Shown here: positions 1 through 64,000 of the stretch, piece after piece | Layout: each line of letters starts with the position of its first letter | Numbering within the stretch: the stretch's first letter is position 1 | Origin: an archaeon UBA543 | GTDB taxonomy: Archaea; Undinarchaeota; Undinarchaeia; Undinarchaeales; UBA543 | Direction: 5' to 3' | DNA length: 64,000 nucleotides | NCBI GenBank assembly: GCA_002502135.1 | Contig: DAPM01000011.1 | Span: forward strand, 7,736-71,735 | The notes under the pieces: model-generated | Seen by the model: the letters and a program-made list of their open reading frames with translations, nothing else | Databases searched by the model: none | What the model was told of the DNA's origin: nothing | Made by a program: the position numbers and the translations under genes

Positions 1-974
1 GCATTTTTCAAATCCATTGGATGCAGTTTCCCGCTAGAATACAGTTTCTCCAGCTCATCATAATCCTGAATCTCCAAATCTCCGCCGAACTTAGCCGGCC
101 TCTTAATAGTATAACCTTTAATCTTCCTGAAAATAATATATCTCCACATCTCTAAAATCGGATTCCCTTCCACAACTTTTGGCGGACAATGTGCTGTTTT
201 CAATTTATTTTGGACCTCTTCTGTGCTATCATGAATAAAAATACAGCTAGTTGGTTTTGACTTGCTCATCTTAGCATCGGCCCCAGACTCAGTGTCTTCC
301 TGCCCCATCCTTCCAACATCAACACCCTGCAAACCCGCAAGTAAATGGTGATGCAAAAGAACTGGTTTTGGCAGTTTCATCTTCTTTGCCATTTCTCTAC
401 TAAGTATTGTCACTTTTCTCTGATCCATCCCAAGCTGGAGTATGTCAATTTTCATATGGAATGGGTCGTAAGCCTGCATAAACGGATAAAGCACTTGAGA
501 TGTCAGAAGATCATCACTTTCTTCTCTTCCCATAATCGGAGCAGTTCTTATGGCACGTTTTAATGAAGTCTTCATTGCAAATCTCATCACTCCTTCCCAA
601 TATCCTTCTTCTTCAACTAAATCAGAAGCCCAAACCAATTTGACTTTTTTTGTATCCAAACCACATGCCTTCCACCCTTCTATCATATACTCTCCAGCAT
701 TTTTTATTAATTTTTCATCCCCGTTAAACTTATTATTCAATGCACCGTGCCAATCTGCTATAAAAAGAGTAAACCCAACACCTGCTTTTAGCAAGTCGTT
801 AATCTTCTCTACACGCATAATCCCAGATGCCAAGTGTAACAACCCACTCGGCTCAAACCCATCATAAGCTCTTGGCGTTGTCTTTGTCTCTAACAAACTC
901 TTCAAATCCTCATTAGTAATAACTTCTTCAATCGGTTCTCTTGTAATAAGCTCTATGCGCTTTTCCAAATCCAT
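1..974 (-). CDS. tyrS: tyrosyl-tRNA synthetase (archaeal type); C-terminus runs off the left edge of the window
   Basis: My own minus-strand translation from the ATG (complement of 972-974) reads MDLEKRIELITREPIEEV...YDGFEPSG...KMSKSK...LHPMDLKNA. It has the class I KMSKS motif and TyrRS-like strings. It is absent from the ORF track because there is no stop inside the window. Confidence 0.8.
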   Translation of the reverse strand, partial: MDLEKRIELITREPIEEVITNEDLKSLLETKTTPRAYDGFEPSGLLHLASGIMRVEKINDLLKAGVGFTLFIADWHGALNNKFNGDEKLIKNAGEYMIEGWKACGLDTKKVKLVWASDLVEEEGYWEGVMRFAMKTSLKRAIRTAPIMGREESDDLLTSQVLYPFMQAYDPFHMKIDILQLGMDQRKVTILSREMAKKMKLPKPVLLHHHLLAGLQGVDVGRMGQEDTESGADAKMSKSKPTSCIFIHDSTEEVQNKLKTAHCPPKVVEGNPILEMWRYIIFRKIKGYTIKRPAKFGGDLEIQDYDELEKLYSSGKLHPMDLKN

Positions 975-1099
975 AATAGAACAAAGAATTGTGGGTTAAT
1001 AATGTTTACTATCACGCACCTCTGCAAATAATTTACCATTAACTGCAATTTTTTCTTCTAGTTCGTAATCATTTAAAACTCACCAACCAAATTTCCCCC

Positions 1100-2149
1100 A
1101 TGGACGTTGGTATAGTCGGCTACGGCTCTTACATCCCAGTTTACAGAATCAAAGTAGAAGCAATAGCGAAAGTATGGGGGCAGGACGCTGAAACAATGAG
1201 AAAAGGCTTGAAAGTCGATGAAAAATCAGTTCCAGCACCAGATGAAGACACTGCAACAATTGCAGTTGAAGCAAGCAGAAACGCTATGCTGAGAGCCAGA
1301 ATCAATCCAAAAAGAATCGGCGCAGTTTATGTCGGCTCTGAATCCCACCCTTACGCAGTTAAACCAACTGCAACAATTCTCGCAGAAGCTTTAGAAGCAA
1401 CTCCAAACCTAACCGCAGCTGACTTCGAATTCGCCTGCAAGGCCGGCACAGCTTCAATGCAGGCAATTTTCGGATTAGTCAAAGCAGAAATGATCGAATA
1501 TGGAGTAGCAGTAGGCTCAGACACTTCGCAGGGAGCACCAGGAGGAGCATTAGAATACACTGCAGCAGCTGGTGGAGCATCATTCATAATCGGAAAGGCC
1601 AATTTAATTGCAAAACTCAACGGCACCCGCTCTTTCACCACAGACACTCCAGATTTCTGGCGCAGAGAACGGCAAGCATACCCTCGCCACGGCGGACGCT
1701 TCACAGGAGAGCCAGCATATTTCAAACACATTCTCACTGCATCAAAAAACATGATGAACGGACTCGGCTTAGAACCAAAAGACATCAACTATTTTGTCCC
1801 ACACCAGCCAAATGGCAAATTCCCTCGCCAAGCAGCCAAGAAACTCGGCTTCACAGAAGACCAACTTCTCCAAGGACTCTTATCACCACAAATCGGAAAC
1901 ACTTACTCAGGCGCTTCACCACTCGGACTCACTGCAGTTCTTGACATAGCCAAACCAGATGAGAAAATCCTCCTAACCTCTTACGGCTCAGGAGCAGGCT
2001 CAGATTCATTTGTCTTCACAGTCACTGATAAAATCCTAGAAGTGCAAGGCTTAGCACCTAAAACCAGCGACTACATTAACAAAAAAAAGTACGTGGATTA
2101 CGGCACTTACGCAAAATATCGGGGGAAAATTAATTTGGCTGATGAATAA
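1100..2149 (+). CDS. hydroxymethylglutaryl-CoA synthase (archaeal HMGS)
   Basis: 349-aa ORF with a condensing-enzyme fold and N-terminus [11 protein letters not shown]. It is the first gene of the HMGS/thiolase/DUF35 trio typical of archaeal mevalonate pathways. Confidence 0.88.
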
Positions 2150-2154
2150 AATAT

Positions 2155-2188
2155 CGGGGCGCCGTGGAACCGGGGCGCAGGGGCGCCG
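2155..2188. repeat. GC-rich GGGGCGCC-type cluster in the HMGS-thiolase spacer
   Basis: The sequence is cggggcgcc gtggaac cggggcgc a ggggcgcc, set in AT-rich flanks. The same 8-mer recurs at 4593-4624. Confidence 0.7.
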
Positions 2189-2190
2189 AA

Positions 2191-3351
2191 ATGAGTAAGA
2201 AAGTAGCAGTAATCGGAGTTGGAATAACTAAATTCGGCGAGCTCTGGAACGAATCATTCAGAACACTTTTTGTAAAATCAGGAACTCAGGCAATTCAGGA
2301 TGCAGGAATCAGCTCAAAAGACATTGATGCGCTTTTCGGCGGAAACATGAGTGGCGGACAATTCATCAAACAGGAACACCTCGCCTCCTTAGCAATGGAT
2401 CACACAGCTCTCCTTCCAAAACCTGCAATGAGAGTCGAAGCAGCATGCGCATCCGGCGGAATGGCAGTTTCAGCAGCTTACATGGGAATAAAATCTGGAA
2501 TGTATGATGTTGTAGCAGCTGGTGGTGTTGAAAAAATGACAGACGTGCTCACAAACCGCACAACCGGCGCACTTTCAACAGCTGCAGACCAGGAATGGGA
2601 ATCTTTCCAGGGCGCAACTTTCCCTGGACTTTATGCAATGATCGCCAGACGCCACATGCACGAATATGGAACAACAGAAGAGCAGATGGCTGAAGTTGCT
2701 GTAAAAAACCACTACAACGGTTCCAAAAACCCAAATGCCCAATACCAGCGTGAAATAACAGTAGATCAGGTCATGAATTCTGCAAAAATAGCAGACCCAA
2801 TCAAGCTCCTAGACTGCTCACCAATAAGCGACGGAGCAGCTGTAGTAATCCTGGCAGGTGAAGAAACAGCAAAACTGGTCTGCGACGACCCAATCTGGCT
2901 TGTCGGAACCGGCCAAGCAACTGGCTCAATCGCTCTACACAACCGAAAAGACATCTGCACACTCAATGCAACCGTAGAAGCTGCAAAACGGGCGTATGGA
3001 ATGGCAGAACTCAGGCCAAAAGACATATCCTGCGCAGAAGTGCACGACTGCTTCACAATTGCAGAACTCTGCGCAATTGAAGATCTTGGCTTCTGCGACA
3101 AAGGCAAATCCGGCCAATTTGTCCAGGACGGACACACTCGAGTCACTGGCTCAATTCCAATCAACACTTCAGGTGGCCTGAAAGCAAAAGGTCACCCAGT
3201 TGGAGCAACAGGCGTAGCTCAAGTAGTAGAAGCAGTTCTGCAACTCAGAGGAAAAGCAGGCGCTCGTCAAGTAACAGATCCTGAATATGTTCTCACTCAC
3301 AATGTCGGCGGTAGTGGAGGTACTGCGAGTGTTCACATTTTCGGAAGATGA
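2191..3351 (+). CDS. acetyl-CoA C-acetyltransferase (archaeal thiolase)
   Basis: Track ORF 2164-3351. I prefer the ATG at 2191 (MSKKVAVIGVG...). Thiolase strings are present: the active-site Cys context EAACASGG and C-terminal NVGGSGGT. Confidence 0.88.
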   Translation: MSKKVAVIGVGITKFGELWNESFRTLFVKSGTQAIQDAGISSKDIDALFGGNMSGGQFIKQEHLASLAMDHTALLPKPAMRVEAACASGGMAVSAAYMGIKSGMYDVVAAGGVEKMTDVLTNRTTGALSTAADQEWESFQGATFPGLYAMIARRHMHEYGTTEEQMAEVAVKNHYNGSKNPNAQYQREITVDQVMNSAKIADPIKLLDCSPISDGAAVVILAGEETAKLVCDDPIWLVGTGQATGSIALHNRKDICTLNATVEAAKRAYGMAELRPKDISCAEVHDCFTIAELCAIEDLGFCDKGKSGQFVQDGHTRVTGSIPINTSGGLKAKGHPVGATGVAQVVEAVLQLRGKAGARQVTDPEYVLTHNVGGSGGTASVHIFGR

Positions 3352-3740
3352 CAGAAGTTCCAAGATTCTGGAGGGAAATACCACAGCGTTACAATTTAAT
3401 CGGCAATAAATGCAGAAAGTGTGATTGGATTAACTTCCCGCCTAGAAGCATCTGCAAAAAGTGCAATGACCATGATTTCGAGCGCTTCGACCTGAAAGGA
3501 GAAGGCAAAATAATAACCTACACAATAATCAGAGCAGCTCCTCTTGGTTTCGAAGACTTAGTTCCTTATGCTATTGCAATTATCAGATTGGACGACGGCC
3601 CAAGAATCACAGCACAAATTGTTGACTGCGATTCCTCTGAAGTTGATATAGGAAAAAGAGTTAAAGTGTGCTTCCGCAAGATTGCAGAGGATGGGAAAGC
3701 TGGCGCAATCTCGTATGGTTACAAGTTTAAACTAGTATGA
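3348..3740 (+). CDS. DUF35 OB-fold/zinc-ribbon protein (thiolase-HMGS scaffold subunit)
   Basis: 130 aa with a CxxC...CxxC ribbon (CRKCDW...CKKCN). Its start overlaps the thiolase stop. The gene order is the conserved one. Confidence 0.82.
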   Translation: MTEVPRFWREIPQRYNLIGNKCRKCDWINFPPRSICKKCNDHDFERFDLKGEGKIITYTIIRAAPLGFEDLVPYAIAIIRLDDGPRITAQIVDCDSSEVDIGKRVKVCFRKIAEDGKAGAISYGYKFKLV

Positions 3741-4915
3741 AAACTTCCAGAGTTTCAGGATTTTACAAAAAAACACTTACAGAAAGACTCAATTTTGTAA
3801 AAGATTTTGCAGAATTAACAGAAGAAGAAACCAATCAACTAAATTCAAATCTAAACCAGGAAACAGCAGAAAAAATGCTCGAAAACGTAATCGGCACTTT
3901 CTCACTCCCAATCGGAGTTGCAGTAAATTTCCTAATCAACAATAAAGACTATATCATCCCAATGGTTCTGGAAGAGCCATCAGTTATTGCAGCAGCATCC
4001 AATGCCGCTAAAATCGCCAGAGAATCCGGTGGATTCACAACTTCTTCAGATGAGCCAGTAATGATTGGGCAAATTCATGTGATGGGGGCTAGGGAACTAG
4101 GGGGCGAGGGGGCTAGGAAAATAGTAGAAATGAAACAAGAACTCCTCAATTTAGCAAATTCTCAAGATCCAACCCTAGTAAATTTCGGAGGAGGCGCAAA
4201 AGACCTTGAAGTAAAAGAATTCTCCAACTTCCTCAGAATCCATCTTTATGTCAACTGCCAAGATGCAATGGGTGCAAATGCAGTTAACACAATGGTAGAA
4301 GCAATAGCTCCAAAAATCACAGAAGCAATAGGAGGAACAGCAGTTCTGAAAATCATCTCAAATCTTGCAGACCGCAGATTAGCCAGAGCAGAATGCACTT
4401 TCAAGAAAGAATTGCTCGGCGAAGACACAATCAACTTAATCCTGAAAGCCTACCAAATCGCTTCAGAAGACCCATACCGCGCAGTAACTCACAACAAAGG
4501 AATAATGAATGCAATTAGCGCAATCTGCTTAGCAACCGGAAACGACTGGAGGGCAGTTGAAGCAGGAGCGCATGCGTTTGCAAGTTGTGGAAGGGGCGCC
4601 GGGGCAGCGGGGCGCCGGGGCAGCGAACTACCAACTACCAACTACAAACCACTAACCACTTACGAACTAACACCAGAAGGCGACTTAAAAGCAAGCATCG
4701 AACTCCCATTAGCAGTAGCAACAGTCGGCGGCTCAACAAAACACCCACAAGCTCAAGTCAATTTAAAAATTTTAGGAGTAAAATCATCAAAAGAATTAGC
4801 GCAAGTAATTGCAGCAGCAGGATTAGCACAAAACTTCGCAGCTCTAAAAGCAATTACAACAGAAGGAATTCAGAAAGGACATATGAAACTGCACGAACGC
4901 AAATCAACCCAATAA
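3737..4915 (+). CDS. hmgA: hydroxymethylglutaryl-CoA reductase (class II-like)
   Basis: 392 aa with the strings ENVIGTFSLPIGVA, EEPSVIAAASNAAK, DAMGAN and GGSTKHP. It contains two GC-rich low-complexity inserts, listed as separate repeat features. Confidence 0.88.
   Translation: MKTSRVSGFYKKTLTERLNFVKDFAELTEEETNQLNSNLNQETAEKMLENVIGTFSLPIGVAVNFLINNKDYIIPMVLEEPSVIAAASNAAKIARESGGFTTSSDEPVMIGQIHVMGARELGGEGARKIVEMKQELLNLANSQDPTLVNFGGGAKDLEVKEFSNFLRIHLYVNCQDAMGANAVNTMVEAIAPKITEAIGGTAVLKIISNLADRRLARAECTFKKELLGEDTINLILKAYQIASEDPYRAVTHNKGIMNAISAICLATGNDWRAVEAGAHAFASCGRGAGAAGRRGSELPTTNYKPLTTYELTPEGDLKASIELPLAVATVGGSTKHPQAQVNLKILGVKSSKELAQVIAAAGLAQNFAALKAITTEGIQKGHMKLHERKSTQ
4084..4117. repeat. GC-rich direct repeat inside the HMGR coding sequence
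   Basis: gggggctagg (4084-4093) is repeated at 4108-4117, separated by gaactagggggcga. It encodes the GARELGGEGAR segment. Confidence 0.65.
4593..4660. repeat. tandem 16-mer (x2) followed by tandem 7-mers inside the HMGR coding sequence
   Basis: ggggcgccggggcagc occurs at 4593-4608 and again at 4609-4624. It is followed by aactacc, aactacc, aactaca, aaccact, aaccact (4626-4660). Together they encode GRGAGAAGRRGSELPTTNYKPLTT. Confidence 0.85.
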
Positions 4916-5763
4916 CAATATAACAACAACCCCGGCCAACATCAACCCAGCACCAACTAAATGCTCAGCAATATGATCTTCTTTATAAATCAAATAAGCC
5001 AGCACAGTTGAAATAATAATACTTGTTCTTTTAACAGAAATCATATACACAGCATCCACCATACTAATTGCAATAATGTGAAAAAACATCATCCCTGCTA
5101 ACAAAGCACCAAGAACAATCAGCAAGCCAGGCTTTTTGAAAATCTTCTTAATATTATTCGATTTCTTAATAGCAATCGGTATCAACAGCAATGCAATCAG
5201 GGGTGCATAAAACCCTGCAAAGAACATTGTGCTTGTCTCCAATATCACTTTCTTTCCAAGAACAGAAGTCACAGAATAAACAAGAGCCACAATAAGAAAC
5301 AAAACCGACCCCCGCTCCTCAAAAATCGCCTTAAACGGAGCAAACAACCCCCTTCTCCAGCTCTTAATATTCAAAACATAAGCTCCAGCAACAACAAGCA
5401 GAACTCCACCTGCCCCAAGAAGCGTTGGAACCTCTCCCAAAATCAAAAACCCAGTCAAAAGTATAAACACTGGACTAAATGAAAGGAACGGCATAGTCAA
5501 TGCAATTGGAGAATTCTGTATTCCTTTCAGAAACAACAGGATTGCAAGAATATCAAGCGGCGCCAGAATTATCAAAGTTTTCCAGAAAACTGGCCCAAGT
5601 GTTGGCATAGGGATAAAAAACAAAATCGGAACTAAGAAAGGCAGAGCAAACAAATTCTTCCCAAGAGCAACCATATACAAATCATCAGTCTTCAACAACT
5701 TCTTTGCAAGAACCGCAGATACACCACTAAATAATGCAGCTCCAAGCGCAAACAACAGCCAAA

Positions 5764-5767
<4 letters not shown>
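4904..5767 (-). CDS. EamA/DMT-family transporter
   Basis: Polytopic membrane protein with two EamA-like halves. I prefer the ATG at 5767 (MIWLLFALGAALF), which overlaps the pyrI stop as ATGA. The track start at 5818 would run into pyrI. Confidence 0.7.
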
Positions 5768-7447
<1,680 letters not shown>

Positions 7448-7528
7448 TTTCTTGATAATTAGTGTTTTTCAAGTGATTTAAGCCTTATCCTTCACATTTA
7501 AATATCACTTATTCTGTATAAATCAGCT

Positions 7529-8410
7529 GTGGGGATTAAATTTAAACTTACTAGGCAGAATATTCGCAAGTTAATTGTTATACCGCTTGCACTATTAGCA
7601 CTCGCAATTTTCTTTATCGGGCTAACATACGTTCAGGAAGGCACAATTCTAAAACGAGGAATCGACCTGGAAGGCGGAACCCAACTCACAATCCACTATT
7701 CTGAACCAGTAGATATGGCATCTCTGAAAAACACACTCGGCTCTGCTTTAGGAACTAGCGACATAGACCTTGTAACAACAACCAATCCAGCAACCAGAGT
7801 GCAAGAAACCCTCATTATCTCAGTGGGTGGCGACATTTCTGAAGAAACAATTTCAACTGCAATAGAATCAGCACTCGGAATAACACTCTCACCTCAATCT
7901 TATTCAATCAGAGTACTCGGCCCAGCACTAGCATCCTCATTCTGGCGCCAGGCAAAATGGGCATTCGCTTTCGCATTCCTTTTCATGGCAGGAGTAGTTG
8001 CATTCTACTTCAGAAAACCACTACCTTCACTTGCAATTATCATCTCAGCCGTCTACGATTTAATAATAATCCTCGGTTTTATGGCTTTAACCGGCATGCA
8101 CCTATCACTCGCCACAATCGCAGCAGTTCTCATGATTATTGGATACAGTGTTGACACTAACATCCTCCTAACTAATAAAATCATCAGAGAGCGAGACGGC
8201 GAACTATTTGAGCGAATAAACCGCGGAATGAAAACCGGATTAACAATGAGCGCATCCACAATTTCAGTGCTTCTAGCACTTCTTTTCGTGGGTGGTGCTT
8301 ACTCAATTGTTCTCAGACAAATCGCAACAATCCTCCTAGTCGGACTGCTTGCAGACATACCAAACACCTGGCTGCTCAACTCTAACCTACTCACATGGCA
8401 TCAAGAATGA
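7529..8410 (+). CDS. secF: protein-export membrane protein SecF
   Basis: 293 aa with a GTG start. It has one N-terminal TM, a periplasmic-type domain and a C-terminal 5-TM RND-like bundle. It lies adjacent to secD. Confidence 0.8.
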   Translation: MGIKFKLTRQNIRKLIVIPLALLALAIFFIGLTYVQEGTILKRGIDLEGGTQLTIHYSEPVDMASLKNTLGSALGTSDIDLVTTTNPATRVQETLIISVGGDISEETISTAIESALGITLSPQSYSIRVLGPALASSFWRQAKWAFAFAFLFMAGVVAFYFRKPLPSLAIIISAVYDLIIILGFMALTGMHLSLATIAAVLMIIGYSVDTNILLTNKIIRERDGELFERINRGMKTGLTMSASTISVLLALLFVGGAYSIVLRQIATILLVGLLADIPNTWLLNSNLLTWHQE

Positions 8411-9978
8411 AACGTATCATAAAGAATCCACGAGTATTGATTCTTCTAATCTTTCTTGTAATTGCGGTTCTAGCAATCCCAAGTTTCAAATCTGATGGTG
8501 TTGCTGTTGCTTATGTTGCTCCTAGCTCACCTTTCTATGAGCAGGTTGACCAGGGCTGGATGATAAATTCTGTAAATGCAGTTCCTGTTACAACTCTGGA
8601 TGAGTACGCAGTACAAATCTCCAAACTAGCACCTGGAGATAATGTGACTTTTGATATTGAAGGCACTATTTTCAAATCAGTACTTGACCCAGATCCAAAA
8701 AATCCTGAATTAGCTTACACTGGTTTGAATGTGATGAGCACAAAAGCTACAAATCTTGAAATGGGGCTTGACCTGCAGGGCGGTGCAAGAGTAGTTCTCC
8801 GACCAGTACCCTCTGAATCAACTACCCCAGTAACAGACGAGCTTATAGACACAACCACAAGCGTGCTAATGGCCAGAATGAATGCTTACGGCCTGAAAAA
8901 CGTGGTCATCCGCAAAATAACTGATGTAAACGGACTCACTTTCATAGAAGTTGAAATGGCAGGCGAAGGTTCTGAGCAAGTTGTTGACATTGTAAAGAGT
9001 GTTGGTCTTTTTGAATTAAAAGTTCTTAATCAAACCTTAATCACAGGAGAATATATTGTTCCTCCAATCGGAGAACCACAGAGAGACTCCAGAAGCGGTT
9101 TGTGGCAGGTTGCATTTGCAATAAACAATGAAGGTGCGCGCCTTCTACGTGAGGGATATGTTGATCTCACTCCATCTGTCCCAGATTCCTGTTCAACAGA
9201 TGAAGAGTGTGAGCCTGCTTATGCTTGTTCCAGAGGATTGGCAACTGGCCAGTGTCTGCCAAGAATCGAAATGTTCCTTGACGATGCTCTCCAGTACTCA
9301 GCTCCTCCTGCTCAAGCATTATTCCAGACCTGGCAATATGGTGAGGATTCAAAGAACCTGCTTGTGCAATCTGCAAAATCAGAGGATGCACAGAAAGTCA
9401 AGATCGTGCTTGAAGCTGGCCGACTTCCAAAAGATGTGAAAGAACTACATGTTTATTCTCAAGATTATGTTGATGCAAAACTCGGCAAAGGATTTGTGCG
9501 CGGTGCAATTTACGCAGGACTTGCAGCAATTCTCGCAGTATTCTTGGTAGTGCTTATTCGCTACAAGAAAATGAAAGTTGTTCTTCCAATTATTTTCGTG
9601 GATGTTGCAGAGCTTGTAATAATTATCGGATTCGCTGCAATGATTAAATGGTCACTTGACCTGCCTGCAATAGCAGGATTAATCGCAGTTCTTGGAACAG
9701 CTGTCGACCAGCAGATTGTTATCACTGACCAGATCCTATCGGGAGACTCAGGACAGAGCTACAACCTGAAAAAGAGTGTTAAGACAGCATTCAAGATTGT
9801 TGTCATAGCTGCTTCAACAACAATTGCAGCAATGCTGCCATTAGCCTACCCAGGCTTCACCGGCCTGTACGCACTCCGCGGTTTCGCAATAGTGACTATT
9901 CTCGGTGTTCTTGTCGGACTTCTAATCACCAGACCTGCTTTCGCAAGAATGGCGGAGATGTTGTTAGGGGAAGAATGA
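8395..9978 (+). CDS. secD: protein-export membrane protein SecD
   Basis: 527 aa with the string GLDLQGGARVVL, a large extracytoplasmic domain and a C-terminal TM bundle. It overlaps secF. Confidence 0.82.
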   Translation: MASRMKRIIKNPRVLILLIFLVIAVLAIPSFKSDGVAVAYVAPSSPFYEQVDQGWMINSVNAVPVTTLDEYAVQISKLAPGDNVTFDIEGTIFKSVLDPDPKNPELAYTGLNVMSTKATNLEMGLDLQGGARVVLRPVPSESTTPVTDELIDTTTSVLMARMNAYGLKNVVIRKITDVNGLTFIEVEMAGEGSEQVVDIVKSVGLFELKVLNQTLITGEYIVPPIGEPQRDSRSGLWQVAFAINNEGARLLREGYVDLTPSVPDSCSTDEECEPAYACSRGLATGQCLPRIEMFLDDALQYSAPPAQALFQTWQYGEDSKNLLVQSAKSEDAQKVKIVLEAGRLPKDVKELHVYSQDYVDAKLGKGFVRGAIYAGLAAILAVFLVVLIRYKKMKVVLPIIFVDVAELVIIIGFAAMIKWSLDLPAIAGLIAVLGTAVDQQIVITDQILSGDSGQSYNLKKSVKTAFKIVVIAASTTIAAMLPLAYPGFTGLYALRGFAIVTILGVLVGLLITRPAFARMAEMLLGEE

Positions 9979-10424
9979 AAAAAGTTTCAAAAAGTAAGAA
10001 TTTTTTTAGTTCTCAAGAGATTGAAGATCGTTTGGAGGAACATTTTACTACCAAGCCTTCCTCTGGCTCAAGAGAATACAAGGTCAAGTGGTTCAAGAAT
10101 CAAAAAATAATGAATTTTCTTTTCAAAGAAGCTGGGTTTATTGGTGAGAAAGCCACTAGCACAAGAAAAATCAGGAGAGTAATCTTCAGACATGATTTTT
10201 TTCTAAGTATTCTTTCTGCAATTTCTAGTAATCCTCAAAAGTTTTCTGATTTTAGAAGAGATTGGTGCTTATTGTTCTTGAACTTGGCAATTGAAAAATT
10301 GAATAGAGAAGGATTTAAGATAAAACCATTAGATTCATTCTGCGCGCATGGTGAGGAGGCGATAAAGAAAATAAAGAAAAGTGAACTTTTTACTGGCCCA
10401 CTCCACGCAGAGGTTCCAAAATGA
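9975..10424 (+). CDS. hypothetical protein
   Basis: 149-aa ORF coupled by overlap to secD upstream and AMMECR1 downstream. I recognise no motif. Confidence 0.4.
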   Translation: MKKVSKSKNFFSSQEIEDRLEEHFTTKPSSGSREYKVKWFKNQKIMNFLFKEAGFIGEKATSTRKIRRVIFRHDFFLSILSAISSNPQKFSDFRRDWCLLFLNLAIEKLNREGFKIKPLDSFCAHGEEAIKKIKKSELFTGPLHAEVPK

Positions 10425-10987
10425 AACTCACCAAAACCCAGGGAGATTTCCTCCTCAAACTTGCAAGAAACACCCTCACTGCACATCTTTCTGGAACAAC
10501 TCACAAAAAACCAGCAACTTATGACAAAATCTTAGACGAGGAACGTGGAGTTTTCGTAACACTCAATACTTTAACTGGCGACCTCCGCGGTTGCATTGGC
10601 TACCCAGAACCAACAAAACCACTAATAGACGCTGTAATGGACTGCGCAGTCCACTCTGCAACACAGGATCCGCGCTTCCCTAAAGTAACAAAACAAGAAC
10701 TCTCCAACCTAAAATTCGAAATAACAGTTCTAACACCTCCTGAATTAATGGAAGTAAAACATTCAGCTCAATACACCCACGAAATCACAATTGGGAAAGA
10801 CGGATTGATTGTTGAGCAGGGAACTAATAAAGGCCTCCTGCTTCCGCAAGTGGCTTGGGACTGGGAATGGAATGAAAAACAGTTCTTAGAACATACTTGC
10901 AAAAAAGCATGTCTCCCAAAAGACGCTTACCTTGACTTGAAAAAAACAAAAATCTACAAATTCCAAGGGCAGATTTTCAAGGAATAG
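10421..10987 (+). CDS. AMMECR1-domain protein
   Basis: 188 aa with the strings GVFVTL...LRGCIG and DPRFP. Confidence 0.85.
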   Translation: MKLTKTQGDFLLKLARNTLTAHLSGTTHKKPATYDKILDEERGVFVTLNTLTGDLRGCIGYPEPTKPLIDAVMDCAVHSATQDPRFPKVTKQELSNLKFEITVLTPPELMEVKHSAQYTHEITIGKDGLIVEQGTNKGLLLPQVAWDWEWNEKQFLEHTCKKACLPKDAYLDLKKTKIYKFQGQIFKE

Positions 10988-11023
10988 AAACATTAAAATC
11001 CTTTAAAGTCTACTATTTTCTTA

Positions 11024-11572
11024 ATGAGTAACTACAGCAAGCTGACTATCTCAGGTTTCATCAGCAGTGTGAGCGACGGCTTGTACATGCCATTCTTAAT
11101 TGTTTTTCTTCAACAGCTTGCAGGAGGGCGATTATTCGATGCAGCTATTCTTATGGCGTTGTACACTGCACTCCGATCTGTACTCCGCCCATTATTTGGC
11201 TGGATTTCAGACAAAACCGGAAGGCGTGGATGGTTGATAGTTGCTTCGTTTGCCAGTGTCTATCTTCTCTACAGAATATCTCTAATAACACACTTCAGTC
11301 AGTTTTATCCTATAATGGTGCTTTTCGGAATTGTGGATGCCATGGGAGTGTCTGGTGGGGCCATGGTGCAGGATGAATCTGAGGGAAAACACCAAGGCTC
11401 TAAAATAAATTTCTTCTCTATAATCTTCAGTATCGGAGCTACTATAGGTGTAGCTTTTGGCGGTCATCTCATAGAGCTTTACGGGTTCAATTTTGTTTTT
11501 TTGGTAGCTGCAGGAGTTGAAGCATTTTCAAGTATTCCATTATTTTTCTTTAAAAAGGGGGAAGCTAAATGA
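11024..11572 (+). CDS. MFS transporter, N-terminal 6-TM half encoded as a separate gene
   Basis: 182 aa with six hydrophobic segments. It has a perfect MFS motif A (GWISDKTGRR) between TM2 and TM3. Its stop overlaps the next ATG. Confidence 0.7.
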   Translation: MSNYSKLTISGFISSVSDGLYMPFLIVFLQQLAGGRLFDAAILMALYTALRSVLRPLFGWISDKTGRRGWLIVASFASVYLLYRISLITHFSQFYPIMVLFGIVDAMGVSGGAMVQDESEGKHQGSKINFFSIIFSIGATIGVAFGGHLIELYGFNFVFLVAAGVEAFSSIPLFFFKKGEAK

Positions 11573-12144
11573 AGGAACTCAGCAAATACACTTTCTTGGC
11601 TGCATCTTCCACATTCGTACTAAGCTTAGTATCCCCTTTCATTGTGATATACTTTATTGATAATCTCGGAATAAAGATTGGCGCTATTGGGCTCTTGTTT
11701 GCTGTTCAGACAGCAGCCCGCTTTGTGTCTAGTATTCCTTCAAACTGGCTCGGTGACAAGCTGATGCGCAAGCCGTTCATGATTCTTGGAAGTTTAGGTG
11801 GAGCTTTCACATTCTACATGCTGACAAGAGTAACCCAAGTTAATCAGATTGTCTTCATCCTGCTATTGTCTGGATTTTTCAGTGGCTTAAGCTCTGTTAG
11901 TAGCGGCTTCTTTGCAAATCTCACAAAAGGTGCTAAGCGTGGCAAGAAACTAGGAGTTTTCGGAATGATGACTGGTCTTGCAGGTGCTGCAGCTCTCCTT
12001 ATCGGTGCTCGAGCAATAGAGATGTTCGGTTTCACTTTCATGTTTTACATTGCAGCTGTTGTATGTATATTCGAAGCCATATTCCTTCTTTTCATCTCTC
12101 AAGAAGAAACAGAATCAGCTTCAGACACCACATCCAAAGAGTAA
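11569..12144 (+). CDS. MFS transporter, C-terminal 6-TM half encoded as a separate gene
   Basis: 191 aa with six hydrophobic segments and a motif A-like NWLGDKLMRK between its TM2 and TM3. Confidence 0.7.
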   Translation: MKELSKYTFLAASSTFVLSLVSPFIVIYFIDNLGIKIGAIGLLFAVQTAARFVSSIPSNWLGDKLMRKPFMILGSLGGAFTFYMLTRVTQVNQIVFILLLSGFFSGLSSVSSGFFANLTKGAKRGKKLGVFGMMTGLAGAAALLIGARAIEMFGFTFMFYIAAVVCIFEAIFLLFISQEETESASDTTSKE

Positions 12145-12196
12145 CAATAACTTATTTAACCTATGAGCAACATCCAACAACTGGTGGGGTTTACTA

Positions 12197-13123
12197 ATGG
12201 CTGATGCTTTAGATTTGGTTGCAGTGGGGAATGTTTCTATAGACACTATTAAAATTGAGGGCTATGGCCAGCGCACGGTTTCAGGCGGTTCAGCTGCCGG
12301 AGTTTTAACAGCAGCAGCTTCTTACGGAGCCAGCACAGGAGTTGTTTCAAGAATCGGCAAGGACTACAAACAGTCCTGGATCAAGGAACTGGACGAGCGC
12401 AATATAGACCTGACTGGTGTGTCAACCCAAAAAACCTCCTGTAGATTCGAATTAAGCTACGACAAAAAAGGCACACTCACAAAATTCCATGAAATTTTCA
12501 CAGTCGACGATGCTCTTGCCAAAAAACACTTCCCTCCTCAATACAAAACTGCAAGACACATCCACTTATCTGCATCCCATCCAAAACACCAGATCAAATT
12601 CTTACAATTTCCAAACCCAGGTTCAACAATTTCACTCACTCTCTGGCCAACTTACGAATCTGAATATGACCAAGAGTTCGCCAAACTTCTCAAAAACGTT
12701 CACATCTTATTCTGTAATAATCACGAAGTCAAACTACTCTCAAACAAGGAGAATGTTTACGACGGAGTAAAGGAAATCCACAAACTCGGCCCGAAAATCG
12801 TAGTCCTCACCAAAGGCTCAAAGGGCTCTGCAATGTACCACGACAACCACTTCCACCTGTATCCAAGCCTTAGGACCTCAAAAGTGGATGCAACAGGCTG
12901 TGGAGATGCATTTGCTGGTGGATTCCTTGCAGAATACCTCAAGTCAGGCGATGCTGAGAAGGCCGGATGGGCAGGAGCTGCAATGGCTTCATTCACGCTT
13001 GCTAAAATGGGCTCATGGTTCCCACGGGAAATCACTCAAAGGCAAATTGAAGAGAGAATAGAGAGCGCTAAGAAATATTCCACTAAAAACGTGAAGAAAG
13101 GCACATTACTGGACTTTTTCTAA
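12197..13123 (+). CDS. PfkB-family carbohydrate/nucleoside kinase
   Basis: 308 aa with GGSAAG near the N-terminus and a C-terminal DATGCGDAFAGGF motif. Confidence 0.75.
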   Translation: MADALDLVAVGNVSIDTIKIEGYGQRTVSGGSAAGVLTAAASYGASTGVVSRIGKDYKQSWIKELDERNIDLTGVSTQKTSCRFELSYDKKGTLTKFHEIFTVDDALAKKHFPPQYKTARHIHLSASHPKHQIKFLQFPNPGSTISLTLWPTYESEYDQEFAKLLKNVHILFCNNHEVKLLSNKENVYDGVKEIHKLGPKIVVLTKGSKGSAMYHDNHFHLYPSLRTSKVDATGCGDAFAGGFLAEYLKSGDAEKAGWAGAAMASFTLAKMGSWFPREITQRQIEERIESAKKYSTKNVKKGTLLDFF

Positions 13124-13830
13124 TGAAAACCGTAGCAGTTTTTGATATTGATGGAACGCTCCTAAAAGGCAACATCTATCTAACTATTGTAAAATATGTT
13201 TATCTTCACAAAATTGTCTCCAAATTCCTTCATCCCAAAACTAGTAATTATTCAACACACTTTTCTGACAAAATAAAACTCAAAACTGTTCTGAAAAGTT
13301 TCCAACTCATCCTCTTCCACAGACTTAATCTACCACTTAAATTCGAATATCTGAAAACTCACCTTCTTGGTTTTGTGCAAGGCTGGACAGTTGATAAATT
13401 CCAAAACGCCTTTCAACAGTTTTTCCAGAATCATTTAAAGTCTAGAGTATTTCCGCAGATGCGCGAGCAAGTTCGTAAACACAAAGCTGAAGGAAAAACT
13501 ATTGTATTCCTAACAACCCAACCAACTGAAATTGCTGAAGTTGTCAAAAACGATCTTGGAGCTGACTATTGCATTTCAACCACACTTGAAACAAACAACA
13601 ATCATTATACTGGAAATATAAAAGATATCTGTTTTGGCGCAGAAAAGCTTGTTCTCCTCAATAAATTCCTAAAACAGCACAGCATCGACTTGAAAAACAG
13701 TTTCTCATATGCTGACAGTTTTTCTGATATTGATGTTCTGAAAGCAGTTGGTAATCCAGTTGTTGTAAACCCAGACGGCAAATTAAAGAAATTCGCTCAA
13801 AAAAACAACTGGAAAATTCTTAATTACTGA
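13123..13830 (+). CDS. HAD-IB family hydrolase (SerB-like phosphatase)
   Basis: 235 aa with the FDIDGTL motif I, an inserted cap region and a C-terminal SDIDVL-type motif. Confidence 0.65.
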   Translation: MKTVAVFDIDGTLLKGNIYLTIVKYVYLHKIVSKFLHPKTSNYSTHFSDKIKLKTVLKSFQLILFHRLNLPLKFEYLKTHLLGFVQGWTVDKFQNAFQQFFQNHLKSRVFPQMREQVRKHKAEGKTIVFLTTQPTEIAEVVKNDLGADYCISTTLETNNNHYTGNIKDICFGAEKLVLLNKFLKQHSIDLKNSFSYADSFSDIDVLKAVGNPVVVNPDGKLKKFAQKNNWKILNY

Positions 13831-14455
13831 GTATTATCTCAATTCTCTCTTTCCCAGCTCCAATATTCTTTCTTTTTAATCGAATCTTCCCAATCTCACC
13901 AGTTTTCTTAACATGAGTTCCACCGCAAGGCATTTTCCATTCTCCAACCTCCCACCACCTCTTACCAGCCTCTGTTTCATCATCATAAATTTTCACTTCC
14001 AAATCCTGAGCAATAATATCATCAAGCTTTGCCTGAATCTTTTCAAAATATTCTGAAACCGGCGTATCCATTTCATAATCAATCCGTGACTTCTCAACAG
14101 TAATATTGGAACCAATCAACTTAGTCTGTCCGCTCATTTCCTTGAAAATATAATAAACAATATGCGCTGCAGTATGCAGTTTCATTAATTTGTATCGATT
14201 TTCCCAGTCAAGCACAACTTTAACACTATCTCCTTCTTTAAAATCAGGTTCATTTTCCAAACTATAAACAATGTCCTCGCCACTCACAAGAGCTTCTAAC
14301 ACCTGATTTCCATTAATAGTTCCCTTATCTGATGCCTGTCCACCTGAAAACGCAAACAAAACAGTCTTATCCAAAGTAATATCCTTAAAATTCAAACTCT
14401 TTACAACAGCTTCGCACTTTTTCAAATATGCATCCTGCCAAAATAATTTTTCCAT
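13820..14455 (-). CDS. alaX: alanyl-tRNA editing protein AlaX (AlaX-M type)
   Basis: 211 aa with HTAAHIV and CGGTHV zinc-binding editing-domain motifs. Confidence 0.82.
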   Translation of the reverse strand: MEKLFWQDAYLKKCEAVVKSLNFKDITLDKTVLFAFSGGQASDKGTINGNQVLEALVSGEDIVYSLENEPDFKEGDSVKVVLDWENRYKLMKLHTAAHIVYYIFKEMSGQTKLIGSNITVEKSRIDYEMDTPVSEYFEKIQAKLDDIIAQDLEVKIYDDETEAGKRWWEVGEWKMPCGGTHVKKTGEIGKIRLKRKNIGAGKERIEIILSN

Positions 14456-14486
14456 AACAACTCAAAGAAATTTGTCTTAATAAGTT

Positions 14487-15359
14487 TTAAGAAACTATTG
14501 CTAGATTCATCAGCAAGTAAAGCAAGTCCCCAACAAAAATACTAACCAAAATAGTAACAGGATAAACAGGAATCAGCGGAATTCCCCATTTTACAATAAT
14601 CTTCTTAGGCAGTTTCCCACTCTTTGCCAGCTTCCTACATTCTGCAAGTTTCTCCAAAGTAAATCCATTCGGATCTTTTGATTCCTGCAAAATCTTCCTA
14701 CCTATTTTCAAATTCTCCACAGGCACATCAAACTCAACAACATCTTTCCAGCTCCTTGTCCGAATCAAACAAATCTTCTCAACACTTTTCATATACCGCA
14801 TCAAGAGCCACAACGGAGCTAACAGAGCAACCATAAAGAAAATCCGGTCATACAAAATTAAAGAGCATCCGATAAAGAAAAGCGCAAGAACTATTGGCAT
14901 TTCAAACTTCTTCATAGACTTTCTGGTTTCTGAAAATACTTTTTTGTTATTGTAAGAAACTCCAAATCCGAAAAGAATAGAATAAACTGCAGCCACAACC
15001 AACATATTCATCAAAATTGTCATTCCAAATGGCCAAGGTGCAATATGCTTTGGAAAAATTGGACCTAATAAACTTCCAAACCCAATACCCAGCGCAGTAA
15101 GAATCTTCAAATCAGCTCCACCCCATTGTCCTGTATAAAACATCAACAAACCAAGCACAAGGAAAACCCCACCAGTTGCAAGAGAATATGTCAAATTAGT
15201 CAAATTCCGAGTAATTGCATAATCAGCAAGCCTTAGCGCAAGCATAACTCCTATCAGCGGATAACTAATCCAATTCGGAACTTCACGAATCTTCCAGTCA
15301 GTATAACTGCCGTAAATAGTTGCTCCGAGTGCGATTATTAAGATTAGTGTTGGGATCAT
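14487..15359 (-). CDS. A24-family prepilin/preflagellin peptidase
   Basis: 290-aa polytopic protein. The two Asp contexts are YTDWKIREVPN and GGADLKILTALG. Confidence 0.75.
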   Translation of the reverse strand: MIPTLILIIALGATIYGSYTDWKIREVPNWISYPLIGVMLALRLADYAITRNLTNLTYSLATGGVFLVLGLLMFYTGQWGGADLKILTALGIGFGSLLGPIFPKHIAPWPFGMTILMNMLVVAAVYSILFGFGVSYNNKKVFSETRKSMKKFEMPIVLALFFIGCSLILYDRIFFMVALLAPLWLLMRYMKSVEKICLIRTRSWKDVVEFDVPVENLKIGRKILQESKDPNGFTLEKLAECRKLAKSGKLPKKIIVKWGIPLIPVYPVTILVSIFVGDLLYLLMNLAIVS

Positions 15360-15412
15360 CAGTCAGCTTAGCATCTAATTCTTTTTATACTTAATCAACT
15401 AACTACTCTTTA

Positions 15413-16222
15413 ATGAAAGTTGAACTCTCCACAAACCACTGGATAAAACCAACATACCACTCAGCAGACGTGGCAGTAGAAAAAGCAGAAGCACTCGGCT
15501 TCAAACACATCCAAATCGGAACTCCTCACTTCACCGGCGACTTAGACAGAATTGTGGAACTTCGAAAACAACACAAATTAACTTACTCAGTTCACGCTCC
15601 ATTCTTTGCAGAAAAGAATTTCATAGCAACTGCATCCTTCAAATCACCAAAATTGCTTGAAAGAAGCAGAAAACTCCTCCTAAAATCAATTGAAAACGCA
15701 AACTATATTGGTGCAAAGAAGATTGTAATCCACTCTGCAGAACCGCACCACCATGTCGGTATTCCTCAACTTGTCGAATCAATGGACATTTTCGCAGAAA
15801 AAGCAGAGGAATTCGGAATCACAATCTGTATGGAGAACAAATTCCCGCCAGCAGAAATCGGAAACACAGAAGAGGAAATCTGGGGAGTGCTGAGGGAAGT
15901 TGATCTTCCGAATGTTAAAATGTGTTTTGACACTGCGCATGCAGCAGCAGCACTTGGCTCACTTACTGAAATGCTCCACTTCTTAAGAGACTTAGCACCA
16001 TTAGTCGGCGATGTCCACTTAGTCCCAGTTGACACTTTCAAAAGAATGGATGTTCATGAAGCTCCAAAACCAAATGAGTATTATTACAACAGTGTTATTA
16101 AAATCCTGAAAGATGCAAAATACAAGGGAGACATAACTTTCGAAGCAGTTTTTGATACTGACGAGAATATTTTGAAAGGAATGAAATATATTGAAGGATT
16201 AATCAAGAAATATAAAGCTTAA
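15413..16222 (+). CDS. xylose-isomerase-like TIM-barrel protein (sugar-phosphate isomerase/epimerase or AP endonuclease 2 family)
   Basis: 269 aa. A pattern of metal-ligand His/Glu/Asp (IHSAEP, CMEN, FDTAHA) is spaced as in this fold. Confidence 0.55.
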   Translation: MKVELSTNHWIKPTYHSADVAVEKAEALGFKHIQIGTPHFTGDLDRIVELRKQHKLTYSVHAPFFAEKNFIATASFKSPKLLERSRKLLLKSIENANYIGAKKIVIHSAEPHHHVGIPQLVESMDIFAEKAEEFGITICMENKFPPAEIGNTEEEIWGVLREVDLPNVKMCFDTAHAAAALGSLTEMLHFLRDLAPLVGDVHLVPVDTFKRMDVHEAPKPNEYYYNSVIKILKDAKYKGDITFEAVFDTDENILKGMKYIEGLIKKYKA

Positions 16223-16707
16223 ACAACTTTTCCGCCCTGGTACCGTCCATCATAATCCTTCCCTTCACCAGCTACTTTTGAAAAAATAATCTGCCCAACT
16301 CTTGCACCTCTCTGCAATTTAAATGAATGAGCTCCAAAATTCCGCAAACCAAAAGTCAAAGTGCCTTTAAAACCAGGATCAATCAACGCAGTTAGCAAAC
16401 CAACCCCACTCCTCTGGAGCGTACTCCTGTGTCGCATCCACGCTGCAATATCACTTGGCATATTCACTTTCTCCAAAGTTTCAATTAAAACATACTCAGA
16501 AGGCTGAACTTCAATCCAATCCTCAGAAATTTCTTCAATCTCAGGCAGTTCTCGCTCATCAACACCCAATTTCGCACCACTTTTAATCCTGTAAAACTTC
16601 CAAACTCTCAAATCAACTCCTGCCCCGCCAATATTTTTCTCCTCGTGATTCTCAAGCAGTGCTTTTTCTTCCACTAATTTTTTGATTTCTGAGTGTGCTA
16701 ATATCAT
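16219..16707 (-). CDS. dcd: dCTP deaminase/dUTPase-family protein
   Basis: 162 aa with the strings GAGVDLRV and IDPGFKGTLTFGL. Confidence 0.75.
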   Translation of the reverse strand: MILAHSEIKKLVEEKALLENHEEKNIGGAGVDLRVWKFYRIKSGAKLGVDERELPEIEEISEDWIEVQPSEYVLIETLEKVNMPSDIAAWMRHRSTLQRSGVGLLTALIDPGFKGTLTFGLRNFGAHSFKLQRGARVGQIIFSKVAGEGKDYDGRYQGGKVV

Positions 16708-18116
16708 TTTTTCTTCAATAACTCCTTCTCAAACTCAGCAATAAACTTTTCCTCTTGACCTGCAGGAATACTTCCACCACATGCAACCATGTGTCCGCCC
16801 CCAGTTCCTCCAACTTTCGCAGCAGCAACTCTAAGTGCGCTCGCCATATCAATTCCTTTCAAAACCAACAACCTGGAACACCTTGCAGAAACTTTAGTTC
16901 CAGTTTCAACACTTGCCATTCCAACCATAGGCCTGTATGGGTCAGTGCCCTCACTTCCTAAAGTCATCCCAGCAATAGTCCCGATAATCTTAGCGCTAAT
17001 ATCATCACCAGCATTAAACCATTGAATATGCTTCTTAGGTCCCAACACAGTTCCACGCTCCTCCATAATCCTTAAACTCTTTGCAATATTTCTCCTATGA
17101 GTTGCTAAAATCCGCATCAGCTCTGCCTTGTAGTCTTTTTTATTACCTTTAGCAATTTCCAGACCAATTTCAGGCCGATCATTCCTTCCAGTAGCATTCA
17201 AACAAGTTGAAAATTCAGAAGCACCCCTGAAATCACTTCTTGGCTCCTCTTTTTCCAGAGTATATTGCTCTCCAATAACAATCCCTGGAATATATGAAAG
17301 CAATTCCTTAGGAACATCCTGCATTGCCCTGTGAATCAACTCATCTGCAAGCGCCTGCTTCTCAGATTCCTTTAGCTCACTCGGCGTCCTCCAAGTCCCA
17401 TTCTCCTTAAATGGAATATTCAGCATATCAAGCAGAGCAATAGCGCCTGACTCACTATTAGAAACTCCAGGAACATACGGATCTGTAAAATATTGCAAAG
17501 TTTTGAAAATCGGTCTGGTGTGCCTGCCAAAGAACAGCAAATCCTTTTCCATAGAAACTACTCCAGCTTCCATTGCATCATCCAAAATTTCTGCATTCAT
17601 TCCCTCAAGCTTGCCCCAGAAATTCTGAATATCCCCAACAGCTCCAACAACAGCCAGCTGACTTAAATCAACATTCTCTGAGCACATTTCAACAGCAAGA
17701 TGATACGCCACCCCAGCACCCGAAATCTCTCTGGATCCGTCCTTTCCAATCAAATGCGGATTTACCTGAATCAATTTGCTCCACGTCTGTCCGTGAGGCT
17801 GATGGTGGTCAAGCACAATTACATCACTATTGCTGAAATTCTTGTGCAAAATATCTAATTGTCCAGATCCTAAATCTGTGAAAATCGTTAAATCAGCACT
17901 TGAAAGATTGTCAGCATTCTCTGGATAAATACCAGGAACTGCCTTAATTTCATACTCTTTTCCTGCTCTTTCAAGAACTTGAGAAATAATACCGCCTGCA
18001 GACAAACCGTCAGCATCTAAATGAGTTACAACCTGTATGCTCTTCGCCTTTTGAACAAGTTGTGTCGCTTCCCCAAGCTGTTTCTTCATAAACATTTCTC
18101 TAAACAGTTCTCGCAC
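16704..18116 (-). CDS. RecJ-like DHH/DHHA1 exonuclease (archaeal GAN/RecJ family)
   Basis: 470 aa with the motifs HLDADGLSAGG, VLDHHQP and GGGH near the C-terminus. Confidence 0.8.
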   Translation of the reverse strand: MRELFREMFMKKQLGEATQLVQKAKSIQVVTHLDADGLSAGGIISQVLERAGKEYEIKAVPGIYPENADNLSSADLTIFTDLGSGQLDILHKNFSNSDVIVLDHHQPHGQTWSKLIQVNPHLIGKDGSREISGAGVAYHLAVEMCSENVDLSQLAVVGAVGDIQNFWGKLEGMNAEILDDAMEAGVVSMEKDLLFFGRHTRPIFKTLQYFTDPYVPGVSNSESGAIALLDMLNIPFKENGTWRTPSELKESEKQALADELIHRAMQDVPKELLSYIPGIVIGEQYTLEKEEPRSDFRGASEFSTCLNATGRNDRPEIGLEIAKGNKKDYKAELMRILATHRRNIAKSLRIMEERGTVLGPKKHIQWFNAGDDISAKIIGTIAGMTLGSEGTDPYRPMVGMASVETGTKVSARCSRLLVLKGIDMASALRVAAAKVGGTGGGHMVACGGSIPAGQEEKFIAEFEKELLKKK

Positions 18117-18147
18117 TCCTTCTTATAATTTTCTTAACTCTCTAGAG

Positions 18148-18807
18148 TTACTTTCCTTTCTGATTAACAAAAGTATACACCCCAATCCCTAACAAAATTA
18201 TGAAGATTATCAGTTTCATGTACAATGGAAAACTCAATGTTGGTTTAAACATTTTCATTGCCCAGTTCTCAAGAATTCCAACATACATCAAGTTTGTCAA
18301 ATAAGCTAATGGAAGTGCAATCAGCATTATCCTAAATCCTTCAATCAACTTACCAGGGGCAACCAGAAGTGTAATGATAATCATTATAACATACATGCAC
18401 GCTGTATATGTGAATAAAGTCAGCAGAAGGTTTTGATTGTAAACATAAAAATAGAACACTGGAACGAGCGAGAAAGAGATAAATGTGGCAAAAGCAGCCA
18501 TAATACTTTCATCTGGTTTCCACATCCTACTCAGTAGTGGCAGTAATGCAACATAAATCGCACACACTAGTCCTATTTTTATTCCTCCAAAATGAATTGC
18601 TAACAACACTCCAAAGAACTCGCCCATATTGATCTCGTACAAGTAATGATTAACACACCCTGGAATCTCTGTCAGCAAAGAAATTAATAGAATCCAAAAA
18701 ATAAAAGAAATCGTCTTGTTAAAAAATCCTGTCAGAACAGCAAGAACAAGAAAACCAGTGCTAGCGTAATAAATCCTATCCCAGGACACGATTCCTCTTT
18801 CTTTCAT
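18148..18807 (-). CDS. polytopic membrane protein, family member 1 (tandem paralog)
   Basis: 219 aa. It aligns end to end with the adjacent 18804-19463 product (GIVSWDRI..., TEIPG..., LLAIHFGG, SRMWKP, YNQNLL, LPLAYLTNL). Confidence 0.6.
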   Translation of the reverse strand: MKERGIVSWDRIYYASTGFLVLAVLTGFFNKTISFIFWILLISLLTEIPGCVNHYLYEINMGEFFGVLLAIHFGGIKIGLVCAIYVALLPLLSRMWKPDESIMAAFATFISFSLVPVFYFYVYNQNLLLTLFTYTACMYVIMIIITLLVAPGKLIEGFRIMLIALPLAYLTNLMYVGILENWAMKMFKPTLSFPLYMKLIIFIILLGIGVYTFVNQKGK

Positions 18808-19463
18808 TTTTTCTTGTTAAAATAAATATACGCACCAATCCCAGCCATACACAGGATTATAATAATTTTATACAAACCCGGGAAGTGTGGAGTCGGCAGA
18901 AACATTCCTATTGCCCAGTTCTCCAGAGCAAAAACATAAATCAGGTTTGTCAAATAAGCAAGCGGAAGCGCAATTGCAAGAAGTTTTACTTCCTGGAAAA
19001 ACTGCCCAGTTGTCAGGAAAATTGAAAGAATTGCGATTATCCCAAAGAGTATTCCAGTATATGTGTAAAGAGTCCACAGCAGATTCTGATTATAAACATT
19101 ATAATAGAAGAACGGGGCTGTTCCAATTGCAATTGCAAAAGCCACTGACCCTTTTATTGCCAAGCTCGGCTTCCACATCCTGCTGAAAACAGGCAGCATT
19201 GCAGTGTACACTATTCCAAGAAGCCCTATCCAAAACCCTCCAAAATGAATAGCAAGCAGTACAAAAAAGAATTCTGACAAGTTTATTTCAATTAAATTTT
19301 CATTAATGAATCCTGGGATCTCTGTCCACAATGAAATCAGAATAATCCAGGTGATAAATGACAGAGTCTTGCTGAAAAAACTCAATAAAAGCCCTAAAAC
19401 AACCAATCCTGCGCTAATGTAAAATATCCGATCCCATGACACAATTCCTTTCTCTACCATCAA
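18804..19463 (-). CDS. polytopic membrane protein, family member 2 (tandem paralog)
   Basis: 219 aa, same length and motifs as 18148-18807. Its stop overlaps the start of the downstream paralog. Confidence 0.6.
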   Translation of the reverse strand: MMVEKGIVSWDRIFYISAGLVVLGLLLSFFSKTLSFITWIILISLWTEIPGFINENLIEINLSEFFFVLLAIHFGGFWIGLLGIVYTAMLPVFSRMWKPSLAIKGSVAFAIAIGTAPFFYYNVYNQNLLWTLYTYTGILFGIIAILSIFLTTGQFFQEVKLLAIALPLAYLTNLIYVFALENWAIGMFLPTPHFPGLYKIIIILCMAGIGAYIYFNKKK

Positions 19464-19513
19464 AAATCCTTAGTAGCAAAACTTTAAAAAATTACGCATT
19501 CATAGTTTTGGCA

Positions 19514-19972
19514 ATGAAAACTGGATTATTCATCGGCCGTTTCCAGCCGTTTCACAACGGGCATCTGCATGTGATTAAGCAGATGTTGAGCGAATGCACT
19601 AAAATCATAATCGGAATCGGCTCTGCAAACAGCGAAAAAACAGAAAAAGATCCGCTTACTGCAGTTCAGCGCAAGGAAATAATTGAAAAAGTGATGCTAG
19701 CTGAAAACATAACCAATTACAAAATAGCACTAATAAACGATCAAGAATCTCACAGATTATGGGCTGACGAAGTGCGCAAGAAAACCGGCAATTTCGACAC
19801 ACTCTACGTCTCAGGTGAGAATATCCGCCTTGACTTCATCAAAGCCTGTGGGTTCCAGGTCAAGGAAGTCGACTTCATTGACGGAATTTCTGCAACAAAA
19901 ATCAGAGAATTAATGAAAAACAACCAGGAATGGAAGCAGTTGGTGCCTGAAGCAGTAGCCACTACATTTTAA
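19514..19972 (+). CDS. nadM: nicotinamide-nucleotide adenylyltransferase (archaeal NadM type)
   Basis: I prefer the ATG at 19514 (MKTGLFIGRFQPFHNGH). The track start at 19436 overlaps the divergent membrane gene. Confidence 0.85.
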   Translation: MKTGLFIGRFQPFHNGHLHVIKQMLSECTKIIIGIGSANSEKTEKDPLTAVQRKEIIEKVMLAENITNYKIALINDQESHRLWADEVRKKTGNFDTLYVSGENIRLDFIKACGFQVKEVDFIDGISATKIRELMKNNQEWKQLVPEAVATTF

Positions 19973-20017
19973 CAAACTTTTTAAACCTCAACACACTACC
20001 ACGTTCTGTGGGACAAA

Positions 20018-20557
20018 ATGGTAAACTCTAAACTTCCAGTCAGAGATGTAATGGTTTCTCCAGTGATTACAATCACTCCAGAGGAAACTGTTAACAAGGC
20101 AGCGAAAACAATGCTGAAAAACGGTATTGGTGGCCTGATAGTTGTTGAAGACTTCAAACCAGTTGGAATCATCACAGAGCGTGATTTTGTAGGACTATTA
20201 GCAAAGAAAAAAGACCCAGGAGAAATCCTGGTCAAGAATGTAATGTCTAAGAAACTGATAACAGTCTCTCCAGAAGAAGGTTTAATGGATGTTGCAAAAC
20301 TCATTGTCAAAACCGGCAAGAGAAAACTTCCAGTAATGGACAAGAACAAATTAGTCGGGATCCTAACTGCTGACGACATTGTTAAAGCAGCGCCTGGCGA
20401 AGTTGAAACCCTCCGAGAGCTCACAAACATCAAGAGTGAGGATGTCACCTTCCACGAGTCTCCAACATCAGGAAACTGCGAAACTTGCGGAAACTACTCA
20501 GAAACATTAGCTGAAGTAAATGAAATTTTCGTATGTGAGGACTGCAAGGAAGCATGA
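20018..20557 (+). CDS. CBS-pair protein with C-terminal zinc ribbon
   Basis: 179 aa with two CBS repeats and then CETCGN...CEDC. Confidence 0.7.
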   Translation: MVNSKLPVRDVMVSPVITITPEETVNKAAKTMLKNGIGGLIVVEDFKPVGIITERDFVGLLAKKKDPGEILVKNVMSKKLITVSPEEGLMDVAKLIVKTGKRKLPVMDKNKLVGILTADDIVKAAPGEVETLRELTNIKSEDVTFHESPTSGNCETCGNYSETLAEVNEIFVCEDCKEA

Positions 20558-21432
20558 ACTCTTTCAAAAACCTGAAAAGCAAGATATTCTCTTTTGAATG
20601 GGGACCTAAACGCGAGAAGAAGCACAAACAGGCAAACCAAGACAGTTCAATTCTGGCAGCAGTTCGAAACACTGCTTCAATGCGAAAAGAGGATACAATA
20701 AAACACGCTACAGAGAAAATGCTCTCACTCCAAACAAGAAGAGTTTTCCTTACAGACTCCAAAGGCAGAATCGAAGGAGTCCTCACCTGCAAGGACTGTA
20801 TGGACTTCCTTGGTGGTGGAGAAAAATACAATTTAATCAAAGTTAAGCATCAGGGCAACTTAGTTGCTGCAATGAATGAACCTGTCAGAGAAATCATGAC
20901 TCAGAAAGTGGCTGCAATTAAAACTTCAAGCACTTTGAGAGATGCAATAACTCATATGAAAAAAACAGGAATGGGTGGGGTGCCCGTGGAACGGGACGGT
21001 GTCTTAATCGGCATGATCACAGAAAAGCGCATTGTAAACCTGATTTCCAAAACATTAACCAGCCAAATGGTCAAAGATCATATGAATCACGATGTTATTT
21101 TCGGAACTCCTGGAGAAACAGTTTTAGATATTTCCAAAACAATGGCTAGAAACAGCTTCAGAAGAATTCCAATCCTTCAAGAACGCAGATTAGTCGGAAT
21201 AGTCACATCAAAAGACCTGGTATTCGCATTTGCCAGAAAATTCTCAAGAGACTTCCTCCAACTCCAAATTTCAACTCTAATGAGTAAGCCAGTAACAGTT
21301 TCTTTAACTGCAACACTGCAAGATGCAGCCAAAATCATGTCTGATCACAATATCAGCGGTTTGCCAGTTGTTTCAGGTGAAAAGGTTGTTGGTATGATTA
21401 CTGCAAAAGACCTTCTGAAGGCAGTAAACTGA
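20554..21432 (+). CDS. CBS-domain protein (four CBS repeats)
   Basis: 292 aa with repeated GGVPV / GLPVV-type CBS strings. The true start may be internal. Confidence 0.65.
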   Translation: MNSFKNLKSKIFSFEWGPKREKKHKQANQDSSILAAVRNTASMRKEDTIKHATEKMLSLQTRRVFLTDSKGRIEGVLTCKDCMDFLGGGEKYNLIKVKHQGNLVAAMNEPVREIMTQKVAAIKTSSTLRDAITHMKKTGMGGVPVERDGVLIGMITEKRIVNLISKTLTSQMVKDHMNHDVIFGTPGETVLDISKTMARNSFRRIPILQERRLVGIVTSKDLVFAFARKFSRDFLQLQISTLMSKPVTVSLTATLQDAAKIMSDHNISGLPVVSGEKVVGMITAKDLLKAVN

Positions 21433-21561
21433 ACCATAATCCTTAAATACTCATTTTTAACCAGTATTGGTGCTATTAAGCCCGGTACGAGGGTTACCCA
21501 GCGGAGTTCGACCTTGTCATGCTGTGAACCTGGGAGTTTGTGCCGGTCTTGTGGCGATTCC

Positions 21562-21840
21562 ATGAGAATAACAGTCATTGCCAAGCCAAACTCAAAACAG
21601 CATAAAATCGAAGTGCTCGGCGATCACCAACTCAAGGTTTGGATAAAGTCCAAGCCAATTAATGGAAAAGCAAACACGGAAATCACACAGTTCCTGAAAA
21701 AAACAATAAAAAAACATTCAGGGGCGATTCCAAAAATCGACATCATAAGGGGTAAAACCTCAACAACAAAAGTTGTTGAAACTGAAACCCCGTGGTTACA
21801 GATCACAGCAGCTGTAAACGCTGCTAATAAATCTCAATAG
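21562..21840 (+). CDS. DUF167 (YggU-like) protein
   Basis: I prefer the ATG at 21562 (MRITVIAKPNSKQ...GKANTE). The track start at 21514 adds a GC-rich segment that I interpret as non-coding. Confidence 0.7.
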   Translation: MRITVIAKPNSKQHKIEVLGDHQLKVWIKSKPINGKANTEITQFLKKTIKKHSGAIPKIDIIRGKTSTTKVVETETPWLQITAAVNAANKSQ

Positions 21841-21920
21841 AGAAAAATCACAAGCATACACACACAGCTGAATAATGCTAGATGGATGTCGACTTTTGTA
21901 AAATTTCCCAGGAGGATACA

Positions 21921-23315
21921 ATGGGTAAAATAGGCGTTTCAGCCACTAAATATATCGTTAAAGCAAAAATTGAAACTACAGGAGTAGTAGAAAAACCGGA
22001 TGTTATCGGCGCTATTTTCGGCCAGACCGAAGGTCTTCTCGGACGTGAACTAGAACTCAGAGAACTTCAGAAAGGCGGAAGAATCGGAAGAATCGAGGTT
22101 AAAGTCTCTTCTTCAAATGGTAAAGGCTCCGGAACAATCGAAATTCCAACTTCTTTAAGCAAAGAGGATACTGCACTTATTGCAGCAGCACTGGAAACAA
22201 TTGAAAGAATTGGTCCATGCGACTCTAAAATAACAATTGAAGCAATCGAAGATGTGAGAACTGCAAAACGTGACTATGTTGTAGACCGCGCTAAAGCACT
22301 ACTCGCATCACTTGGACAAGACACACCAGGCTCCACAGAGCTCAGTGACAAAGTCAAAGTCCAGATCAGAACAGGTGAGCTAAAAGAATACGGCCCTGCA
22401 AAACTTGCTGGCGGTCCTGATCTTGAAAAAGTTAAAGACATAATTCTGGTTGAAGGCCGAGCTGATGTAATAAACCTTCTAAGATCCAACATCACAAACA
22501 CCCTAAGTGTAGGCGGAACTAATATCCACCCATCAATCAAGGACTTGTGTGCTGGAAAAGAGGTTACAGTATTCCTTGACGGAGATCGAGGAGGCGACTT
22601 AATTTTGAAGAGCCTTATGCAGTTTGTCAAAGTGGAATATGTTGCAAAAGCAGCTTCCGGAATGGAAGTTGAAGAGCTTTCACAAAAAGACATAATCAAG
22701 GCACTCAGAAGCAAGATCACAATCGAATCTGCAATGAGGCACCAGGGGACATCTTCAAGACCAACTCCTCGTTATGAACGCAAAACTTATGATCGAAGAC
22801 CTGCACCCCGCAGAACTTCAGACAGAGACAGGAGTTCCCGCGACAGGCCAATGGCTAGGGGTCCAATGACTCCTCGTGAACTACTTGATCCTAAAGTCGA
22901 GTTCAAGCCAAGCTACAAGAGTCTTGGAAAAATCGCAGTTGGAATGGCTGGCACTGGAAATGCTTGCTTGCTCAAACAATCTGGAGCAAATTACAGAGAA
23001 ATCGGCAAAGTTCCAAAGTCAGAGCTTTCAAGTGTGCTGAAGAACCTACAACAGGGTGCTGCACACGCTTTAATTCTGGACTCTTCTGTAGACCAAGCCA
23101 TTATAAATTTGGCAGGAACCAAAGGCATAAAGTGCATTTTGGGTCACTCAAAGCCGTTCAAAATCAAGAGAACACCAGGATTGACAGTTCTAAGCACCAG
23201 GGATATAGTCTCAAAAACTTCCTCTCCTGCTGCAGCAAGAACCACATCAGCAATCCCACCAGCACCGAAACCTATAATTAGGAAAGTGTCTGCAAAGAAG
23301 GCGGTGAAAAAATAA
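21921..23315 (+). CDS. dnaG: archaeal DnaG primase-like protein (TOPRIM)
   Basis: ATG at 21921 (MGKIGVSATKYIVKAKIE). The strings IFGQTEGLLG and the TOPRIM motif LVEGRADV...DGDRGGD are present. It has a basic, Pro-rich C-terminal extension. Confidence 0.85.
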   Translation: MGKIGVSATKYIVKAKIETTGVVEKPDVIGAIFGQTEGLLGRELELRELQKGGRIGRIEVKVSSSNGKGSGTIEIPTSLSKEDTALIAAALETIERIGPCDSKITIEAIEDVRTAKRDYVVDRAKALLASLGQDTPGSTELSDKVKVQIRTGELKEYGPAKLAGGPDLEKVKDIILVEGRADVINLLRSNITNTLSVGGTNIHPSIKDLCAGKEVTVFLDGDRGGDLILKSLMQFVKVEYVAKAASGMEVEELSQKDIIKALRSKITIESAMRHQGTSSRPTPRYERKTYDRRPAPRRTSDRDRSSRDRPMARGPMTPRELLDPKVEFKPSYKSLGKIAVGMAGTGNACLLKQSGANYREIGKVPKSELSSVLKNLQQGAAHALILDSSVDQAIINLAGTKGIKCILGHSKPFKIKRTPGLTVLSTRDIVSKTSSPAAARTTSAIPPAPKPIIRKVSAKKAVKK

Positions 23316-23665
23316 TGTTTCCAGGAATGAACCTAAACCCAAAGAAAATGCAGAAGATGATGCAGCAGCTCGGAATGAGCATGGACGAGATAGACGCCTC
23401 TGAAGTGATTATTAAGAAAACTGACGGAACTGAAATTCGAATTTCAAATCCTGAAGTTTCTAAAATGATTGTTCAGGGCAAGGAAATGTATCAGATTGCC
23501 GGCGGTTCTGAAGGATCTGCAGAATCTGAAAGTGTTGAAGTCAGTGAAGCAGATGTTGAAATGGTTACCACTCAAACTGGCGCCACTCCTGATGCTGCAA
23601 AAACTGCATTGGAATCCTCTGGCGGAGATCTTGCCAAGGCAATTCTAGACTTGCAGGAAGAGTAA
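23315..23665 (+). CDS. nac: nascent polypeptide-associated complex protein (NAC plus UBA)
   Basis: 116 aa with N-terminus NPKKMQKMMQQLGM, a NAC beta-barrel segment and a C-terminal UBA-like TALESSGGDLAKAI. Confidence 0.88.
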   Translation: MFPGMNLNPKKMQKMMQQLGMSMDEIDASEVIIKKTDGTEIRISNPEVSKMIVQGKEMYQIAGGSEGSAESESVEVSEADVEMVTTQTGATPDAAKTALESSGGDLAKAILDLQEE

Positions 23666-24058
23666 TCACAATTTGTACGACTCTGCATTCCACATTGGAT
23701 GCAGACTATTCTTTTCAATTGGTTCCAGCTCGAGCTTTTTCAAAAGATTAACACTCTCTTGTTTCTGATCTTTAAGCTGTTTCAGAGCTTTCTCTCTTTT
23801 CCCTATCAAACTATTCATTGCTTTTGTTGGAGTTACTCCACAGTACTCCCGCGGACTAGTGTATTTGTAAGATACCAGTCTTTTATCTTCCAAGCTCTTC
23901 ATAACCTGATAGATCTTTGTCTGTCGGATTCCTCCGTAAGTGCAGATGTCTTTTGCAGTTGCTTCTCCTTTACAGAAGAGCACAATCATGACCCGCGCTT
24001 GATATTCTGTTAATCCAAGTTGTTTGAGATATGTTGTCATTTGCTTCATTTGTTTCAC
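23666..24058 (-). CDS. TrmB-family winged-helix transcriptional regulator
   Basis: 130 aa with the strings LGLTEYQARVMIVL and KDIC...GIRQTKIYQVMKSLEDKRLV. Confidence 0.75.
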   Translation of the reverse strand: MKQMKQMTTYLKQLGLTEYQARVMIVLFCKGEATAKDICTYGGIRQTKIYQVMKSLEDKRLVSYKYTSPREYCGVTPTKAMNSLIGKREKALKQLKDQKQESVNLLKKLELEPIEKNSLHPMWNAESYKL

Positions 24059-24296
24059 CAGCTCCTAGTTCTTGCGGGAAATTACTTATTGCTTCAGCGG
24101 GAAAAAGATTTTCAAAAACAGTTCTCTTCTTACTGGTTTTAAGCGGGAAAATCATTTTTCAAATTCGCGAGTTATTTCTTATATATAAGCTTTACTAATC
24201 AAAACCAACAGCAAGCGTATAGATATGCTTATATACTGCCTACAGTCTACTGGTTTTTGTAATTATTTTAATATGTCCAATGGAGGTGGATGAAAA

Positions 24297-24605
24297 ATGG
24301 CAAAAAAGAAAAGATCACGCACAAAAAAGACCTATGTTTTGAGGAACAAGAGCAAGGATACTGAGAAAGTTTTCACAGGCTCAGCCCCAAGACAGGCAGC
24401 TCTAAAGGCAGCTACCCGAAACATTACAGACATCAGATTGAGGCAGCGAGGCCGAAGGAACGCAGACAAGACATACTCTGTCCATGTATTCAAGGGCTCC
24501 CGAAAGAAGGTCAAGTCTCCGGCCAACAGACCAAGCTGGCTTCCTGCAATGGTATGGAAACCTGTGGTCAAGAAGGTCAGAGTCGAGCGCCTTAACAAAT
24601 TGTAA
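24297..24605 (+). CDS. chromosomal protein MC1
   Basis: 102 aa. The strings VFTGSAPRQAALKAATR, IRLRQRG, VHVFKG, NRPSWLP and KPVVKK match the MC1 sequence as I remember it from Methanosarcina. Confidence 0.85.
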   Translation: MAKKKRSRTKKTYVLRNKSKDTEKVFTGSAPRQAALKAATRNITDIRLRQRGRRNADKTYSVHVFKGSRKKVKSPANRPSWLPAMVWKPVVKKVRVERLNKL

Positions 24606-24636
24606 AGCTCAATTTGAGCTAAACACAATCAAAAAC

Positions 24637-24676
24637 GGGTGTAACTTAAAACCTGCACCCGAATTTTATTTTTTTA
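24637..24676. terminator. hairpin plus oligo-T tract between convergent genes
   Basis: The sequence is gggtg-(14 nt)-caccc followed by gaattttattttttt. A second perfect hairpin, agctca-att-tgagct, lies at 24606-24620 immediately after the MC1 stop. Confidence 0.4.
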
Positions 24677-25237
24677 CAAAATTAACAGCTTAGGGCCTAG
24701 CCACATTATTATAAAGTAATTAACAGGAATATGCACAACTGCAAACCTAATAGATCCAATCCAACTATGTCCTGTCAACGCATAGAAAACTCCAGTAAAA
24801 ATATCATAAAGAACAGTTAACACAAGCACACAAATCCCCAAGCCAAATGAATTATACAAAACAGGAGTCAGGACACCCATTCCAACAAATCCCAAACCCA
24901 TCACAATAACATCCTGTGGCCTTTCAATTGTGTAAAATCCTGATAACGCCGATGCAGAAACGCCAACTAAAGCTCCAACAACTGGTCCATGCAGAACTGC
25001 AGAAACAATAGTAACTAGTGAAACCAGCTCAACACCAATTGAAACAGGCGCCATTCTCTGCGGAAGTCTGGAAATTGCGCCTATCAATATAAACCCGAAC
25101 AAAATCAGCACAGTTTTCAAGCTAATTTTCAAAAACAATATCCCATACAGCAAAATCAACAAAACTCCAGCAGAAACTGCAATATACTTGAATAAGTCTT
25201 TCGGAATCTGTGCTTTAATCAAGTTGGATTTAGTCAT
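24674..25237 (-). CDS. polytopic membrane protein, family member 3
   Basis: I prefer the ATG at 25237 (MTKSNLIK...) because the track N-terminus (to 25297) reads through the tRNA-Met gene. Shared family motifs are SRLPQ...IGVELVS and TIERPQD. Confidence 0.55.
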   Translation of the reverse strand: MTKSNLIKAQIPKDLFKYIAVSAGVLLILLYGILFLKISLKTVLILFGFILIGAISRLPQRMAPVSIGVELVSLVTIVSAVLHGPVVGALVGVSASALSGFYTIERPQDVIVMGLGFVGMGVLTPVLYNSFGLGICVLVLTVLYDIFTGVFYALTGHSWIGSIRFAVVHIPVNYFIIMWLGPKLLIL

Positions 25238-25240
25238 AAA

Positions 25241-25318
25241 TGGTAGCGGGGGGTGGACTTGAACCACCGACCTCCGGGTTATGAGCCCGACGGGCACTCC
25301 AGGCTGCCCTACCCCGCT
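25241..25318 (-). tRNA. tRNA-Met, initiator type (anticodon CAT), CCA encoded
   Basis: Minus strand reads AGCGGGG TA GGGC..GCCC GTCGGGCTCATAACCCGGAGGTC GGTGG TTCAAGT CCACC CCCCGCT A CCA. It has an A1:U72 pair and three G:C pairs closing the anticodon stem, as in archaeal initiator tRNAs. Confidence 0.85.
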
Positions 25319-25361
25319 ATAACGATTTTCTGAAGCCGTGGCTATTTAAGCTTTATTGCGC

Positions 25362-26984
25362 TTACTCTATCTCCAATTTCTCCATAATCTTGTCAAGCTT
25401 ATCATCCATCTCATCCAACCTGTCGTCAATATCACTTTCGACTACTGGCTGTTTGCTGGCGTCTCCTGGCTCCTCTAAAGGAGGACTACTGACTGACGGA
25501 ATTTCTTCCACTCCATCAAACATCCTTGCAACAAGAGCAGAATGAGCTGAATTCAAGTTCTCATAATCAGAAGTCTTCACAACATAAGCTCTTTCCTCTT
25601 CTCCTAGTAGATTAACTCCAGCAAGCGCCATTATCCTCTGGCCGCTTCCTGAACCACTCACAATAGATGAAAGTGCGTATAAATTGCCATTATCTTGATA
25701 AATCTGAACCTGTTGCGGTATCCAACCTTCAAAATTCTGTACTTCAGCTCGTGCAAACCGTAAAATCTTATTAACACCAGGCAGATTCTTCTCCAACTTG
25801 TCAAATTTCAGCATTGTAATCTCGCCTGCATTACTGTGCTCAGCACCAATCAGAAGAATTGCTGCAACTCTGGCTCCTGAAATTTCTCCGCCAATTGGCT
25901 CGTAAACAGTAACCCAGTAAAGTTTGTCAGAATAAACAGTGAGGAATGGGTATTTCTGCCACCATCCAGCTCCTGCTTGCAGTTGTCCACCTGGAATCTC
26001 ATACAAGGACTCACCATCTCCAGATCGTCCAGTAACCTGCTTTGCCCACCAGCCGAACCTATTAGAACCGTAAATACTGGCCTGCAGTAGAGCCAAACTC
26101 TCTGGATAAACTCTCATATTGCTCTTTCCCAAAAATCCTGCAAGTTCGCCCATCTCATCTTCTCCATAATGCTTTATCTCATCACTCTCAGCACTCACCA
26201 ACGTAACACCTCTAAATTCTTTCTTGTAAGTAAATAGGAACCACTTGATAGCGACTCTTGGATATGCCCACCAATACTTTCCATCAGCATCAGTAGTAAT
26301 ATAACCGTCATCTACAAGCAACATTCTGTTCGCATACCAAGCCCGTCTCATTGAAAATTGTGTTAATAATTTAGCTTCAGAATATTTCAAGTCCTTTTCC
26401 ATAACAGTCGGACTACTCTCAATTTCTGCAGAAGTCTCAGCAATAGCTGGAGCACTCTTTGTAAGCTGATTTATCAGCCCGTGAGGCTCAATAACTGCCC
26501 GCCAAACCAGTTTTCCATCTTCATACAAAGGATCAGTATCCATCACATCAGCCCAGCCAAAACGGTTAGCCCTCAGTCGAATTTCCCCTGTATTGTGCGG
26601 AACTTTCCTGATAACGTCAGTCTGGAAAAGGTCAACTTCTCCAATATTCGCAAGAGTCACATCCTGGGCCGTGAAATCCTCACCATCTTCAATTCCATAT
26701 AGTCCATCAGACATTCCAACCCAAGCAAAATTCCATAGAACTCCACCCAGAATTATAAGTACAAAATAAATTCCTACTTTTTTAGAAAAACTAGTAAGCT
26801 GTAGAGGGATTTTCCCCTTGCCTTGCCACTGAAATGCATTAAAAAATAATAGTGCAATCGGAAGCACAAAAAAAACGTTCGTGTAAAGAACTTGAACATT
26901 TAGGCTCTTCCACCATGAAAAATAGGTGAAGAGTGCTATAACAATTATAATCTGCACATTTCGTACAATGGTTTTGCTTTCCAT
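25362..26984 (-). CDS. membrane-anchored extracytoplasmic protein, function unknown (possibly distant UPF0182/COG1615-like)
   Basis: 540 aa with 3 N-terminal TM helices, a large Trp/Tyr-rich domain and an acidic coiled C-terminus. The family assignment is only a guess. Confidence 0.45.
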   Translation of the reverse strand: MESKTIVRNVQIIIVIALFTYFSWWKSLNVQVLYTNVFFVLPIALLFFNAFQWQGKGKIPLQLTSFSKKVGIYFVLIILGGVLWNFAWVGMSDGLYGIEDGEDFTAQDVTLANIGEVDLFQTDVIRKVPHNTGEIRLRANRFGWADVMDTDPLYEDGKLVWRAVIEPHGLINQLTKSAPAIAETSAEIESSPTVMEKDLKYSEAKLLTQFSMRRAWYANRMLLVDDGYITTDADGKYWWAYPRVAIKWFLFTYKKEFRGVTLVSAESDEIKHYGEDEMGELAGFLGKSNMRVYPESLALLQASIYGSNRFGWWAKQVTGRSGDGESLYEIPGGQLQAGAGWWQKYPFLTVYSDKLYWVTVYEPIGGEISGARVAAILLIGAEHSNAGEITMLKFDKLEKNLPGVNKILRFARAEVQNFEGWIPQQVQIYQDNGNLYALSSIVSGSGSGQRIMALAGVNLLGEEERAYVVKTSDYENLNSAHSALVARMFDGVEEIPSVSSPPLEEPGDASKQPVVESDIDDRLDEMDDKLDKIMEKLEIE

Positions 26985-27058
26985 GCAGTTGGCTAATTAT
27001 TGAGGTGTTAAATAGTTTGTGGGATTGTTTTATAAGCCAAAAAATCCAATACTCCTCA

Positions 27059-27652
27059 ATGAACAATCAGCTCACCAAATGGGTCCAAATAATCCTACTC
27101 TTCCTGCTTCCAATCTTTTTAATCTATTTCAAAATACTCTCTTTTTCAATTCGACTTCTTGTAATGGCAATCGTTATCATAGTAATTATTACAATTCTAG
27201 TTCGCGAGAAAACCACATCCAAACAAATCGGATTCCGTACTGACAACATTCTAAAGGCTCTTCCTTTCTACAGCGCAGTGACAATCCTCAGCATTTTATC
27301 TATAACCATTCTGGCCAAACTCTTTGGAATGCAATTCATCACAAACTGGCGCGGTTACTACCACTTTTATGGAGTGTTCCTGCTTCTTGCCTTTGCAGAA
27401 GTGTTCCTTTATCTCGGTTTCCTGCTCCCACGCCTCAAAACCCTGCTGAAAAATCCCTGGACTGCAATTCTATTAACTTCTGCCATTTTCTCAATAATGC
27501 ACATAGTTTATCCAAACAACTTTTTCCTAATTCCAGCATTCTTATTTGGAATTATAATTTCCACAACCTACCACTTCAGGCCGAATCTTGTACTGGCAAC
27601 CCTAACACTCACAATAGCAAATTTCGCAGCAGTTCTATATGGATTTGTATAA
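27059..27652 (+). CDS. CPBP-family intramembrane metalloprotease (CAAX protease-like)
   Basis: ATG at 27059. It has a degenerate EExxxR-type motif (AEVFLYLGFLLPR) and the FxxxH motif FSIMHIV. Confidence 0.6.
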   Translation: MNNQLTKWVQIILLFLLPIFLIYFKILSFSIRLLVMAIVIIVIITILVREKTTSKQIGFRTDNILKALPFYSAVTILSILSITILAKLFGMQFITNWRGYYHFYGVFLLLAFAEVFLYLGFLLPRLKTLLKNPWTAILLTSAIFSIMHIVYPNNFFLIPAFLFGIIISTTYHFRPNLVLATLTLTIANFAAVLYGFV

Positions 27653-27653
27653 A

Positions 27654-27998
27654 TTAAGTTACTTCAGCCCCATTCTCAATATCTTTTTCAGGAGCTAACA
27701 GGATAACTTTACTCTCATCTCCAGTTTCAGCGCATAAAAGCATTCCTTCAGAAGTTTCTCCTCGTAATTTTGCAGGTTCTAAATTCACAAGTACAACTAT
27801 TTTCTTGTCCTTCAGCTCTTCCAAGCTGTAAAAATCAACAAGACTTGTAACTATCTGTATTGGTTTTTCCTTTCCAACATCTACTTGCATCTTGTAAAGC
27901 TTGTCTGAATCTGGAACACGCTCGACTTCTTTAATCTGGCCGACTCGCATTTCAAGTTTTTTGAAATCATTGTAAGTTATTTGTGTCATTTGTATCAC
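27654..27998 (-). CDS. tRNA-binding domain protein (Trbp111/CsaA/EMAP-like OB fold)
   Basis: 114 aa with the strings LEMRVGQIKEVERVPDSDKLYKMQVDVG and NLEPAKLRGETSEGMLL. Confidence 0.82.
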   Translation of the reverse strand: MIQMTQITYNDFKKLEMRVGQIKEVERVPDSDKLYKMQVDVGKEKPIQIVTSLVDFYSLEELKDKKIVVLVNLEPAKLRGETSEGMLLCAETGDESKVILLAPEKDIENGAEVT

Positions 27999-28083
27999 TT
28001 ATTTTTCATAAATACGCCTTACTATAAACTTTCCCCCTCTTTCCAAAAACTAAATAAACACCAATCCCCCACTTTTTAGTGGG

Positions 28084-28755
28084 ATGGCAAAACTTATTCT
28101 CGGTATTGACGAGGCTGGACGGGGTGCAGTAATAGGTCCGTTAGTGATCGCTGGAGCATTAATTGAAGATTCCAAAGCACTTGAACTTGTAAAACTAGGA
28201 GTAAAAGACTCAAAAAAACTCACTCCAAAACAGCGTGCCGACCTTTATCACAGAATCCGTTCAAAAATAAAATCTCACCGCATTGTCAAAATCTCACCAG
28301 AAGAAATCGACACCAACAAGCGTGCTGACGGCAACCTAAATGCACTGGAGCTTTCTCATATGGCTAAAATAATCAACGAACTTAAACCTGATGTTGTTTA
28401 TCTTGATTCAATTGAAGCAAACACCCTGAGTGTTGTTGCAAAACTTACCCCACAACTCAAAGTGGACTGCAAAATCATTGCAGAATGCGGTGCTGACGAC
28501 ACTTACCCAATAGTTTCAGCAGCTTCAATACTCGCTAAAGTAGACAGGGACGACGATGTAGCCTCGCTAAAGCACCTTTACGGTGACATTGGCTCAGGAT
28601 ATCCTTCAGATCCACGCACACAAACCTTTTTAAGCAACTGGCTTAATGACCATAATAGCTTTCCTAAGATAGTTAGGACAACGTGGGAAACTGCATCGAA
28701 TCTGGTCGGGAAAGCCAAACAAAAACAACTTGGAGATTATGTAAATGAAATTTAA
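28084..28755 (+). CDS. rnhB: ribonuclease HII
   Basis: 223 aa with the strings GIDEAGRGAVIGPLV, DSKKLT, ADD.YP and SAASILAKV. Confidence 0.9.
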   Translation: MAKLILGIDEAGRGAVIGPLVIAGALIEDSKALELVKLGVKDSKKLTPKQRADLYHRIRSKIKSHRIVKISPEEIDTNKRADGNLNALELSHMAKIINELKPDVVYLDSIEANTLSVVAKLTPQLKVDCKIIAECGADDTYPIVSAASILAKVDRDDDVASLKHLYGDIGSGYPSDPRTQTFLSNWLNDHNSFPKIVRTTWETASNLVGKAKQKQLGDYVNEI

Positions 28756-29068
28756 CTGGGACTTTGACTTGAAATGGACACCTGAGTTGAAATCAACTCT
28801 GGTGCACGCAGCAGTCGGCGCAATGGCCGGTATAGCTTCTTCTATGGTAACAAGCGGCAAATTAGCTTTAGCCATGTTACTCGTATTCTCATGGGCTACA
28901 GGCCAAGCAATCCAAAAATTCACAAAATGGCAGCCAAAAGTCAAACAAGCAGATGGTACTGAAAAACACCAGACCAAGTGGTGGCTCGGAAACGGCTTCT
29001 ACCCATTCCTGATATTCTGGCTGTTCTGCTGGGTTTTATTTTACGCACTCCAGCATCCTGTATTATAA
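28745..29068 (+). CDS. small membrane protein (about 3 TM helices), function unknown
   Basis: 107 aa. It overlaps the rnhB stop, and its own stop overlaps the aspS ATG. Confidence 0.45.
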   Translation: MKFNWDFDLKWTPELKSTLVHAAVGAMAGIASSMVTSGKLALAMLLVFSWATGQAIQKFTKWQPKVKQADGTEKHQTKWWLGNGFYPFLIFWLFCWVLFYALQHPVL

Positions 29069-30378
29069 TGACAGATTCCATTGCAAACTGGACTAAATCG
29101 CACTTCACTAATGAAATAGTCCCAACTCTAAATGGAAAAAAAGTAACACTAATGGGCTGGCTTAGAGATGTCAGACTGCACGGAAACCTTGCATTTTTAG
29201 TATTAGCAGACCGCGAAGGCGATGCACAAGTCACTGTTCTCAAGAAAAACTCTCCAAAAGCCTTCTCAAAACTAGCAGAAATCACTCGCGAGTCCGCAAT
29301 TGCAGTAAAAGGAACAGTAAAAAAGACAGACAAGACGCAGAGAGGCGTTGAAGTGATTCTGGATGACATTCTTCTGCTCAACAAGTCCAAAACACCACTA
29401 CCACTTGAGGTTAATGAGAAAGTTCCAGCAGAACTCGACACAAGATTAGACGCCAGAGTACTCGACCTCAGAAAACCACGAATCTCTGCAATTTTCAAAA
29501 TCCGAGCCCAAGTCCTGCAATCAGCAAGAGAATACTTAACAGAAAATAGCTTCAGAGAAATCGAAACCCCAAAAATGATTGCAAGCGCAACAGAAGGCGG
29601 CGCAGAACTTTTCCCAATTAACTATTTCAAAAAAGAAGCATTCCTAAGGCAAAGCCCGCAAATCTACAAGGAACTAATGACTTCTTGCTTTGAAAAAGTA
29701 TTTGAAATCGGCCAGGTTTTCCGCGCAGAACCATCTGACACAACCCAGCACTTAGCAGAAGTCACACAACTCGACATTGAAATGGGTTTTGCAGATGAAA
29801 CAGCAACCTGGACAGTTGCAGAAGGAATTCTAAAGCGAATTTACTCTGATGTTGCAAAGAACTGCGCAAAAGAATTGAAAGTTCTGGGAGTTACACTCAA
29901 ACAACCTAAGAAAATGGTTGTAAAAACCTACACAGAACTTCTGAAACAAATAGCAAGCAAAGGATTAAAACTAAAATGGGGAGAAGATATTCCTCCAGAA
30001 GGCGAAAGAATAATCAAAGAACTATATGACGCTCCTGTAATAATTTCTGAAATGCCAATGGAGCAGAAGCCATATTATATCCATCCACATGAAAAAGACA
30101 AGAAATTATCCTATGGATTTGACTTAATATTCGAAGGAATGGAATTAGCATCAGGAGGACGCAGAATCCACGATCCTGACATGTACATTGCTGGATTAAA
30201 ATCAAAAGGAATGAATCCTAAGGGCTTTGAATCAACAATTGAGTTTTACAAATACGGAATGCCGCCACACGCTGGCTGGGCTATTGGTGTTGACCGCCTT
30301 GTTATGGTCATGCTTGGCTTGAATAATGTGCGGGAAGCAGTTTTGTTCCCAAGAGATGCAAAGAGATTGACGCCTTAG
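29068..30378 (+). CDS. aspS: aspartyl-tRNA synthetase (archaeal type)
   Basis: ATG at 29068 (MTDSIANWTKSHF). It has an OB anticodon-binding domain and class II motifs FRAEPS, GGRRIH and GVDRL. Confidence 0.9.
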   Translation: MTDSIANWTKSHFTNEIVPTLNGKKVTLMGWLRDVRLHGNLAFLVLADREGDAQVTVLKKNSPKAFSKLAEITRESAIAVKGTVKKTDKTQRGVEVILDDILLLNKSKTPLPLEVNEKVPAELDTRLDARVLDLRKPRISAIFKIRAQVLQSAREYLTENSFREIETPKMIASATEGGAELFPINYFKKEAFLRQSPQIYKELMTSCFEKVFEIGQVFRAEPSDTTQHLAEVTQLDIEMGFADETATWTVAEGILKRIYSDVAKNCAKELKVLGVTLKQPKKMVVKTYTELLKQIASKGLKLKWGEDIPPEGERIIKELYDAPVIISEMPMEQKPYYIHPHEKDKKLSYGFDLIFEGMELASGGRRIHDPDMYIAGLKSKGMNPKGFESTIEFYKYGMPPHAGWAIGVDRLVMVMLGLNNVREAVLFPRDAKRLTP

Positions 30379-30388
30379 AGGTTTTCTA

Positions 30389-30901
30389 ATGCAATGCACT
30401 AAATACAATAAGAGTGAGAAATGGTCAGATCCTAATAGTAACTGTGTTATTGTTTTTGGTTTTAAGGATTTTGAATATAAAGGAGAGAAAAGAGATCGTG
30501 TTGAAGGAATAGTTACGTGTAATAAACAAGATATTGATAAGAAAAAAGGATTTATGGATCTTATTGATATTTTTGAAAGTGAAAATAAAGCTGAACTTCA
30601 TGAAGCTTTTGCCAGGTTTTCTAAAAAATACTGGGGGTGGATCCGACCAACACACACTGTGGACGAGCTCGAAGAGAAAGGTTTGTCTTTTCTTGAAGAA
30701 GTTTTAAAACTCCCAAACATTGCTTCTGCAAAAATTGTTGGTTCTCTAAAAAGCAAAAACACACACCCTTACAGTGATGTTGATATAAAACTTAGGCGTA
30801 TTTCCTGTCCTGGCAAAAGAAACTGTCTTGTCAATAAACTTCTAGCTGCTGGTAATTTCAATTTTGTTGACATCTACTGCTATCCTGAAAAGAAAAAGTA
30901 A
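30389..30901 (+). CDS. hypothetical protein with C-terminal minimal nucleotidyltransferase (Pol-beta-like) motif
   Basis: 170 aa and AT-rich. The pattern VGSLKSKNTHPYSDVDIKL fits hG[GS]-x(9-13)-DhD, with a later FVDIY. Confidence 0.45.
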   Translation: MQCTKYNKSEKWSDPNSNCVIVFGFKDFEYKGEKRDRVEGIVTCNKQDIDKKKGFMDLIDIFESENKAELHEAFARFSKKYWGWIRPTHTVDELEEKGLSFLEEVLKLPNIASAKIVGSLKSKNTHPYSDVDIKLRRISCPGKRNCLVNKLLAAGNFNFVDIYCYPEKKK

Positions 30902-30956
30902 TTCCTAATTTTTGACACAACTCTTAAATACACAAGCCCCCATAATATTTCTCGCA

Positions 30957-33698
30957 GTGATTAAAAGTCTAGAGATGCAGGGCTTCAAATCCTTCAACAA
31001 GAAGGTTGTTATCCCGCTTTCCAAGGGCATAACTGCGTTCGTCGGCCCGAACGGCTCTGGAAAGTCGAACATTTGCGATGCTATCTGCTTTGTGCTAGGG
31101 CGCTCGTCAGCGCGCACAATGAGGGCAGAGCGGCTCGCGCATCTCATTTATAACGGGGGAAAGGGCAATGCCCCAGCAACTGCCATGGAGGTAACTCTGG
31201 TTCTCGAGAACAAAGACCGCGAACTCCCATTCGAAACTGATGATGTCCGAATCACCAGACGCCTCACTAGAAATGGAACAATGTCATACAAAGTCAATGG
31301 CCAGAAATGCACAAAACAGCAAATGGTCGACCTACTATCTTCTCACATGTTCAAAGCCTCAGGACACAATATTGTTCTGCAAGGAGATGTCACTAACTTC
31401 ATAGAAATGGATCCAGTTGGCAGAAGACAGATCCTTGACGAAATCTGCGGAATAGCAGAATACGATGAAAAGCGTGACAAAGCTCAGAAAGATTTGGATG
31501 TTGTTGAAACCAGAGTCAAGGAAATCGTTATTGTTATGTCTGAGCGCAAAAAGCAGTTAGATTCACTTAAGAAAGAAAAAGACGATGCTGAAAAATACAA
31601 AGCACTCAAGGACGAAGCTTCAGGTCTGGAAGGGCAATTAGCATTCACTCGATTCAAAAACGCAGAATCTGAAGAAAACAAAATCCTTGATCGCATTTCC
31701 GCAGTAGAAGTGGAAGAAACAAAATTCTCTGCAGAACTCACTGAAGCCAACACTAAATTGAATGAGTCACAAAACAGAAAGAACACAATCGACAACAAGC
31801 TCATTAAAGAGGGAATAACTGCAGAAACTGGAGTCAAATTTGAAGCAGAACGAATCAAAGGCCGAATCTCAATCAATGAGAGCAAAGTCGAAAGCAAACA
31901 ATCTGAAATATCCAGAATCGACTCAATGGTCTCAAATTTACAGGCCAGAACCTCAACTCCAGCCCGTTTCATTTCAAGCTTGAAGTCAGAAGTTGAGGGA
32001 ATTCAGGGAACAATTGCAGAATTGATGACTCACGATGCAAAATATGCAAGTGCAATTGAAAACTCACTTGGCCGAAGAATGCATTTCGTAATAGTGGACG
32101 ACGACGAAACTGCAATAAAATGTGTCAAATACCTTCGAGAAAACCACATGGGTCGAGCAACTTTCCTTCCACTTAATAAAATCAAACCACCAAAAGAAAT
32201 CAGGGAAACAAATGGAAAAGGAATTATCGGACTCGCCCTCAACCTTGTGAAATACGACAACAAATTCGACAAGGCATTTTCATACGCTTTTGGGAACACT
32301 CACATTGTAGAAGATCTTGAGCAGGTCAAACCACACATTGGAAAGCTCAGGATGGTCTCACTTATCGGCGATATTGCTGAGCGAGCAGGAGCAATAACTG
32401 GTGGAGCTTCCAAAAAGAAGGGAAAAGGCTCTGCTGGCTCTGAAATTGATGAATATATCAAAACTCGCGACAAACTCCTTGATGAAATTGAAGATTTATC
32501 ACTTGGCAACGATGCACTCAAGAAAGAACTTGAAGATTATTTAGTAAAAGACAAGGAAGTTGGAAACAGCCGAGAATCAATGGAACGAGAGCGCGAAGTT
32601 CTTGAAATAGAAATTGAAAAGTACAGAAACACCAGCGACAAAGTGCGCCTTCAAAAAGAATCTGCAACCAGGAGAATTTCCGATATCAGAATTGAAAAAG
32701 CGCAAATAGACGCCAAACTCACAGATATCAAACTCAATATGGAGAAGTTCAAAGACATGGAGTTTGAAGAAGGAGATATTGAAAAAATGGATGAACGCCT
32801 TCTCAAAGTCAATCAGAATGTTCTGAAACTCGAGCCAGTGAACATGAAAGCAATAGAACTTTACGGAGAGCAAGAGCAGGCTTACCAGGTGTTTAATGGC
32901 AAATTCAACACACTCCGGGATGAGCGCAATTCAATCATAGACTTTATTGAAAAAATTGAAACCAAGAAAAAGGACGTGTTTTTCGAGGTTTTCAACAAAG
33001 TTTCTGATGAATTTGGAGCTGTATTCCCAAAACTATCACCAGAAGGGGAAGCCAGATTAATAATTGAAGATGCTGAAGATCCACTTGTAAGTGGCTTATT
33101 TGTGGAAGCAAAACCAGCTGGCAAGAAAATCCTGAGTATTGATTCACTTTCAGGCGGAGAAAAGACAATAACTGCGCTTGCATTCCTTGTAGCTCTCCAG
33201 AGTTACAAACCATCACCCTTTTATGTTCTTGATGAAGTTGACGCAGCACTTGACCAGGCCAACTCCATGCGATTTGTCACTTTAATGCAGTCACGAGCTC
33301 AGAAATCCCAGCTTCTAATTATCAGTCATAACAATTCTGTTGTTAAAAAATCCGAGAGATTGTTTGGAGTTTCAATGATGGCGGATGGAACTTCAAAACT
33401 AGTTGGCATTGAGATTGGCAAAGCTGATTCCGACGAAGAAAAAGAAGTGGAAGAACCTGTGATGGAAGAAATTGAAGAGGAAGTACAGGAAGAAACCTTG
33501 AAAGAAGAGACAATTCTTGAGGACATTCCTCTTGAGCTCCCTAATTTACAACCAGATACACCAACCGAAACTCCTCTAGAGAATCTCGATATTCCGAATA
33601 TTGAAAATCCTGAACAACCAGCTGAGGGTTCAGAACCGCCAGCTGAAAACCCGGAACTTCCAGCAGAGAATCCTGAAAAAGTTCCGCAGGGGGAATAA
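30957..33698 (+). CDS. smc: SMC chromosome segregation ATPase (short coiled-coil arms, acidic C-terminal tail)
   Basis: Motifs present: Walker A GPNGSGKSN, hinge GRATFLPLNKIKP, signature LSGGEKT and Walker B FYVLDEVDAALD. I prefer the in-frame GTG at 30957 (giving MIKSLEMQGFKSF) over the track's TTG at 30912. Confidence 0.85.
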   Translation: MIKSLEMQGFKSFNKKVVIPLSKGITAFVGPNGSGKSNICDAICFVLGRSSARTMRAERLAHLIYNGGKGNAPATAMEVTLVLENKDRELPFETDDVRITRRLTRNGTMSYKVNGQKCTKQQMVDLLSSHMFKASGHNIVLQGDVTNFIEMDPVGRRQILDEICGIAEYDEKRDKAQKDLDVVETRVKEIVIVMSERKKQLDSLKKEKDDAEKYKALKDEASGLEGQLAFTRFKNAESEENKILDRISAVEVEETKFSAELTEANTKLNESQNRKNTIDNKLIKEGITAETGVKFEAERIKGRISINESKVESKQSEISRIDSMVSNLQARTSTPARFISSLKSEVEGIQGTIAELMTHDAKYASAIENSLGRRMHFVIVDDDETAIKCVKYLRENHMGRATFLPLNKIKPPKEIRETNGKGIIGLALNLVKYDNKFDKAFSYAFGNTHIVEDLEQVKPHIGKLRMVSLIGDIAERAGAITGGASKKKGKGSAGSEIDEYIKTRDKLLDEIEDLSLGNDALKKELEDYLVKDKEVGNSRESMEREREVLEIEIEKYRNTSDKVRLQKESATRRISDIRIEKAQIDAKLTDIKLNMEKFKDMEFEEGDIEKMDERLLKVNQNVLKLEPVNMKAIELYGEQEQAYQVFNGKFNTLRDERNSIIDFIEKIETKKKDVFFEVFNKVSDEFGAVFPKLSPEGEARLIIEDAEDPLVSGLFVEAKPAGKKILSIDSLSGGEKTITALAFLVALQSYKPSPFYVLDEVDAALDQANSMRFVTLMQSRAQKSQLLIISHNNSVVKKSERLFGVSMMADGTSKLVGIEIGKADSDEEKEVEEPVMEEIEEEVQEETLKEETILEDIPLELPNLQPDTPTETPLENLDIPNIENPEQPAEGSEPPAENPELPAENPEKVPQGE

Positions 33699-34391
33699 AT
33701 GAAAAACATTGAGGACAATATTGAGCAGATGCTACAGAGCGAGAATGCGTGGGAGTTTGTTCTACTTGATATTGTAAAATCCGAAGATTTGGATCCTTGG
33801 GATATTGATATTTCTAAACTTACTACAAAGTACACTGATCGGGTTAACAAAATGAAACAACTGGACTTGAGTGTTCCAGCCCGGTTAATTCTTGCTGTTT
33901 CAATCCTCTTGAAGATGAAATCAGATCTTTTGCTTTCAATTGACGAGCCTGAAGAAGGTTTTGCAGACTTTACAGATGATGATTTGTTTGGTCCGGAAGG
34001 CCCAGAGCGGGAATTAATGGATGATGTGCCTGACTTGAACATCCATGTCAGGAGAAAACATATTCGAAAAATCACACTCGGTGACTTAGTTGACAAATTA
34101 AAAAAGTCAATGGAACCAACAAAACCAAGAGGCAGAAACACATTATTCCGATTAGATTTGCCAGAAGAAGACATTTCAGAGAAAATCGAGAAACTCTACA
34201 CTCAAATAATCACTCACAGCATGAAAAAGATTCCATTTTCCAAATTAACTGAGAAAAAGAATCGAAGGGGAGTTATTGAAACCTTCCTGCCTCTGCTCCA
34301 CCTAGCAAACGAGCACAAAGTAAATCTGCATCAGGAAGAATTCTTTAAAGAATTGTACGTTGAGAATATTGAGGAAGTTAAAACTAATTAG
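33699..34391 (+). CDS. scpA: segregation and condensation protein A (kleisin)
   Basis: 230 aa with the strings DPWDIDISKLTTKY and C-terminal ETFLPLLHL. It lies immediately after smc. Confidence 0.82.
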   Translation: MKNIEDNIEQMLQSENAWEFVLLDIVKSEDLDPWDIDISKLTTKYTDRVNKMKQLDLSVPARLILAVSILLKMKSDLLLSIDEPEEGFADFTDDDLFGPEGPERELMDDVPDLNIHVRRKHIRKITLGDLVDKLKKSMEPTKPRGRNTLFRLDLPEEDISEKIEKLYTQIITHSMKKIPFSKLTEKKNRRGVIETFLPLLHLANEHKVNLHQEEFFKELYVENIEEVKTN

Positions 34392-35587
34392 GCTTTTTTC
34401 TTTTTAGGAGAATAATTTCTTATTCGTTTGTAAATTCCTTCTTCAGTTTTGTAAGCTATGCACATACTTCTTGCTATAACACTATTCCTATCGAGGCAAA
34501 CAAGTATTGGCAAGTCTTTTCTTCCTTCATCTTCAAAAAACGGCAGGCAACCATTCATTATACTGTCTATTTTTTCAAAGTTCTCTTTTGTGAAAAACAA
34601 CAATTGTGGAAGGTTCTTTATATTACAAGATTTTTTGATTTTCTTAACATCAAGTTTTTCCAATACTTTTTCAGGCATAATTGCCTGTTTTAGAAGACCA
34701 TTTTCATAATAATATGCTCCAAGGAATTTACCCCTCAAATAAGTTGTTCTTCCAATCAATGGTTTGGCTTTCAGTTTTTCCCATACCCCTGTTTTACAGA
34801 TTTCTGCAGCATAATTTGTCTTATCTTCTGGTCTCAGTTTTTTTTCTAACAAATTCAGCTTTTGGCGTGTTAAAATAATGTGTTTTCTTTTTGCCAGAAG
34901 CAGATCAATCACTTCTTTGATGATATTTGCTTTTCCTGCAACATTTCCAGTTCTTACATTTCCTATTAGGTTATGCAGAGCTGTTACTGCTTTTTTATCC
35001 CTTTCGTTATAGTTTTCATTAGTGACTTTTAGAATTTCATCCCTTCTGTTTTTAATTTCTAATGTTTCAATGACCTCTGCAAGCTCTTCCGCAGGTATTA
35101 TTGCTTCAACTGTAATCTTGTTTTTTTTCTTGTCAACATCTCCAAACATAAATCCAAATTCTCTTTCTTTTTTGTAAACTCTTTTGAAAAAATTCATGAA
35201 AACATCTATTTTAGGGTCTTCACTGCTCTGTTTTGTCTGGAATTTATAAGAATATGGTTTATCGTCACTGCCCCTTCTCCAAAATGGGATATAGCTATAA
35301 TCTTCAAGATTTTTTCTAATAACTTGGGCAACTGTAATAATGAATCCAATAACCCCTAACCAAGAAACAACTCCACCTATTGCATCTGTATCATCTCTAA
35401 AACTAAGAGCAGTTGGTTTAGTGCATACGCTAATCCCCATCTGATTTTCCAAATAAACATCCAAACTATTATTTGAAATTGCCTGTATTATCTTTTCCTC
35501 GCTCGCACCGTCTTGTATTTTCTTTAAATTCTCGATATAATCATCAATTCGTTTCTCTACAGTTCCATGATGATTTATGTCAGCCAT
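34388..35587 (-). CDS. orphan protein, one predicted TM helix, function unknown
   Basis: 399 aa, Lys-rich, and very AT-rich compared with its neighbours. I recognise no motif. Confidence 0.5.
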   Translation of the reverse strand: MADINHHGTVEKRIDDYIENLKKIQDGASEEKIIQAISNNSLDVYLENQMGISVCTKPTALSFRDDTDAIGGVVSWLGVIGFIITVAQVIRKNLEDYSYIPFWRRGSDDKPYSYKFQTKQSSEDPKIDVFMNFFKRVYKKEREFGFMFGDVDKKKNKITVEAIIPAEELAEVIETLEIKNRRDEILKVTNENYNERDKKAVTALHNLIGNVRTGNVAGKANIIKEVIDLLLAKRKHIILTRQKLNLLEKKLRPEDKTNYAAEICKTGVWEKLKAKPLIGRTTYLRGKFLGAYYYENGLLKQAIMPEKVLEKLDVKKIKKSCNIKNLPQLLFFTKENFEKIDSIMNGCLPFFEDEGRKDLPILVCLDRNSVIARSMCIAYKTEEGIYKRIRNYSPKKKKA

Positions 35588-35627
35588 ACTATAATCTTAC
35601 ATTAATTTCTTAAAATATCTACCGCTT

Positions 35628-36719
35628 TTAAAATATCCTAACAATCCGCAATTCCCCTGCATTCTCATTCCCAATCAAGCCTTTCTTCACTCTGTGCAGA
35701 CACAAAGTATAATCAGCTTTAACTGCAGCGCCAGTAAAATCACCATTATCTGGATTCACACCAGAAGGCACATCCACTGAAACCACAGGAACATCCTTTC
35801 CATTTATCCACTTAATTGCAGAAGCAAGCGGTTCTCTGGCATCTCCTCGAAGTCCTGTTCCACAAATAGCATCAATAATAATATCAGCTCCAAATCCGCC
35901 AATACTCTCAGGAGCAAGAATTGTGTAAAATTGTATTCCAAGCTCTTCAGCTCTTTTGAAATTCTCTTTAGATAATTCAGTTTTCTGCTCTTCAAAAACA
36001 GTCATTTCAACTTCAACACCAGCTTCTTTCAAGTATCTTGCAGCAACAAACCCATCTCCGCCATTGTTCCCGGATCCACAGAACACAACCACTTTCTTTC
36101 CATTAAGCTCGAAATTATTCTGAACAAAATGAGCAATTCCTTTTCCAGCTTTTTCCATTAAATCCTTTTTCGGAATTCCTCCGCCTTCTTCCAGTGCAAT
36201 CATGCCAGCAGTATCAATATAATGCTCCAGTTCTTCGTGCTGCATTCTGAATCGCTGAACTTGAATTGCATCATTTCCCCATCGCTTTTTCCAGCCAATT
36301 AATTCTTTCTTGAATTCAATTTCCTTGTTATTATCAATCAGGTTGTCAGCATAAGAAACAATCTTCTGCTCAACAGTAATTGGTAAAAAGTCCTCTTCTG
36401 GAAGTCCAAGCTTTGTTGTTTCGCTTTTTTTGATTCCAGCACCAACATGCCGTTTTGCAATCTGTGCAACTTCTTCAGGTGCTCCAAGCTCTACCAACTT
36501 CTCGTAACCCAATAGTCCGTGTTTTATCGTATGCTCGTCAGCGCGTCCAATATCGTGAAGCATTGAACCAGTATCAACAAGACCTCTGTTAACTTTAATC
36601 CCGTCAGCAATCAGCGCATCTGCCAGCTCAAGAGCCTTATTATTAACTACTTTGCAGTGATTCTGAAGCTTTTCAGGATAGTTTATGTCTTTCCAAATCT
36701 TGCTAATATTTAGTTTCAT
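35628..36719 (-). CDS. HD-domain phosphohydrolase fused to NAD(P)H-hydrate epimerase (YjeF_N/NnrE) domain
   Basis: I prefer the ATG at 36719 (MKLNISKIW). HD signature strings are LHDIGR and HVGAG. The C-terminal half has CGSGNNGGDGF and DAICGTGL. The track N-terminus (to 36890) is read-through of the repeat element. Confidence 0.72.
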   Translation of the reverse strand: MKLNISKIWKDINYPEKLQNHCKVVNNKALELADALIADGIKVNRGLVDTGSMLHDIGRADEHTIKHGLLGYEKLVELGAPEEVAQIAKRHVGAGIKKSETTKLGLPEEDFLPITVEQKIVSYADNLIDNNKEIEFKKELIGWKKRWGNDAIQVQRFRMQHEELEHYIDTAGMIALEEGGGIPKKDLMEKAGKGIAHFVQNNFELNGKKVVVFCGSGNNGGDGFVAARYLKEAGVEVEMTVFEEQKTELSKENFKRAEELGIQFYTILAPESIGGFGADIIIDAICGTGLRGDAREPLASAIKWINGKDVPVVSVDVPSGVNPDNGDFTGAAVKADYTLCLHRVKKGLIGNENAGELRIVRIF

Positions 36720-36760
36720 TTTAGTAATTGTAAATGAGTAGCCACGAGCAGCTCCAAACC

Positions 36761-36914
36761 TCTGCTGATATTTGAATTGTTGAAATTGGTTAATTGGTTC
36801 TTGACTGGCGCTCCAGAGTGCAGCGCGTACTGCATGAAGCTCCATTCGCTTCGCGAAGGGGCTTAAACAATTCAACTGAAGTTGGTTCAAGCTGTCTGAG
36901 TTAGTTACCTATGA
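36761..36914 (+). mobile_element. ~154-bp repeated structured element, copy A
   Basis: The 88-nt core 36801-36888 is identical at 81/88 positions, without gaps, to 61608-61695. The left arm ctgctgatatttgaattg and right arm tgagtta are shared. It is bracketed by a 26-nt direct repeat (36735-36760 and 36915-40). The strand is inferred from G:U pairs. Confidence 0.7.
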
Positions 36915-36915
36915 T

Positions 36916-36991
36916 TGGTAGCCCCGAGCAGATTCGAACTGCTGTCCCAAGCTCCAGGGGCTCGGATGATTGACCACTACACCACGGGGCT
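36916..36991 (-). tRNA. tRNA-Gln (anticodon CTG), CCA encoded
   Basis: Minus strand reads AGCCCCG TG GTGTAGTGGTCAATCAT C CGAGC CCCTGGA GCTTG GGAC AGCAG TTCGAAT CTGCT CGGGGCT A CCA. It has an A1:U72 pair as in archaeal tRNA-Gln. Position 33 is C rather than U. Confidence 0.8.
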
Positions 36992-37030
36992 AATGGTTTT
37001 TTGATAAAAGTATGCCTTTATAATTCTTTC

Positions 37031-37783
37031 TTAGTGAAGTTCCCCAGTCTTACGCCAGTTAATTCCTAATTCTTCTATAATCTCAACTGCCTTATTCCGA
37101 TACTCTCCTTTCATCCCATCCCAATCAAAAACAGCTTTAGTTGCATTACTTCCCTCAATCATCTGCTGAATAATCTCCTTAGACACATTCTCTTGCTGAT
37201 ACTTTGGCAAAATATGCCCGAAAGCAATATTTGGATTCTCTAAAATCAGTGTTGAAAACCCTGGAGCATAATGTGGACCACCGAATCCAATACAATTTGT
37301 GAAAGTCTTAGTATTTTCTAAAATATCCTTAACAGCATTAGCAACAATTTTACCAGCTTCCTCATCCTTCCACTCCTTCTCAGTTGATCCAATTTCAATA
37401 AAAACAAGCGGAGTTTTCAAAGTCGGACCGTGATGTGTCACTTCCAAACAAACTTCAAAACCAGGAAGCTGAGCCTTGGCCATACTTCTCAAACCAACAG
37501 CAATAGCAGAAGGATCAGTTGGATTCAGCTTCTTCGGCTCCCCACCATAATCAGCATTTCCAAAATTCCCAGTAGCGTGAATAGTCAATGATTTTTTATT
37601 AGCAACACTCTTGTGCGTGCTCGGAATTATCAGCAAATCAGCTTCTGGAACGTCCTCTTTCTCCAAATAAAGAAAATCTTTCTCTGTTTCAAAAATCGGA
37701 ACATCTACTCCAAGCTCATTGAACTGTTTCATAATATTCTGTGCAGCTGGATTTTCTGTCCAATACAGGATTTTCGTATTCAT
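37031..37783 (-). CDS. dtdA: D-aminoacyl-tRNA deacylase, archaeal DtdA (DTD2) type
   Basis: I prefer the ATG at 37783 (MNTKILYWTENP). The strings SLTIHATGNF, EVTHHGP and GFGGPHYAP are present. Confidence 0.8.
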   Translation of the reverse strand: MNTKILYWTENPAAQNIMKQFNELGVDVPIFETEKDFLYLEKEDVPEADLLIIPSTHKSVANKKSLTIHATGNFGNADYGGEPKKLNPTDPSAIAVGLRSMAKAQLPGFEVCLEVTHHGPTLKTPLVFIEIGSTEKEWKDEEAGKIVANAVKDILENTKTFTNCIGFGGPHYAPGFSTLILENPNIAFGHILPKYQQENVSKEIIQQMIEGSNATKAVFDWDGMKGEYRNKAVEIIEELGINWRKTGELH

Positions 37784-37852
37784 GTTAACTGTTATATACA
37801 ATAACAACCACATAAAAATGTTATGACTCTGGCTCAGGACGCCTGAAGCTTC

Positions 37853-39049
37853 TTGAAAAAACTTGAAGAAGCAAAAGAAAGATACCAACGGCACAGCATA
37901 GTCTGCCATAACGACGCTGACGGTATTTGTTCTGCTCTTTTAGCTTCTGAGTTCTTTAAACCCAATAAATTTATCATAATCCGAGAGAATTACGAACTTG
38001 GTACCAAACTCGGACAAATAACACACCAGGAAAATGTTCTTTATCTCTATGTCGATATGCAACCTCCTGAAAATGGAAAAAATATTTTCTGCATTGATCA
38101 TCATAAAATAAAAGATAGTGAAACTCTTACTAAAGGGCAGTTCTTTATAAAATCAATACCAGAAAATCTCCCTGATGCCAATGTAGTCCTATCTTCTTTC
38201 CTCAAAGCAGTTCAGCTTGATAATTACAATAATTCTCTTGAGGATTTCTTGATATCTTTCCGAACAGACAAAACCTTGCGGATGAAGCTCGCAGGATGTG
38301 GAGCAATTGGTGACAATGCAAATCAGTTATATGAACCAAACTCTGCCCTACTCAAATTTTTAGAACATTTTAGTGACAATGAAATTGAAAATCTTCGTTC
38401 CGCTTCTCTTGCTTTCACTTTTGAAATGTCTGAGTCGTATGGTTTTCGTGGTGAATCATCTTCTCATCTTATGTCAAAACTTCCCATCTCTTTTAATGAG
38501 GATTTTTCTGAGTTTTTTACTCGGGATTATCTCAAGATGGGAGAAACTATGGATGCGTTTAATCAAAAATTAAGAAAAGAAACAGAGGGATTTCTGCCCA
38601 GAAATGTTTTAATCATTTTTTCAGAGTATCAAAAAGATCAGAATGATCTTATGATGACCCATGTTAAGGGGATTGTTGCAAATTATTTTCTAGGAGCAAA
38701 AAAATTATTGATTCTTGAGAAGCTTAGTAATGGAGTGAACTTCAGCGCTCGCAACTTATCTGAAAAAGGATTCCTCAAGATTCTTCAAAAACTCTTTGAT
38801 TCTTTTTCAGTTGAGATTGATGTTTCTGGGAAGGGCAAGCCTAAGAAAATGAGAAAACAATATGGGTGGAAGCCTAAGAAAAAGGAAGGCGGCGGGTATA
38901 TTTTTGATCCGCAACCGTACATAGAAAAAGATTATTTTACTGAAAAAGCTCCAGCATACCTTTCCAAAAATAATTGGATGATTGTAACTGTGTCTGGACA
39001 GGTTCTTCTTGGTGAAGCAGAAATTTCTGTTCAGCCATTTATGGAATAA
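37853..39049 (+). CDS. DHH-family phosphoesterase-like protein (divergent)
   Basis: 398 aa with CHNDADGICSA, a later CIDHH and GAIGDN. The C-terminal half matches nothing I recognise. Confidence 0.45.
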   Translation: MKKLEEAKERYQRHSIVCHNDADGICSALLASEFFKPNKFIIIRENYELGTKLGQITHQENVLYLYVDMQPPENGKNIFCIDHHKIKDSETLTKGQFFIKSIPENLPDANVVLSSFLKAVQLDNYNNSLEDFLISFRTDKTLRMKLAGCGAIGDNANQLYEPNSALLKFLEHFSDNEIENLRSASLAFTFEMSESYGFRGESSSHLMSKLPISFNEDFSEFFTRDYLKMGETMDAFNQKLRKETEGFLPRNVLIIFSEYQKDQNDLMMTHVKGIVANYFLGAKKLLILEKLSNGVNFSARNLSEKGFLKILQKLFDSFSVEIDVSGKGKPKKMRKQYGWKPKKKEGGGYIFDPQPYIEKDYFTEKAPAYLSKNNWMIVTVSGQVLLGEAEISVQPFME

Positions 39050-39079
39050 CTTTTAAATCAAAGCAACCTACTCATTTTT

Positions 39080-39424
39080 ATGCCAATAAAATATCACCAC
39101 GCTCCTGACATAAAGCGCAGAATTATCGAACTAGCTAAAGATTTCAATAATGTGAATACTGACCGCGTTTATTGCTTTCGCAGCTCAGGCTCTGCAGCAG
39201 AGCGAGTGCTTGCCCGCATCTGGAGCTTCCCAAAAATCTGGCAATTAGCACTTTACATGGAACCACGATATGTAATTGAAATTATTGGAGAGCGGTTTGA
39301 TCCTCTTCCAAAAGAAAAGCAGGACGAAATCCTGATTCACGAATTAATGCACATTCCAAAACGATTCACAGGCGGTTTGCGAAGGCACGACGGGAAAAAA
39401 CTTCCGAAACATATTCAAATCTAA
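39080..39424 (+). CDS. putative zinc metallopeptidase (HExxH, COG4900/SprT-like)
   Basis: 114 aa with the HELMHIP motif. Confidence 0.5.
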   Translation: MPIKYHHAPDIKRRIIELAKDFNNVNTDRVYCFRSSGSAAERVLARIWSFPKIWQLALYMEPRYVIEIIGERFDPLPKEKQDEILIHELMHIPKRFTGGLRRHDGKKLPKHIQI

Positions 39425-39457
39425 ACCTATAAAAACAACCTCTACCACTATATTCTT

Positions 39458-41512
39458 ATGCGGGGGAGAATTGTAATCATTGCACTATTATTTCTAATAA
39501 TCTTATCCAGCCCAGTCTTTGCAGCTTCAGAAGTCAAGACATACCGCGATTCTGAATACACTTACCAATCTGAATACTTCACAGATGGCGGAACAATTTA
39601 CATTCTGGCCTCAAATTCTGTCACCTGTTGTGATGACATTACTGCAACAATTTCAGTAAACAATGTTGATAAGAGCACAATCACCCTGAAAGACGAAGGC
39701 AATGGCTTTTACAAAGGAAACTTCAAAATAAATTCTGAAATCACAGCTGGTTTTGTTCAAATGGCAAACAGCGAACAAGCCACAATCCAGGTCGAGTTCA
39801 CTCCAATCTACAAGCGCAGTTCAAGCACAACAGCCTACTACATCAAACCAAAATCAACAGAACTAACTGCAGAATTGAAAGACTATGCAACTCTTTCTTG
39901 GGATGAAATCTCCCCAGACATAGCACTTTCACACTACAACATTTACAGAAGCACTGAAGAGCTCACAGACGCCAACAAAAAGCTTGCAGACACTTTCACA
40001 ACAGCAGTTGATGAATACGAAGACTCCACAACAAGAGATGGAAAAACCTACTGCTACGGTGTTTCTGCAGTTGATATTGCAGGCAACATTGCAGAATTGT
40101 CAAATGTGGAATGCCTTGACCTTGAAGATGAAACAGCACCAAGCTCAGTAACTGGTTTGACAGCAACTCCAATTCAAGGTGGCAGAATCAAAATCTCCTG
40201 GAAGGAATCTGAAGACAATGTAGCTGTAAATGAATACAATATTTACAAATTAAAAGAAGAGGATGATGAAATTGATCTTGACGATCCTGATGAAGCAGTT
40301 TTGGAAACCGAATACATTGACGAGAAACTGAAAGACGGCAAAACCTATTATTATACAGTCTCTGCTGTTGACACTTCTGAAAACATCGGCCCTGCGTCTC
40401 CAGTAGTCAGCGCAGTTTCTGACAAAAATCCTCCAACCGAATCTGCTTTAACTGCAGAAAGACAGAGGGGCGGAAAAGTTGTTCTTTCCTGGACAGAAAT
40501 CTATGGCGCAGAGTATTATTATTTGTATGCAGGAACTTCAAAAGCACTAGAAGTCGAGCCTGTAGTTCTTTCAGGAGACACACTAACTCACACCCATTTC
40601 CCGCAAGCTGAAACTTTCTATGCTGTTTCTGCTGTGGATTCTGCAGGAAACGAAGCAGAATTATCAAACATATTAAGCATTACCCCAGATTCAGAGCCTC
40701 CAAAATCAGTAACTGGCTTGTCAGCAGTTGCAAATCCTGATAACAGCATCACACTCACTTGGACAGAATCAACTGACAAAGACTTCAAGCAATACAACAT
40801 TTACCGCTCAGCTGTTTCCAGCATCTCATTCTCAGTTCCAATTAAAATCACAACCCTCAACTCTTTCACAGACAGGGAACTAAACCACAATCAACAGTAT
40901 TTCTATGTTGTCCGCGCAGAAGACGAAGCAGGAAATGAAGATAATAATCAAAGATCTGTTAGTGAAACAGCAAGAGACCTCAACTTAAAATTGGAAGTAG
41001 TTCAGCCATCTGCAGAAATTCGAGTTTCACAAGATATGCTGGTGGTTGCTGGAATCACAGACCCAGATGCAATTATGAGCATTTCAGGAATCACAGAAGA
41101 CATTTTAATTGACGACAATGGCGGTTTCCTTACAATCATTCCACTTATCTCAGGTGAGCAGGAAATTATTGTCAGAGCTACTGATCCAAATGACAATGTG
41201 AAAACAGAAATCCTGAAAGTGAATAACAGAAAAGATGAAATCAGCGCAGATGCTGAAACAATCAGAAAAGAACACCTGAACAAGCTCAAACTCCTAAGTG
41301 AAACAGCACCTGGCCAAATTCAGCAGTTGAATATTGAAGCATCTGAAGATATTCTAAAACAAGCAGATCCTGAAGTGAATATTGGTGAAGTGTCCCAGAT
41401 TACAGGATTAGTAACTGGAAGCAGAGGTGGAATCTGGTCTTCTATAATCGGTTTTATTTTCGTAGGTGGAATAATTGCAGTGTTGTATGGTAAAAAGAAG
41501 GGATTGTTTTAG
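39458..41512 (+). CDS. secreted surface protein with repeated fibronectin type III-like domains and C-terminal TM anchor
   Basis: 684 aa with a signal peptide. At least four repeats have the pattern W..S......YNIYRS...Y.Y.VSAVD..GN. It ends with a hydrophobic C-terminus plus KKKG. Confidence 0.7.
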   Translation: MRGRIVIIALLFLIILSSPVFAASEVKTYRDSEYTYQSEYFTDGGTIYILASNSVTCCDDITATISVNNVDKSTITLKDEGNGFYKGNFKINSEITAGFVQMANSEQATIQVEFTPIYKRSSSTTAYYIKPKSTELTAELKDYATLSWDEISPDIALSHYNIYRSTEELTDANKKLADTFTTAVDEYEDSTTRDGKTYCYGVSAVDIAGNIAELSNVECLDLEDETAPSSVTGLTATPIQGGRIKISWKESEDNVAVNEYNIYKLKEEDDEIDLDDPDEAVLETEYIDEKLKDGKTYYYTVSAVDTSENIGPASPVVSAVSDKNPPTESALTAERQRGGKVVLSWTEIYGAEYYYLYAGTSKALEVEPVVLSGDTLTHTHFPQAETFYAVSAVDSAGNEAELSNILSITPDSEPPKSVTGLSAVANPDNSITLTWTESTDKDFKQYNIYRSAVSSISFSVPIKITTLNSFTDRELNHNQQYFYVVRAEDEAGNEDNNQRSVSETARDLNLKLEVVQPSAEIRVSQDMLVVAGITDPDAIMSISGITEDILIDDNGGFLTIIPLISGEQEIIVRATDPNDNVKTEILKVNNRKDEISADAETIRKEHLNKLKLLSETAPGQIQQLNIEASEDILKQADPEVNIGEVSQITGLVTGSRGGIWSSIIGFIFVGGIIAVLYGKKKGLF

Positions 41513-41514
41513 TT

Positions 41515-41543
41515 CTCCGCGGATATTTGAATTGGTTAAATTT
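41515..41543 (+). repeat. solo left end of the 154-bp element (copy C, truncated)
   Basis: ctccgcGgatatttgaattggttaaattt matches 61567-61595 at 28/29 positions. It lies in the 41-nt gap between two convergent genes. Confidence 0.7.
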
Positions 41544-41553
41544 TTAGAATAGC

Positions 41554-43482
41554 TCAATTTCCTGTAAATTTCGGCCTTCGTGACAATTCTCTTGGCAAAC
41601 TCAATTTCTTGAAAACCATTCCCTCACACTTTTTCTGAATTTCTGCAACTAAATCAGCCAAACTCATATCAACAACTTTTCCAGAACTCCTAACTCTCAC
41701 AGGAATCTTCTTTGCTTTCAATTCCTTATCCCCAATCACAAGAGTATAAGGCACCCACTCTTTCTCACTTCCAGAAATTTTCTTCCCAACACTCTCGCCC
41801 CTGTCATCAATATCAACACGAATATTGGCTTTCTCTAGTTCCTCAGCAATTTTCAAGCAAGCTTTATTATGCGAATCTGAAACAGCGCAAACCCTAACCT
41901 GAGTTGGCGACAGCCACAACGGTAGAATTCCTTTCTTACCCTTCTGCTGATCCATATACGCTTTCTCAAGCAGAGCGTAAATTGCTCGTTCAATAGCTCC
42001 GCCTGGTGACATGTGCAAAATTACTGGCCTGTGCTCCTTACCATCCTCACCAATATAATTCAAATCATAAGTATCTCCATTTTCAACATCAATCTGATCA
42101 GTAGTCAATGTCGCTGCCTTATCCAAAGCATCAACAAAATTAATTTCATACTTCATAACAAAATAAAAGAATCTCTTATCCCAAACTTCAACCAGCATTG
42201 GCCTGCCCCATTTCTTTGCAAGATCTTTAATTACTTCAGGATGCTCATCTTCAAATTCCTTAACCCATCGCATTGCAAATTCCAAATCATCCTTCTTGTC
42301 AAAGCCATATCCTTTCAGAACTTTCTCAGCAAGATTAAACCTAACTAAAAGTTCTTCACTTGCCTGCTTCACATCAGTACATAGTGCATGCACATCAGGC
42401 ATTGTAAATGCTCTCAATCGCCTCAAACCAGCTAATTCTCCTCTTTTCTCAGTCCTGAAGCTGTATCTGGTCATCTCATAAATCTTCAAAGGCATATTCT
42501 TGTACGAAATCGTAGCATCGTGCGCCATCAGGAACTGCCCAAAACACGCTGAAAACCGCAGGAAACACTCCTTATTTGGGGTTTTTACAATATATTGTCG
42601 CGCTGGGAAGCGGTTAAGGTACTTTTTCAGCACAGGGTGCTCGTAATCATACATTATCGGTGCTTCCACTTCCATCCCACCATAATCTACAACTTCTCTA
42701 GTGGTATAATCCTCAAGCAAACCTTTAATCAGTCTGCCATTCGGGTAAAACCTTAAATTCCCAGGATCACTTCCAGGCTCGTAATCAGCAATTTCCAGTT
42801 TCTTCATCAATTCAATATGTGGAGGCTGTTTGTCAACAGTGCGATTCTTTGCTAATTCGTACAAGCACATCTTCTCCAGCTTTGGATATTTTTCAAAATT
42901 ATAACCCTTAATTTTTCCGTTCTCAATTTTGATTTCATGCCTCTTTCCTGTTGGCTCTAAAATATAGAATTTGGACTTCAGCAATTCCTCTTTCTTCACA
43001 GCTTCAGAAACTGCCTGTTCCTCAGCTCCCTCTTTCTCAAGTCCAGGCTCACCACCAGCGCGAATAATTCTGGACCACTCACTAAGCGGATGACCCTTGC
43101 ACTTCATTTCAAATTCCTTATACCAGCCAAATGGACTTAGCTTGACTTTCAATCCTTTCTTCTCAAGTCCATCTTTTACTAAATTCTGAATTTCAAGAGC
43201 AGTTCTCGGCTTTGACGGCTTTGCGCCATAAAGCAAGTGAACATACGGATAGAAAACAACATTCTTGGTCTTGAGCTGGTCGGAAATCTTAATCAAATCA
43301 GCAACAGCTTTCTTTGCAACTTCCTTTTCATGACCTTCATCCTCAACTTCAGTTGCAAATCTGGCAAACAAACACTCTTCCATCCTGCCTTTCTTCTGGT
43401 CGTCTTTCAGCTCCCCGGCTAGTTTTGTCTTCTTCTTCGCCTGCCATTGCACGTAGTCAACATGCTGAATGAGCTCCTTCAT
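41554..43482 (-). CDS. thrS: threonyl-tRNA synthetase (archaeal type with N-terminal DTD-like editing domain)
   Basis: 642 aa with an archaeal-type N-terminal editing region, a class II core and a C-terminal anticodon-binding domain. Confidence 0.88.
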   Translation of the reverse strand: MKELIQHVDYVQWQAKKKTKLAGELKDDQKKGRMEECLFARFATEVEDEGHEKEVAKKAVADLIKISDQLKTKNVVFYPYVHLLYGAKPSKPRTALEIQNLVKDGLEKKGLKVKLSPFGWYKEFEMKCKGHPLSEWSRIIRAGGEPGLEKEGAEEQAVSEAVKKEELLKSKFYILEPTGKRHEIKIENGKIKGYNFEKYPKLEKMCLYELAKNRTVDKQPPHIELMKKLEIADYEPGSDPGNLRFYPNGRLIKGLLEDYTTREVVDYGGMEVEAPIMYDYEHPVLKKYLNRFPARQYIVKTPNKECFLRFSACFGQFLMAHDATISYKNMPLKIYEMTRYSFRTEKRGELAGLRRLRAFTMPDVHALCTDVKQASEELLVRFNLAEKVLKGYGFDKKDDLEFAMRWVKEFEDEHPEVIKDLAKKWGRPMLVEVWDKRFFYFVMKYEINFVDALDKAATLTTDQIDVENGDTYDLNYIGEDGKEHRPVILHMSPGGAIERAIYALLEKAYMDQQKGKKGILPLWLSPTQVRVCAVSDSHNKACLKIAEELEKANIRVDIDDRGESVGKKISGSEKEWVPYTLVIGDKELKAKKIPVRVRSSGKVVDMSLADLVAEIQKKCEGMVFKKLSLPRELSRRPKFTGN

Positions 43483-43503
43483 TTTTTGTTTGTCCTATTT
43501 GTT

Positions 43504-43590
43504 CGCGTGTAGGCGTGAAAGAGTAAAGGGGTGTAGGCGAAACGCCTTTACGCCCCCGCGCTTATACGCCTTTACGCATAAACGCCTTTC
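43504..43590. repeat. GC-rich repeat/hairpin block immediately upstream of thrS
   Basis: acgcctttacgc occurs at 43542 and 43566, with acgcctttc at 43582. gtgtaggcg occurs at 43507 and 43531. There is a hairpin aggcg-aaa-cgcct. The flanks are AT-rich. Confidence 0.7.
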
Positions 43591-43604
43591 TGTTTTTGTA
43601 TTAT

Positions 43605-43733
43605 TTAAATTATGGCATTCACTAATGTGAACATTACTTTCCCTATTACGTAAATTCCGAATACAATTACTAGCGAGGTGATGACTCCGAGCCGCAGAGC
43701 TGTGGAGTTCCCATCAATATGGTTCAGGCTCAT
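43605..43733 (-). CDS. small hydrophobic protein (42 aa), hypothetical
   Basis: My own translation reads MSLNHIDGNSTALRLGVITSLVIVFGIYVIGKVMFTLVNAII. Its ATG overlaps the stop of the upstream HTH reading frame (ATGA). Confidence 0.3.
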   Translation of the reverse strand: MSLNHIDGNSTALRLGVITSLVIVFGIYVIGKVMFTLVNAII

Positions 43734-44014
43734 TTCAAGCACCTCATAATACAGCTTCTCGACACATTGAAAATCTTTGCAAGCTGTCGAATTGAGTAGA
43801 ACTCTCGAATTTTGAAAATCTCCTGTTTATCTTGCAGAGTTAATTTTGAAGGTCTTCCAACTTTGTTAGAACTAAATTCCTCTCTACAACTGAAGCTTCC
43901 GGACTGTTTCGCACTCCCTTCTGTTGATTTGACAATCCCTTCTATCTCGATGAACAGGCCATTGGCTCTCCCCTCTTTCTTGTGAGTAAAGCTGCCTCCA
44001 TGTAGAGTTGTTAT
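43730..44014 (-). pseudogene. resolvase-type helix-turn-helix reading frame lacking a canonical start (remnant or frameshifted gene)
   Basis: A stop-to-stop frame of 94 codons ends ...NKVGRPSKLTLQDKQEIFKIREFYSIRQLAKIFNVSRSCIMRCLK. There is no ATG/GTG/TTG before the HTH. A 40-codon ATG ORF (from 44018) lies in another frame upstream. Confidence 0.35.
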
Positions 44015-44078
44015 TCATCGTGCAATCTAGTAGTACTAAATCATATATAAATCTGGTGTCTCGAAACTAACAAAACCA

Positions 44079-44870
44079 TCAATACTCATCTATTTTCTGC
44101 TGTCCCTTTTTCTGTCTTTTTCCTCTCTTCTTCACTTCTTTTTTCTGTCGTCTTTGTTTCTTCTCTATTATCTTCTTCAATTTTTGTGTATTGTCTCCGA
44201 TATCTCTAAATACAAATTCATAATAAGTCCAGCCATCTTTTTTTTGTTTTTTAAGATCAAATCTTTTCTCACAAAGGTTTTTCAAGTAGACGGCGCGCCA
44301 CTTATTATATCTCTTATCTTTTTTTGTTAAAACACTTTCATCCATCTCCAATTTTTCCACTAAAATCTGAGCTTTTTTAAATCCCTCTTCTTCTGCAACT
44401 TTTATCAAACTTAATATAAGATAAATTGAAAGATCTTTTCCCCCTTCTGATTCTATTATACACGGCCACATCATATTGATGGTGTCATCTTCTTTTTGTC
44501 CAACAATATAACCAATCACATCCGCCTCTTTCCTAGCTTCAATTATCATGTCTGCACTAGCTTTAAGCCTGGAAACAACACCAGGTTTTCCATAGTCCAA
44601 TAAGTTTCTTGATCCCCATTCGCGCATCAAACTCATTTCACTCCCATATTTTATGTAAAACTCTACTATCTCCTCTAATTCCATCATACTATCCATATCT
44701 ATCCCAAACATACTTCCAATTAGTGATGGTGGTCCAAGAGATAGGGGCAATTTTTCAAAAGAATACTCTTCCACATCTTCAAGTTTTTTTAACTCTAGCT
44801 CATAATATCCTTGGAAAGTGTTAAAAATTTCTCTAGCATATATTATACCTCTATCCTTGCCCATTCCCAA
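44079..44870 (-). CDS. GNAT-like protein with Lys/Arg-rich C-terminal tail, function unknown
   Basis: 263 aa with a TTG start. The segment VIGYIVGQKEDD...IIESEGGKDLSIYLILSLIKVAEEEGFKKAQILVE resembles the GNAT core. The tail reads KKQRRQKKEVKKRGKRQKKGQQK. Confidence 0.4.
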   Translation of the reverse strand: MGMGKDRGIIYAREIFNTFQGYYELELKKLEDVEEYSFEKLPLSLGPPSLIGSMFGIDMDSMMELEEIVEFYIKYGSEMSLMREWGSRNLLDYGKPGVVSRLKASADMIIEARKEADVIGYIVGQKEDDTINMMWPCIIESEGGKDLSIYLILSLIKVAEEEGFKKAQILVEKLEMDESVLTKKDKRYNKWRAVYLKNLCEKRFDLKKQKKDGWTYYEFVFRDIGDNTQKLKKIIEKKQRRQKKEVKKRGKRQKKGQQKIDEY

Positions 44871-45288
44871 CCCCCTGTATATCCATCATAATAATCTTGT
44901 AATCCTCAATAATAATTGCATGGTCAAATGCCAACTGCAATTTATCAACTTTCGCAATCAAACCTTCCATAACATCTGAAGCATCCGAGCCAGCTTTCAG
45001 TTTCCCTTTTTTCTTTTTTGCAAAAAACACAACAGAAACTGTATGTCCTCTTGGATCCCGATCAGGACCTGAATAAACACCAAGAAGCCCTTCTAGCTCA
45101 ACATCCAAACCAGTTTCTTCCTTAACTTCTCTCAAAGCAGCCTGCTCCACAGTCTCACCATAATCTACAAAACCACCAGGCAGAGCCCAAGCACCCTGGA
45201 ACGGCTCATTCTTCCTCTGAATCAAAACAACTTTCGTTCCATCAGAAACCACAACATCAACTGTAAGTCTTGTAACTTTGTCTGCCAT
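44851..45288 (-). CDS. Nudix hydrolase
   Basis: I prefer the ATG at 45288 (MADKVTRLTVDV). The Nudix box is GGFVDYGETVEQAALREVKEETGL. Its 3' end overlaps the GNAT-like gene. Confidence 0.82.
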   Translation of the reverse strand: MADKVTRLTVDVVVSDGTKVVLIQRKNEPFQGAWALPGGFVDYGETVEQAALREVKEETGLDVELEGLLGVYSGPDRDPRGHTVSVVFFAKKKKGKLKAGSDASDVMEGLIAKVDKLQLAFDHAIIIEDYKIIMMDIQGVGNGQG

Positions 45289-45363
45289 AACAGAAAATTG
45301 TACTTTTCTGTTAATATACTTTGCCTCAAAAGGTATTTTAATAAAGGAAAACAACACTTGAGT

Positions 45364-46068
45364 ATGGCTAAGGTAGAATTTAAAACGCCAGCCGAAAGGA
45401 GAATTGGAGAAAGTATAGACATTCCTGCTCTTTTGAAAAAAAGCTCGCAAATCTATCACATCACAAGACCACTTCTATTCCCTATCCGTATTAAAATTTT
45501 TGAAATAATTAATGAGATCAACAAGACAAAAGAACGAGGGGCTTATTTGGGTGAAATCTGTACTTATACTGAGCGCAAGCACGGGACTATTCAAAGACAC
45601 CTGCCTCGTCTTGAAGCATTTGGCTACATTGAATCTGTCGGCTTTCGGCGTAGTGTTAAGTTAACTGAACATGGAGAGATTGTATTTAACCATTACATTC
45701 GAACAATTAACAAATGGAATCTTGATATTCTTACTGAAGCAAATCTTCTTTCAACAAATTCTCCAAACATTTATACTGTTCTTAAACTTGTAAGCCTTGG
45801 AATCCGCGCAGGCAAACCCATGAACTTGTCAGAAATTTTTGGAAGTATATTTGGTATGGAAAATGTAAAAAATGGACGCGTTGTACGAGATAGTTTACTG
45901 GAATCTGAAATCATAAAGCTGAAACCTGGTGATAAGCGTACCATTCACGATTCCAAAAGCATGAATTTCTTCTTAACTAAAAAAGGTCGCAAAACACTAT
46001 ATTGTTTGGAGCAATTACATCAACAATGGACCCGCAAGGGAATCGACTTTCCTACTTCAATTCGATAA
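45364..46068 (+). CDS. winged-helix (ArsR/MarR-like) DNA-binding protein, two wHTH-like halves
   Basis: ATG at 45364 (MAKVEFK). The strings IRIKIFEIINE...LGEICTYTERKHGTIQRHLPRLEAFGYIE are present. Confidence 0.5.
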   Translation: MAKVEFKTPAERRIGESIDIPALLKKSSQIYHITRPLLFPIRIKIFEIINEINKTKERGAYLGEICTYTERKHGTIQRHLPRLEAFGYIESVGFRRSVKLTEHGEIVFNHYIRTINKWNLDILTEANLLSTNSPNIYTVLKLVSLGIRAGKPMNLSEIFGSIFGMENVKNGRVVRDSLLESEIIKLKPGDKRTIHDSKSMNFFLTKKGRKTLYCLEQLHQQWTRKGIDFPTSIR

Positions 46069-46417
46069 TATCCTTAACAACTTCATAACTCAATTTAAAT
46101 TCCCTAGCCAACTGCTCCAAACTCTTATGCCCCAAATCATACTGCTTCCGAATCTCCTTCTCAGTTTCAACTGAAACACCATTTCCTTCAACATCACCCA
46201 TAATTGCAACATGCACATTCTCATTCAAATAATCCTTAACCTCCTGCGCCATTCCTGCCCAAACATGCCCATCAACAACTAATTGGTGTAGTTCCCTGCA
46301 TTTCATAACAATTTCAGTGGCTCCATTCATTGAAAGCGCAAACTTCACTACCAAAACACCACTATCCTGCGGTATCCGCCACAGATCCTCCTTGTTCTCA
46401 GCAACAATTCTTTTCAC
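46052..46417 (-). CDS. hypothetical protein with C-terminal HTH
   Basis: 121 aa with a GTG start. The C-terminus KSLEQLAREFKLSYEVVKDII is HTH-like. Confidence 0.4.
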   Translation of the reverse strand: MKRIVAENKEDLWRIPQDSGVLVVKFALSMNGATEIVMKCRELHQLVVDGHVWAGMAQEVKDYLNENVHVAIMGDVEGNGVSVETEKEIRKQYDLGHKSLEQLAREFKLSYEVVKDIIELK

Positions 46418-46459
46418 AAAATACTGTTTTGCTGGTTTGTTATTAAAACTATTGTTTTA

Positions 46460-46638
46460 CTGGGTTAACTGGGTGGGCATTAGGCTTTAGGCGTTGGGCT
46501 TTAGGTATTGAGCTAACGTCTCGAAGCTTGGAAAATGTGTCTGGCTTCGAGGCTTGTCCAGTAACCAAGTGGGAGGCCTGGACATTGCCTAACGCCAGCT
46601 CAAACAAAACAATTACTCAAAACGCCTAACGCCTGAAC
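46460..46638. repeat. GC-rich multi-hairpin inverted-repeat block (candidate ncRNA, operator array or inserted element)
   Basis: Three copies of ggcWttaggY lie at 46476, 46483 and 46497, facing two copies of gcctaacgcc at 46587 and 46624. Nested pairings: tgagct/agctca (46509/46597), ctcgaagc/gcttcgag (46520/46544), gtccag/ctggac (46556/46578). Confidence 0.6.
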
Positions 46639-47481
46639 CTATTTAATCTTCTCCAACAGCTTCTCTGCAGCGCTTGCAAGGTCTTGTTTGTTTCCGCCAA
46701 TTCCGCCTGCTAGTTTCTCTACAGCTTTTGTAAGCTCCATTGGGAACACAATCTTTGTGCTTCTGCCGTCTGCAACATCCTTCAAAGCTTTAATGTAAAG
46801 ATAATTCAAAGTAGGAGTTGTTAGTTGTCCAGCCGCAGCTTCAATTGCGCCAATTCGAATCTTTGTGGTTTCTGCTTCCTGAAGTTCTGCTCTCTTGTAC
46901 CTTTCTGCAATTTCTTCAGCCTGCATTGCATCAACCATTTTCTGTGGTGGTGTAACAGAAATCAGCTCGACATTCACAATCATAACGCCCCACTCAATAG
47001 CGAGCTTCTGAACATCCTCTCTAAGCTGGTTGTTAACATGATCAATTTTTCCGTAAAGCTCGTCAATTTCCATGCTTCCGACAAGGTTTCTGATTCGGCC
47101 TTTAACGTGCTCTTCAATAGCTTTCCTGTAATCCTCTTCAACATAAAGTTCTGCTTTCACAGGATCGTCAACTCTAAGATAAATAATAGCATCAATATTC
47201 AATTTAACAGCATCTTTTGTGATGACTGTTTGTGGTGGGATGTCAATAGTTTCAGTACGGAGGTCGTATTTTACAAAAGTTTCAATCATCGGTATAACAA
47301 ATCTCCATCCTGGCTCTGCAACCCTGTGGTATTTTCCAAACCGGTAGACTACGCCACGTTCATATTCTTTGAACTCAAACATAATCTTGCCTAGAATCAG
47401 GTTCTTCGGTGACTTGACAATTAGGCCTAGTCCTCCGAATACGAGAATTACCGGTATTGCAATGAGCATCCACATAACCAT
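46639..47481 (-). CDS. SPFH/band-7 (stomatin/prohibitin-like) protein
   Basis: 280 aa with an N-terminal TM, an SPFH core (TKDAVKLNIDAIIYLRV) and a coiled C-terminus. Confidence 0.85.
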   Translation of the reverse strand: MVMWMLIAIPVILVFGGLGLIVKSPKNLILGKIMFEFKEYERGVVYRFGKYHRVAEPGWRFVIPMIETFVKYDLRTETIDIPPQTVITKDAVKLNIDAIIYLRVDDPVKAELYVEEDYRKAIEEHVKGRIRNLVGSMEIDELYGKIDHVNNQLREDVQKLAIEWGVMIVNVELISVTPPQKMVDAMQAEEIAERYKRAELQEAETTKIRIGAIEAAAGQLTTPTLNYLYIKALKDVADGRSTKIVFPMELTKAVEKLAGGIGGNKQDLASAAEKLLEKIK

Positions 47482-47552
47482 TTTTTAACCACCAGTGACC
47501 TTTGTCACTACTATCGAGTGGTATATTTGGTATATAAGTGTTTTGGATTTAC

Positions 47553-47837
47553 TTAAACCCCGTCACACTTGTGATCCTCTGGCATCCTGTGTTTAGAGCA
47601 ATAAAGCCCTTTACAGAACTTGCACTTGAACGGCATAGTAACCTGATCTCCACACATTCCGCAGATCCCAGTAACTGGAGCTGTCTCTTTCCCGCTCGGT
47701 TTTATTGGCTCAACAATCCCTGACAAACTCGGATGTCTTGTAACAACTTTAGAACTTTCTCCCATAAAATAAATACGATAAGCTAGAACAGCAACTACAA
47801 TCGCCACTCCTATGAAAAAGTACAATCCAATTCCCAA
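47553..47837 (-). CDS. membrane-anchored AN1-type zinc-finger protein
   Basis: 94 aa with an N-terminal TM followed by CGMCGD...FKCKFCKGLYCSKHRMPEDHKC. Confidence 0.7.
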   Translation of the reverse strand: MGIGLYFFIGVAIVVAVLAYRIYFMGESSKVVTRHPSLSGIVEPIKPSGKETAPVTGICGMCGDQVTMPFKCKFCKGLYCSKHRMPEDHKCDGV

Positions 47838-47843
47838 TGTGGT

Positions 47844-48626
47844 TTACTCCTCGCTCTTCCCTAACAGATCTAATATAGTATCTTTAAACCCTTTAAAAAA
47901 GCTTGTGAATAAGTCTGGAAGGTCAAATGCAATGTCTCGAACCTTTGTGAACACAACTCCTGGGCCAGTTCCTGTCCATTTCACTTCAAGCTCGTCCAAC
48001 TGTGCAGCTGACAAACCTGTGCAGGTTACTGTTCCTTCTGCAAGCGCACACCCACTTGGAGAAGATGTTACTGCACTTCCTTCTGGCATTGTCAATTTGT
48101 AATCAATAGTATCAATCGGAATAATTGTCTCTGTCACACCAGTTGAAACTGCTGTGATTTTTGGCTTAACGCCAAGACCTTTTGGAACTATTGTGAAAAT
48201 TTTTTCAGATTCCTTAACAATCACGTCGCTCTGGAAATTCAGAGTAAGCATATATCCTACTGTTCCATTAGGATCCAGCACAATTGCTTTCCTGAAAAAA
48301 CTACCTACAGTTGATTCTGTATCACTATTTATTGCAGAAGCGTATTCTGGTCCTTCAAAAACTTTCATGGATCCAATACCATCCTCTGCTTCTACATTGT
48401 AAACATCATCATAAGGAACTGTAATCAGCATCTTGTTAATCTGACCAGCTTCTGCTGTTGGCTGGCACTCGAAATAATAAGTCATTTCAACTTTTGTAGT
48501 GATTTCAGTTGCAATTGTTTCTATATCGAGCTTGTCAACTGAACAAGTATCTGCAACACCAGCACTTACAGCGCTTGCAGTAGCTATAAAGAATATCGCG
48601 AATGCGATGATAACTGCGCTTTTCAT
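47844..48626 (-). CDS. secreted protein, function unknown
   Basis: 260 aa with a signal-peptide-like N-terminus MKSAVIIAFAIFFIATASA. Confidence 0.5.
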   Translation of the reverse strand: MKSAVIIAFAIFFIATASAVSAGVADTCSVDKLDIETIATEITTKVEMTYYFECQPTAEAGQINKMLITVPYDDVYNVEAEDGIGSMKVFEGPEYASAINSDTESTVGSFFRKAIVLDPNGTVGYMLTLNFQSDVIVKESEKIFTIVPKGLGVKPKITAVSTGVTETIIPIDTIDYKLTMPEGSAVTSSPSGCALAEGTVTCTGLSAAQLDELEVKWTGTGPGVVFTKVRDIAFDLPDLFTSFFKGFKDTILDLLGKSEE

Positions 48627-48778
48627 GATAAAATAAGTGTATACTCGAGTATTTATATTTAATCAGCACTCAGTAGTCAGCACCCTGGGTCTCGGTACAC
48701 AGGATCCCGACCACCGAATACTGACAACCGACCACTGAATCAGTAACCTTTATAAAACAACTTCCCATACCCCAACTC

Positions 48779-48997
48779 ATGGCTAAAAAGAAAGTCTCAA
48801 AAGCGGAGAGGAAGATAATGTTCGCAGTTGAGGAGATAGTCCTCAGCTTTGTCGGAGCACTTGTTATCGCATTCGGCGTTCTGGTTATCGGAACCCAGTT
48901 TGCTCTGTCAACATTCGTCCTCGGCGTTTTTATCATGTGGCTCGGTCTTCTGTTATTCACAGTGCCGATAATCCGCAAGATTGAAGAGCTTATGTGA
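48779..48997 (+). CDS. small membrane protein (2 TM helices)
   Basis: 72 aa with a basic N-terminus and two hydrophobic helices. The antisense ORF 48670-48978 looks spurious. Confidence 0.45.
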   Translation: MAKKKVSKAERKIMFAVEEIVLSFVGALVIAFGVLVIGTQFALSTFVLGVFIMWLGLLLFTVPIIRKIEELM

Positions 48998-49053
48998 AAT
49001 TAGCAAGCATCCACTCTAGTATTTGAGTATGTTTCAGCTTAGAATTACTTACT

Positions 49054-50397
49054 CTACTTCTTCACGTATTTCTCTTCGAACTCTGTTATGATTGTTTCCA
49101 GGTTAGGTTCTCCTTTCTCTTCTAATTCATAACCGACACGAACAACTGGTTTGTTCACATTCAAGAGTTTTCCAAGATCAATTGGAGTTCCGCTCACAAC
49201 AACATCAGCTTCAGTATTGTTTATTGCATCTTCCAGTTCTTTCAACTGCTCATCACTGTAGCCCATTGCAGGTATCATTTCTCCAAGATGTGGGAATTCC
49301 TCATAAACTTTCTTCAGGCTTGGTCCGCAATTCGGTCTTGGATCAACAATAGTAACATCCATATCCTTCACAGAAACTTTGCCAGCTCCAAATGCCATAC
49401 CACCATGTGTCAATGTCGGACCATCCTCAACAATTATCACTCGTTTTCCGCGTACTGCCTCTGGGTCTACTAGCGCTACTTTTGAGTTCGCATGAACAAT
49501 CTTTGCAGTTGGATTAATCTCCTTAATATTCTTCTCAACTTCAGCAATTCCTTCAGGGGTTGCAGAATCCTCTTTATTTATTATAATATAGTCTGCAAGT
49601 TTTGCATTTGTTTCTCCAGGATAATAAGAAATCTCGTGTCCTGGTCTTAGGGGATCAGCAATAACAAGGTGCATATCTGTCTGGTAAAACGCAACTTCAT
49701 TATTTCCACCATCCCAAACAATAACATCTGCTTCTTCCTCTGCTTTTTTGATAATAGTTCCGTAATCAACACCAGAATAAATCACAAGGCCACGTTCAAT
49801 ATACGGTTCATACTCTTCTCGTTCCTCAACAGTAGCTTTGTATTTCACTAAATCGTCATATTCTGCAAACCGCATACACTCTTGCTGTACAAGGTCGGCA
49901 TAAGGCATTGGCTCCCTAATTGCAACAACTTTGTAACCGCGTTTCTTTAGAATTTCAACAACTTTCCTGGATGTCTGGCTTTTTCCGCATCCAGTTCTAA
50001 CTGCATCAATTCCAATAACTGGTTTGTTAGATTTTATCTGAGTCTGTCTAGGACTTAATAGTTTGAATTCTGCTCCTGCAGCTTGCGCTCTTGCGCATTT
50101 TCGCATAACAGTATTGTAAGAAGCATCAGAATAAGCCATTACAACTTGGTCCACTTGGTTTTCTTTAACAAAAGTTTCCAAGTCTGCTTCAGGTATTGTC
50201 TGAATTCCATTTGGATACAAACTTCCTGAAAGCTCTGAAGGATATTTCCGCAGTTCCCCTTCTACAGTTCCCAAATTCTGCTCTCCAGCCATTGTGAAGG
50301 CAAGAACATCGTAATTCTCATTGTCTCGGAAGTACGTGTTGAATGCATGGTAATCAAAACCAGCTGCGCCTATAATTACAACTTTCTTTTTAGCCAT
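49054..50397 (-). CDS. COG2403-type P-loop protein (cyclic 2,3-diphosphoglycerate synthetase-like / predicted GTPase)
   Basis: 447 aa with N-terminus KKVVIIGAAGFDYHAFN and a P-loop-like RTGCGKSQTS. The family is recalled from memory. Confidence 0.6.
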   Translation of the reverse strand: MAKKKVVIIGAAGFDYHAFNTYFRDNENYDVLAFTMAGEQNLGTVEGELRKYPSELSGSLYPNGIQTIPEADLETFVKENQVDQVVMAYSDASYNTVMRKCARAQAAGAEFKLLSPRQTQIKSNKPVIGIDAVRTGCGKSQTSRKVVEILKKRGYKVVAIREPMPYADLVQQECMRFAEYDDLVKYKATVEEREEYEPYIERGLVIYSGVDYGTIIKKAEEEADVIVWDGGNNEVAFYQTDMHLVIADPLRPGHEISYYPGETNAKLADYIIINKEDSATPEGIAEVEKNIKEINPTAKIVHANSKVALVDPEAVRGKRVIIVEDGPTLTHGGMAFGAGKVSVKDMDVTIVDPRPNCGPSLKKVYEEFPHLGEMIPAMGYSDEQLKELEDAINNTEADVVVSGTPIDLGKLLNVNKPVVRVGYELEEKGEPNLETIITEFEEKYVKK

Positions 50398-50414
50398 TTT
50401 TTCTCCACTACTAC

Positions 50415-50861
50415 CTAAAACACGAACTCTTTCTTAAGTTTTTCGCTACCGTGCACTGCAAATTTCCTAACTTCTATTTCCCCCTTTCTAATATCAATTT
50501 CAACTTCAATTAATATTCCATTTCCACCTACACTTCTTCCAATAATTTCAACATCTTTTAATCTTTCTTCTATTTGTTTTAGTTTCTTTTTGTAATTATC
50601 ATCATCCGCGCAACCAATTATAACTGCTTTTTTCTGGCCAGGTATCTCTTTTTTCATCATCTCTACTTTGTGTAATACATTTTCTCTTAGTTCTTTGTCC
50701 CAAGAAATATTATACATATGGTAAATTCCAGTATACCCTTCCTCATTTCTAATAATTATTGCAAAACAATTTCCAAGTTGTCCGGTGTAAGCATTACCTT
50801 TTTTAAAATATCTCACTTTTTCTTCTGAAACTCTATGTGAAAACAATCTTGTCATACCCAT
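50415..50861 (-). CDS. hypothetical protein
   Basis: 148 aa, AT-rich, with no motif I recognise. Confidence 0.4.
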   Translation of the reverse strand: MGMTRLFSHRVSEEKVRYFKKGNAYTGQLGNCFAIIIRNEEGYTGIYHMYNISWDKELRENVLHKVEMMKKEIPGQKKAVIIGCADDDNYKKKLKQIEERLKDVEIIGRSVGGNGILIEVEIDIRKGEIEVRKFAVHGSEKLKKEFVF

Positions 50862-50906
50862 ATTCTTATAAACAATAGCTTATATTGTTTTTCAAGGGTG
50901 GAATGA

Positions 50907-51839
50907 ATGGTAAGACACTTGCTAAAGGTTACTGATTTTACTAAAGAAGAGTGCTTGAAAATCATAGACAAGTCTATTGATATCAAAGCAAACATTGATG
51001 CACATACTAGTGATTTGAAGGACAAAACCCTTCTGATGCTTTTCGAAAAACCGTCACTCCGCACCAGAGTTTCTTTTGAAGTTGGAATGACTCAGTTGGG
51101 TGGACATGCAATTTTTTATTCAATAAAAGACTCACCACTTGGTAAAAAGGAAAATATTGAAGACACAGCAGGATGTTTATCACGATACTGCGACATTATA
51201 ATGGCTCGAGTTTTCAAAAAAGAGGATTTGCAGAATCTTTCAACACATTCCACAATCCCAGTAATCAATGCACTTGACGATTTCGCGCATCCGTGCCAGA
51301 TTCTTGGCGATTTCCAGACAATTAAAGAGAAAAAAGGTGATTTGAACCCACGCAAAATGTCCTATTTCGGCGACTGCCACAACAATGTGACTTACGATCT
51401 AATGCGAATGTGCGCAATGCTCGGTTGGGAAATGTCTGTTGCTTGTCCTGAAGGCGCAGAATACGAGCCAGAACAGACAATCTTAGACGAAGTTGCAAAA
51501 CTTTCAGAAGGAACTGGTGCAAAAATTTCAGTAACTCACGACGCACAGGAAGCTGCAAAAGATTCTGATGTCATCTATACTGACTCTTGGATGAGCTACG
51601 GAATTCCTGAAGACGAGGAAAAGAAACGCGTGGAAATTTTCAATCCATATCAAGTCACAACCGAGTTACTAAACCTTGCAAAACCAGATGTCATCTTTAT
51701 GAACTGTCTGCCTGCAAAGCGCGGGTATGAGCAGACAGCAGAAGTAATTGATGGAGACAAAAGTATTGTTTTTGATGAAGCAGAAAATCGTCTGCACATT
51801 CAGAAAGCAATAATGCTATTCCTTTTGGATAAATTATGA
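50907..51839 (+). CDS. ornithine carbamoyltransferase-like transcarbamylase (variant substrate motifs)
   Basis: 310 aa with SLRTR and HPCQ carbamoyl-phosphate motifs. The ornithine-site motifs read DSWMSYG and NCLP instead of DxxxSMG and HCLP. Confidence 0.75.
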   Translation: MVRHLLKVTDFTKEECLKIIDKSIDIKANIDAHTSDLKDKTLLMLFEKPSLRTRVSFEVGMTQLGGHAIFYSIKDSPLGKKENIEDTAGCLSRYCDIIMARVFKKEDLQNLSTHSTIPVINALDDFAHPCQILGDFQTIKEKKGDLNPRKMSYFGDCHNNVTYDLMRMCAMLGWEMSVACPEGAEYEPEQTILDEVAKLSEGTGAKISVTHDAQEAAKDSDVIYTDSWMSYGIPEDEEKKRVEIFNPYQVTTELLNLAKPDVIFMNCLPAKRGYEQTAEVIDGDKSIVFDEAENRLHIQKAIMLFLLDKL

Positions 51840-52756
51840 AAACACTAATTGTTGCATTTGGTGGAAACGCTCTTATTAAAAAAGGGCAAAAGGGGACTGC
51901 TGAAGAGCAATTAGAAAACTTGAAGAAACCACTAGGCTCAATAGCTGACCTTCTGAAAAACCACAAACTCATCATCACCCACGGTAATGGTCCTCAAGTT
52001 GGGAACATTCTTCTTCAGCAAACTTCTAACACTGAAGTTCCTCAAATGCCTCTTGATATTTGCGTAGCTCAAAGTCAAGGTCAGATCGGCTACATGATTG
52101 AGCACGCTCTTGACCAGGTTCTGACAGACCGCGGAATAGGTGATGACCACTTATTTCTAACTGTTCTTTCCTACGTGCATGTCAGTTCCACTGATCCTGC
52201 TTTTCAAAACCCTTCAAAACCAATTGGTCCTGCTTATCCAGAAAACAAGTCAAAAGAGTTCGGTTATCCTATGAAAAAGACTGCAAAGGGATGGCGGCGT
52301 GTGGTTCCTTCACCACTTCCTGAAAAAATCTATCAGCGCAGAGAGATTAAAAAACTTCTTGAGGACAATTTTATAATCATAACCTGTGGTGGCGGAGGAA
52401 TTCCAGTTACAAAAGAGAATGGAAAAATAAAAGGTATTGAAGCAGTGATTGACAAGGATTTGGCTTCTGCAAAACTCGGCGAGCACGTGAAAGCAAACAT
52501 CCTGCTAATGGTTACTGATGTTGAAGGGGCAGCTATTAATTTCGGAAAAGATAATCAGAAATTCTTGAAAGAAATCAAGCTCGTTGATTTGAAAAAATAT
52601 CAATCTGAAGGACAGTTTGCAGATGGTTCAATGGGTCCGAAAGTGCAAGCAGCAATCAACTTTTTGGAATCCGGTGGGGAAAAGGCAATAATCTGCAATA
52701 TTAACAAGATTGGGGAAGCAACTTTAGGAACTTCTGGGACTCAAATAACAAAATAA
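51836..52756 (+). CDS. arcC: carbamate kinase
   Basis: 306 aa with the strings VAFGGNAL, THGNGPQVG and GGGGIPV. Confidence 0.88.
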   Translation: MKTLIVAFGGNALIKKGQKGTAEEQLENLKKPLGSIADLLKNHKLIITHGNGPQVGNILLQQTSNTEVPQMPLDICVAQSQGQIGYMIEHALDQVLTDRGIGDDHLFLTVLSYVHVSSTDPAFQNPSKPIGPAYPENKSKEFGYPMKKTAKGWRRVVPSPLPEKIYQRREIKKLLEDNFIIITCGGGGIPVTKENGKIKGIEAVIDKDLASAKLGEHVKANILLMVTDVEGAAINFGKDNQKFLKEIKLVDLKKYQSEGQFADGSMGPKVQAAINFLESGGEKAIICNINKIGEATLGTSGTQITK

Positions 52757-52830
52757 CACCCTTCCCTAAATAACCAAAACATTTTAAAAGGACAACCGTT
52801 AAACATTATACCTAGTTATGGGAGAAATTA

Positions 52831-53934
52831 ATGGGAGATAAGATACGATTAGTGCTAGAAGACGGAACCGTTTATGAGGGATACCCATTTGGTGCGCGCA
52901 AGGACATTGTTGCAGAAGTTGTTTTTAACACAGCAATGACTGGTTATCAAGAATCCATAACTGATCCATCCTATCACAGACAAATTCTCACACAAACCTA
53001 CCCAATTATCGGCAACTATGGAATCAACAAAGAAAGTTTTGAAGGAAGCAAAATATGGGCCAGCGGTATGATCGTTCACAGTCTATGCAATGTCCCCTCT
53101 CACTATAGATCAACCAAAACACTTGACGAGTTCCTCAAAGAGCACAATGTTCCTGGAATTCACGGAATCGACACCCGTGCCCTGGCAATCAAGATTCGAA
53201 ACAAAGGCACAATGATTGGAAAAATAGTGCAGGATTCAAAAGCAGATATCAAAAAAATCATTGAAGAACTAAAATCATTCGATTATGCAAACACAGACCT
53301 TGTAAAGGATTACGCTGAAATCGAGTACAAAAACAAAAAAGAAATAATCCATGGAAAAGGCAACAAACTCAAACTCGTTATGATTGACTGCGGTGTAAAA
53401 CTCAGCATTGTCCGAGAAATGGTCAAGCGGAATATTGAAGTTACGCGAGTTCATCCTGCAACAAGCGCAGAGAAAATTCTTGCCATGAAACCTGACGGTG
53501 TTCACATTTCTAATGGTCCTGGAAACCCTGAAATGATATCTTATGCACTCAAAACCGCCAAGGAGCTTATTGGAAAAGTTCCAATGCACGCAATCTGTCT
53601 CGGCCACGGAATAATTGCATCTGCATGCGGTGGAAAGAATTTCAAACTCAAATTCGGTCACAGGGGTGGAAATCACGCTGTAAAGAATCTCAAAACCGGA
53701 AAAGTTTTTGTAACTTCACAGAACCACAGTTTCTGTGTTGATGCAGACTCTCTAAAAGGGACTGGTCTCAAAGTAACTGAAATCGACTGCAATGACCAAA
53801 CAGTAGAAGCAATTGAGTACGAATCACTTCCGATTTTTTCAACACAATACCATCCAGAAGCAAGACCTGGGCCATATGACAAACTTGACAAATTTGACAG
53901 GCTTGTGAAGATGATGGAGGAGGGGAATAAATGA
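52831..53934 (+). CDS. carA: carbamoyl-phosphate synthase small (glutaminase) subunit
   Basis: 367 aa with a GATase triad context (ICLGHG, HPE). Confidence 0.9.
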   Translation: MGDKIRLVLEDGTVYEGYPFGARKDIVAEVVFNTAMTGYQESITDPSYHRQILTQTYPIIGNYGINKESFEGSKIWASGMIVHSLCNVPSHYRSTKTLDEFLKEHNVPGIHGIDTRALAIKIRNKGTMIGKIVQDSKADIKKIIEELKSFDYANTDLVKDYAEIEYKNKKEIIHGKGNKLKLVMIDCGVKLSIVREMVKRNIEVTRVHPATSAEKILAMKPDGVHISNGPGNPEMISYALKTAKELIGKVPMHAICLGHGIIASACGGKNFKLKFGHRGGNHAVKNLKTGKVFVTSQNHSFCVDADSLKGTGLKVTEIDCNDQTVEAIEYESLPIFSTQYHPEARPGPYDKLDKFDRLVKMMEEGNK

Positions 53935-56900
53935 AAGACATTAAAAAAGTCCTCCTTATCGGCTCCGGCCCAATCATTATTGGACAAGCTGCAGAATTTG
54001 ATTACTCTGGATCACAAGCACTCAAAGCTCTAAAAGAGGAAGGAGTCAAGACAGTTCTGATCAACTCAAATCCTGCAACCATCCAGACTGACTCAGATAT
54101 GGCAGACTCTGTATATATTGAACCACTCACTCTTGATTTTGTTGAAAAAGTTATAGAAAAGGAAAAACCAGATGGAATCCTGTCCAGTCTTGGGGGACAA
54201 ACCGCCCTGAATATAGTTTCCGAACTTGGTGAAAAAGGAATTCTGGAAAAGCACAATGTAACAGTTCTCGGAACTCCTGTATCAGCAATACACGCCTGCG
54301 AGGACAGGGATGCTTTCAAACAGCTTCTTATTAAAATTGGAGAGCCGGTTCTGGACTCAAAAGCAGTTAATACTGTTGAGGATGCAAAAGCGTATGCAAG
54401 CGAAATAGGTTATCCTGTTGTTGTACGCCCTGCCTACACACTCGGCGGATCCGGCGGCGGAATAGCACACACCACTTCTGAACTTGGAAAAATAGCAAAA
54501 AAAGGAATTACCTTAAGCAGAATCAGCCAGGTTCTAATTGAAAAATGCGTTTCTGGCTGGAAAGAAGTCGAATACGAGGTTATGCGCGACTCTGAAGATA
54601 ACTGCATTACAATCTGCAACATGGAAAACTTTGATCCAATGGGAATTCACACTGGGGAGAGTATTGTTGTAGCTCCTTCCCAAACCTTGAGTGATGATGA
54701 TTATCAGATGCTCAGAACAGCGTCCATCAAAATTATCCGCGCTCTTGGTGTTGAGGGTGGATGCAATATTCAATATGGTCTTGATCCAAAAAGCAAGAAA
54801 TATACCATAATCGAAGTCAATCCACGTGTTTCAAGATCTTCAGCTCTTGCAAGCAAGGCAACTGGCTACCCAATAGCGCTTATCACAACAAAAATAGCCA
54901 TCGGCAAAACTCTTGCAGAAATTCCAAATCCAATAACACAAGACACTTCTGCAAGTTTTGAACCAGCACTTGATTATATTGTTGTGAAAATTCCTCGCTG
55001 GCCTTTTGAAAAGTTCAGGTTTGCATCCTGCGAGCTCGGAACTGAAATGCGCTCTACTGGCGAGGTCATGTCAATTGGACGAACATTTGAAGAAGCTCTC
55101 ATAAAAGCAATCTGCAGTCTTGATGTAAAAAGAAAAGGTTTTGAAACAACTGGCGAGAAAAACCCAAAGCGTCTCAAAAGGCTGTTAAGAACACCAACCC
55201 ACAAACGCTTATTCTATATTGCAGATGCATTCAGAAACGGCTTCACTCTTGAAGAAATCCATGAAATAACTCAAATTGACCGATGGTTCCTTGAAAAAAT
55301 ACAGAATATTCTCAATTCAAAACAGGAGAAACAGAATGTCTGCTTCAAAATGGTTGACACCTGCGCAGCAGAGTTTGAGGCAAAAACACCATATTACTAC
55401 AGCACAGAAGGAACTGAAACTGAGACCACGCCAACCGACAAAAAGAAAGTTTTAATTCTCGGCGCTGGCCCTATCAGAATCGGCCAGGGAATTGAATTTG
55501 ACTACTGCACAGTTCATGCAGTTTGGGCTCTGAGAGAAGAAGGTGTTGAAACAATAATTCTTAACAATAATCCTGAAACTGTAAGCACTGATTACGATAC
55601 TGCAGATAAACTCTATTTCGAGCCAGTTGATTTTGAGCACGTTATGAATGTGATTCGCGAGGAAAAACCGACCGGAGTAATAACCCAATTCGGTGGGCAA
55701 ACTGCAGTTAATCTTTCCCTTCCTTTGAAAAAAGCAGGAGTCAACATTATCGGAACCTCTCCTGAAAACATGGATCTTTCTGAAGATCGAGACAAATTTA
55801 CAAAAATTCTCAATAAACTGAAAATACCACAGGCAGAAAATGGGATTGCGCACAATCTGGAAGATGCAAAGAAAATAACTGAGAAACTCGGCTATCCTGT
55901 TCTTGTGCGCCCAAGTTATGTTCTTGGCGGAAGAGCCATGGAAATCATACACGAGGAAGGCCAGCTGGAATCGTATATCCGCGAAGCAGTTAGTGTTTCA
56001 GAAAACCAGCCAATCTTGATTGACAAATTCCTTCAAAATGCAATTGAAGTTGATGTGGATTGCGTGTGCGATGGCAAGGAAGTTTTAATTGGCGGGATAA
56101 TGGAGCACATTGAAGAAGCTGGAATCCACTCAGGAGACTCATCCTGCGTTGTTCCTCCGCAAACTCTCAGCAGCCAAGTTATCGAGAAAATAAAAGAATA
56201 CACAAGAAAACTGGCCATTGAAATGGGTGTAATCGGTCTGATGAATATGCAATACGCAGTAAAAGATGATGTTGTTTACGTGCTTGAATCAAATCCAAGA
56301 AGCAGTCGAACTGTTCCATTCATCAGCAAAGCCACAAACATTCCAATTGCAAAACTGACAGCCAAAACACTTATTGGAAAAACCCTGAAAGAGCTTGGCT
56401 ATACTGAAGAAATGCCAAAACACGTTTCTGTAAAATCTGTTGTTTTCCCTTTCAACAAAATTCCTGGTTCTGATTCCCGTCTTGGGCCTGAAATGAAGAG
56501 TACAGGAGAGAGTATGGGTATTGCAGATAATTTTGCAGAAGCATTCTACAAAGCCCAGCTTGGCGCAGGCATCCAGCTTCCGGATTCTGGGAGAGTGTTC
56601 TTTGCAGTTCGGGATCAGGATAAAGATCAGATTTCTGATATTGCAAGAAGTTTCAAAGAACTTGGTTTTGCAATTGCAGCAGTTGGTCGGACATCAAAAA
56701 TACTCCGCGTTGATGGTGTTAAGAATCGAAAAATCCTGAAATGCAGTCAAGGCTATCCAAATATTGTTGATATGATAAATAATGAAGGCATCCAGCTTGT
56801 AATAAACACTCCAACTCGTGGTGAAGTTGCTAGCAAGGACGGGTACAAGATACGGCGAGCATGCATTTCTAAAAAAGTTCCCTGTATTACAACTTTAGCT

Positions 56901-56987
56901 GGTGCGAAAGTTGCACTTGAAGCAATTAAAAGAAATCGAGAAAATACTTTTGGGATAAAGTCATTAAAAGAATATTATGCTGAGTGA
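53931..56987 (+). CDS. carB: carbamoyl-phosphate synthase large subunit
   Basis: 1018 aa with two ATP-grasp halves (GSGPIIIGQAAEFDYSG and GAGPIRIGQGIEFDYC) and a C-terminal MGS-like domain. Confidence 0.92.
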   Translation: MKDIKKVLLIGSGPIIIGQAAEFDYSGSQALKALKEEGVKTVLINSNPATIQTDSDMADSVYIEPLTLDFVEKVIEKEKPDGILSSLGGQTALNIVSELGEKGILEKHNVTVLGTPVSAIHACEDRDAFKQLLIKIGEPVLDSKAVNTVEDAKAYASEIGYPVVVRPAYTLGGSGGGIAHTTSELGKIAKKGITLSRISQVLIEKCVSGWKEVEYEVMRDSEDNCITICNMENFDPMGIHTGESIVVAPSQTLSDDDYQMLRTASIKIIRALGVEGGCNIQYGLDPKSKKYTIIEVNPRVSRSSALASKATGYPIALITTKIAIGKTLAEIPNPITQDTSASFEPALDYIVVKIPRWPFEKFRFASCELGTEMRSTGEVMSIGRTFEEALIKAICSLDVKRKGFETTGEKNPKRLKRLLRTPTHKRLFYIADAFRNGFTLEEIHEITQIDRWFLEKIQNILNSKQEKQNVCFKMVDTCAAEFEAKTPYYYSTEGTETETTPTDKKKVLILGAGPIRIGQGIEFDYCTVHAVWALREEGVETIILNNNPETVSTDYDTADKLYFEPVDFEHVMNVIREEKPTGVITQFGGQTAVNLSLPLKKAGVNIIGTSPENMDLSEDRDKFTKILNKLKIPQAENGIAHNLEDAKKITEKLGYPVLVRPSYVLGGRAMEIIHEEGQLESYIREAVSVSENQPILIDKFLQNAIEVDVDCVCDGKEVLIGGIMEHIEEAGIHSGDSSCVVPPQTLSSQVIEKIKEYTRKLAIEMGVIGLMNMQYAVKDDVVYVLESNPRSSRTVPFISKATNIPIAKLTAKTLIGKTLKELGYTEEMPKHVSVKSVVFPFNKIPGSDSRLGPEMKSTGESMGIADNFAEAFYKAQLGAGIQLPDSGRVFFAVRDQDKDQISDIARSFKELGFAIAAVGRTSKILRVDGVKNRKILKCSQGYPNIVDMINNEGIQLVINTPTRGEVASKDGYKIRRACISKKVPCITTLAGAKVALEAIKRNRENTFGIKSLKEYYAE

Positions 56988-56998
56988 GTTGAAAAAGC

Positions 56999-57169
56999 TT
57001 ATCTCGAAACCAGCTTAACAACACCAACAATCACAAGGTAAATTGCTATCAAATATTCTACTAAATCAACTCCAAGATTGATTGCTATAAGAATTGTTAC
57101 ACCAACACCTATCATCAATATTGCAGCGAATGTATCACTTATTCCGACTTTTTTAAAGAACTTGTTCAT
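56999..57169 (-). CDS. small membrane protein (56 aa), hypothetical
   Basis: My own translation reads MNKFFKKVGISDTFAAILMIGVGVTILIAINLGVDLVEYLIAIYLVIVGVVKLVSR. It is below the ORF-track length cutoff. Confidence 0.35.
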   Translation of the reverse strand: MNKFFKKVGISDTFAAILMIGVGVTILIAINLGVDLVEYLIAIYLVIVGVVKLVSR

Positions 57170-57217
57170 GTTTATCGCATTTCGGTAGTAATAGTGGTGT
57201 TAAAAGTTTTTCGGAAG

Positions 57218-57292
57218 TGGCAGGCCCGCCGAGAGTTGAACTCGGGTCTGTAGCTCCGCAAGCTACCATGATATCCACTACACTACGGGCCC
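57218..57292 (-). tRNA. tRNA-Arg (anticodon GCG), CCA encoded
   Basis: Minus strand reads GGGCCCG TA GTGTAGTGGATATCAT G GTAGC TTGCGGA GCTAC AGAC CCGAG TTCAACT CTCGG CGGGCCT G CCA. Confidence 0.85.
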
Positions 57293-57404
57293 ATTTTCCA
57301 ATGACGCTTGGCATACGAGTTTTTCACACTTAACCAAGCGGATACGAGCCGCGCAGCGGCCTCTCGCCCTCCGTGAGAAGACGGAGCTACTACTACGGGC
57401 CCAT
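57293..57404 (-). other. duplicate of the tRNA-Arg(GCG) 5' end followed by a ~95-nt GC-rich three-hairpin block
   Basis: ATGGGCCCGTAGT occurs at 57404-57392 and again at 57294-57282. Hairpins lie at 57369-57386, 57348-57360 and 57305-57340. There is no D-loop GG, T-arm or 3' acceptor, so it is not a tRNA. Confidence 0.6.
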
Positions 57405-57441
57405 CAATGCTTTAAAACCCTATAACTCTAGCTTTATATTC

Positions 57442-57969
57442 TTAACCCCCTACAAAATTAATAAACAATCCAGGCCAGTTGTGCAGAACAAAGTAGAACA
57501 TCATCATAAAGAACGTACCCATTATCAAGTACTTAATGAAATTCTCATGGTATGTGAAGAATCGGAAACCTTCTCGTATAAGTTCTGCAAACAATAGGAT
57601 TATGATAACTGGTATGAAATAATTCTGCAAAGTCAGCAAACTTGCGAAAATCGCAACAAATAGCATATGCAGTGTGTCCATTAGTGTCAGTATTGGATTG
57701 TAAATTCCAATCCACCCACTCACTGTATTTGTTATGCTTGTGCTCAGAATCGCTATGTACGCACACACCCAGAACCCGTAAGTTATTGCAACAAACACCA
57801 TCAGTATGCTGTGCACTTCCAAATTCATTGAGTGATAAATCAAATTCGACCTACTCAGAACACATATCAATATCAGCCAGAGAAGAAGTGTTGTTTTTCC
57901 AGGAAGAACAAAGCGCGAGAGGCCGAGAATTAGCACTATGGATAGTATGTCCAATGCATGTCCTTTCAT
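57442..57969 (-). CDS. polytopic membrane protein, family member 4
   Basis: I prefer the ATG at 57969 (MKGHALDIL). The track start at 58053 overlaps tRNA-Arg(CCT). Family motifs are SRSNLIYHSMNLEVHS and GIYNPI. Confidence 0.5.
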   Translation of the reverse strand: MKGHALDILSIVLILGLSRFVLPGKTTLLLWLILICVLSRSNLIYHSMNLEVHSILMVFVAITYGFWVCAYIAILSTSITNTVSGWIGIYNPILTLMDTLHMLFVAIFASLLTLQNYFIPVIIILLFAELIREGFRFFTYHENFIKYLIMGTFFMMMFYFVLHNWPGLFINFVGG

Positions 57970-58047
57970 TACCACAGTTACCCTCTCCTTATCCCAATAT
58001 TTTAGTAACCAAACTTTATTAAGTTTTGTATAGTGGAAAATAAAAAG

Positions 58048-58122
58048 CACCACCGGAGAGATTTGAACTCTCGACCTTTTCCTTAGGAGGGAAACGCCTT
58101 ATCCAAACTAGGCTACGGTGGT
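58048..58122 (-). tRNA. tRNA-Arg (anticodon CCT), CCA not encoded
   Basis: Minus strand reads ACCACCG TA GCCT AGTTTGGATA AGGC G TTTCC CTCCTAA GGAAA AGGTC GAGAG TTCAAAT CTCTC CGGTGGT G. Confidence 0.8.
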
Positions 58123-58134
58123 AATTTTTGAAAT

Positions 58135-59874
58135 CTACATCCTGTTCGGTTCTTCAATTCCAAGAAGATACAAGCATTTTTGTAGGGTTTTATATGTTGC
58201 GATTACCAGTGCCAGGCGGGCATTTCTCAATTCCGGTGTTTCAGCTTCAATAACTGGATTAGTTGTATAGAAAGCGCTGAATTTATCAGCCAAAGCATAA
58301 GTGTAATTTGCAACTATGTGAGGTTGGTATGTTTCTGCAGATTCTCGAATCACCATTGGAAGTTTGCTAATCTGCTTTATCAATCTCTGTGAATCTTTGT
58401 TATTCAATAGTTTGAAATCAACATTAGCAGAAGATTTCTTTCCAGCTTTCTCAATAATTCTCTTTGCTCTTACAGTTGCATATTGGATATACGGTCCAGT
58501 GTCTCCTTCAAATTCAAGAGCAGTATCCCAGTCAAAGAAAATTGTCTTGTTGTTCCCAACATTCAGCATACTATATTTCATTGCAGCAATTGTGATTTTC
58601 ATTGCCAATTCTTTTTGCACCTTTGGTACAATTTCTGGATTTCTGTCATGAACTTCACTCATAGCTTTCTTCATCATCTCATCTCTTAAATCTGCATACA
58701 GAATTGCAGTTCCTTCTCTGGAACTCATCTTTCCTTCCTTCAAAGTAACTAATGAATACGCTAGGTGGTGACACTTTTTCGCTTTCTTGAATCCCATTAG
58801 TTCAAGTGTCTTGAATAATTGTTGGAAGTGGAGCCGCTGTTCTGAACCAACAACATAAACTGATTTATCAATCTTGAATTTCTTGAACTTCTCTTCAGCA
58901 AGTGCCAAATCTTGTGTTGAGTAAAGTGCTGTTCCATCGCTTTTCAATAAAAGCCACACTGGCAATCCCTCTTTTTTCAAATCAATAATTGTAGCGCCTT
59001 TGCTTCTTTTTGCAAGTTTCTTCTTTCTTAATTCTTCAATAATTTCCTTGCCTCTTGGTTTCAAATCGCTCTCATAAAAGTCCTCATCAAAATGAGCATC
59101 AAGCTCCTTGTAAATTTCCTTAAATTCATCCACACTCCAGGTTCTAAACTGTTTCCACAACTTAGTTATTTCTTCTTCATCCTGTGCTTCCAAATGCTTG
59201 AGGATCTCACTTACTTCTTCTTTTTTATCTGGGTCCTCTTCTAGTCTTCGACATGCATCAACGTAAATCTTGTTAATCCATTTTGAAACATTTGTATGGG
59301 CTTTCTCACCCTCGTGGAAGTTCTTGTAGCACCACAATGTTTTAGCAACATGCATCCCAATATCATTGAAAAGATTTGCCTGAATCACATCATGTCCTGC
59401 CTCTTTCATTATTCTTGACAGACTTTCTCCAAGAGTTGTGTTTCTAACATGTCCAATATGGAAAGCTTTCAGCGGGTTAGGCTGGCTGTACTCAATCATT
59501 ACTTTGTCCTTCTGTTTCTCGCCTTTTCCAAAAGAGTCTTTCTGAGCTTCAGTAACAACTGCTTTAGCAAATTCTCCGAATTTTAGGAAAAAATTAACAT
59601 ATGCGCCTGCTAGTTTTATCAAATAAACACTGCGCGGTCTTCTGACTTTGTCAATAATATCTTCAGCAATTTTTCTTGGGCTGACTTTCTTTATTTTCCC
59701 AATTGGGAATGAAATACTACAGGCCAAGTCGCCCATTTTGTAGCTTGGTGGCTCTTCAATATGATTTGCAAGTTTCAGTTTTTTCAAATGAGTTTTCGGA
59801 ATTGCTAGTCTAGGCATTACTTCTGCTACTGCTTTTGTAACATCTTCTCTTGCTTTTTGCCAAGGATCTTTCAT
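58135..59874 (-). CDS. argS: arginyl-tRNA synthetase
   Basis: 579 aa with an N-terminal Arg-tRNA-binding domain, HIGH-type HIGHVRN, an MSSR-type (KMSKS-like) motif and a C-terminal DALR-like domain. Confidence 0.9.
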   Translation of the reverse strand: MKDPWQKAREDVTKAVAEVMPRLAIPKTHLKKLKLANHIEEPPSYKMGDLACSISFPIGKIKKVSPRKIAEDIIDKVRRPRSVYLIKLAGAYVNFFLKFGEFAKAVVTEAQKDSFGKGEKQKDKVMIEYSQPNPLKAFHIGHVRNTTLGESLSRIMKEAGHDVIQANLFNDIGMHVAKTLWCYKNFHEGEKAHTNVSKWINKIYVDACRRLEEDPDKKEEVSEILKHLEAQDEEEITKLWKQFRTWSVDEFKEIYKELDAHFDEDFYESDLKPRGKEIIEELRKKKLAKRSKGATIIDLKKEGLPVWLLLKSDGTALYSTQDLALAEEKFKKFKIDKSVYVVGSEQRLHFQQLFKTLELMGFKKAKKCHHLAYSLVTLKEGKMSSREGTAILYADLRDEMMKKAMSEVHDRNPEIVPKVQKELAMKITIAAMKYSMLNVGNNKTIFFDWDTALEFEGDTGPYIQYATVRAKRIIEKAGKKSSANVDFKLLNNKDSQRLIKQISKLPMVIRESAETYQPHIVANYTYALADKFSAFYTTNPVIEAETPELRNARLALVIATYKTLQKCLYLLGIEEPNRM

Positions 59875-59925
59875 GATATTTATCTATTATGTTGAGTTGT
59901 TTATATATTAAGGGATTGTGGAATG

Positions 59926-59950
59926 GTTTTCAAGTTTTCAGGTTTTCAAG
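59926..59950. promoter_or_regulatory. three tandem 8-nt repeats upstream of the argS TATA-like box
   Basis: Plus strand reads gttttcaa gttttcag gttttcaag, which is TTGAAAAC CTGAAAAC TTGAAAAC on the argS strand. A TATA-like tttatatatta lies at 59900-59910, about 30 nt before the ATG. Confidence 0.35.
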
Positions 59951-59997
59951 AAGACTCGATAACTCGAAAACCCGAGAACTTCACTAGTTTGGTTGAG

Positions 59998-60074
59998 TGG
60001 TGGGCTCACAGGGATTCGAACCCTGGTTCGGAGGTCCGAAGCCTCCAGTGATATCCAAGCTACACTATGAGCCC
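59998..60074 (-). tRNA. tRNA-Arg (anticodon TCG), CCA encoded
   Basis: Minus strand reads GGGCTCA TA GTGTAGCTTGGATATCAC T GGAGG CTTCGGA CCTCC GAACC AGGG TTCGAAT CCCT GTGAGCCC A CCA. Confidence 0.85.
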
Positions 60075-60080
60075 ATGCTA

Positions 60081-60190
60081 TGGTGGGCCCAAGGGGATTT
60101 GAACCCCCGATTTGCAGCTTAGAAGGCTTGCGGAAGGCGAAGAAAAAACTCGCGCCCCTTGCCGCCTTATCCAGACTAGGCTATAGGCCC
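60081..60190 (-). tRNA. tRNA-Arg (anticodon TCT) with 32-nt intron in the anticodon stem (non-canonical position), CCA encoded
   Basis: Exon 1 (60190-60160) reads GGGCCTA TA GCCT AGTCTGGATA AGGC G GCA. The intron (60159-60128) reads AGGGGCGCGAGTTTTTTCTTCGCCTTCCGCAA. Exon 2 (60127-60081) reads GC CTTCTAA GCTGC AAATC GGGGG TTCAAAT CCCCT TGGGCCC A CCA. Splicing restores the stem GCAGC/GCTGC. Confidence 0.75.
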
Positions 60191-60930
60191 ATTTTTGTAA
60201 TAACAAAAGGGCTTAACTCCCTTTTTAATATTTTGTATCGCTGTTTTATTGAAGTATTTGGGGGTACAAAGCCATATCTCTTCCATATTTTATACTTTGT
60301 TAAATATACTGGATTCTTAAAACCAATTAAGTCTATCCATTTTTCTACGCGTGCACATCCTTCAACGCAAATAGAATATGCCACAGTGTTATTTCCCCCA
60401 ACTCTTTTATGTAATCTTGTAAAATATTTTATTCCTAATTTGTCTAACATTTTGCACATATCTTCAACCAAAATTTTAGCAACACATTTAATCTGAATTC
60501 TTGGGTAGTTATGATATTTTCTTTTAAATTCAATATATTTCCCATATCTCTTATCAAAATTTAAACAACCATCACCATCAGCAAAACCTCGCAAAAACGA
60601 AGCTAAAACTTCAGTATCCTCACTTTCTCTTATCTGTTTTGGAACTCGCATAGTGTATGTTTTATTACCTGGTTTAAAACCAAGATTATTAAAAAAATCC
60701 CCTATCTTTCTATCACAAGTATAAAATCCATAGACACTATTGCTCGTTTTTTCATGAACTCTCAAGATTATTCCAAAGTTATTTAAAAATATTTTTGTTA
60801 AATGATTATCATAGTACTCTCTATCTTCTGTAATATTTCCCCAGATGCAGACATATGCTTTTTGAAGGCAACCATCTGCGCAAAAGATTCCACAGATTTC
60901 TGCTAATTCTGGAGATATTTCAGTTTTCAT
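60181..60930 (-). CDS. free-standing LAGLIDADG homing endonuclease (double-motif)
   Basis: 249 aa and very AT-rich. The two LAGLIDADG-type motifs are GIFCADGCL and LRGFADGDGCL. The last four codons (ATG GGC CTA TAG) are supplied by the first 10 nt of the tRNA-Arg(TCT) gene. Confidence 0.8.
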   Translation of the reverse strand: MKTEISPELAEICGIFCADGCLQKAYVCIWGNITEDREYYDNHLTKIFLNNFGIILRVHEKTSNSVYGFYTCDRKIGDFFNNLGFKPGNKTYTMRVPKQIRESEDTEVLASFLRGFADGDGCLNFDKRYGKYIEFKRKYHNYPRIQIKCVAKILVEDMCKMLDKLGIKYFTRLHKRVGGNNTVAYSICVEGCARVEKWIDLIGFKNPVYLTKYKIWKRYGFVPPNTSIKQRYKILKRELSPFVITKMGL

Positions 60931-60984
60931 AGGTTATCACTTCTATTCTATTGTTATAAATTTTTGTTAACTCACACAAGTTAA

Positions 60985-61488
60985 TCACTTGTATGCTTCC
61001 GGAGCTTTCTCATAATCCATGCTGAATCGTTTTCTAAATTCCTTGTTAATCCAAAACTGCACTACTGTAAGACCTAAGAATAACACCATCACATTCAGAA
61101 GCGATCTTGAGAATGGATGATAATAAAGCAGAAAACCCATAACTGCTATCGGTATTGCAGTAACCACAGTAATTGTCAGTTGCGCAAGCATTCTTGCTCT
61201 TGGATTTTTGCAGTTCCCTTTCTTGTAAATCTCTGCAGCTACAATTCCCCAAGCACTTGCATATCTCTTTCCAAAACACATCCCTTTCGAAGTCTTATGA
61301 AGCATTGTCAGAGACAAAACAAGCACAATTGCACATGAAATATAGAATATTGAAGCAACTGGAGCGCTATTATACCTTAACCCAAGCATTCCATAAGCTC
61401 CAACACCAAGGTAAATCAGAATGAAAATATTCTCTATATCAACCCATAAATCTGCAACATCCTTGTACCTTTCTGTAATCTTTTTCAT
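60985..61488 (-). CDS. membrane protein (about 4 TM helices), function unknown
   Basis: 167-aa hydrophobic ORF. Confidence 0.45.
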   Translation of the reverse strand: MKKITERYKDVADLWVDIENIFILIYLGVGAYGMLGLRYNSAPVASIFYISCAIVLVLSLTMLHKTSKGMCFGKRYASAWGIVAAEIYKKGNCKNPRARMLAQLTITVVTAIPIAVMGFLLYYHPFSRSLLNVMVLFLGLTVVQFWINKEFRKRFSMDYEKAPEAYK

Positions 61489-61566
61489 CCTTTCAGAACT
61501 AGTTGAGGGTTGTTTATAAAGACTATCCTAAACCACTTTAGAACTTTTTTTAGCAATCCTTCATAA

Positions 61567-61719
61567 CTCCGCTGATATTTGAATTGGTTAAATTTGTGAA
61601 TTTATCATTGACTGGCGCTCCGGAGTGTGGCGCGTACTGCATGAAGCCCTATTCGCTTCGCGAAAGGGCTTAAACAATTCAACTGAAATTGGTTCGATTT
61701 GTTGAGTTAACTGTTTTAA
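61567..61719 (+). mobile_element. ~154-bp repeated structured element, copy B
   Basis: The core 61608-61695 is 81/88 identical to 36801-36888. It is bracketed by a 25-nt direct repeat (61542-61566 and 61720-61744, 23/25 identical). Confidence 0.7.
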
Positions 61720-61730
61720 AACTTTTTTTA

Positions 61731-61744
61731 ACAATCCTTTATAA
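61731..61744 (+). promoter_or_regulatory. BRE/TATA-like promoter of the nucleotidyltransferase gene (leaderless spacing)
   Basis: acaatcc tttataa ends 24 nt before the ATG at 61769. It lies inside the right-hand direct repeat of element copy B. Confidence 0.4.
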
Positions 61745-61768
61745 GGCCAAACCCGAGTTTTCTTTACA

Positions 61769-63007
61769 ATGATTTCAAAAGCATTGATACTAGCAGCTGG
61801 CGACAACAAGAGAATGAAACCGCTCTCAGATTTGAGAAATAAGTCGCTCCTGCCAGTAGCTAACAAGGCCATAATTTCACGCAGTCTGGCTTCTCTAAAG
61901 CAGGCTGGAATAACTGAAGCAATCCTAATAGTCAATCCTAAAAATGAAGTTGAAAAACAGCTTGGAGCAGAGCACGAGGGAATTAAATTATCTTATACAG
62001 TTCAGCCAGAACCGCTAGGCACCGCACATGCAATCAGCATGGCAAAGGATCAGATTTCTGAAGATTTCTTAGTCCTAAACGGTGATGATTTCTGCAATTC
62101 TGAGCATCTGAAAAATCTATTATCTTCTCACAAAACCAAAGCAACTGTTTCTGTAATTAAAAAAACAGATCCTAAAGGTCTTGGAGTTGTTGAAGTTGAA
62201 AACAATCTTGTTAAAAGTCTGGTGGAAAAACCAGAATCAGCAGAAGGCGAGCATTTTGTCAATATTGGAATTTACGCATTCTCTCCTGAAATATTCGCAA
62301 CAATTGAAACCCTTGAAAAATCTGAGCGTGGTGAATATGAAATCACTGATGCAATAACAAAACTCATTCCTGACGGAGTTTCTGCAATCACAGCAGACTC
62401 TTGGCTTCCAATAAATTATCCTTGGGATCTTCTAATCGCTAACAAACAATTCATTGACGAAATTCCTGAAGATATCAAAACAGAATTTGATCATGGTGTT
62501 ACTGTAAAAGGAAAACTAGTAGCAGGAGCGGGTACTTTTATCAAAGCAGGAGTCTATATTGAAGGCCCTGTACTGATTGGCAAGAACTGTACAATCGGAC
62601 CAAATGCGTTCCTACGAGCTTACACCTGCATTGGCGACAACTGTAAAATCGGTCAGGGAGTTGAAGTCAAGAATTCGATAATCATGGATGGAACTTGCGT
62701 TCCTCATCTTTCTTATATTGGCGATTCTGTAATTGGTAGAAATGTTAACTTCGGAGCAGGGGCCATAATGACTAACCTGCGCCACGACGATCAGAATGTT
62801 CTTGTTTATGTTAAAGGCGTGCAAACTGATTCAGGCCTCAGAAAACTTGGAGCAATAGTTGGCGACACTGTCAAATTCGGTTCAAATGTTGTTGTAACTC
62901 CTGGAAAAAAGATCGGTTCTGGTTCAAGAATCTGGCCAGGCCTTGTGGTTTACAAGGATGTTGAAGAGAATTCTGAATATAAAGGTCAGGCCAGTGAAAT
63001 AAAGTAG
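61769..63007 (+). CDS. bifunctional sugar-1-phosphate nucleotidylyltransferase / left-handed beta-helix acetyltransferase (GlmU-like)
   Basis: 412 aa with N-terminus LILAAGDNKRMKP and GTAHA. The C-terminus has hexapeptide repeats (IG.N..IG.G..V). Confidence 0.82.
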   Translation: MISKALILAAGDNKRMKPLSDLRNKSLLPVANKAIISRSLASLKQAGITEAILIVNPKNEVEKQLGAEHEGIKLSYTVQPEPLGTAHAISMAKDQISEDFLVLNGDDFCNSEHLKNLLSSHKTKATVSVIKKTDPKGLGVVEVENNLVKSLVEKPESAEGEHFVNIGIYAFSPEIFATIETLEKSERGEYEITDAITKLIPDGVSAITADSWLPINYPWDLLIANKQFIDEIPEDIKTEFDHGVTVKGKLVAGAGTFIKAGVYIEGPVLIGKNCTIGPNAFLRAYTCIGDNCKIGQGVEVKNSIIMDGTCVPHLSYIGDSVIGRNVNFGAGAIMTNLRHDDQNVLVYVKGVQTDSGLRKLGAIVGDTVKFGSNVVVTPGKKIGSGSRIWPGLVVYKDVEENSEYKGQASEIK

Positions 63008-63651
63008 GTAATTGCTTTATACCCAATCAAAGTTGCTGCATAACTATTTAGCAGTATGTCAAGAGTGTGAATAACAAGTATTTTCACTATGTGGGAAGGG
63101 CAGAACATTTTTGAAAGCACACCATCAGTTAATTGCACAATAACAATGGACACGATAAATGCAATCATGAATTCCGATCCTGTGATTCCTGCACCGTAAA
63201 TAAAGTGGAACAATCTAGCAAGTCCTATCATTAAACTAAGGGTCACCATTTGTATCATCACTCCATTTCCTTCATCAGGTCTGACTTTCCAAACCAGAGC
63301 ATATGGAATAAGCACCATTGTAATTGCAAACAGCGGACCAAAAGCAAAAGCACTGTAGAATGTGAGTGCAAAATGCACTTCAATTCCCATTTTCCACGCA
63401 TCAGTTCTTCTTGTAAAGAAAATCACGCAAATAAACAAAACCCAGTAAAACCAGACTGTGAATTTTCCCCAAAGGAATGAGAATACAAAAGTCAGAACCA
63501 ACAGGGCAATTATAATTCCTGCAACAAATATCATTGTTTCACGCTGGAGCAGTATGTTCTTTCTGCCAGTTTTTGCCCGAGCTGGTTTGAATGTTGACGG
63601 GGGTTTCTCTTGCTGGTGATTCTCCTTTTTTTTGTTAGGCGCAGTTTCCAC
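62986..63651 (-). CDS. polytopic membrane protein, family member 5
   Basis: 221 aa with a basic N-terminus. Family motifs are TRRTDAWKMGIEVHF and WKVRPDE. The true start may be internal. Confidence 0.5.
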   Translation of the reverse strand: METAPNKKKENHQQEKPPSTFKPARAKTGRKNILLQRETMIFVAGIIIALLVLTFVFSFLWGKFTVWFYWVLFICVIFFTRRTDAWKMGIEVHFALTFYSAFAFGPLFAITMVLIPYALVWKVRPDEGNGVMIQMVTLSLMIGLARLFHFIYGAGITGSEFMIAFIVSIVIVQLTDGVLSKMFCPSHIVKILVIHTLDILLNSYAATLIGYKAITYFISLA

Positions 63652-63778
63652 TATTCTCTCCTAGTAAACCGGCTGTATAAATAGCCTTTTTTTATAATTC
63701 TTTTCAAGTTAAATACTTTTCTCAAACTTTCAGTCAATCCCCAAAGCTTATATTGGAGTTATCTCTACTTTGCTTAAG

Positions 63779-64000
63779 ATGGGGGAGAAAGGAAAATTTA
63801 TTGCACTTGAAGGTATAGATGGTTCTGGCAAGTCAGCGCATGCTGGCTTCATAACCGACTACCTGAGGAGACGCGGCTACACTGTATTCTATACTGAAGA
63901 GCCGTCAAGAGGCAGAATCGGAAGACTTCTTCGGGAATATCTAAAAGACGAGTCAACACTCTCTCTTGCAGATGCTTTCCTTTTTGCAGCTGACCGCGCA
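63779..64000 (+). CDS. tmk: thymidylate kinase (N-terminal part; continues past the right edge)
   Basis: My own translation reads MGEKGKFIALEGIDGSGKSAHAGF...EEPSRGRIGRLLREYL...AADRA, with a P-loop and DR motif. Confidence 0.85.
   Translation, partial: MGEKGKFIALEGIDGSGKSAHAGFITDYLRRRGYTVFYTEEPSRGRIGRLLREYLKDESTLSLADAFLFAADRA

What the first reader, a model, noticed from the sequence alone, without database searches (positions are those of the whole stretch)
4593..4660. GC-rich tandem 16-mer and tandem 7-mers embedded in frame in the HMG-CoA reductase gene
ggggcgccggggcagc is exactly duplicated in tandem at 4593-4608 and 4609-4624. Five 7-nt units follow: aactacc, aactacc, aactaca, aaccact, aaccact (4626-4660). 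Neither unit length is a multiple of 3, yet the reading frame of this essential enzyme is maintained. The region encodes ...AFAS-CGRGAGAAGRRGSELPTTN-YKPLTTYE... As I recall class II HMGR sequences (around AYA.RSG.Y.SLTTWE), roughly 15 extra residues sit here. The same GGGGCGCC 8-mer occurs in the nearby spacer at 2155-2188. This suggests a small GC-rich sequence that spreads into both coding and non-coding DNA. It is reminiscent of Rickettsia palindromic elements and of mitochondrial GC clusters.
Basis: partly seen in the sequence, partly recalled or inferred. Interest (0 to 1): 0.6.

Follow-up and report, generated by a model that had tools for sequence, protein, structure and literature searches.

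The report
Short repeat arrays colonising archaeal HMGR loops
A marine DPANN (Undinarchaeales-like) archaeon carries short G-rich 8-base and C/A-rich 7-base repeat arrays, in frame, in floppy loops of an apparently working HMG-CoA reductase; related arrays sit in non-coding DNA, so this is an unusual but probably harmless by-product of local DNA copying.

Summary
The exact 2x16-mer at 4593-4624 is far beyond chance. The gene stays in frame, and 15 extra residues lie in a loop predicted to be disordered.

Three (GGGGCNNN)x4 arrays lie on the sense strand of the mevalonate operon. None occurs elsewhere in about 76 kb of this genome.

Only close relatives share the feature. In five sister lineages the same three HMGR loops carry or lack such arrays in a patchy pattern. 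Units are alike within a lineage and differ between lineages.

Three results show short-patch copying rather than slippage alone:
- Two inserts in L212 share a 23-nt non-repetitive spacer.
- In L081 a 29-nt stretch of the HMGR array recurs at 97% identity in an intergenic spacer, and inverted inside a palindrome upstream of the operon.
- c1-like copies lie on other metagenome contigs, followed by inverted units.

Best reading (0.55): slippage and template-switch duplications at structure-prone DNA, filtered by reading frame and tolerated in loops. Transposition, a G-quadruplex function or phase variation are not excluded. I rate it a new variant of a known kind, of moderate interest.

The parts
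1100..2149 (+). HMG-CoA synthase-like gene, first gene of the mevalonate operon
   Evidence: ORF. The identical protein carries PF08541, and orthologues also carry PF01154.
2113..2124 (+). First copy of the direct repeat AAAATATCGGGG, inside the HMGS tail (codons K-Y-R-G)
   Evidence: Read directly. A second copy at 2148-2159 leads into array c1.
2148..2159 (+). Second copy of AAAATATCGGGG, at the start of the spacer
   Evidence: It suggests that c1 arose in a duplicated copy of the HMGS 3' end.
2150..2190 (+). 41-nt HMGS-thiolase spacer that exists only in this lineage
   Evidence: In L081, L085 and L086 the two genes overlap (ATGA-type), with no spacer.
2156..2187 (+). Array c1: GGGGCGCC GTGGAACC GGGGCGCA GGGGCGCC
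   Evidence: 81% identical to c3 over 36 nt by hand count. 36-37-nt near-copies lie on other contigs, followed by inverted units.
2191..3351 (+). Acetoacetyl-CoA thiolase. The likely true start is ATG 2191; the GTG 2164 start of the ORF list lies inside c1.
   Evidence: The N-terminus MSKKVAVIGVG matches the orthologues' MNKEVAVIGVG. Pfam thiolase domains on the identical protein.
3348..3740 (+). DUF35/OB-fold (ChsH2-like) subunit gene
   Evidence: PF12172 and PF01796 on the identical protein and on orthologues.
3737..4915 (+). Class II HMG-CoA reductase, 392 aa, intact
   Evidence: PF00368. E 5e-98 to 6DIO and 2.5e-97 to 1QAX. Motif residues E49, K254, D270 and H382 are invariant. Strain differences are mostly synonymous.
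4085..4116 (+). Array c2: GGGGCTAG GGAACTAG GGGGCGAG GGGGCTAG. It encodes G117-R127 (GARELGGEGAR) and fits the canonical G4 motif.
   Evidence: In register with arrays in L083 and L212; absent from L081, L085 and L086.
4589..4639 (+). Insert region c3, codons G285-T301, with a net 45 nt (15 codons) more than canonical HMGRs
   Evidence: Alignments. pLDDT below 50 at residues 286-299.
4593..4624 (+). Array c3: (GGGGCGCC GGGGCAGC)x2, an exact 16-mer tandem and a four-tract G4 motif
   Evidence: With the G-quadruplex option ViennaRNA gives -30.1 kcal/mol against -20.8 for the hairpin.
4626..4639 (+). Two extra 7-mer units, AACTACC AACTACC
   Evidence: Lineage-specific counterparts are CCACCTT x2 in L081 and YACACTC x4 in L212.
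4640..4660 (+). AACTACA AACCACT AACCACT, which is the conserved coding sequence N-Y-K-P-L-T-T and not inserted DNA
   Evidence: Aligns to YKPLT in all homologues.

Best explanation
What it is. These are lineage-specific, in-frame 'expansion segments' of an otherwise normal class II HMG-CoA reductase in a marine Undinarchaeales-like DPANN archaeon. They are built from two kinds of short tandem unit: G-rich 8-mers (GGGGCNNN, 3-4 units) and, 3' of them, C/A-rich 7-mers.

How it arises (inferred). DNA that can fold into G-quadruplexes or hairpins provokes replication slippage, which gives tandem units. It also provokes template switching, which copies patches of about 30-100 nt in direct or inverted orientation to nearby sites. 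Units within an array keep being homogenised by gene conversion or repeated gain and loss.

What survives. Inside genes only two kinds of event survive: those that restore the reading frame, and those that land in loops tolerant of disorder. Three 8-mers add 24 nt, three 7-mers add 21 nt, and one of each adds 15 nt. The arrays contain no stop codon in any of the six frames, which makes them easy to tolerate. The encoded Gly/Ala/Arg/Pro- and Pro/Thr/Ser-rich peptides are floppy surface loops, and the enzyme stays functional.

Shown here: the anatomy, the homology between sites and lineages, ectopic copies in non-coding DNA, the disordered-loop location and purifying selection on the gene.

Inferred: the slippage and template-switch mechanism, and near-neutrality.
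For: Anatomy.
- Three period-8 arrays lie on the sense strand of one operon, and none elsewhere in about 76 kb.
- Arrays sit in the same three HMGR loops in sister lineages. Units are homogeneous within a lineage and differ between lineages: CTAG / CTCC / CTCA at the c2 site, and AACTACC / CCACCTT / YACACTC for the 7-mers.

Turnover.
- L081 and L083 are 89% identical yet carry disjoint sets of inserts.
- L083 and L085 have an over-deletion at the c3 site.

Ectopic short-patch copying.
- L212 inserts E_A and E_B share a non-repetitive 23-nt spacer, 20 of 23 identical.
- In L081 a 29-nt stretch, 97% identical, links HMGR with an intergenic site 4.8 kb away. A 33-nt inverted copy lies inside a local palindrome that is a roughly 65-nt insertion relative to the window.
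- c1 starts with a duplicate of the HMGS tail.
- c1-like copies followed by inverted units lie on other contigs. One has the same depth as this genome in the source sample (14.1 against 14.1-14.6 in X1) and co-occurs with it in all four runs.

A nucleotide-level process, not protein-level selection.
- The two 16-mers are read in different frames.
- The arrays use codons that are rare in this genome: GGG is 11% of Gly codons, GCC 8% and GCG 6% of Ala, CGG 7% of Arg.

Tolerance.
- The insert has pLDDT below 50 and lies between secondary-structure elements.
- Motif residues are invariant.
- Strain differences are 13 synonymous against 5 conservative codons.

Specificity to HMGR.
- Among 13 orthologous genes, window-specific internal indels of 2 aa or more fall almost only in HMGR.
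- 35 other low-GC HMGR loci, 275 kb in all, have one chance match to GGGGCNNNGGGGC, outside the HMGR gene, and no array.
Against: - The strong preference for the mevalonate operon, and for HMGR in particular, is not explained by a generic mutational process.
- The exact 16-mer tandem in this genome, at a site shared with lineages about 21-23% divergent in protein, needs recent homogenisation or selection at the nucleotide level.
- No length polymorphism was seen in contigs from about 12 metagenomes, so the arrays are not visibly unstable today. Contigs hide rare variants, however.
- All operon copies are G-rich on the sense strand. With four sites this is not significant, but it is compatible with a function at the RNA level.
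- c1-like copies at loci outside the 76 kb show that copying is not only local.
Confidence: 0.55

Rival explanations
1. A non-autonomous mobile element. On this reading a small GC-rich, palindrome-forming repeat, comparable to RPEs, REPs or GC clusters, is moved by some enzyme in trans and inserts into intergenic DNA and, in frame, into genes. The arrays in HMGR would be half-elements or remnants.
For: - c1-like 36-37-mers lie on two other contigs, each followed by inverted 8-mer units. One has the depth of this genome in the source sample.
- An E_C-like copy sits in a non-HMGR context next to a 7-mer array.
- The L081 7-mer element occurs at three loci, one of them a palindromic insertion of about 65 nt.
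- E_A and E_B are paralogous.
- ATGAATAA / ATGAGTAA flank the c1 insertion like a target-site duplication.
Against: - Only three copies in about 76 kb, all in one operon.
- No other c3-like contig in the source metagenome.
- No shared element ends.
- Unit sequences are site- and lineage-specific, as expected from growth in place.
- No transposase was linked to them. This was not searched for exhaustively.
- The insert peptides occur in no other protein among 5.8 billion.
Confidence: 0.2
2. A selected nucleic-acid function. The four-tract G4 motifs on the sense strand, or the rare-codon clusters they create, would modulate transcription, translation or mRNA stability of the mevalonate operon. 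Alternatively the 8-mer and 7-mer arrays would act as a slippage switch (phase variation) for isoprenoid synthesis in a host-dependent archaeon.
For: - The only two canonical G4 motifs in 64 kb are both in HMGR, on the sense strand.
- c3 is predicted to prefer a four-layer G4, at -30.1 against -20.8 kcal/mol.
- Each array-bearing lineage keeps at least one perfect G4 motif: L083 at site B and L212 in E_A.
- c1 abuts the thiolase start codon.
- Unit lengths are not multiples of three.
- Undinarchaeales retain the mevalonate pathway but lack later steps of lipid synthesis (PMC7414124).
Against: - The G4 motif is not conserved at orthologous sites. c3 has decayed in L081 and L212, and L081, L085 and L086 have no G4 motif at all.
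- No unit-number variants were seen in contigs of about 12 metagenomes.
- The C-containing loops allow competing hairpins. Hairpin z-scores run from only -1 to -3.
Confidence: 0.15
3. Adaptive protein loops. The Gly/Ala/Arg- and Pro/Thr-rich inserts would be selected for a protein-level role, such as oligomerisation or docking to the thiolase/HMGS/DUF35 complex. The nucleotide periodicity would be incidental.
For: - A partly conserved peptide motif GAxxRRGxE sits at c3 in three lineages, with synonymous differences between them.
- GAPGLRGS is shared by L083 and L212 at c2.
Against: - The inserts are lost completely in L085 and in part in the others, without loss of the gene.
- They are predicted to be disordered.
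- Identical 16-mers read in two frames, together with rare codons, cannot be explained by selection on the protein.
- The same DNA occurs in non-coding sites.
Confidence: 0.08
4. An assembly or sequencing artefact.
For: Two contigs, L260 and L261, end inside arrays.
Against: The identical arrays appear in independent ENA, Tara and Logan assemblies from several samples and years. Homologous arrays appear in JGI assemblies of other lineages.
Confidence: 0.01

Closest known systems
Rickettsia palindromic elements (RPEs)
   Same: Short repeats found in both intergenic DNA and, in frame, inside conserved protein genes. There they add surface peptides without destroying function (my own knowledge).
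   Different: RPEs are about 100-150 bp, palindromic as a whole, and present in tens of dispersed copies. Here the coding copies are arrays of 3-4 tandem 8-mers (24-32 nt) with or without 7-mer arrays. Copy number is low, and they are concentrated in one operon.
Yeast mitochondrial GC clusters
   Same: GC-rich islands of 30-50 bp in an AT-rich genome. They are structure-forming, are duplicated to new sites, and occur in frame in one protein gene, var1 (my own knowledge).
   Different: GC clusters are palindromic, numerous and have characteristic flanks. No such termini or abundance were seen here. Period-8 and period-7 tandem substructure is not a feature of GC clusters.
Repetitive potential G-quadruplex sequences with a 3' C-rich tract in Methanomicrobiaceae (Chashchina et al. 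2021, PMC8044849)
   Same: Archaeal, interspersed four-tract G motifs followed on the 3' side by a C-rich tract. Both G4 and hairpin folds are possible.
   Different: Those are all intergenic, have a different motif (single-nucleotide loops, C3TC3), occur in both orientations and reach many copies per genome. Here they lie in coding loops, have period 8 and are few.
Slippage-derived low-complexity inserts in housekeeping proteins (for example Plasmodium 'parasite-specific inserts'; cryptic simplicity)
   Same: Lineage-specific, fast-evolving, disordered inserts in loops of conserved enzymes, generated by replication slippage and tolerated (my own knowledge).
   Different: Those use codon-multiple units and follow the genome's own base composition. 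Here the units are 8 and 7 nt, G+C-rich against a 40% GC background, and shared with non-coding copies.
Simple-sequence contingency loci (phase variation)
   Same: Tandem units whose length is not a multiple of three, inside a reading frame.
   Different: Contingency loci show unit-number polymorphism within populations and usually have more units. None was seen here.
REP/BIME elements
   Same: Short GC-rich palindromic intergenic repeats built from mosaic units. The c1-like copies followed by inverted units resemble them.
   Different: REPs are extragenic, abundant and linked to RAYT transposases. None of this was shown here.

Membership tests
Class II HMG-CoA reductase | PF00368 domain and sequence similarity to solved class II enzymes | tested here: met
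   PF00368 on the cluster. E 5e-98 to 6DIO and 2.5e-97 to 1QAX over residues 4-389.
Class II HMG-CoA reductase | Catalytic Glu, Lys, Asp and His motifs (ENVIG, THNKG, GND, GHM) | tested here: met
   E49, K254, D270 and H382 are invariant columns in alignment A1. Their equivalence to Glu83, Lys267, Asp283 and His381 of P. mevalonii rests on my own knowledge.
RPE-like or GC-cluster-like mobile insertion element | Many dispersed copies per genome | tested here: not met
   Three copies in about 76 kb, all in one operon. Only two more c1-like contigs in the source metagenome. The whole genome was not available.
RPE-like or GC-cluster-like mobile insertion element | Palindromic (hairpin) structure of the element | tested here: inconclusive
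   Coding copies are direct arrays with hairpin z-scores of -1 to -3. The extra-operon c1-like copies and the L081 upstream copy are palindromic or followed by inverted units.
RPE-like or GC-cluster-like mobile insertion element | The same sequence present in both coding (in frame) and non-coding sites | tested here: met
   c1 against c3. L081 10882-10910 against 15670-15698, 97% identical.
RPE-like or GC-cluster-like mobile insertion element | Defined termini or target-site duplication | tested here: inconclusive
   ATGAATAA / ATGAGTAA flank c1, but this equally fits a tandem duplication of the HMGS tail. No common ends among copies.
G-quadruplex-forming sequence | Four runs of three or more G with loops of 1-7 nt | tested here: met
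   c2 and c3 are the only matches in 64 kb. c1 has three G4 tracts plus GTGG.
G-quadruplex-forming sequence | Folds as a G4 in solution or in the cell | not testable with these tools
   Only a ViennaRNA prediction: c3 -30.1 against -20.8 kcal/mol.
G-quadruplex-forming sequence (functional) | Motif conserved at orthologous sites | tested here: not met
   c3 has decayed in L081 and L212. L081, L085 and L086 have no motif.
Phase-variable contingency locus | Tandem units not divisible by three inside an ORF | tested here: met
   8-, 16- and 7-nt units.
Phase-variable contingency locus | Unit-number polymorphism within populations | tested here: not met
   No indels in the arrays in contigs of about 12 metagenomes. 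The power is low, because contigs drop rare variants and no raw reads were available.
Diversity-generating retroelement target | Reverse transcriptase plus a TR/VR pair nearby | tested here: not met
   An Avd-like gene (PF05635; the bAvd match is below its cut-off) lies 7.6 kb upstream. No RT domain and no TR/VR-like repeat were found in the ORFs and 9 kb examined.

The most novel reading that the evidence does not exclude
Marine Undinarchaeales carry a previously undescribed class of short mosaic repeats: G-rich 8-mer arrays coupled to C/A-rich 7-mer arrays. These propagate by templated copy-paste into both intergenic DNA and, in frame, protein loops. They have preferentially colonised HMG-CoA reductase because they act there. 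One possibility is an RNA or DNA G-quadruplex, or a rare-codon brake, on the rate-limiting enzyme of the mevalonate pathway. Another is a coupled 8+7 frameshift switch in an organism that can obtain lipids from a host.
Probability: 0.15. Interest if true: 0.75.

Novelty: new variant of a known kind. Interest (0 to 1): 0.5.

Why it matters
If the reading is right, even very small, streamlined archaeal genomes generate and keep structure-prone repeat insertions inside a central metabolic enzyme. It also shows that short-patch copying moves the same roughly 30-nt sequences between gene loops and promoter or spacer DNA.

Practical consequences:
- It marks three insertion-tolerant loops of class II HMGR.
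- It gives a natural test case for G-quadruplexes in coding sequence of an AT-rich archaeon.
- It is a warning for annotation and assembly. The thiolase start is mis-called inside array c1, and some contigs break at the arrays.

If a function were shown, it would be a new kind of control on the archaeal mevalonate pathway.

Tried and rejected
- Assembly artefact. Rejected: identical arrays appear in independent assemblies.
- Known RNA family. Rfam at gathering thresholds finds only five tRNAs in the window.
- Stable hairpin as the point of the element. z-scores run from -1 to -3 and c2 barely folds.
- Intron or RNA-level excision (bulge-helix-bulge). Considered and rejected, because the inserts stay in frame and free of stops in lineages more than 20% divergent, and part of the peptide is conserved.
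- Viral origin. The viral scan for (GGGGCNNN)x3+GGGGC gave 47 unrelated octamer arrays, mostly non-coding minisatellites. A c1 pattern gave two chance hits in a phage gene.
- Metagenome pattern scan. Its one low-GC hit, L212, was decisive.
- Spread into other proteins. The E_A+E_B peptide has no hit among 5.8 billion proteins. Two earlier attempts failed on parameter limits.
- DGR involvement. There is an Avd-like gene upstream but no RT and no TR/VR pair.
- A two-unit GGGGCGCT GGGGCAGG in L081 PolB is conserved coding sequence (LRGALGQ), not an insertion.
- Read-level polymorphism. Only Logan contigs were on hand, with no raw reads and no RNA run holding the gene.
- The genome-contig scan returned only distant HMGRs, at most 57% identical.
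Full report
OBSERVATION

The sequence at 4593-4660 is exactly as described.
- GGGGCGCCGGGGCAGC occurs twice in tandem, at 4593-4608 and 4609-4624.
- G follows at 4625, then AACTACC, AACTACC, AACTACA, AACCACT and AACCACT up to 4660.

The 16-mer pair is beyond chance. TRF scores it 66, and first-order (dinucleotide-based) shuffles of the window give 0.07 arrays of that score or more. GGGGCGCC occurs four times against 0.33 expected.

The 7-mer array alone scores 41, which is not beyond chance, since shuffles give 1.9 arrays of that score or more. Its reality rests on counterparts in relatives, described below.

ORF 3737-4915 is intact.

CONTEXT

The window is 40% GC. Four ORFs make up the archaeal mevalonate-pathway cluster:
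- 1100-2149: HMG-CoA synthase-like
- 2191-3351: thiolase
- 3348-3740: DUF35/OB-fold subunit
- 3737-4915: HMG-CoA reductase

The reductase is class II. It carries PF00368, with E 5e-98 to 6DIO and 2.5e-97 to P. mevalonii 1QAX.

The closest named relative is a Candidatus Undinarchaeales MAG: 68% identity for HMGR and, for most neighbouring genes, 69-83%. The same DNA is on Tara Oceans scaffolds. The published Undinarchaeales MAGs are marine, about 0.6 Mb and 40-42% GC. They keep the mevalonate pathway while lacking later steps of lipid synthesis (PMC7414124).

There are three G-rich arrays, not two. All have period 8, all are about 32 nt and all lie on the sense strand of the operon.
- c1, 2156-2187: GGGGCGCC GTGGAACC GGGGCGCA GGGGCGCC
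- c2, 4085-4116: GGGGCTAG GGAACTAG GGGGCGAG GGGGCTAG
- c3, 4593-4624

A degenerate scan for (GGGGCNNN)x4, allowing up to 5 mismatches in 20 positions, finds exactly these three in 64 kb, with a null of 0.0. None occurs in a further 8.5 kb upstream or 3.4 kb downstream of the window.

c2 and c3 are the only canonical G-quadruplex motifs in the window. With the G-quadruplex option, ViennaRNA prefers a four-layer quadruplex for c3, at -30.1 against -20.8 kcal/mol. Ordinary hairpin energies are unremarkable.

THE INSERTION

Alignment with 17 homologues and with PDB sequences shows 15 extra residues between AHAFA and YKPLT.

In an AlphaFold2 model (mean pLDDT 83.5), residues 286-299 have pLDDT below 50. 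They lie between helix 271-283 and strand 307-311. c2 (residues 117-127) runs from the loop after strand 108-116 into the start of helix 124-131.

The last three '7-mers' (4640-4660) are simply the conserved codons N-Y-K-P-L-T-T. Only AACTACC x2 is extra.

The enzyme looks functional.
- The motif residues E49, K254, D270 and H382 are invariant.
- A strain about 2.5% divergent differs by 13 synonymous and 5 conservative codons.
- None of those changes falls in the arrays.

RELATIVES

Only five sister lineages at 74-79% protein identity are informative. Unrelated HMGRs have nothing comparable. 35 low-GC HMGR loci, 275 kb in all, have a single chance match to GGGGCNNNGGGGC, outside the HMGR gene, and no array.

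Site by site:
- The c3 insert is shared, with the same 15-codon length, by L081. There both arrays have decayed: GGAGCACG GGGGCACC GGAGCGCA GGGACGTC, then CCACCTT CCACCTT CTACCTT.
- L212 also has the c3 insert, with seven more codons in its 7-mer array. A peptide motif GAxxRRGxE is conserved with synonymous differences, so this insert is ancestral to the clade.
- c2 is matched in register by GGGGCTCC x3 in L083, and by GGGGCGCC followed by GGGGCTCA x3 in L212.
- A third site, between strands 153-161 and 165-173, carries arrays in L083 and L212 only.
- L085 and the Undinarchaeales MAG L086 have none.

L081 and L083 are 89% identical yet have disjoint sets of inserts. L083 and L085 have a loop at the c3 site that is shorter than canonical.

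Two features point to continuing turnover with many losses. Units are homogeneous within a lineage and differ between lineages, for both the 8-mers and the 7-mers.

EVIDENCE FOR COPYING, NOT ONLY SLIPPAGE

1. In L212 the inserts at two sites have the same architecture. It is a G-rich 8-mer array, then GAAAATAAC(A/G)AATC(T/C)TC(T/A)CCTAC, then a 7-mer array of ACTGCCC, ACTACCC and ACAACCC units. The non-repetitive 23-nt spacer is 20 of 23 identical, so the two inserts are paralogues.
2. In L081 the 29 nt at 10882-10910 comprise the 7-mer array plus the conserved P-L-T codons of HMGR.
   - They recur at 97% identity at 15670-15698, just upstream of the SecF TATA-like box.
   - They recur inverted, at 88% over 33 nt, at 7257-7289.
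   - That inverted copy lies inside a local palindrome, which is a roughly 65-nt insertion relative to the window in the region upstream of the operon.
3. c1 sits in a 41-nt spacer that relatives lack, because their HMGS and thiolase genes overlap.
   - The spacer begins with a second copy of AAAATATCGGGG from the HMGS tail.
   - It is followed by a second ATGA(G)TAA. This looks like a duplicated gene end in which the array grew or was pasted.
4. In the source metagenome two other contigs carry 36-37-nt near-copies of c1, with 5-6 mismatches, followed by inverted 8-mer units (GGTTCCAC, CGGCGCTCC).
   - One has depth 14.1, the depth of this genome in the source sample (14.1-14.6).
   - It co-occurs with this genome in all four runs examined.
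5. An E_C-like 36-mer next to a different 7-mer array sits in a non-HMGR context in two other runs.

STABILITY

Contigs of about 12 metagenomes show no unit-number variant in the arrays of the window genotype or of L212. Only assembled contigs were available, so rare variants would not be seen.

WHY NUCLEOTIDE LEVEL

The two identical 16-mers are read in different frames, as GAGAA and as GRRGS.

The arrays use codons that are rare in this genome. GGG is 11% of Gly codons, GCC 8% and GCG 6% of Ala, and CGG 7% of Arg.

G/C-only sequence has no stop codon in any of the six frames. That explains why such DNA can persist in an ORF once the frame is restored. Three 8-mers add 24 nt, three 7-mers add 21 nt, and one of each adds 15 nt. 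The net insert is 45 nt.

INTERPRETATION

The best-supported reading is mutational. Structure-prone G-rich DNA undergoes slippage, giving tandem units. It also undergoes template switching, giving short direct or inverted copies at nearby sites. Selection then keeps only in-frame outcomes in disorder-tolerant loops. I put this at 0.55.

Three things remain unexplained:
- the preference for HMGR. Among 13 orthologous genes compared, window-specific internal indels fall almost only there;
- the perfect 16-mer tandem at an old site;
- the uniform sense-strand orientation.

These keep three rivals alive:
- a genuine mobile element like an RPE, REP or GC cluster (0.2);
- a nucleic-acid function such as a G4 or rare-codon brake, or a frameshift switch (0.15);
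- an adaptive protein loop (0.08).

An artefact is excluded by the independent assemblies.

COMPARISON WITH KNOWN SYSTEMS

It works most like Rickettsia palindromic elements and yeast mitochondrial GC clusters, which are short repeats shared between spacers and gene loops. It fails their defining features of abundance and overall palindromy.

It also resembles slippage-born low-complexity inserts, but those do not use units of 8 and 7 nt against the base composition of the genome.

The repetitive G4 motifs with 3' C-rich tracts of Methanomicrobiaceae (PMC8044849) are the nearest archaeal precedent. They are strictly intergenic and have a different motif.

I found no description of such arrays in archaeal HMGR.

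VERDICT

This is a new variant of a known kind, with interest 0.5.

Noticed in passing
window 36752-36895 and 61559-61702 (partial third copy 41515-41543): A 144-nt direct repeat, 85% identical. It has a shared AT-rich, promoter-like 5' part (CTCCGCTGATATTTGAATTGGTTAAATTT) and a GC-rich core (GACTGGCGCTCC.GAGTG..GCGCGTACTGCATGAAGC...). There is no Rfam hit. It may be a small non-coding RNA gene family.
   Followed up: partly
window 2164-2191: The mechanical ORF start of the thiolase (GTG 2164) lies inside array c1. The start that matches the orthologues' N-termini is ATG 2191. Automatic gene calls on the same DNA (395 aa) include the array.
   Followed up: yes
L258 1951-2304 (7.6 kb upstream of the operon, outside the window): A four-helix-bundle gene matches PF05635 (23S rRNA intervening-sequence protein, E 1e-35) and, below its cut-off, bAvd. 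No reverse transcriptase domain and no TR/VR-like repeat were found in the ORFs and 9 kb examined.
   Followed up: partly
L097 and L130; L093, L096, L101, L104, L116, L117 (viral contigs): Non-coding GGGGCGCT / GGGGCACT octamer arrays in unrelated low-GC viral contigs differ in unit number between near-identical contigs (4 against 7 units). In one group they are followed by CCAACGCT-type octamers. This is octamer minisatellite behaviour elsewhere.
   Followed up: partly
L085 3408-4916: In one sister lineage the DUF35/OB-fold gene and HMGR are fused into a single 502-aa ORF.
   Followed up: no
L086 10001-11200: The Undinarchaeales MAG HMGR has a 25-residue N-terminal segment (NSEPISNQGFASKTSECPRPSSAAR, 56% GC) that the window gene lacks.
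   Followed up: no
L260 end (c3) and L261 end (c2): Two independent metagenome contigs stop inside the G-rich arrays, so the arrays break short-read assemblies.
   Followed up: no
window 60001-60074 and 60084-60190: Two adjacent tRNA genes on the minus strand. The second is 107 nt long, so it probably contains an intron. The neighbouring ORF 60181-60930 has a faint LAGLIDADG_3 hit on record.
   Followed up: no
window 4626-4660, runs X2 and X3: Small contigs in a metagenome that holds a related strain consist of longer (AACTACN)n 7-mer arrays without the G-array on their 5' side. This suggests another locus with the same 7-mer family.
   Followed up: partly
window 4331-4543 and 4751-4765: Differences between the window allele and a co-occurring strain cluster in two patches flanking c3. 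That may mark a recombined segment.
   Followed up: no

Follow-up and report, generated by a model that had tools for sequence, protein, structure and literature searches.

A probable small, structured and non-autonomous repeat inserted with target duplication at a tRNA-Gln gene of an Undinarchaeales archaeon

In the 64,000-nt stretch of DNA of a tiny marine archaeon analysed here (the window), a 150-bp block separates a tRNA-Gln gene from the gene of an HD-domain/YjeF_N protein. This block is probably a copy of a small, non-coding, non-autonomous, Undinarchaeales-specific repeat that was inserted in the tRNA-Gln gene with duplication of its target. The element belongs to an undescribed family of small insertions in the reduced genomes of the Undinarchaeales. 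Copies are present in some and absent from other close relatives, target duplications are found at several of them, and the fold of the family is conserved.

DPANN archaea, whose genomes are very small, are commonly portrayed as having little mobile DNA. Here, a lineage of this kind has a family of structured inserts of ~150 nt that is gained and lost between close relatives and that leaves unusually long duplications of variable length where it is inserted at tRNA ends and promoters. For an uncultivated lineage, the family is thus a tractable means of following genome dynamics, and it adds a new case to the question of how target duplications of great and variable length come about. Should the conserved fold function as RNA, it would be a new archaeal non-coding RNA, and if the folded RNA itself moves, the family would be the first SINE-like system in Archaea. 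Annotation is affected as well: where these metagenome-assembled genomes show partial copies of tRNAs or duplicated promoters, these are better read as footprints of inserts than as assembly errors or independent pseudogenes.

The tRNA-Gln locus with and without the insert

The coordinates of the features in the window are collected in Table 1. The tRNA-Gln(CUG) gene encodes its own CCA (36916-36918), and its 3' part constitutes the right target copy, which consists of the 5' strand of the T-stem, the T-loop, the 3' strands of the T-stem and of the acceptor, and the CCA plus one base. The right copy may extend to 36910 (ATGA), in which case the trailer is duplicated too. The initial annotation had read the 26 nt at 36915-36940 as the complement of the T-arm/acceptor/CCA end, and this is correct: the segment covers the T-loop, the 3' strands of T-stem and acceptor, the CCA and one further base. 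It had also claimed that these letters recur at 36735-36760, and we find the same repeat, with 19/26 identical positions without gaps and the core gtagccNcgagcag. On both strands of the 64-kb window this is the best non-self match to the 26-mer. By itself, though, the ungapped count barely exceeds background, since 18/26 positions also agree at the 3' ends of two other tRNAs and at one unrelated place. When the 80 nt to the left and to the right of the block are aligned locally, 36738-36764 matches 36918-36944 at 21/27 positions, and the proposed shuffle check was clear, as 0 of 2000 shuffles reached this score. The left copy overlaps with the first 5 nt of the element, CTG being common to the element and the tRNA. 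Its trailer, ACTCA, has no CCA, as in the relatives, where the tRNA-Gln trailers of loci L094 and L098 start with ACTC.

Table 1. Features of the tRNA-Gln and GlmU-upstream loci and of the repeat copies in the window
Feature	Position	Strand	Evidence or remark
HD-domain/YjeF_N (NAD(P)H-hydrate epimerase-like) gene	35628..36719	minus	ORF list; homologs with PF01966 and PF03853
Left, decayed copy of the tRNA-Gln 3' end (displaced original target)	36735..36764		alignments; position of the tRNA end in L102
Element copy A	36760..36909	plus (naming convention only)	covariance model R1 175.7 bits, E 4e-42; absent from the L102 site
Right target copy	36915..36944		flank local alignment; 19/26 ungapped
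Intact tRNA-Gln(CUG)	36916..36991	minus	ARAGORN; Rfam tRNA model 49.2 bits
Solo 31-nt fragment of the element 5' end	41515..41545	plus	nhmmer E 6e-4
Left 30-nt repeat of copy B	61537..61566		27/30 identity; 0/2000 shuffles as high
Element copy B	61567..61713	plus	R1 174.9 bits; between a 167-aa membrane-protein gene (minus) and a GlmU-like gene (plus)
Right 30-nt repeat of copy B	61715..61744		working promoter (TTTATAA), ~25 nt before the ATG at 61769

The insert lies between a D-aminoacyl-tRNA deacylase gene and the HD/YjeF_N gene. The product of the latter has its closest homologs in proteins labelled Candidatus Undinarchaeales, an order of DPANN, and an exact-protein look-up returned no exact match on record. 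Through these homologs the contigs of five relatives were obtained. In L102, the closest available relative, whose HD/YjeF_N protein is 86% identical to that of the window, the tRNA-Gln gene lies 12 nt upstream of the ATG of the HD gene in the same orientation and no block stands between them. The tRNA promoter region and the start of the HD gene can be aligned between the two genomes, the window being longer by ~180 bases, i.e. by the element and the second copy of the tRNA end. The decayed repeat of the window occupies the position of the true tRNA-Gln 3' end of L102, 12-20 nt before the same ATG. The proposed insertion into the tRNA-Gln 3' end with duplication of the target is thereby borne out, and the search for an empty tRNA-Gln site gave a positive answer. 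Nor is the block an ordinary tRNA-Gln trailer, as three of the four other tRNA-Gln loci (L094/L095, L098 and L102) have no block at the 3' end. At the remaining one, L101, the gene order is different and the tRNA-Gln 3' end is directly adjoined by an independent copy that has diverged; a decayed tRNA-Gln end sought beyond that copy was not significant (107/2000 and 1592/2000 shuffles as high).

A second pair of filled and empty sites is found at tRNA-Arg(CCU). In L131 and L132 a family copy lies 11 nt from the 3' end of this tRNA, with its tail towards the tRNA, and the orthologous site of the window (~58020-58046) has the same flanks and no element. Together with the GlmU-upstream locus described below, the presence of the element varies among close relatives at three loci. 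The polarity of each event was judged from one relative only, and the empty site of L102 may alternatively have arisen by precise deletion via recombination between the repeats.

Several observations concern the tRNA-Gln genes themselves. An Rfam scan of the whole window at the gathering threshold missed the tRNA-Gln(CUG) gene, which gives 49 bits when its region is searched alone. Position 33 of tRNAs is a near-universal U. The anticodon loop of the window gene and of its counterparts at L098 8414-8487, L101 196-271 and L102 119-193 is CCCUGGA, so that position 33 is C; the loop of the L094 gene is UUCUGGA. The CCA is encoded only in the window (36915-36918) and in L101 (193-199), both of which have an element abutting the 3' end, and it is not encoded in the block-free tRNA-Gln genes of L094, L098 and L102. 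In the two genes that bear it, the ancestral trailer bases come after the CCA.

Members of the repeat family, their flanks and their fold

The family is ~147 nt long and has eight members in six lineages, namely copies A and B of the window and the copies of L116, L122, L130, L131/L132, L133 and L101. The kinship that had been noted between the block and 61567-61719 stands: copy A is 82% identical to 61567-61713, and both score ~175 bits (E ~1e-42) with the covariance model. As the copies are only ~82% identical even within one genome, there is no sign of recent activity. The initial annotation had placed the block at 36761-36914; an insert between the repeats is indeed there, and we now put the element at 36760-36909. 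Copy A opens with the 5' terminal motif CTCTGCTG, continues with the hairpins H2 (36784-36795), H3 (36808-36826, with the loop CCAGAGUGC) and H5/H6 (36837-36864), and has a conserved tail, CTGAAGTTGGTTC...TGAGTTAG, that stops at 36904, ahead of 5 nt of variable filler. In the family as a whole the 5' end is sharply defined (CTCYGCKG), and the conserved 3' tail, CTGAARTTGGTTC...TGAGTWR, is followed by a few variable bases. The solo fragment in Table 1 (CTCCGCGGATATTTGAATTGGTTAAATTTTT) sits in the 41-nt spacer of two convergent genes.

Further copies, which the initial annotation had suggested looking for, are present both in the same genome and in relatives. A metagenome scan with two motifs common to the L101 copy gave 26 matches, three of which were true: L109, which is the window's own end, and L116 and L122, which come from one ENA assembly. 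A covariance model of four copies (R1) revealed members beside orthologs of the GlmU-like gene. The L130 member lies in the same intergenic region as copy B, and so does that of L133, upstream of GlmU, with a 65-nt hairpin inserted in one loop; the L131/L132 member has a 68-nt insertion at another hairpin tip. The hairpin tips thus accommodate nested insertions of 55-68 nt. These are near-perfect hairpins themselves, located at L133 9788-9843 in the H3 loop and at L131 ~6378-6440 at the H5/H6 tip, and the fetched loci contain no further copies of them.

All copies are intergenic and are found either at tRNA 3' flanks, with the tail facing the tRNA 3' end, or just upstream of promoters. Three of the eight (A, L101 and L131) abut a tRNA 3' end convergently, and the rest belong to the second group. 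A model of all eight members (R2) found no additional copies in 287 kb of DNA of the clade. A scan of a genome collection with the GC-rich 18-mer GCGCGTACTGCATGAAGC returned 67 loci, nearly all in GC-rich bacteria and one in a haloarchaeon, and the second motif was found in 0/67; three scans of viral collections gave chance matches or none. Searches of both loci against Rfam, at the gathering threshold and at E<=10, gave no family match but only tRNA and noise; the noise-level overlaps with the blocks at E<=10 were SCARNA7 (15 bits) and U4 (17.8 bits). A described RNA family was considered and rejected, as no curated model of Rfam 15 matched, including self-cleaving ribozymes, C/D and H/ACA RNAs. 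In the literature we found nothing on such elements in Undinarchaeota.

The GlmU-upstream locus repeats the picture of the tRNA-Gln locus with a promoter as the target. The left repeat of copy B is a duplicate of the GlmU promoter in which the TATA box is degraded (TTCATAA), and it retains the ancestral left context found in L137. The promoter is single in L129, L130, L131, L133 and L137. A family member is present in this region in the window, L130 and L133, and not in L129, L131 and L137; the GlmU of L129 is 95% identical to that of the window. The same region of L129 (15-95), L131 (9865-9945) and L137 (1-112) contains other GC-rich hairpin-like sequences, mutually unrelated by BLAST, and the spot looks like a hotspot for small inserts.

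Flanking repeats accompany copy A (21/27, the tRNA-Gln 3' end), copy B (27/30, the GlmU promoter) and the L116 copy (47/54, ending exactly at a TATA box), and in none of these cases did any of 2000 shuffles score as high. No flanking repeat was found at the copies of L122, L130, L131 and L133, i.e. at half of the family. The left repeat always ends exactly at the first base of the element and the right repeat begins 3-9 bases past the conserved tail; the repeats are therefore target sequence of varying length and not element sequence. Since the other copies are flanked by locus-specific repeats of 30 or 54 nt or by none, the duplication looks like a true variable-length target duplication and not like an attL/attR pair. 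There is no conserved target motif, as the bases before the eight 5' ends differ, and no terminal inverted repeats were seen: the 5' end CTCCGCTGAT and the reverse-complemented 3' ends (e.g. CAGTTAACTCAA) share only CTC/GAG.

The core of the family is made of GC-rich hairpins in which pairing is kept by compensatory substitutions. Folding of the alignment predicts several local hairpins. In the eight members 93% of the cells are paired versus 86% in shuffles (0/500 shuffles as high), and nine base pairs have changes on both sides; slid controls fall to 30-48% paired. The pairing figures are somewhat inflated because the alignment was fitted to the model, and the clearest compensatory changes are those seen in a plain MAFFT alignment. 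H3 and H5/H6 are 97% paired, and examples of compensation are GCGCU/AGCGC to GCACC/GGUGC in L116, UUCGC/GCGAA to UUUGC/GCAAA in L122, and AAGCUCC/GGGGCUU and AAGCCCU/AGGGCUU in copies A and B. The 5' end (CUCYG) may also pair with CRGAG in the H3 loop; the two co-vary in 6/7 copies, which may go back to a single event. The long-range stem H1 (TTGAATTG/CAATTCAA) is invariant in five copies and unpaired in L130 and L133, and we do not rely on it. The well-supported stems (H3/H5/H6) contain 3 G.U and 3 A.C cells, and as the two are equally frequent, the fold could act on either RNA strand or as single-stranded DNA. Folding of single sequences was uninformative on either strand (z-scores -0.4 to -2.3), and no TATA box recurs at a constant spacing to the element. 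That compensatory changes arose after divergence suggests selection on the copies, which suits an RNA useful to the host no less well than selfish DNA.

A 10-codon ATG...TAA frame coincides with H5/H6 at 36834-36866 and 61641-61673 of the window. It would encode MKLHSLREGA in copy A, MKPYSLRERA in copy B and MKPHSLREGA in L116 and L130, and it remains in frame in L131 and L133 despite the insertions. The frame is probably not coding, as 6/7 substitutions are non-synonymous and paired in the stem. A C/D-box reading was likewise rejected, since UGAUGA occurs in L116 only and is not conserved. Directly 3' of the tRNA-Arg(GCG) of L131, at 5609-5700, we noted TTTGAAATTGGTTAGGG and, after it, a GC-rich hairpin (GGTGTCAG...CTGACACC). 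The motif GAAATTGGTT is found there and also twice in the family element and at the junction of element and tRNA in L101, and it may be a shared recognition or processing signal.

The window contains a second, unrelated GC-rich block of ~97-98 nt (57295-57391) directly 5' of tRNA-Arg(GCG). An exact 13-nt direct repeat, ACTACGGGCCCAT, which comprises the first 11 bases of this tRNA and two leader bases, stands on both sides of it (57282-57294 and 57392-57404), and the block opens with a hairpin that resembles an anticodon arm (CUCCGU-CUUCUC-ACGGAG). An 83%-identical homolog is present at L131 13717-13785, 5' of tRNA-Pro and with a repeat of the 5' end of that tRNA; the tRNA-Arg(GCG) of L131 has no block of this type. 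As this block lies at tRNA 5' ends that have been rebuilt, the combination of a small structured insert and a rebuilt tRNA end is recurrent in these genomes. Further along, on the minus strand at 60084-60190, there is an intron-containing tRNA that is detected by Rfam (43 bits) and not by ARAGORN, and the ORF at 60181-60930, which slightly overlaps with it, contains a LAGLIDADG homing-endonuclease domain.

Proposed origin and rival explanations

For the tRNA-Gln locus we propose the following course of events. In the ancestral order the tRNA-Gln gene would have stood directly upstream of the HD/YjeF_N gene, and in the lineage leading to the window genome the element would have entered the T-arm region of the tRNA gene. 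The insertion would have duplicated ~27-31 bp of the target, i.e. the T-loop, the 3' strands of the T-stem and the acceptor, and some bases of the trailer. The copy attached to the tRNA body would keep tRNA-Gln intact and would remain under selection, and the copy beside the HD gene, being useless, would have decayed to its present identity. The element may have been moved in trans by an enzyme that makes wide and variably staggered cuts, or it may have been captured at staggered breaks, and the hairpins might be the feature that is recognised by the mobilising machinery or that serves a function at the RNA level. We favour a trans-acting DNA enzyme, or the repair of widely staggered breaks, as the mobilising activity. 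The insert contains no ORF, and no integrase, transposase or reverse-transcriptase domain was found in ten neighbouring or unexplained ORFs. The data support a small non-autonomous structured repeat and not the remnant of an integrase-borne island.

At first sight, the geometry of the locus (the insert between an intact tRNA and a partial 3' copy of it) is that of archaeal and bacterial tRNA-targeting islands, and the block could be what is left after an integrase had acted on tRNA-Gln: the repeats would be attL and attR, the intact end would come from the element, and the interior with the integrase gene would have been deleted later. The distribution of the encoded CCA, present in the intact copy and missing from the decayed one and from the block-free genes of L094, L098 and L102, could mean an imported 3' end. 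We nevertheless regard such an origin as very improbable. At other loci the same 147-nt block is accompanied by unrelated flanking repeats or by none, which shows that the tRNA fragment does not belong to the element; no integrase is present within the 150 bp or among the neighbours; and the trailer bases past the CCA (TCAT) are common to both copies, L101 also retaining the ancestral trailer after its CCA, which argues against replacement of the tRNA end by foreign DNA. The description of the arrangement as a classic footprint of integration therefore holds for the insertion and the duplication, but it has to be dropped for an integrase-borne island with a fixed att site, as the flanks of the other copies differ. 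That the left repeat is a chance similarity, and the block a paralogous intergenic sequence, has next to no probability: the ungapped 18/26 matches in the window would speak for it, but no shuffle reached the score of the flank alignment, the repeat lies exactly where L102 has its tRNA 3' end, and two other copies have even stronger flanking repeats.

A different view is that we are dealing with a gene family of the host, i.e. a structured regulatory or processing RNA that is maintained by selection and was spread by segmental duplication, the flanking repeats being by-products that restored the tRNA end or the promoter. This we hold to be unlikely, although a good deal is consistent with it: the core is strongly conserved across lineages whose intergenic DNA is otherwise scrambled, compensatory pairs occur in H3, H5 and H6, expansion is confined to hairpin tips, a member is present in the same GlmU-upstream region in three lineages, several copies are preceded, on the plus strand, by A/T-rich TATA-like stretches and followed by T-runs, and the possible pairing of the 5' end with the H3 loop co-varies. 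On the other hand, neither a TATA box at constant spacing nor a conserved neighbour gene accompanies the copies, close relatives differ in presence and absence at three loci, a solo 31-nt fragment exists, the G.U and A.C counts show no strand asymmetry, and H1 is not kept in L130 and L133. As a host RNA gene would leave the arrival of a copy at a new locus with a clean duplication unaccounted for, this explanation is compatible with mobility and not an alternative to it. A retroposed, SINE-like RNA, in which a structured transcript is reverse-transcribed and inserted at staggered nicks, would agree with several features: the 5' end is sharp, the 3' end is ragged and separated from the right repeat by a few unmatched bases, the duplications measure 27-54 nt or are missing, and it is an RNA fold that is conserved. 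We find it improbable, since the 3' tails (TTACCT, CTG and TTTGAAGTA) are neither A-rich nor simple, the sole truncated copy keeps its 5' end and not its 3' end, and no reverse transcriptase was found among the ten ORFs scanned. More broadly, one might speculate that Undinarchaeales harbour unrecognised mobile elements of the structured small-RNA type, in at least two unrelated families at tRNA ends and promoters, which duplicate 13-54 bp of the target and rebuild the gene, and that the moving intermediate is a folded RNA, either by retroposition or by RNA-templated repair. Such an intermediate would explain the sharp 5' end, the ragged 3' end, the variable duplications and the covariation at the RNA level, and yet we consider this wider scheme rather improbable.

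Comparison with known systems

The small non-autonomous repeat that we prefer as an explanation can be compared with several described classes of elements. It resembles tRNA-targeting integrative elements, i.e. tyrosine-recombinase islands and proviruses, in that it has entered a tRNA gene in its 3' part without destroying the tRNA, of which a partial 3' copy remains beyond the insert; the direct repeat of a tRNA 3' segment on both sides of the insert is seen at copy A. However, those elements carry an integrase and use a fixed att core, whereas the 150-bp insert is non-coding and without integrase, and the flanking repeats of its family differ or are absent. With MITEs the family shares its small size, the lack of coding capacity, the multiple intergenic copies, the presence/absence polymorphism (filled and empty pairs at two loci) and the target duplications. 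Unlike MITEs it has no terminal inverted repeats, and where MITE duplications are short and of fixed length, those of the family are long and vary (27, 30 or 54 nt, or none). A parent insertion sequence was not identified in the ~290 kb of the clade's DNA.

As far as the duplications are concerned, there is a likeness to IS1549/IS1634, where long direct repeats of 8-514 bp, varying from copy to copy, arise on insertion, without a mechanistic model (PMC2266710), and the IS1634 family is found preferentially among Euryarchaeota (PMC2266710). These are autonomous elements of 1.5-2 kb with a DDE transposase and terminal repeats, whereas the present element encodes nothing, and its 5' end, CTCCGCTG, departs from the IS1634 terminal consensus C-----YT by a G instead of a T at position 8. 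IS200/IS605-derived elements, which are associated with palindromes and with the guide-RNA ends of TnpB, have a conserved left target motif of 4-5 nt and make no target duplication; here the preceding bases differ and three copies have long duplications.

SINEs and other non-LTR retroposons offer a further parallel, in as much as the family is a structured unit resembling a small RNA, whose 5' end is sharp, whose 3' end is ragged and whose target duplications vary; SINEs, however, have an A-rich tail and 5'-truncated copies, and the family has neither. Some eukaryotic retroelements prefer the flanks of tRNA genes. To our knowledge no element of the SINE class has been described in archaea, and we know of no reverse transcriptase in the Undinarchaeales clade. 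Finally, the Rickettsia palindromic elements and the GC clusters of yeast mitochondria are short, relatively GC-rich hairpin repeats of reduced, AT-rich genomes, which have no recognisable transposase and are sometimes found beside or inside RNA genes. The present family is likened to them by description; they consist of one palindrome, whereas here a multi-hairpin fold is combined with long target duplications.

Follow-up and report, generated by a model that had tools for sequence, protein, structure and literature searches.

The window analyzed here, a stretch of 64,000 nucleotides from the archaeon UBA543 (Undinarchaeales), contains two nearly identical 88-nt segments whose few differences appear to preserve hairpins. 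A preliminary description made from the letters of the sequence proposed that these segments are a structured RNA encoded on the plus strand. The locus therefore raises the question of whether the repeat is best described as a family of RNA genes, or as another kind of element that carries conserved secondary structure. The two cores (36801-36888 and 61608-61695) align without gaps and differ at seven positions, precisely as reported, and direct comparison shows that all seven differences are transitions (copy A/copy B: 36815 A/G, 36821 C/T, 36822 A/G, 36841 T/C, 36843 C/T, 36858 G/A, 36881 G/A). The positions given for two hairpins, a GCGCT/AGCGC stem and a 10-bp inverted repeat are also correct. 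Sub-strings of 18 and 22 nt from the core occur only at these two sites in the window, compared with 0.02 and 0.00 expected occurrences, so the similarity is not due to chance. The core is 59% G+C, compared with 40% for the window.

The repeat extends beyond the 88-nt core. Repeat finding gives 144 nt at 85% identity, and a covariance model built from seven homologues, the E-values of which are rough, matches approximately 146 nt at each of the two sites (Table 1). At copy A the inserted DNA probably runs on to 36917. No further full copy was found in the window by the covariance model even with its filters off, and a match at 23515-23748 lies inside a coding region and is attributed to chance. 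The window contains two full copies and one solo leader. Minus-strand ORFs pass through copies A and B in different frames, so the repeat is not coding, and the 158-nt insert at copy A is itself without an ORF.

Table 1. Positions of the repeat, its modules, its flanking features and its homologues (window coordinates unless a contig is named; CM, covariance model).
Feature	Position	Strand	Remarks
Copy A (leader, P1, P2, tail)	36760-36905		CM 169 bits; nhmmer E 1e-44; site empty in L102, L098 and L099
Copy A leader	36760-36804		AT-rich, most sequence-conserved module: CTCYGCTGA..TTTGAATTG.T.AA.TT.. (alignments)
Copy A hairpin P1	36806-36829		36806-36812 pairs with 36822-36829, G36827 bulged; contains the GCGCT/AGCGC stem
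Hairpin 1 of the preliminary description	36819-36834		tgcag cgcgta ctgca
Copy A hairpin P2 (hairpin 2 of the preliminary description)	36837-36864		36837-43 pairs with 36858-64; 36845-49 pairs with 36853-57
Copy A tail	36865-36905		TAAACAATTCAACTGAAGTTGGTTC...TGAG (alignment)
Decayed duplicate of the tRNA-Gln 3' end	36738-36759		GTAGCCACGAGCAGCTCCAAAC; left target duplication of copy A
tRNA-Gln(CUG)	36916-36991	-	ARAGORN and Rfam; right target duplication of copy A is its 3' 21 nt (36918-36939)
HD + YjeF_N (NAD(P)H-hydrate epimerase) gene	35628-36719	-	parted from tRNA-Gln by the copy A insertion
Solo leader	41515-41548		pattern match; CM E about 0.01; nhmmer E 0.004
Copy B	61567-61712		CM match, 167 bits
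Copy B hairpins	P1 61613-19 / 61629-36; P2 61644-50 / 61665-71 and 61652-56 / 61660-64		
Left target duplication of copy B	61537-61566		degenerate copy of the promoter region of the glmU-like gene (TTTAGAACTTTTTTTAGCAATCCTTCATAA)
Right target duplication of copy B	61715-61744		working promoter (TTTATAA box) of the NTP-transferase gene 61769-63007
Homologue in L077	6294-6493		
Homologue in L081	9733-9942		
Homologue in L089	13621-13766		
Homologue in L091	498-644		
Homologue in L092	1535-1666	-	
Homologue in L095	960-1104		

Homologues were located on contigs encoding relatives of the adjacent NTP-transferase and HD/YjeF_N proteins, and by matching a degenerate leader pattern against metagenomes; the contigs that bear them come from related marine Undinarchaeales (Table 1). 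Degenerate tandem remains of the element are present in a further contig, L101. In about 200 kb of related DNA there are eight full copies, several of which are closely related, and the metagenomic contigs may carry assembly errors. Eight of the 13 pattern matches in metagenomes (L083, L084, L086, L087, L088, L090, L093, L094) match in the leader only and look like chance; that in L088 has a bacterial Shine-Dalgarno context. The 18-mer GCGCGTACTGCATGAAGC has 67 matches in representative genomes, all of them chance occurrences in GC-rich bacteria that do not extend. Searches of plasmids and phages with blastn gave no match, two scans of viral contigs gave nothing relevant, and in a relative at about 50% amino acid identity there is no element in 21 kb. 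Two proteins that neighbour the element have Candidatus Undinarchaeales as their closest named relatives, proteins of the window have identical counterparts on Tara Oceans contigs, and the tRNAs of the window are of archaeal type, one of them intron-bearing. As far as sampled, the repeat is confined to a single subclade of the marine Candidatus Undinarchaeales (DPANN).

The element is an interspersed repeat with a typical unit of ~146-160 nt, its copies measuring 146-210 nt, and consists of a 45-nt AT-rich leader, the GC-rich hairpins P1 and P2, and a tail of ~40 nt. The leader is almost invariant except in L095, and a 26-nt degenerate leader pattern matches all homologues but this one. The tail motif GAANTTGGTTC is invariant in seven homologues, and in the alignment the tails end in ...CTGTYTGAG with no A-run. 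The two ends of the element have in common only CTC...GAG; beyond this they form no terminal inverted repeat, and the 10-bp inverted repeat noted previously is subterminal. The motif AANTTGGTT is not enriched outside the elements (6 found compared with 6.1 expected).

The hairpins, in contrast to the leader, are constant in shape and variable in sequence. P1 changes from G-C to A-U pairs in L089 and is rebuilt in L092 and L081. The base of P2 is AAGCYCY/RRGGCTT in most copies and is inverted, as GTGGGGT/ACCCCAC, in L092, while its apical stem changes from TTCGC/GCGAA to TTCACC/GGTGAA in L091. Two homologues have insertions at a hairpin tip, of 54 nt in P2 (L077) and ~58 nt in P1 (L081), both of which are near-perfect hairpins. 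The sequences of P1 (TGGCGC/GCGCGCA) and P2 (AAGCCCC/GGGGCTT) are unrelated to each other.

The leader also occurs without the hairpins. The solo leader in the window occupies a 41-nt spacer between two convergent genes, 39458-41512 on the plus strand and ThrRS (41554-43482) on the minus strand. In L098 and L099 these two genes overlap by a few bases, with neither spacer nor solo leader, which indicates that the solo leader was either inserted alone or is the remnant of a larger insertion. The plus-strand gene encodes an fn3 surface protein.

Gathering further homologues and folding them with RNAalifold, as the preliminary description had suggested, recovered a conserved structure. In the alignment fitted to the model, 97.2% of the cells in P1 and P2 are paired and nine pairs are changed on both sides, and a plain MAFFT alignment gives 94.7% and five pairs. 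Slid controls have 30-55% of cells paired and 0-2 pairs changed on both sides, and the observed values are matched by 0 to 1 of 500 shuffles; these tests rest on a small sample of seven to eight distinct homologues. P1 considered separately has 98% of its cells paired and 3-4 pairs changed on both sides, and RNAalifold independently selects the core of P1 and the base of P2. P1 and P2 are conserved in structure through compensatory substitutions, as are structured non-coding RNA genes.

Hairpin 2 of the preliminary description, which was said to be kept in both copies, is our P2; covariation among the seven to eight homologues supports it, and it tolerates the 54-nt tip insertion. The change of C36843:G36858 to T:A is a true double compensatory change, as had been claimed, and is the sole real covariation between copies A and B. 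The accompanying argument that five of the seven substitutions are neutral to pairing overstates the two-copy evidence. The other changes counted as neutral are single transitions that convert Watson-Crick pairs to wobble pairs, and about half of all transitions in a stem give a wobble on a given strand. Hairpin 1 as drawn is the weaker of two stems that are mutually exclusive, because its loop is the 3' strand of P1: it has 89.5% of cells paired, two of its pairs have changed at both positions, and 36-54 shuffles out of 500 do as well. The GCGCT/AGCGC stem within P1 had been regarded as a competitor of hairpin 1. It does exclude that hairpin; however, it is the better supported of the two, both by the comparative data and by RNAalifold. 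A pseudoknot combining P1 and hairpin 1 would have no linker between its strands and is sterically implausible. The 10-bp repeat proposed to close the fold (ttgaattgtt at 36772-81 with aacaattcaa at 36866-75) is not conserved in homologues: it has 10 bp in copy A, 8 in copy B and L089, and 6 in L077 and L091, and is absent from L081 and L095.

The proposal that only the plus strand can be the RNA does not hold, since the two strands score about equally and the minus strand folds at least as well. Single-sequence folding of full-length elements gives a z-score of -2.3 for the minus strand compared with -0.5 to -1.2 for the plus strand. For the 88-nt core the strands are about equal in copy A (-1.5 compared with -1.4) and the minus strand is better in copy B (-2.4 compared with -1.5). 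The consensus energy from alifold is -22.2 kcal/mol for the minus strand and -15.9 kcal/mol for the plus strand, and the minus-strand structure has 96.2% of cells paired and eight double changes. The minus strand also gains a 6-bp extension of P2 (GAAUUGU with AUGCAGUAC), in which three pairs differ on both sides; it includes two U.G pairs that the plus strand would have as C.A mismatches. With its conserved secondary structure the core is a candidate structured RNA, which may be read from either strand.

The surroundings of the copies bear more directly on what the element is. In L102, the closest relative (86% amino acid identity in HD/YjeF_N), tRNA-Gln ends 12 nt before the ATG of the HD gene on the same strand. 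In the window there are about 158 nt of extra DNA between the two genes, bounded on the right by the intact 3' end of the tRNA (TAGCCCCGAGCAGATTCGAAC) and on the left, beside the HD gene, by a decayed copy of the tRNA end (TAGCCACGAGCAGCTCCAAAC). The two copies of this end are identical at 18 of 22 nt (36738-36759 compared with 36918-36939), and the sequence is single-copy in the empty L102 site. The tRNA-Gln site is likewise empty in L098 and L099, and it is here that L101 has its degenerate remains. The arrangement in L102 implies that HD/YjeF_N was co-transcribed with tRNA-Gln, and the minus strand of copy A is therefore probably transcribed.

Several further observations were made at this locus. 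ORF finders draw the HD/YjeF_N reading frame into the element, giving 420 aa in the window (35628-36890, minus strand), and in L103 (16638-17855) the protein is called at 405 aa in the public record. Since the orthologues are 362-364 aa in length and start with MKLNISK, both extensions are annotation artefacts of the insertion. The tRNA-Gln has a genomic CCA where the element adjoins it (window 36915-36917; L101 193-195; ...ATTGG|TAGCCCC), which is missing at the empty L102 site, and the TTGG that supplies it matches the recurring AATTGGT motif of the element. A P2 variant private to copy A, AAGCTCCA (36837-36844), is also found in the adjoining tRNA-Gln (36949-36956); as an 8-mer this match is not significant.

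Copy B is flanked by duplicated promoter sequence (Table 1), identical at 27 of 30 nt, with an alignment score of 45 compared with a shuffle maximum of 27. Elements are present at the same locus in L095 and L081. The locus is empty in L077 and L097, in which the promoter is single-copy. The element in L089 is flanked by a 66-nt duplication comprising a whole intergenic spacer, and that in L092 by a 54-nt duplication of the 3' end of RtcB; each of the duplications at copy B, L089 and L092 scores far higher than shuffled sequence. The L077 element lies 11 nt past tRNA-Arg(CCU), without a long duplication; the corresponding site in the window has no element. At three loci some lineages have an element where others do not, and the target duplications range from 0 to 66 nt (21, 30, 54 and 66; none in L077). 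The duplicated sequences differ at every locus, with no common att core. Orientation relative to the neighbouring genes is inconsistent among copies, as expected of a mobile element rather than a cis-regulator. Copies A and B do not bound a 24.8-kb island, since each has its own duplication and the interval is core genome, syntenic with L077 and L098, which belong to a single contig.

In L092 the last 18 codons of RtcB occur twice, flanking the element (1482-1575 and 1665-1757, plus strand), with a 32-nt block that is identical. The final eight codons differ at eight nucleotides, all of them synonymous (including TCT/AGC for Ser), and both copies end in PLISIKG*. This duplicate looks like a foreign allele acquired through recombination, and not like neutral decay. 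Complementarity between the interior of the element and the target flanks, of the kind that a guide might show, is limited to 8-mers that are not significant after multiple testing. A leader variant private to L089, ATTTACCA (13643-13652), also occurs in both of its target duplications, again as an 8-mer that is not significant. A degenerate sequence resembling the tail, CATGAAAGCCC...GCTTTAACCAGTTGGATTGTTGAGT, is found in L081 (~1470-1640) directly beside the 3' end of an apparent unannotated intron-containing tRNA on the minus strand, and would be a third or fourth case of a tail facing a tRNA 3' end. The element-free NTP-transferase promoters (L077 ~9870-9950; L097 1-120) have another GC-rich self-complementary segment upstream, e.g. 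CTGGGGCACCG...CCCCTGCGCCCCAG, which may be another small RNA or another repeat family. Elsewhere in the window, an intron-containing tRNA on the minus strand (60084-60190; Rfam 43 bits) is missed by ARAGORN and lies next to a 249-aa ORF (60181-60930, minus strand) with a faint match to LAGLIDADG_3. A 75-nt direct repeat at 80% identity (18247-18321 and 18900-18974, 653 nt apart) has no relation to the element and probably represents coding paralogues.

Because the copies are insertions flanked by target duplications, mobile repeat is the primary description, and not RNA gene. We consider it somewhat probable that the element is a new non-autonomous, structure-dependent repeat that is, or recently was, mobile. 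Such an element would settle in the small number of spacers that tolerate insertion in compact genomes, in particular immediately 3' of tRNA genes, and its insertion would often duplicate a long stretch of the target, leaving the interrupted tRNA, promoter or gene end intact. The maintenance of the hairpins by compensation suggests that the element is read as a single strand, either RNA or ssDNA, at some step, which may be recognition by a copying machinery acting in trans. After insertion it would be carried passively in host transcripts; at copy A, read-through of the minus strand would be required for HD/YjeF_N to remain linked to the tRNA-Gln promoter. About 85 kb of annotated neighbourhood contain no gene that could mobilise the element (transposase, integrase, RT or Cas1), and no longer element with the same ends is found in the annotated neighbourhoods or among the pattern matches.

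Other points also count against this reading. The elements of L081 and L095 at the glmU locus have a common tail variant that the window's copy at this locus does not have, and the neighbouring proteins in these contigs are 71% and 78% identical to that of the window. The shared variant points to long retention under selection, which is not required of a purely selfish element, and this retention makes a host function possible, as an sRNA or as a module of minus-strand transcripts. Additionally, recombination between the duplications can remove an element precisely and so leave a pattern of filled and empty sites.

The reading put forward in the preliminary description, a family of plus-strand genes for a trans-acting small structured RNA, is unlikely but accounts for several of these features. 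On this view the two hairpins would act as a scaffold, flanked by a leader and a tail that stay single-stranded and serve as seeds or bind proteins, and duplication would have produced the copies. The covarying hairpins agree with this, as does a core that is GC-rich in a 40% GC genome, like the tRNAs, and the expansions at the hairpin tips resemble those of structural RNAs. The retention of the glmU-locus element across lineages also speaks for it. Some G.U pairs are possible on the plus strand only (8 G.U cells compared with 2 A.C cells in P1 and P2), and inspection by eye finds TATA-like boxes 10-27 nt upstream of the elements in L081, L091, L095 and L077. However, a TATA box is missing upstream of copy A, L089 and L092, no canonical box is found internally, and the minus strand scores as well or better. 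There is no match to the element at gathering score in Rfam 15 in the whole window, and within 36650-37050 nothing but tRNA-Gln at E<=10; the preliminary description had allowed that a confident match to a known RNA family would count against its proposal, and none was obtained. By eye, 5S rRNA, tRNA-like, C/D-box, H/ACA, K-turn and group II domain V structures do not fit either. Target duplications and insertion at a tRNA gene are not products of gene duplication, and the solo leader exists without the hairpins that would be the scaffold.

It is also improbable that the element is a cis-acting RNA module read from the minus strand in the 3' trailers of tRNAs and mRNAs, where it would serve in processing, stabilisation or insulation in the manner of bacterial REP, BIME and Correia sequences. 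The tail abuts the 3' end of a minus-strand gene at copy A and in L101 (tRNA-Gln), in L077 (tRNA-Arg-CCU) and in L092 (RtcB), and expression of HD/YjeF_N from the tRNA promoter would need the transcript to pass through copy A. The better folding of the minus strand and the covarying 6-bp helix with its U.G pairs point in the same direction. However, no gene on the minus strand leads into the element at the glmU locus (window, L081 and L095) or in L089, and the covariation in the additional helix is one block difference common to L081 and L095, a single event.

The mobile repeat that we favour has likenesses to several known systems. MITEs and other small repeats (Correia/NEMIS, ERIC, BOX, RUP and the archaeal SM-type MITEs) are short, non-coding, multi-copy and intergenic, occupy sites that are filled or empty by lineage, have target duplications, and are co-transcribed with their neighbours. 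BOX elements are in addition modular, with partial (solo) units. As in MITEs, the element is short, non-coding and repeated and has no transposase of its own. However, the definition of a MITE requires terminal inverted repeats no shorter than 10-15 bp together with 2-10 bp target duplications (PMC11602168), whereas here the ends share only CTC...GAG, the duplications are of 0-66 nt, and the interior consists of two covarying local hairpins instead of the single TIR-derived hairpin of a MITE. Long direct repeats of variable length also arise at insertions of IS1634 and IS1549 (IS1634 family), for which target duplications of 8-514 bp by an unknown mechanism are described (PMC2266710). Those elements are 1.5-2 kb in length with a DDE transposase and inverted repeats, neither of which is found here.

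REP/BIME sequences and the PATEs derived from IS200/IS605 likewise have hairpins that are kept by compensation through single-strand recognition, and often lie at gene 3' ends. However, they insert without target duplication and their left and right hairpins are alike, in contrast to the long duplications and the unrelated P1 and P2 of this element. TnpA, TnpB and RAYT genes are not seen in the annotated neighbourhoods. Integrative elements that target tRNAs resemble copy A, which lies within a direct repeat of the tRNA-Gln segment from T-loop to 3' end such that the tRNA is intact and the displaced copy decays. Here, however, only 158 nt separate the repeats, the element encodes no integrase and has no constant att core, and its other insertions are not in tRNAs. 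It is very improbable that the copies are functionless remnants of larger integrated elements that lost their interior by deletion, leaving attL/attR and a residual arm: the copy A duplication is a classic integrase crossover segment and the L092 duplicate has differences like those of a foreign allele, but the ~146-nt unit and both of its ends recur in independent insertions, no att core is common to the duplicated sequences, no integrase remnant is found, and hairpins kept by compensatory change are unlike decay.

Eukaryotic SINEs are similar: they are small elements resembling structured RNAs, their target duplications vary in length, they rely on machinery provided in trans, and they lie to some extent preferentially near tRNA genes. 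In contrast to SINEs, the element does not end 3' in an A-rich or simple-repeat tract, it has no reverse transcriptase known as a partner, and no RT domain occurs in the annotated neighbourhoods. ARAGORN and Rfam detect no tRNA, 7SL or 5S ancestry. To our knowledge, archaea have no Pol III. An RNA-mediated mode of mobility, in which a small structured RNA produced by read-through transcription from the promoters of tRNAs or of other neighbours is copied back into DNA at staggered breaks, is quite improbable. If true, it would account for duplications of 0-66 nt, for hairpins under selection as RNA and for the bias towards tRNA 3' flanks, and the element would be a SINE-like retroposon or a new kind of RNA-recognised mobile element, in a DPANN lineage and with no known partner enzyme.

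The genomes of Undinarchaeota are among the smallest and most compact in the archaea. In such genomes the repeat appears to spread, has entered a tRNA gene with that gene restored, and has broken up a probable tRNA-mRNA co-transcript, and its two hairpins are kept by compensatory evolution without a visible mobilising gene. An archaea-wide survey found no eukaryotic-like transposons in Undinarchaeota (PMC13343696). The repeat misleads gene callers, as the extension of the HD/YjeF_N ORF illustrates, and gives population studies of marine Undinarchaeales a lineage marker. Its long target duplications of variable length may be the product of an insertion mechanism not yet described, and it provides a handle on how mobile DNA survives in reduced symbiont genomes.
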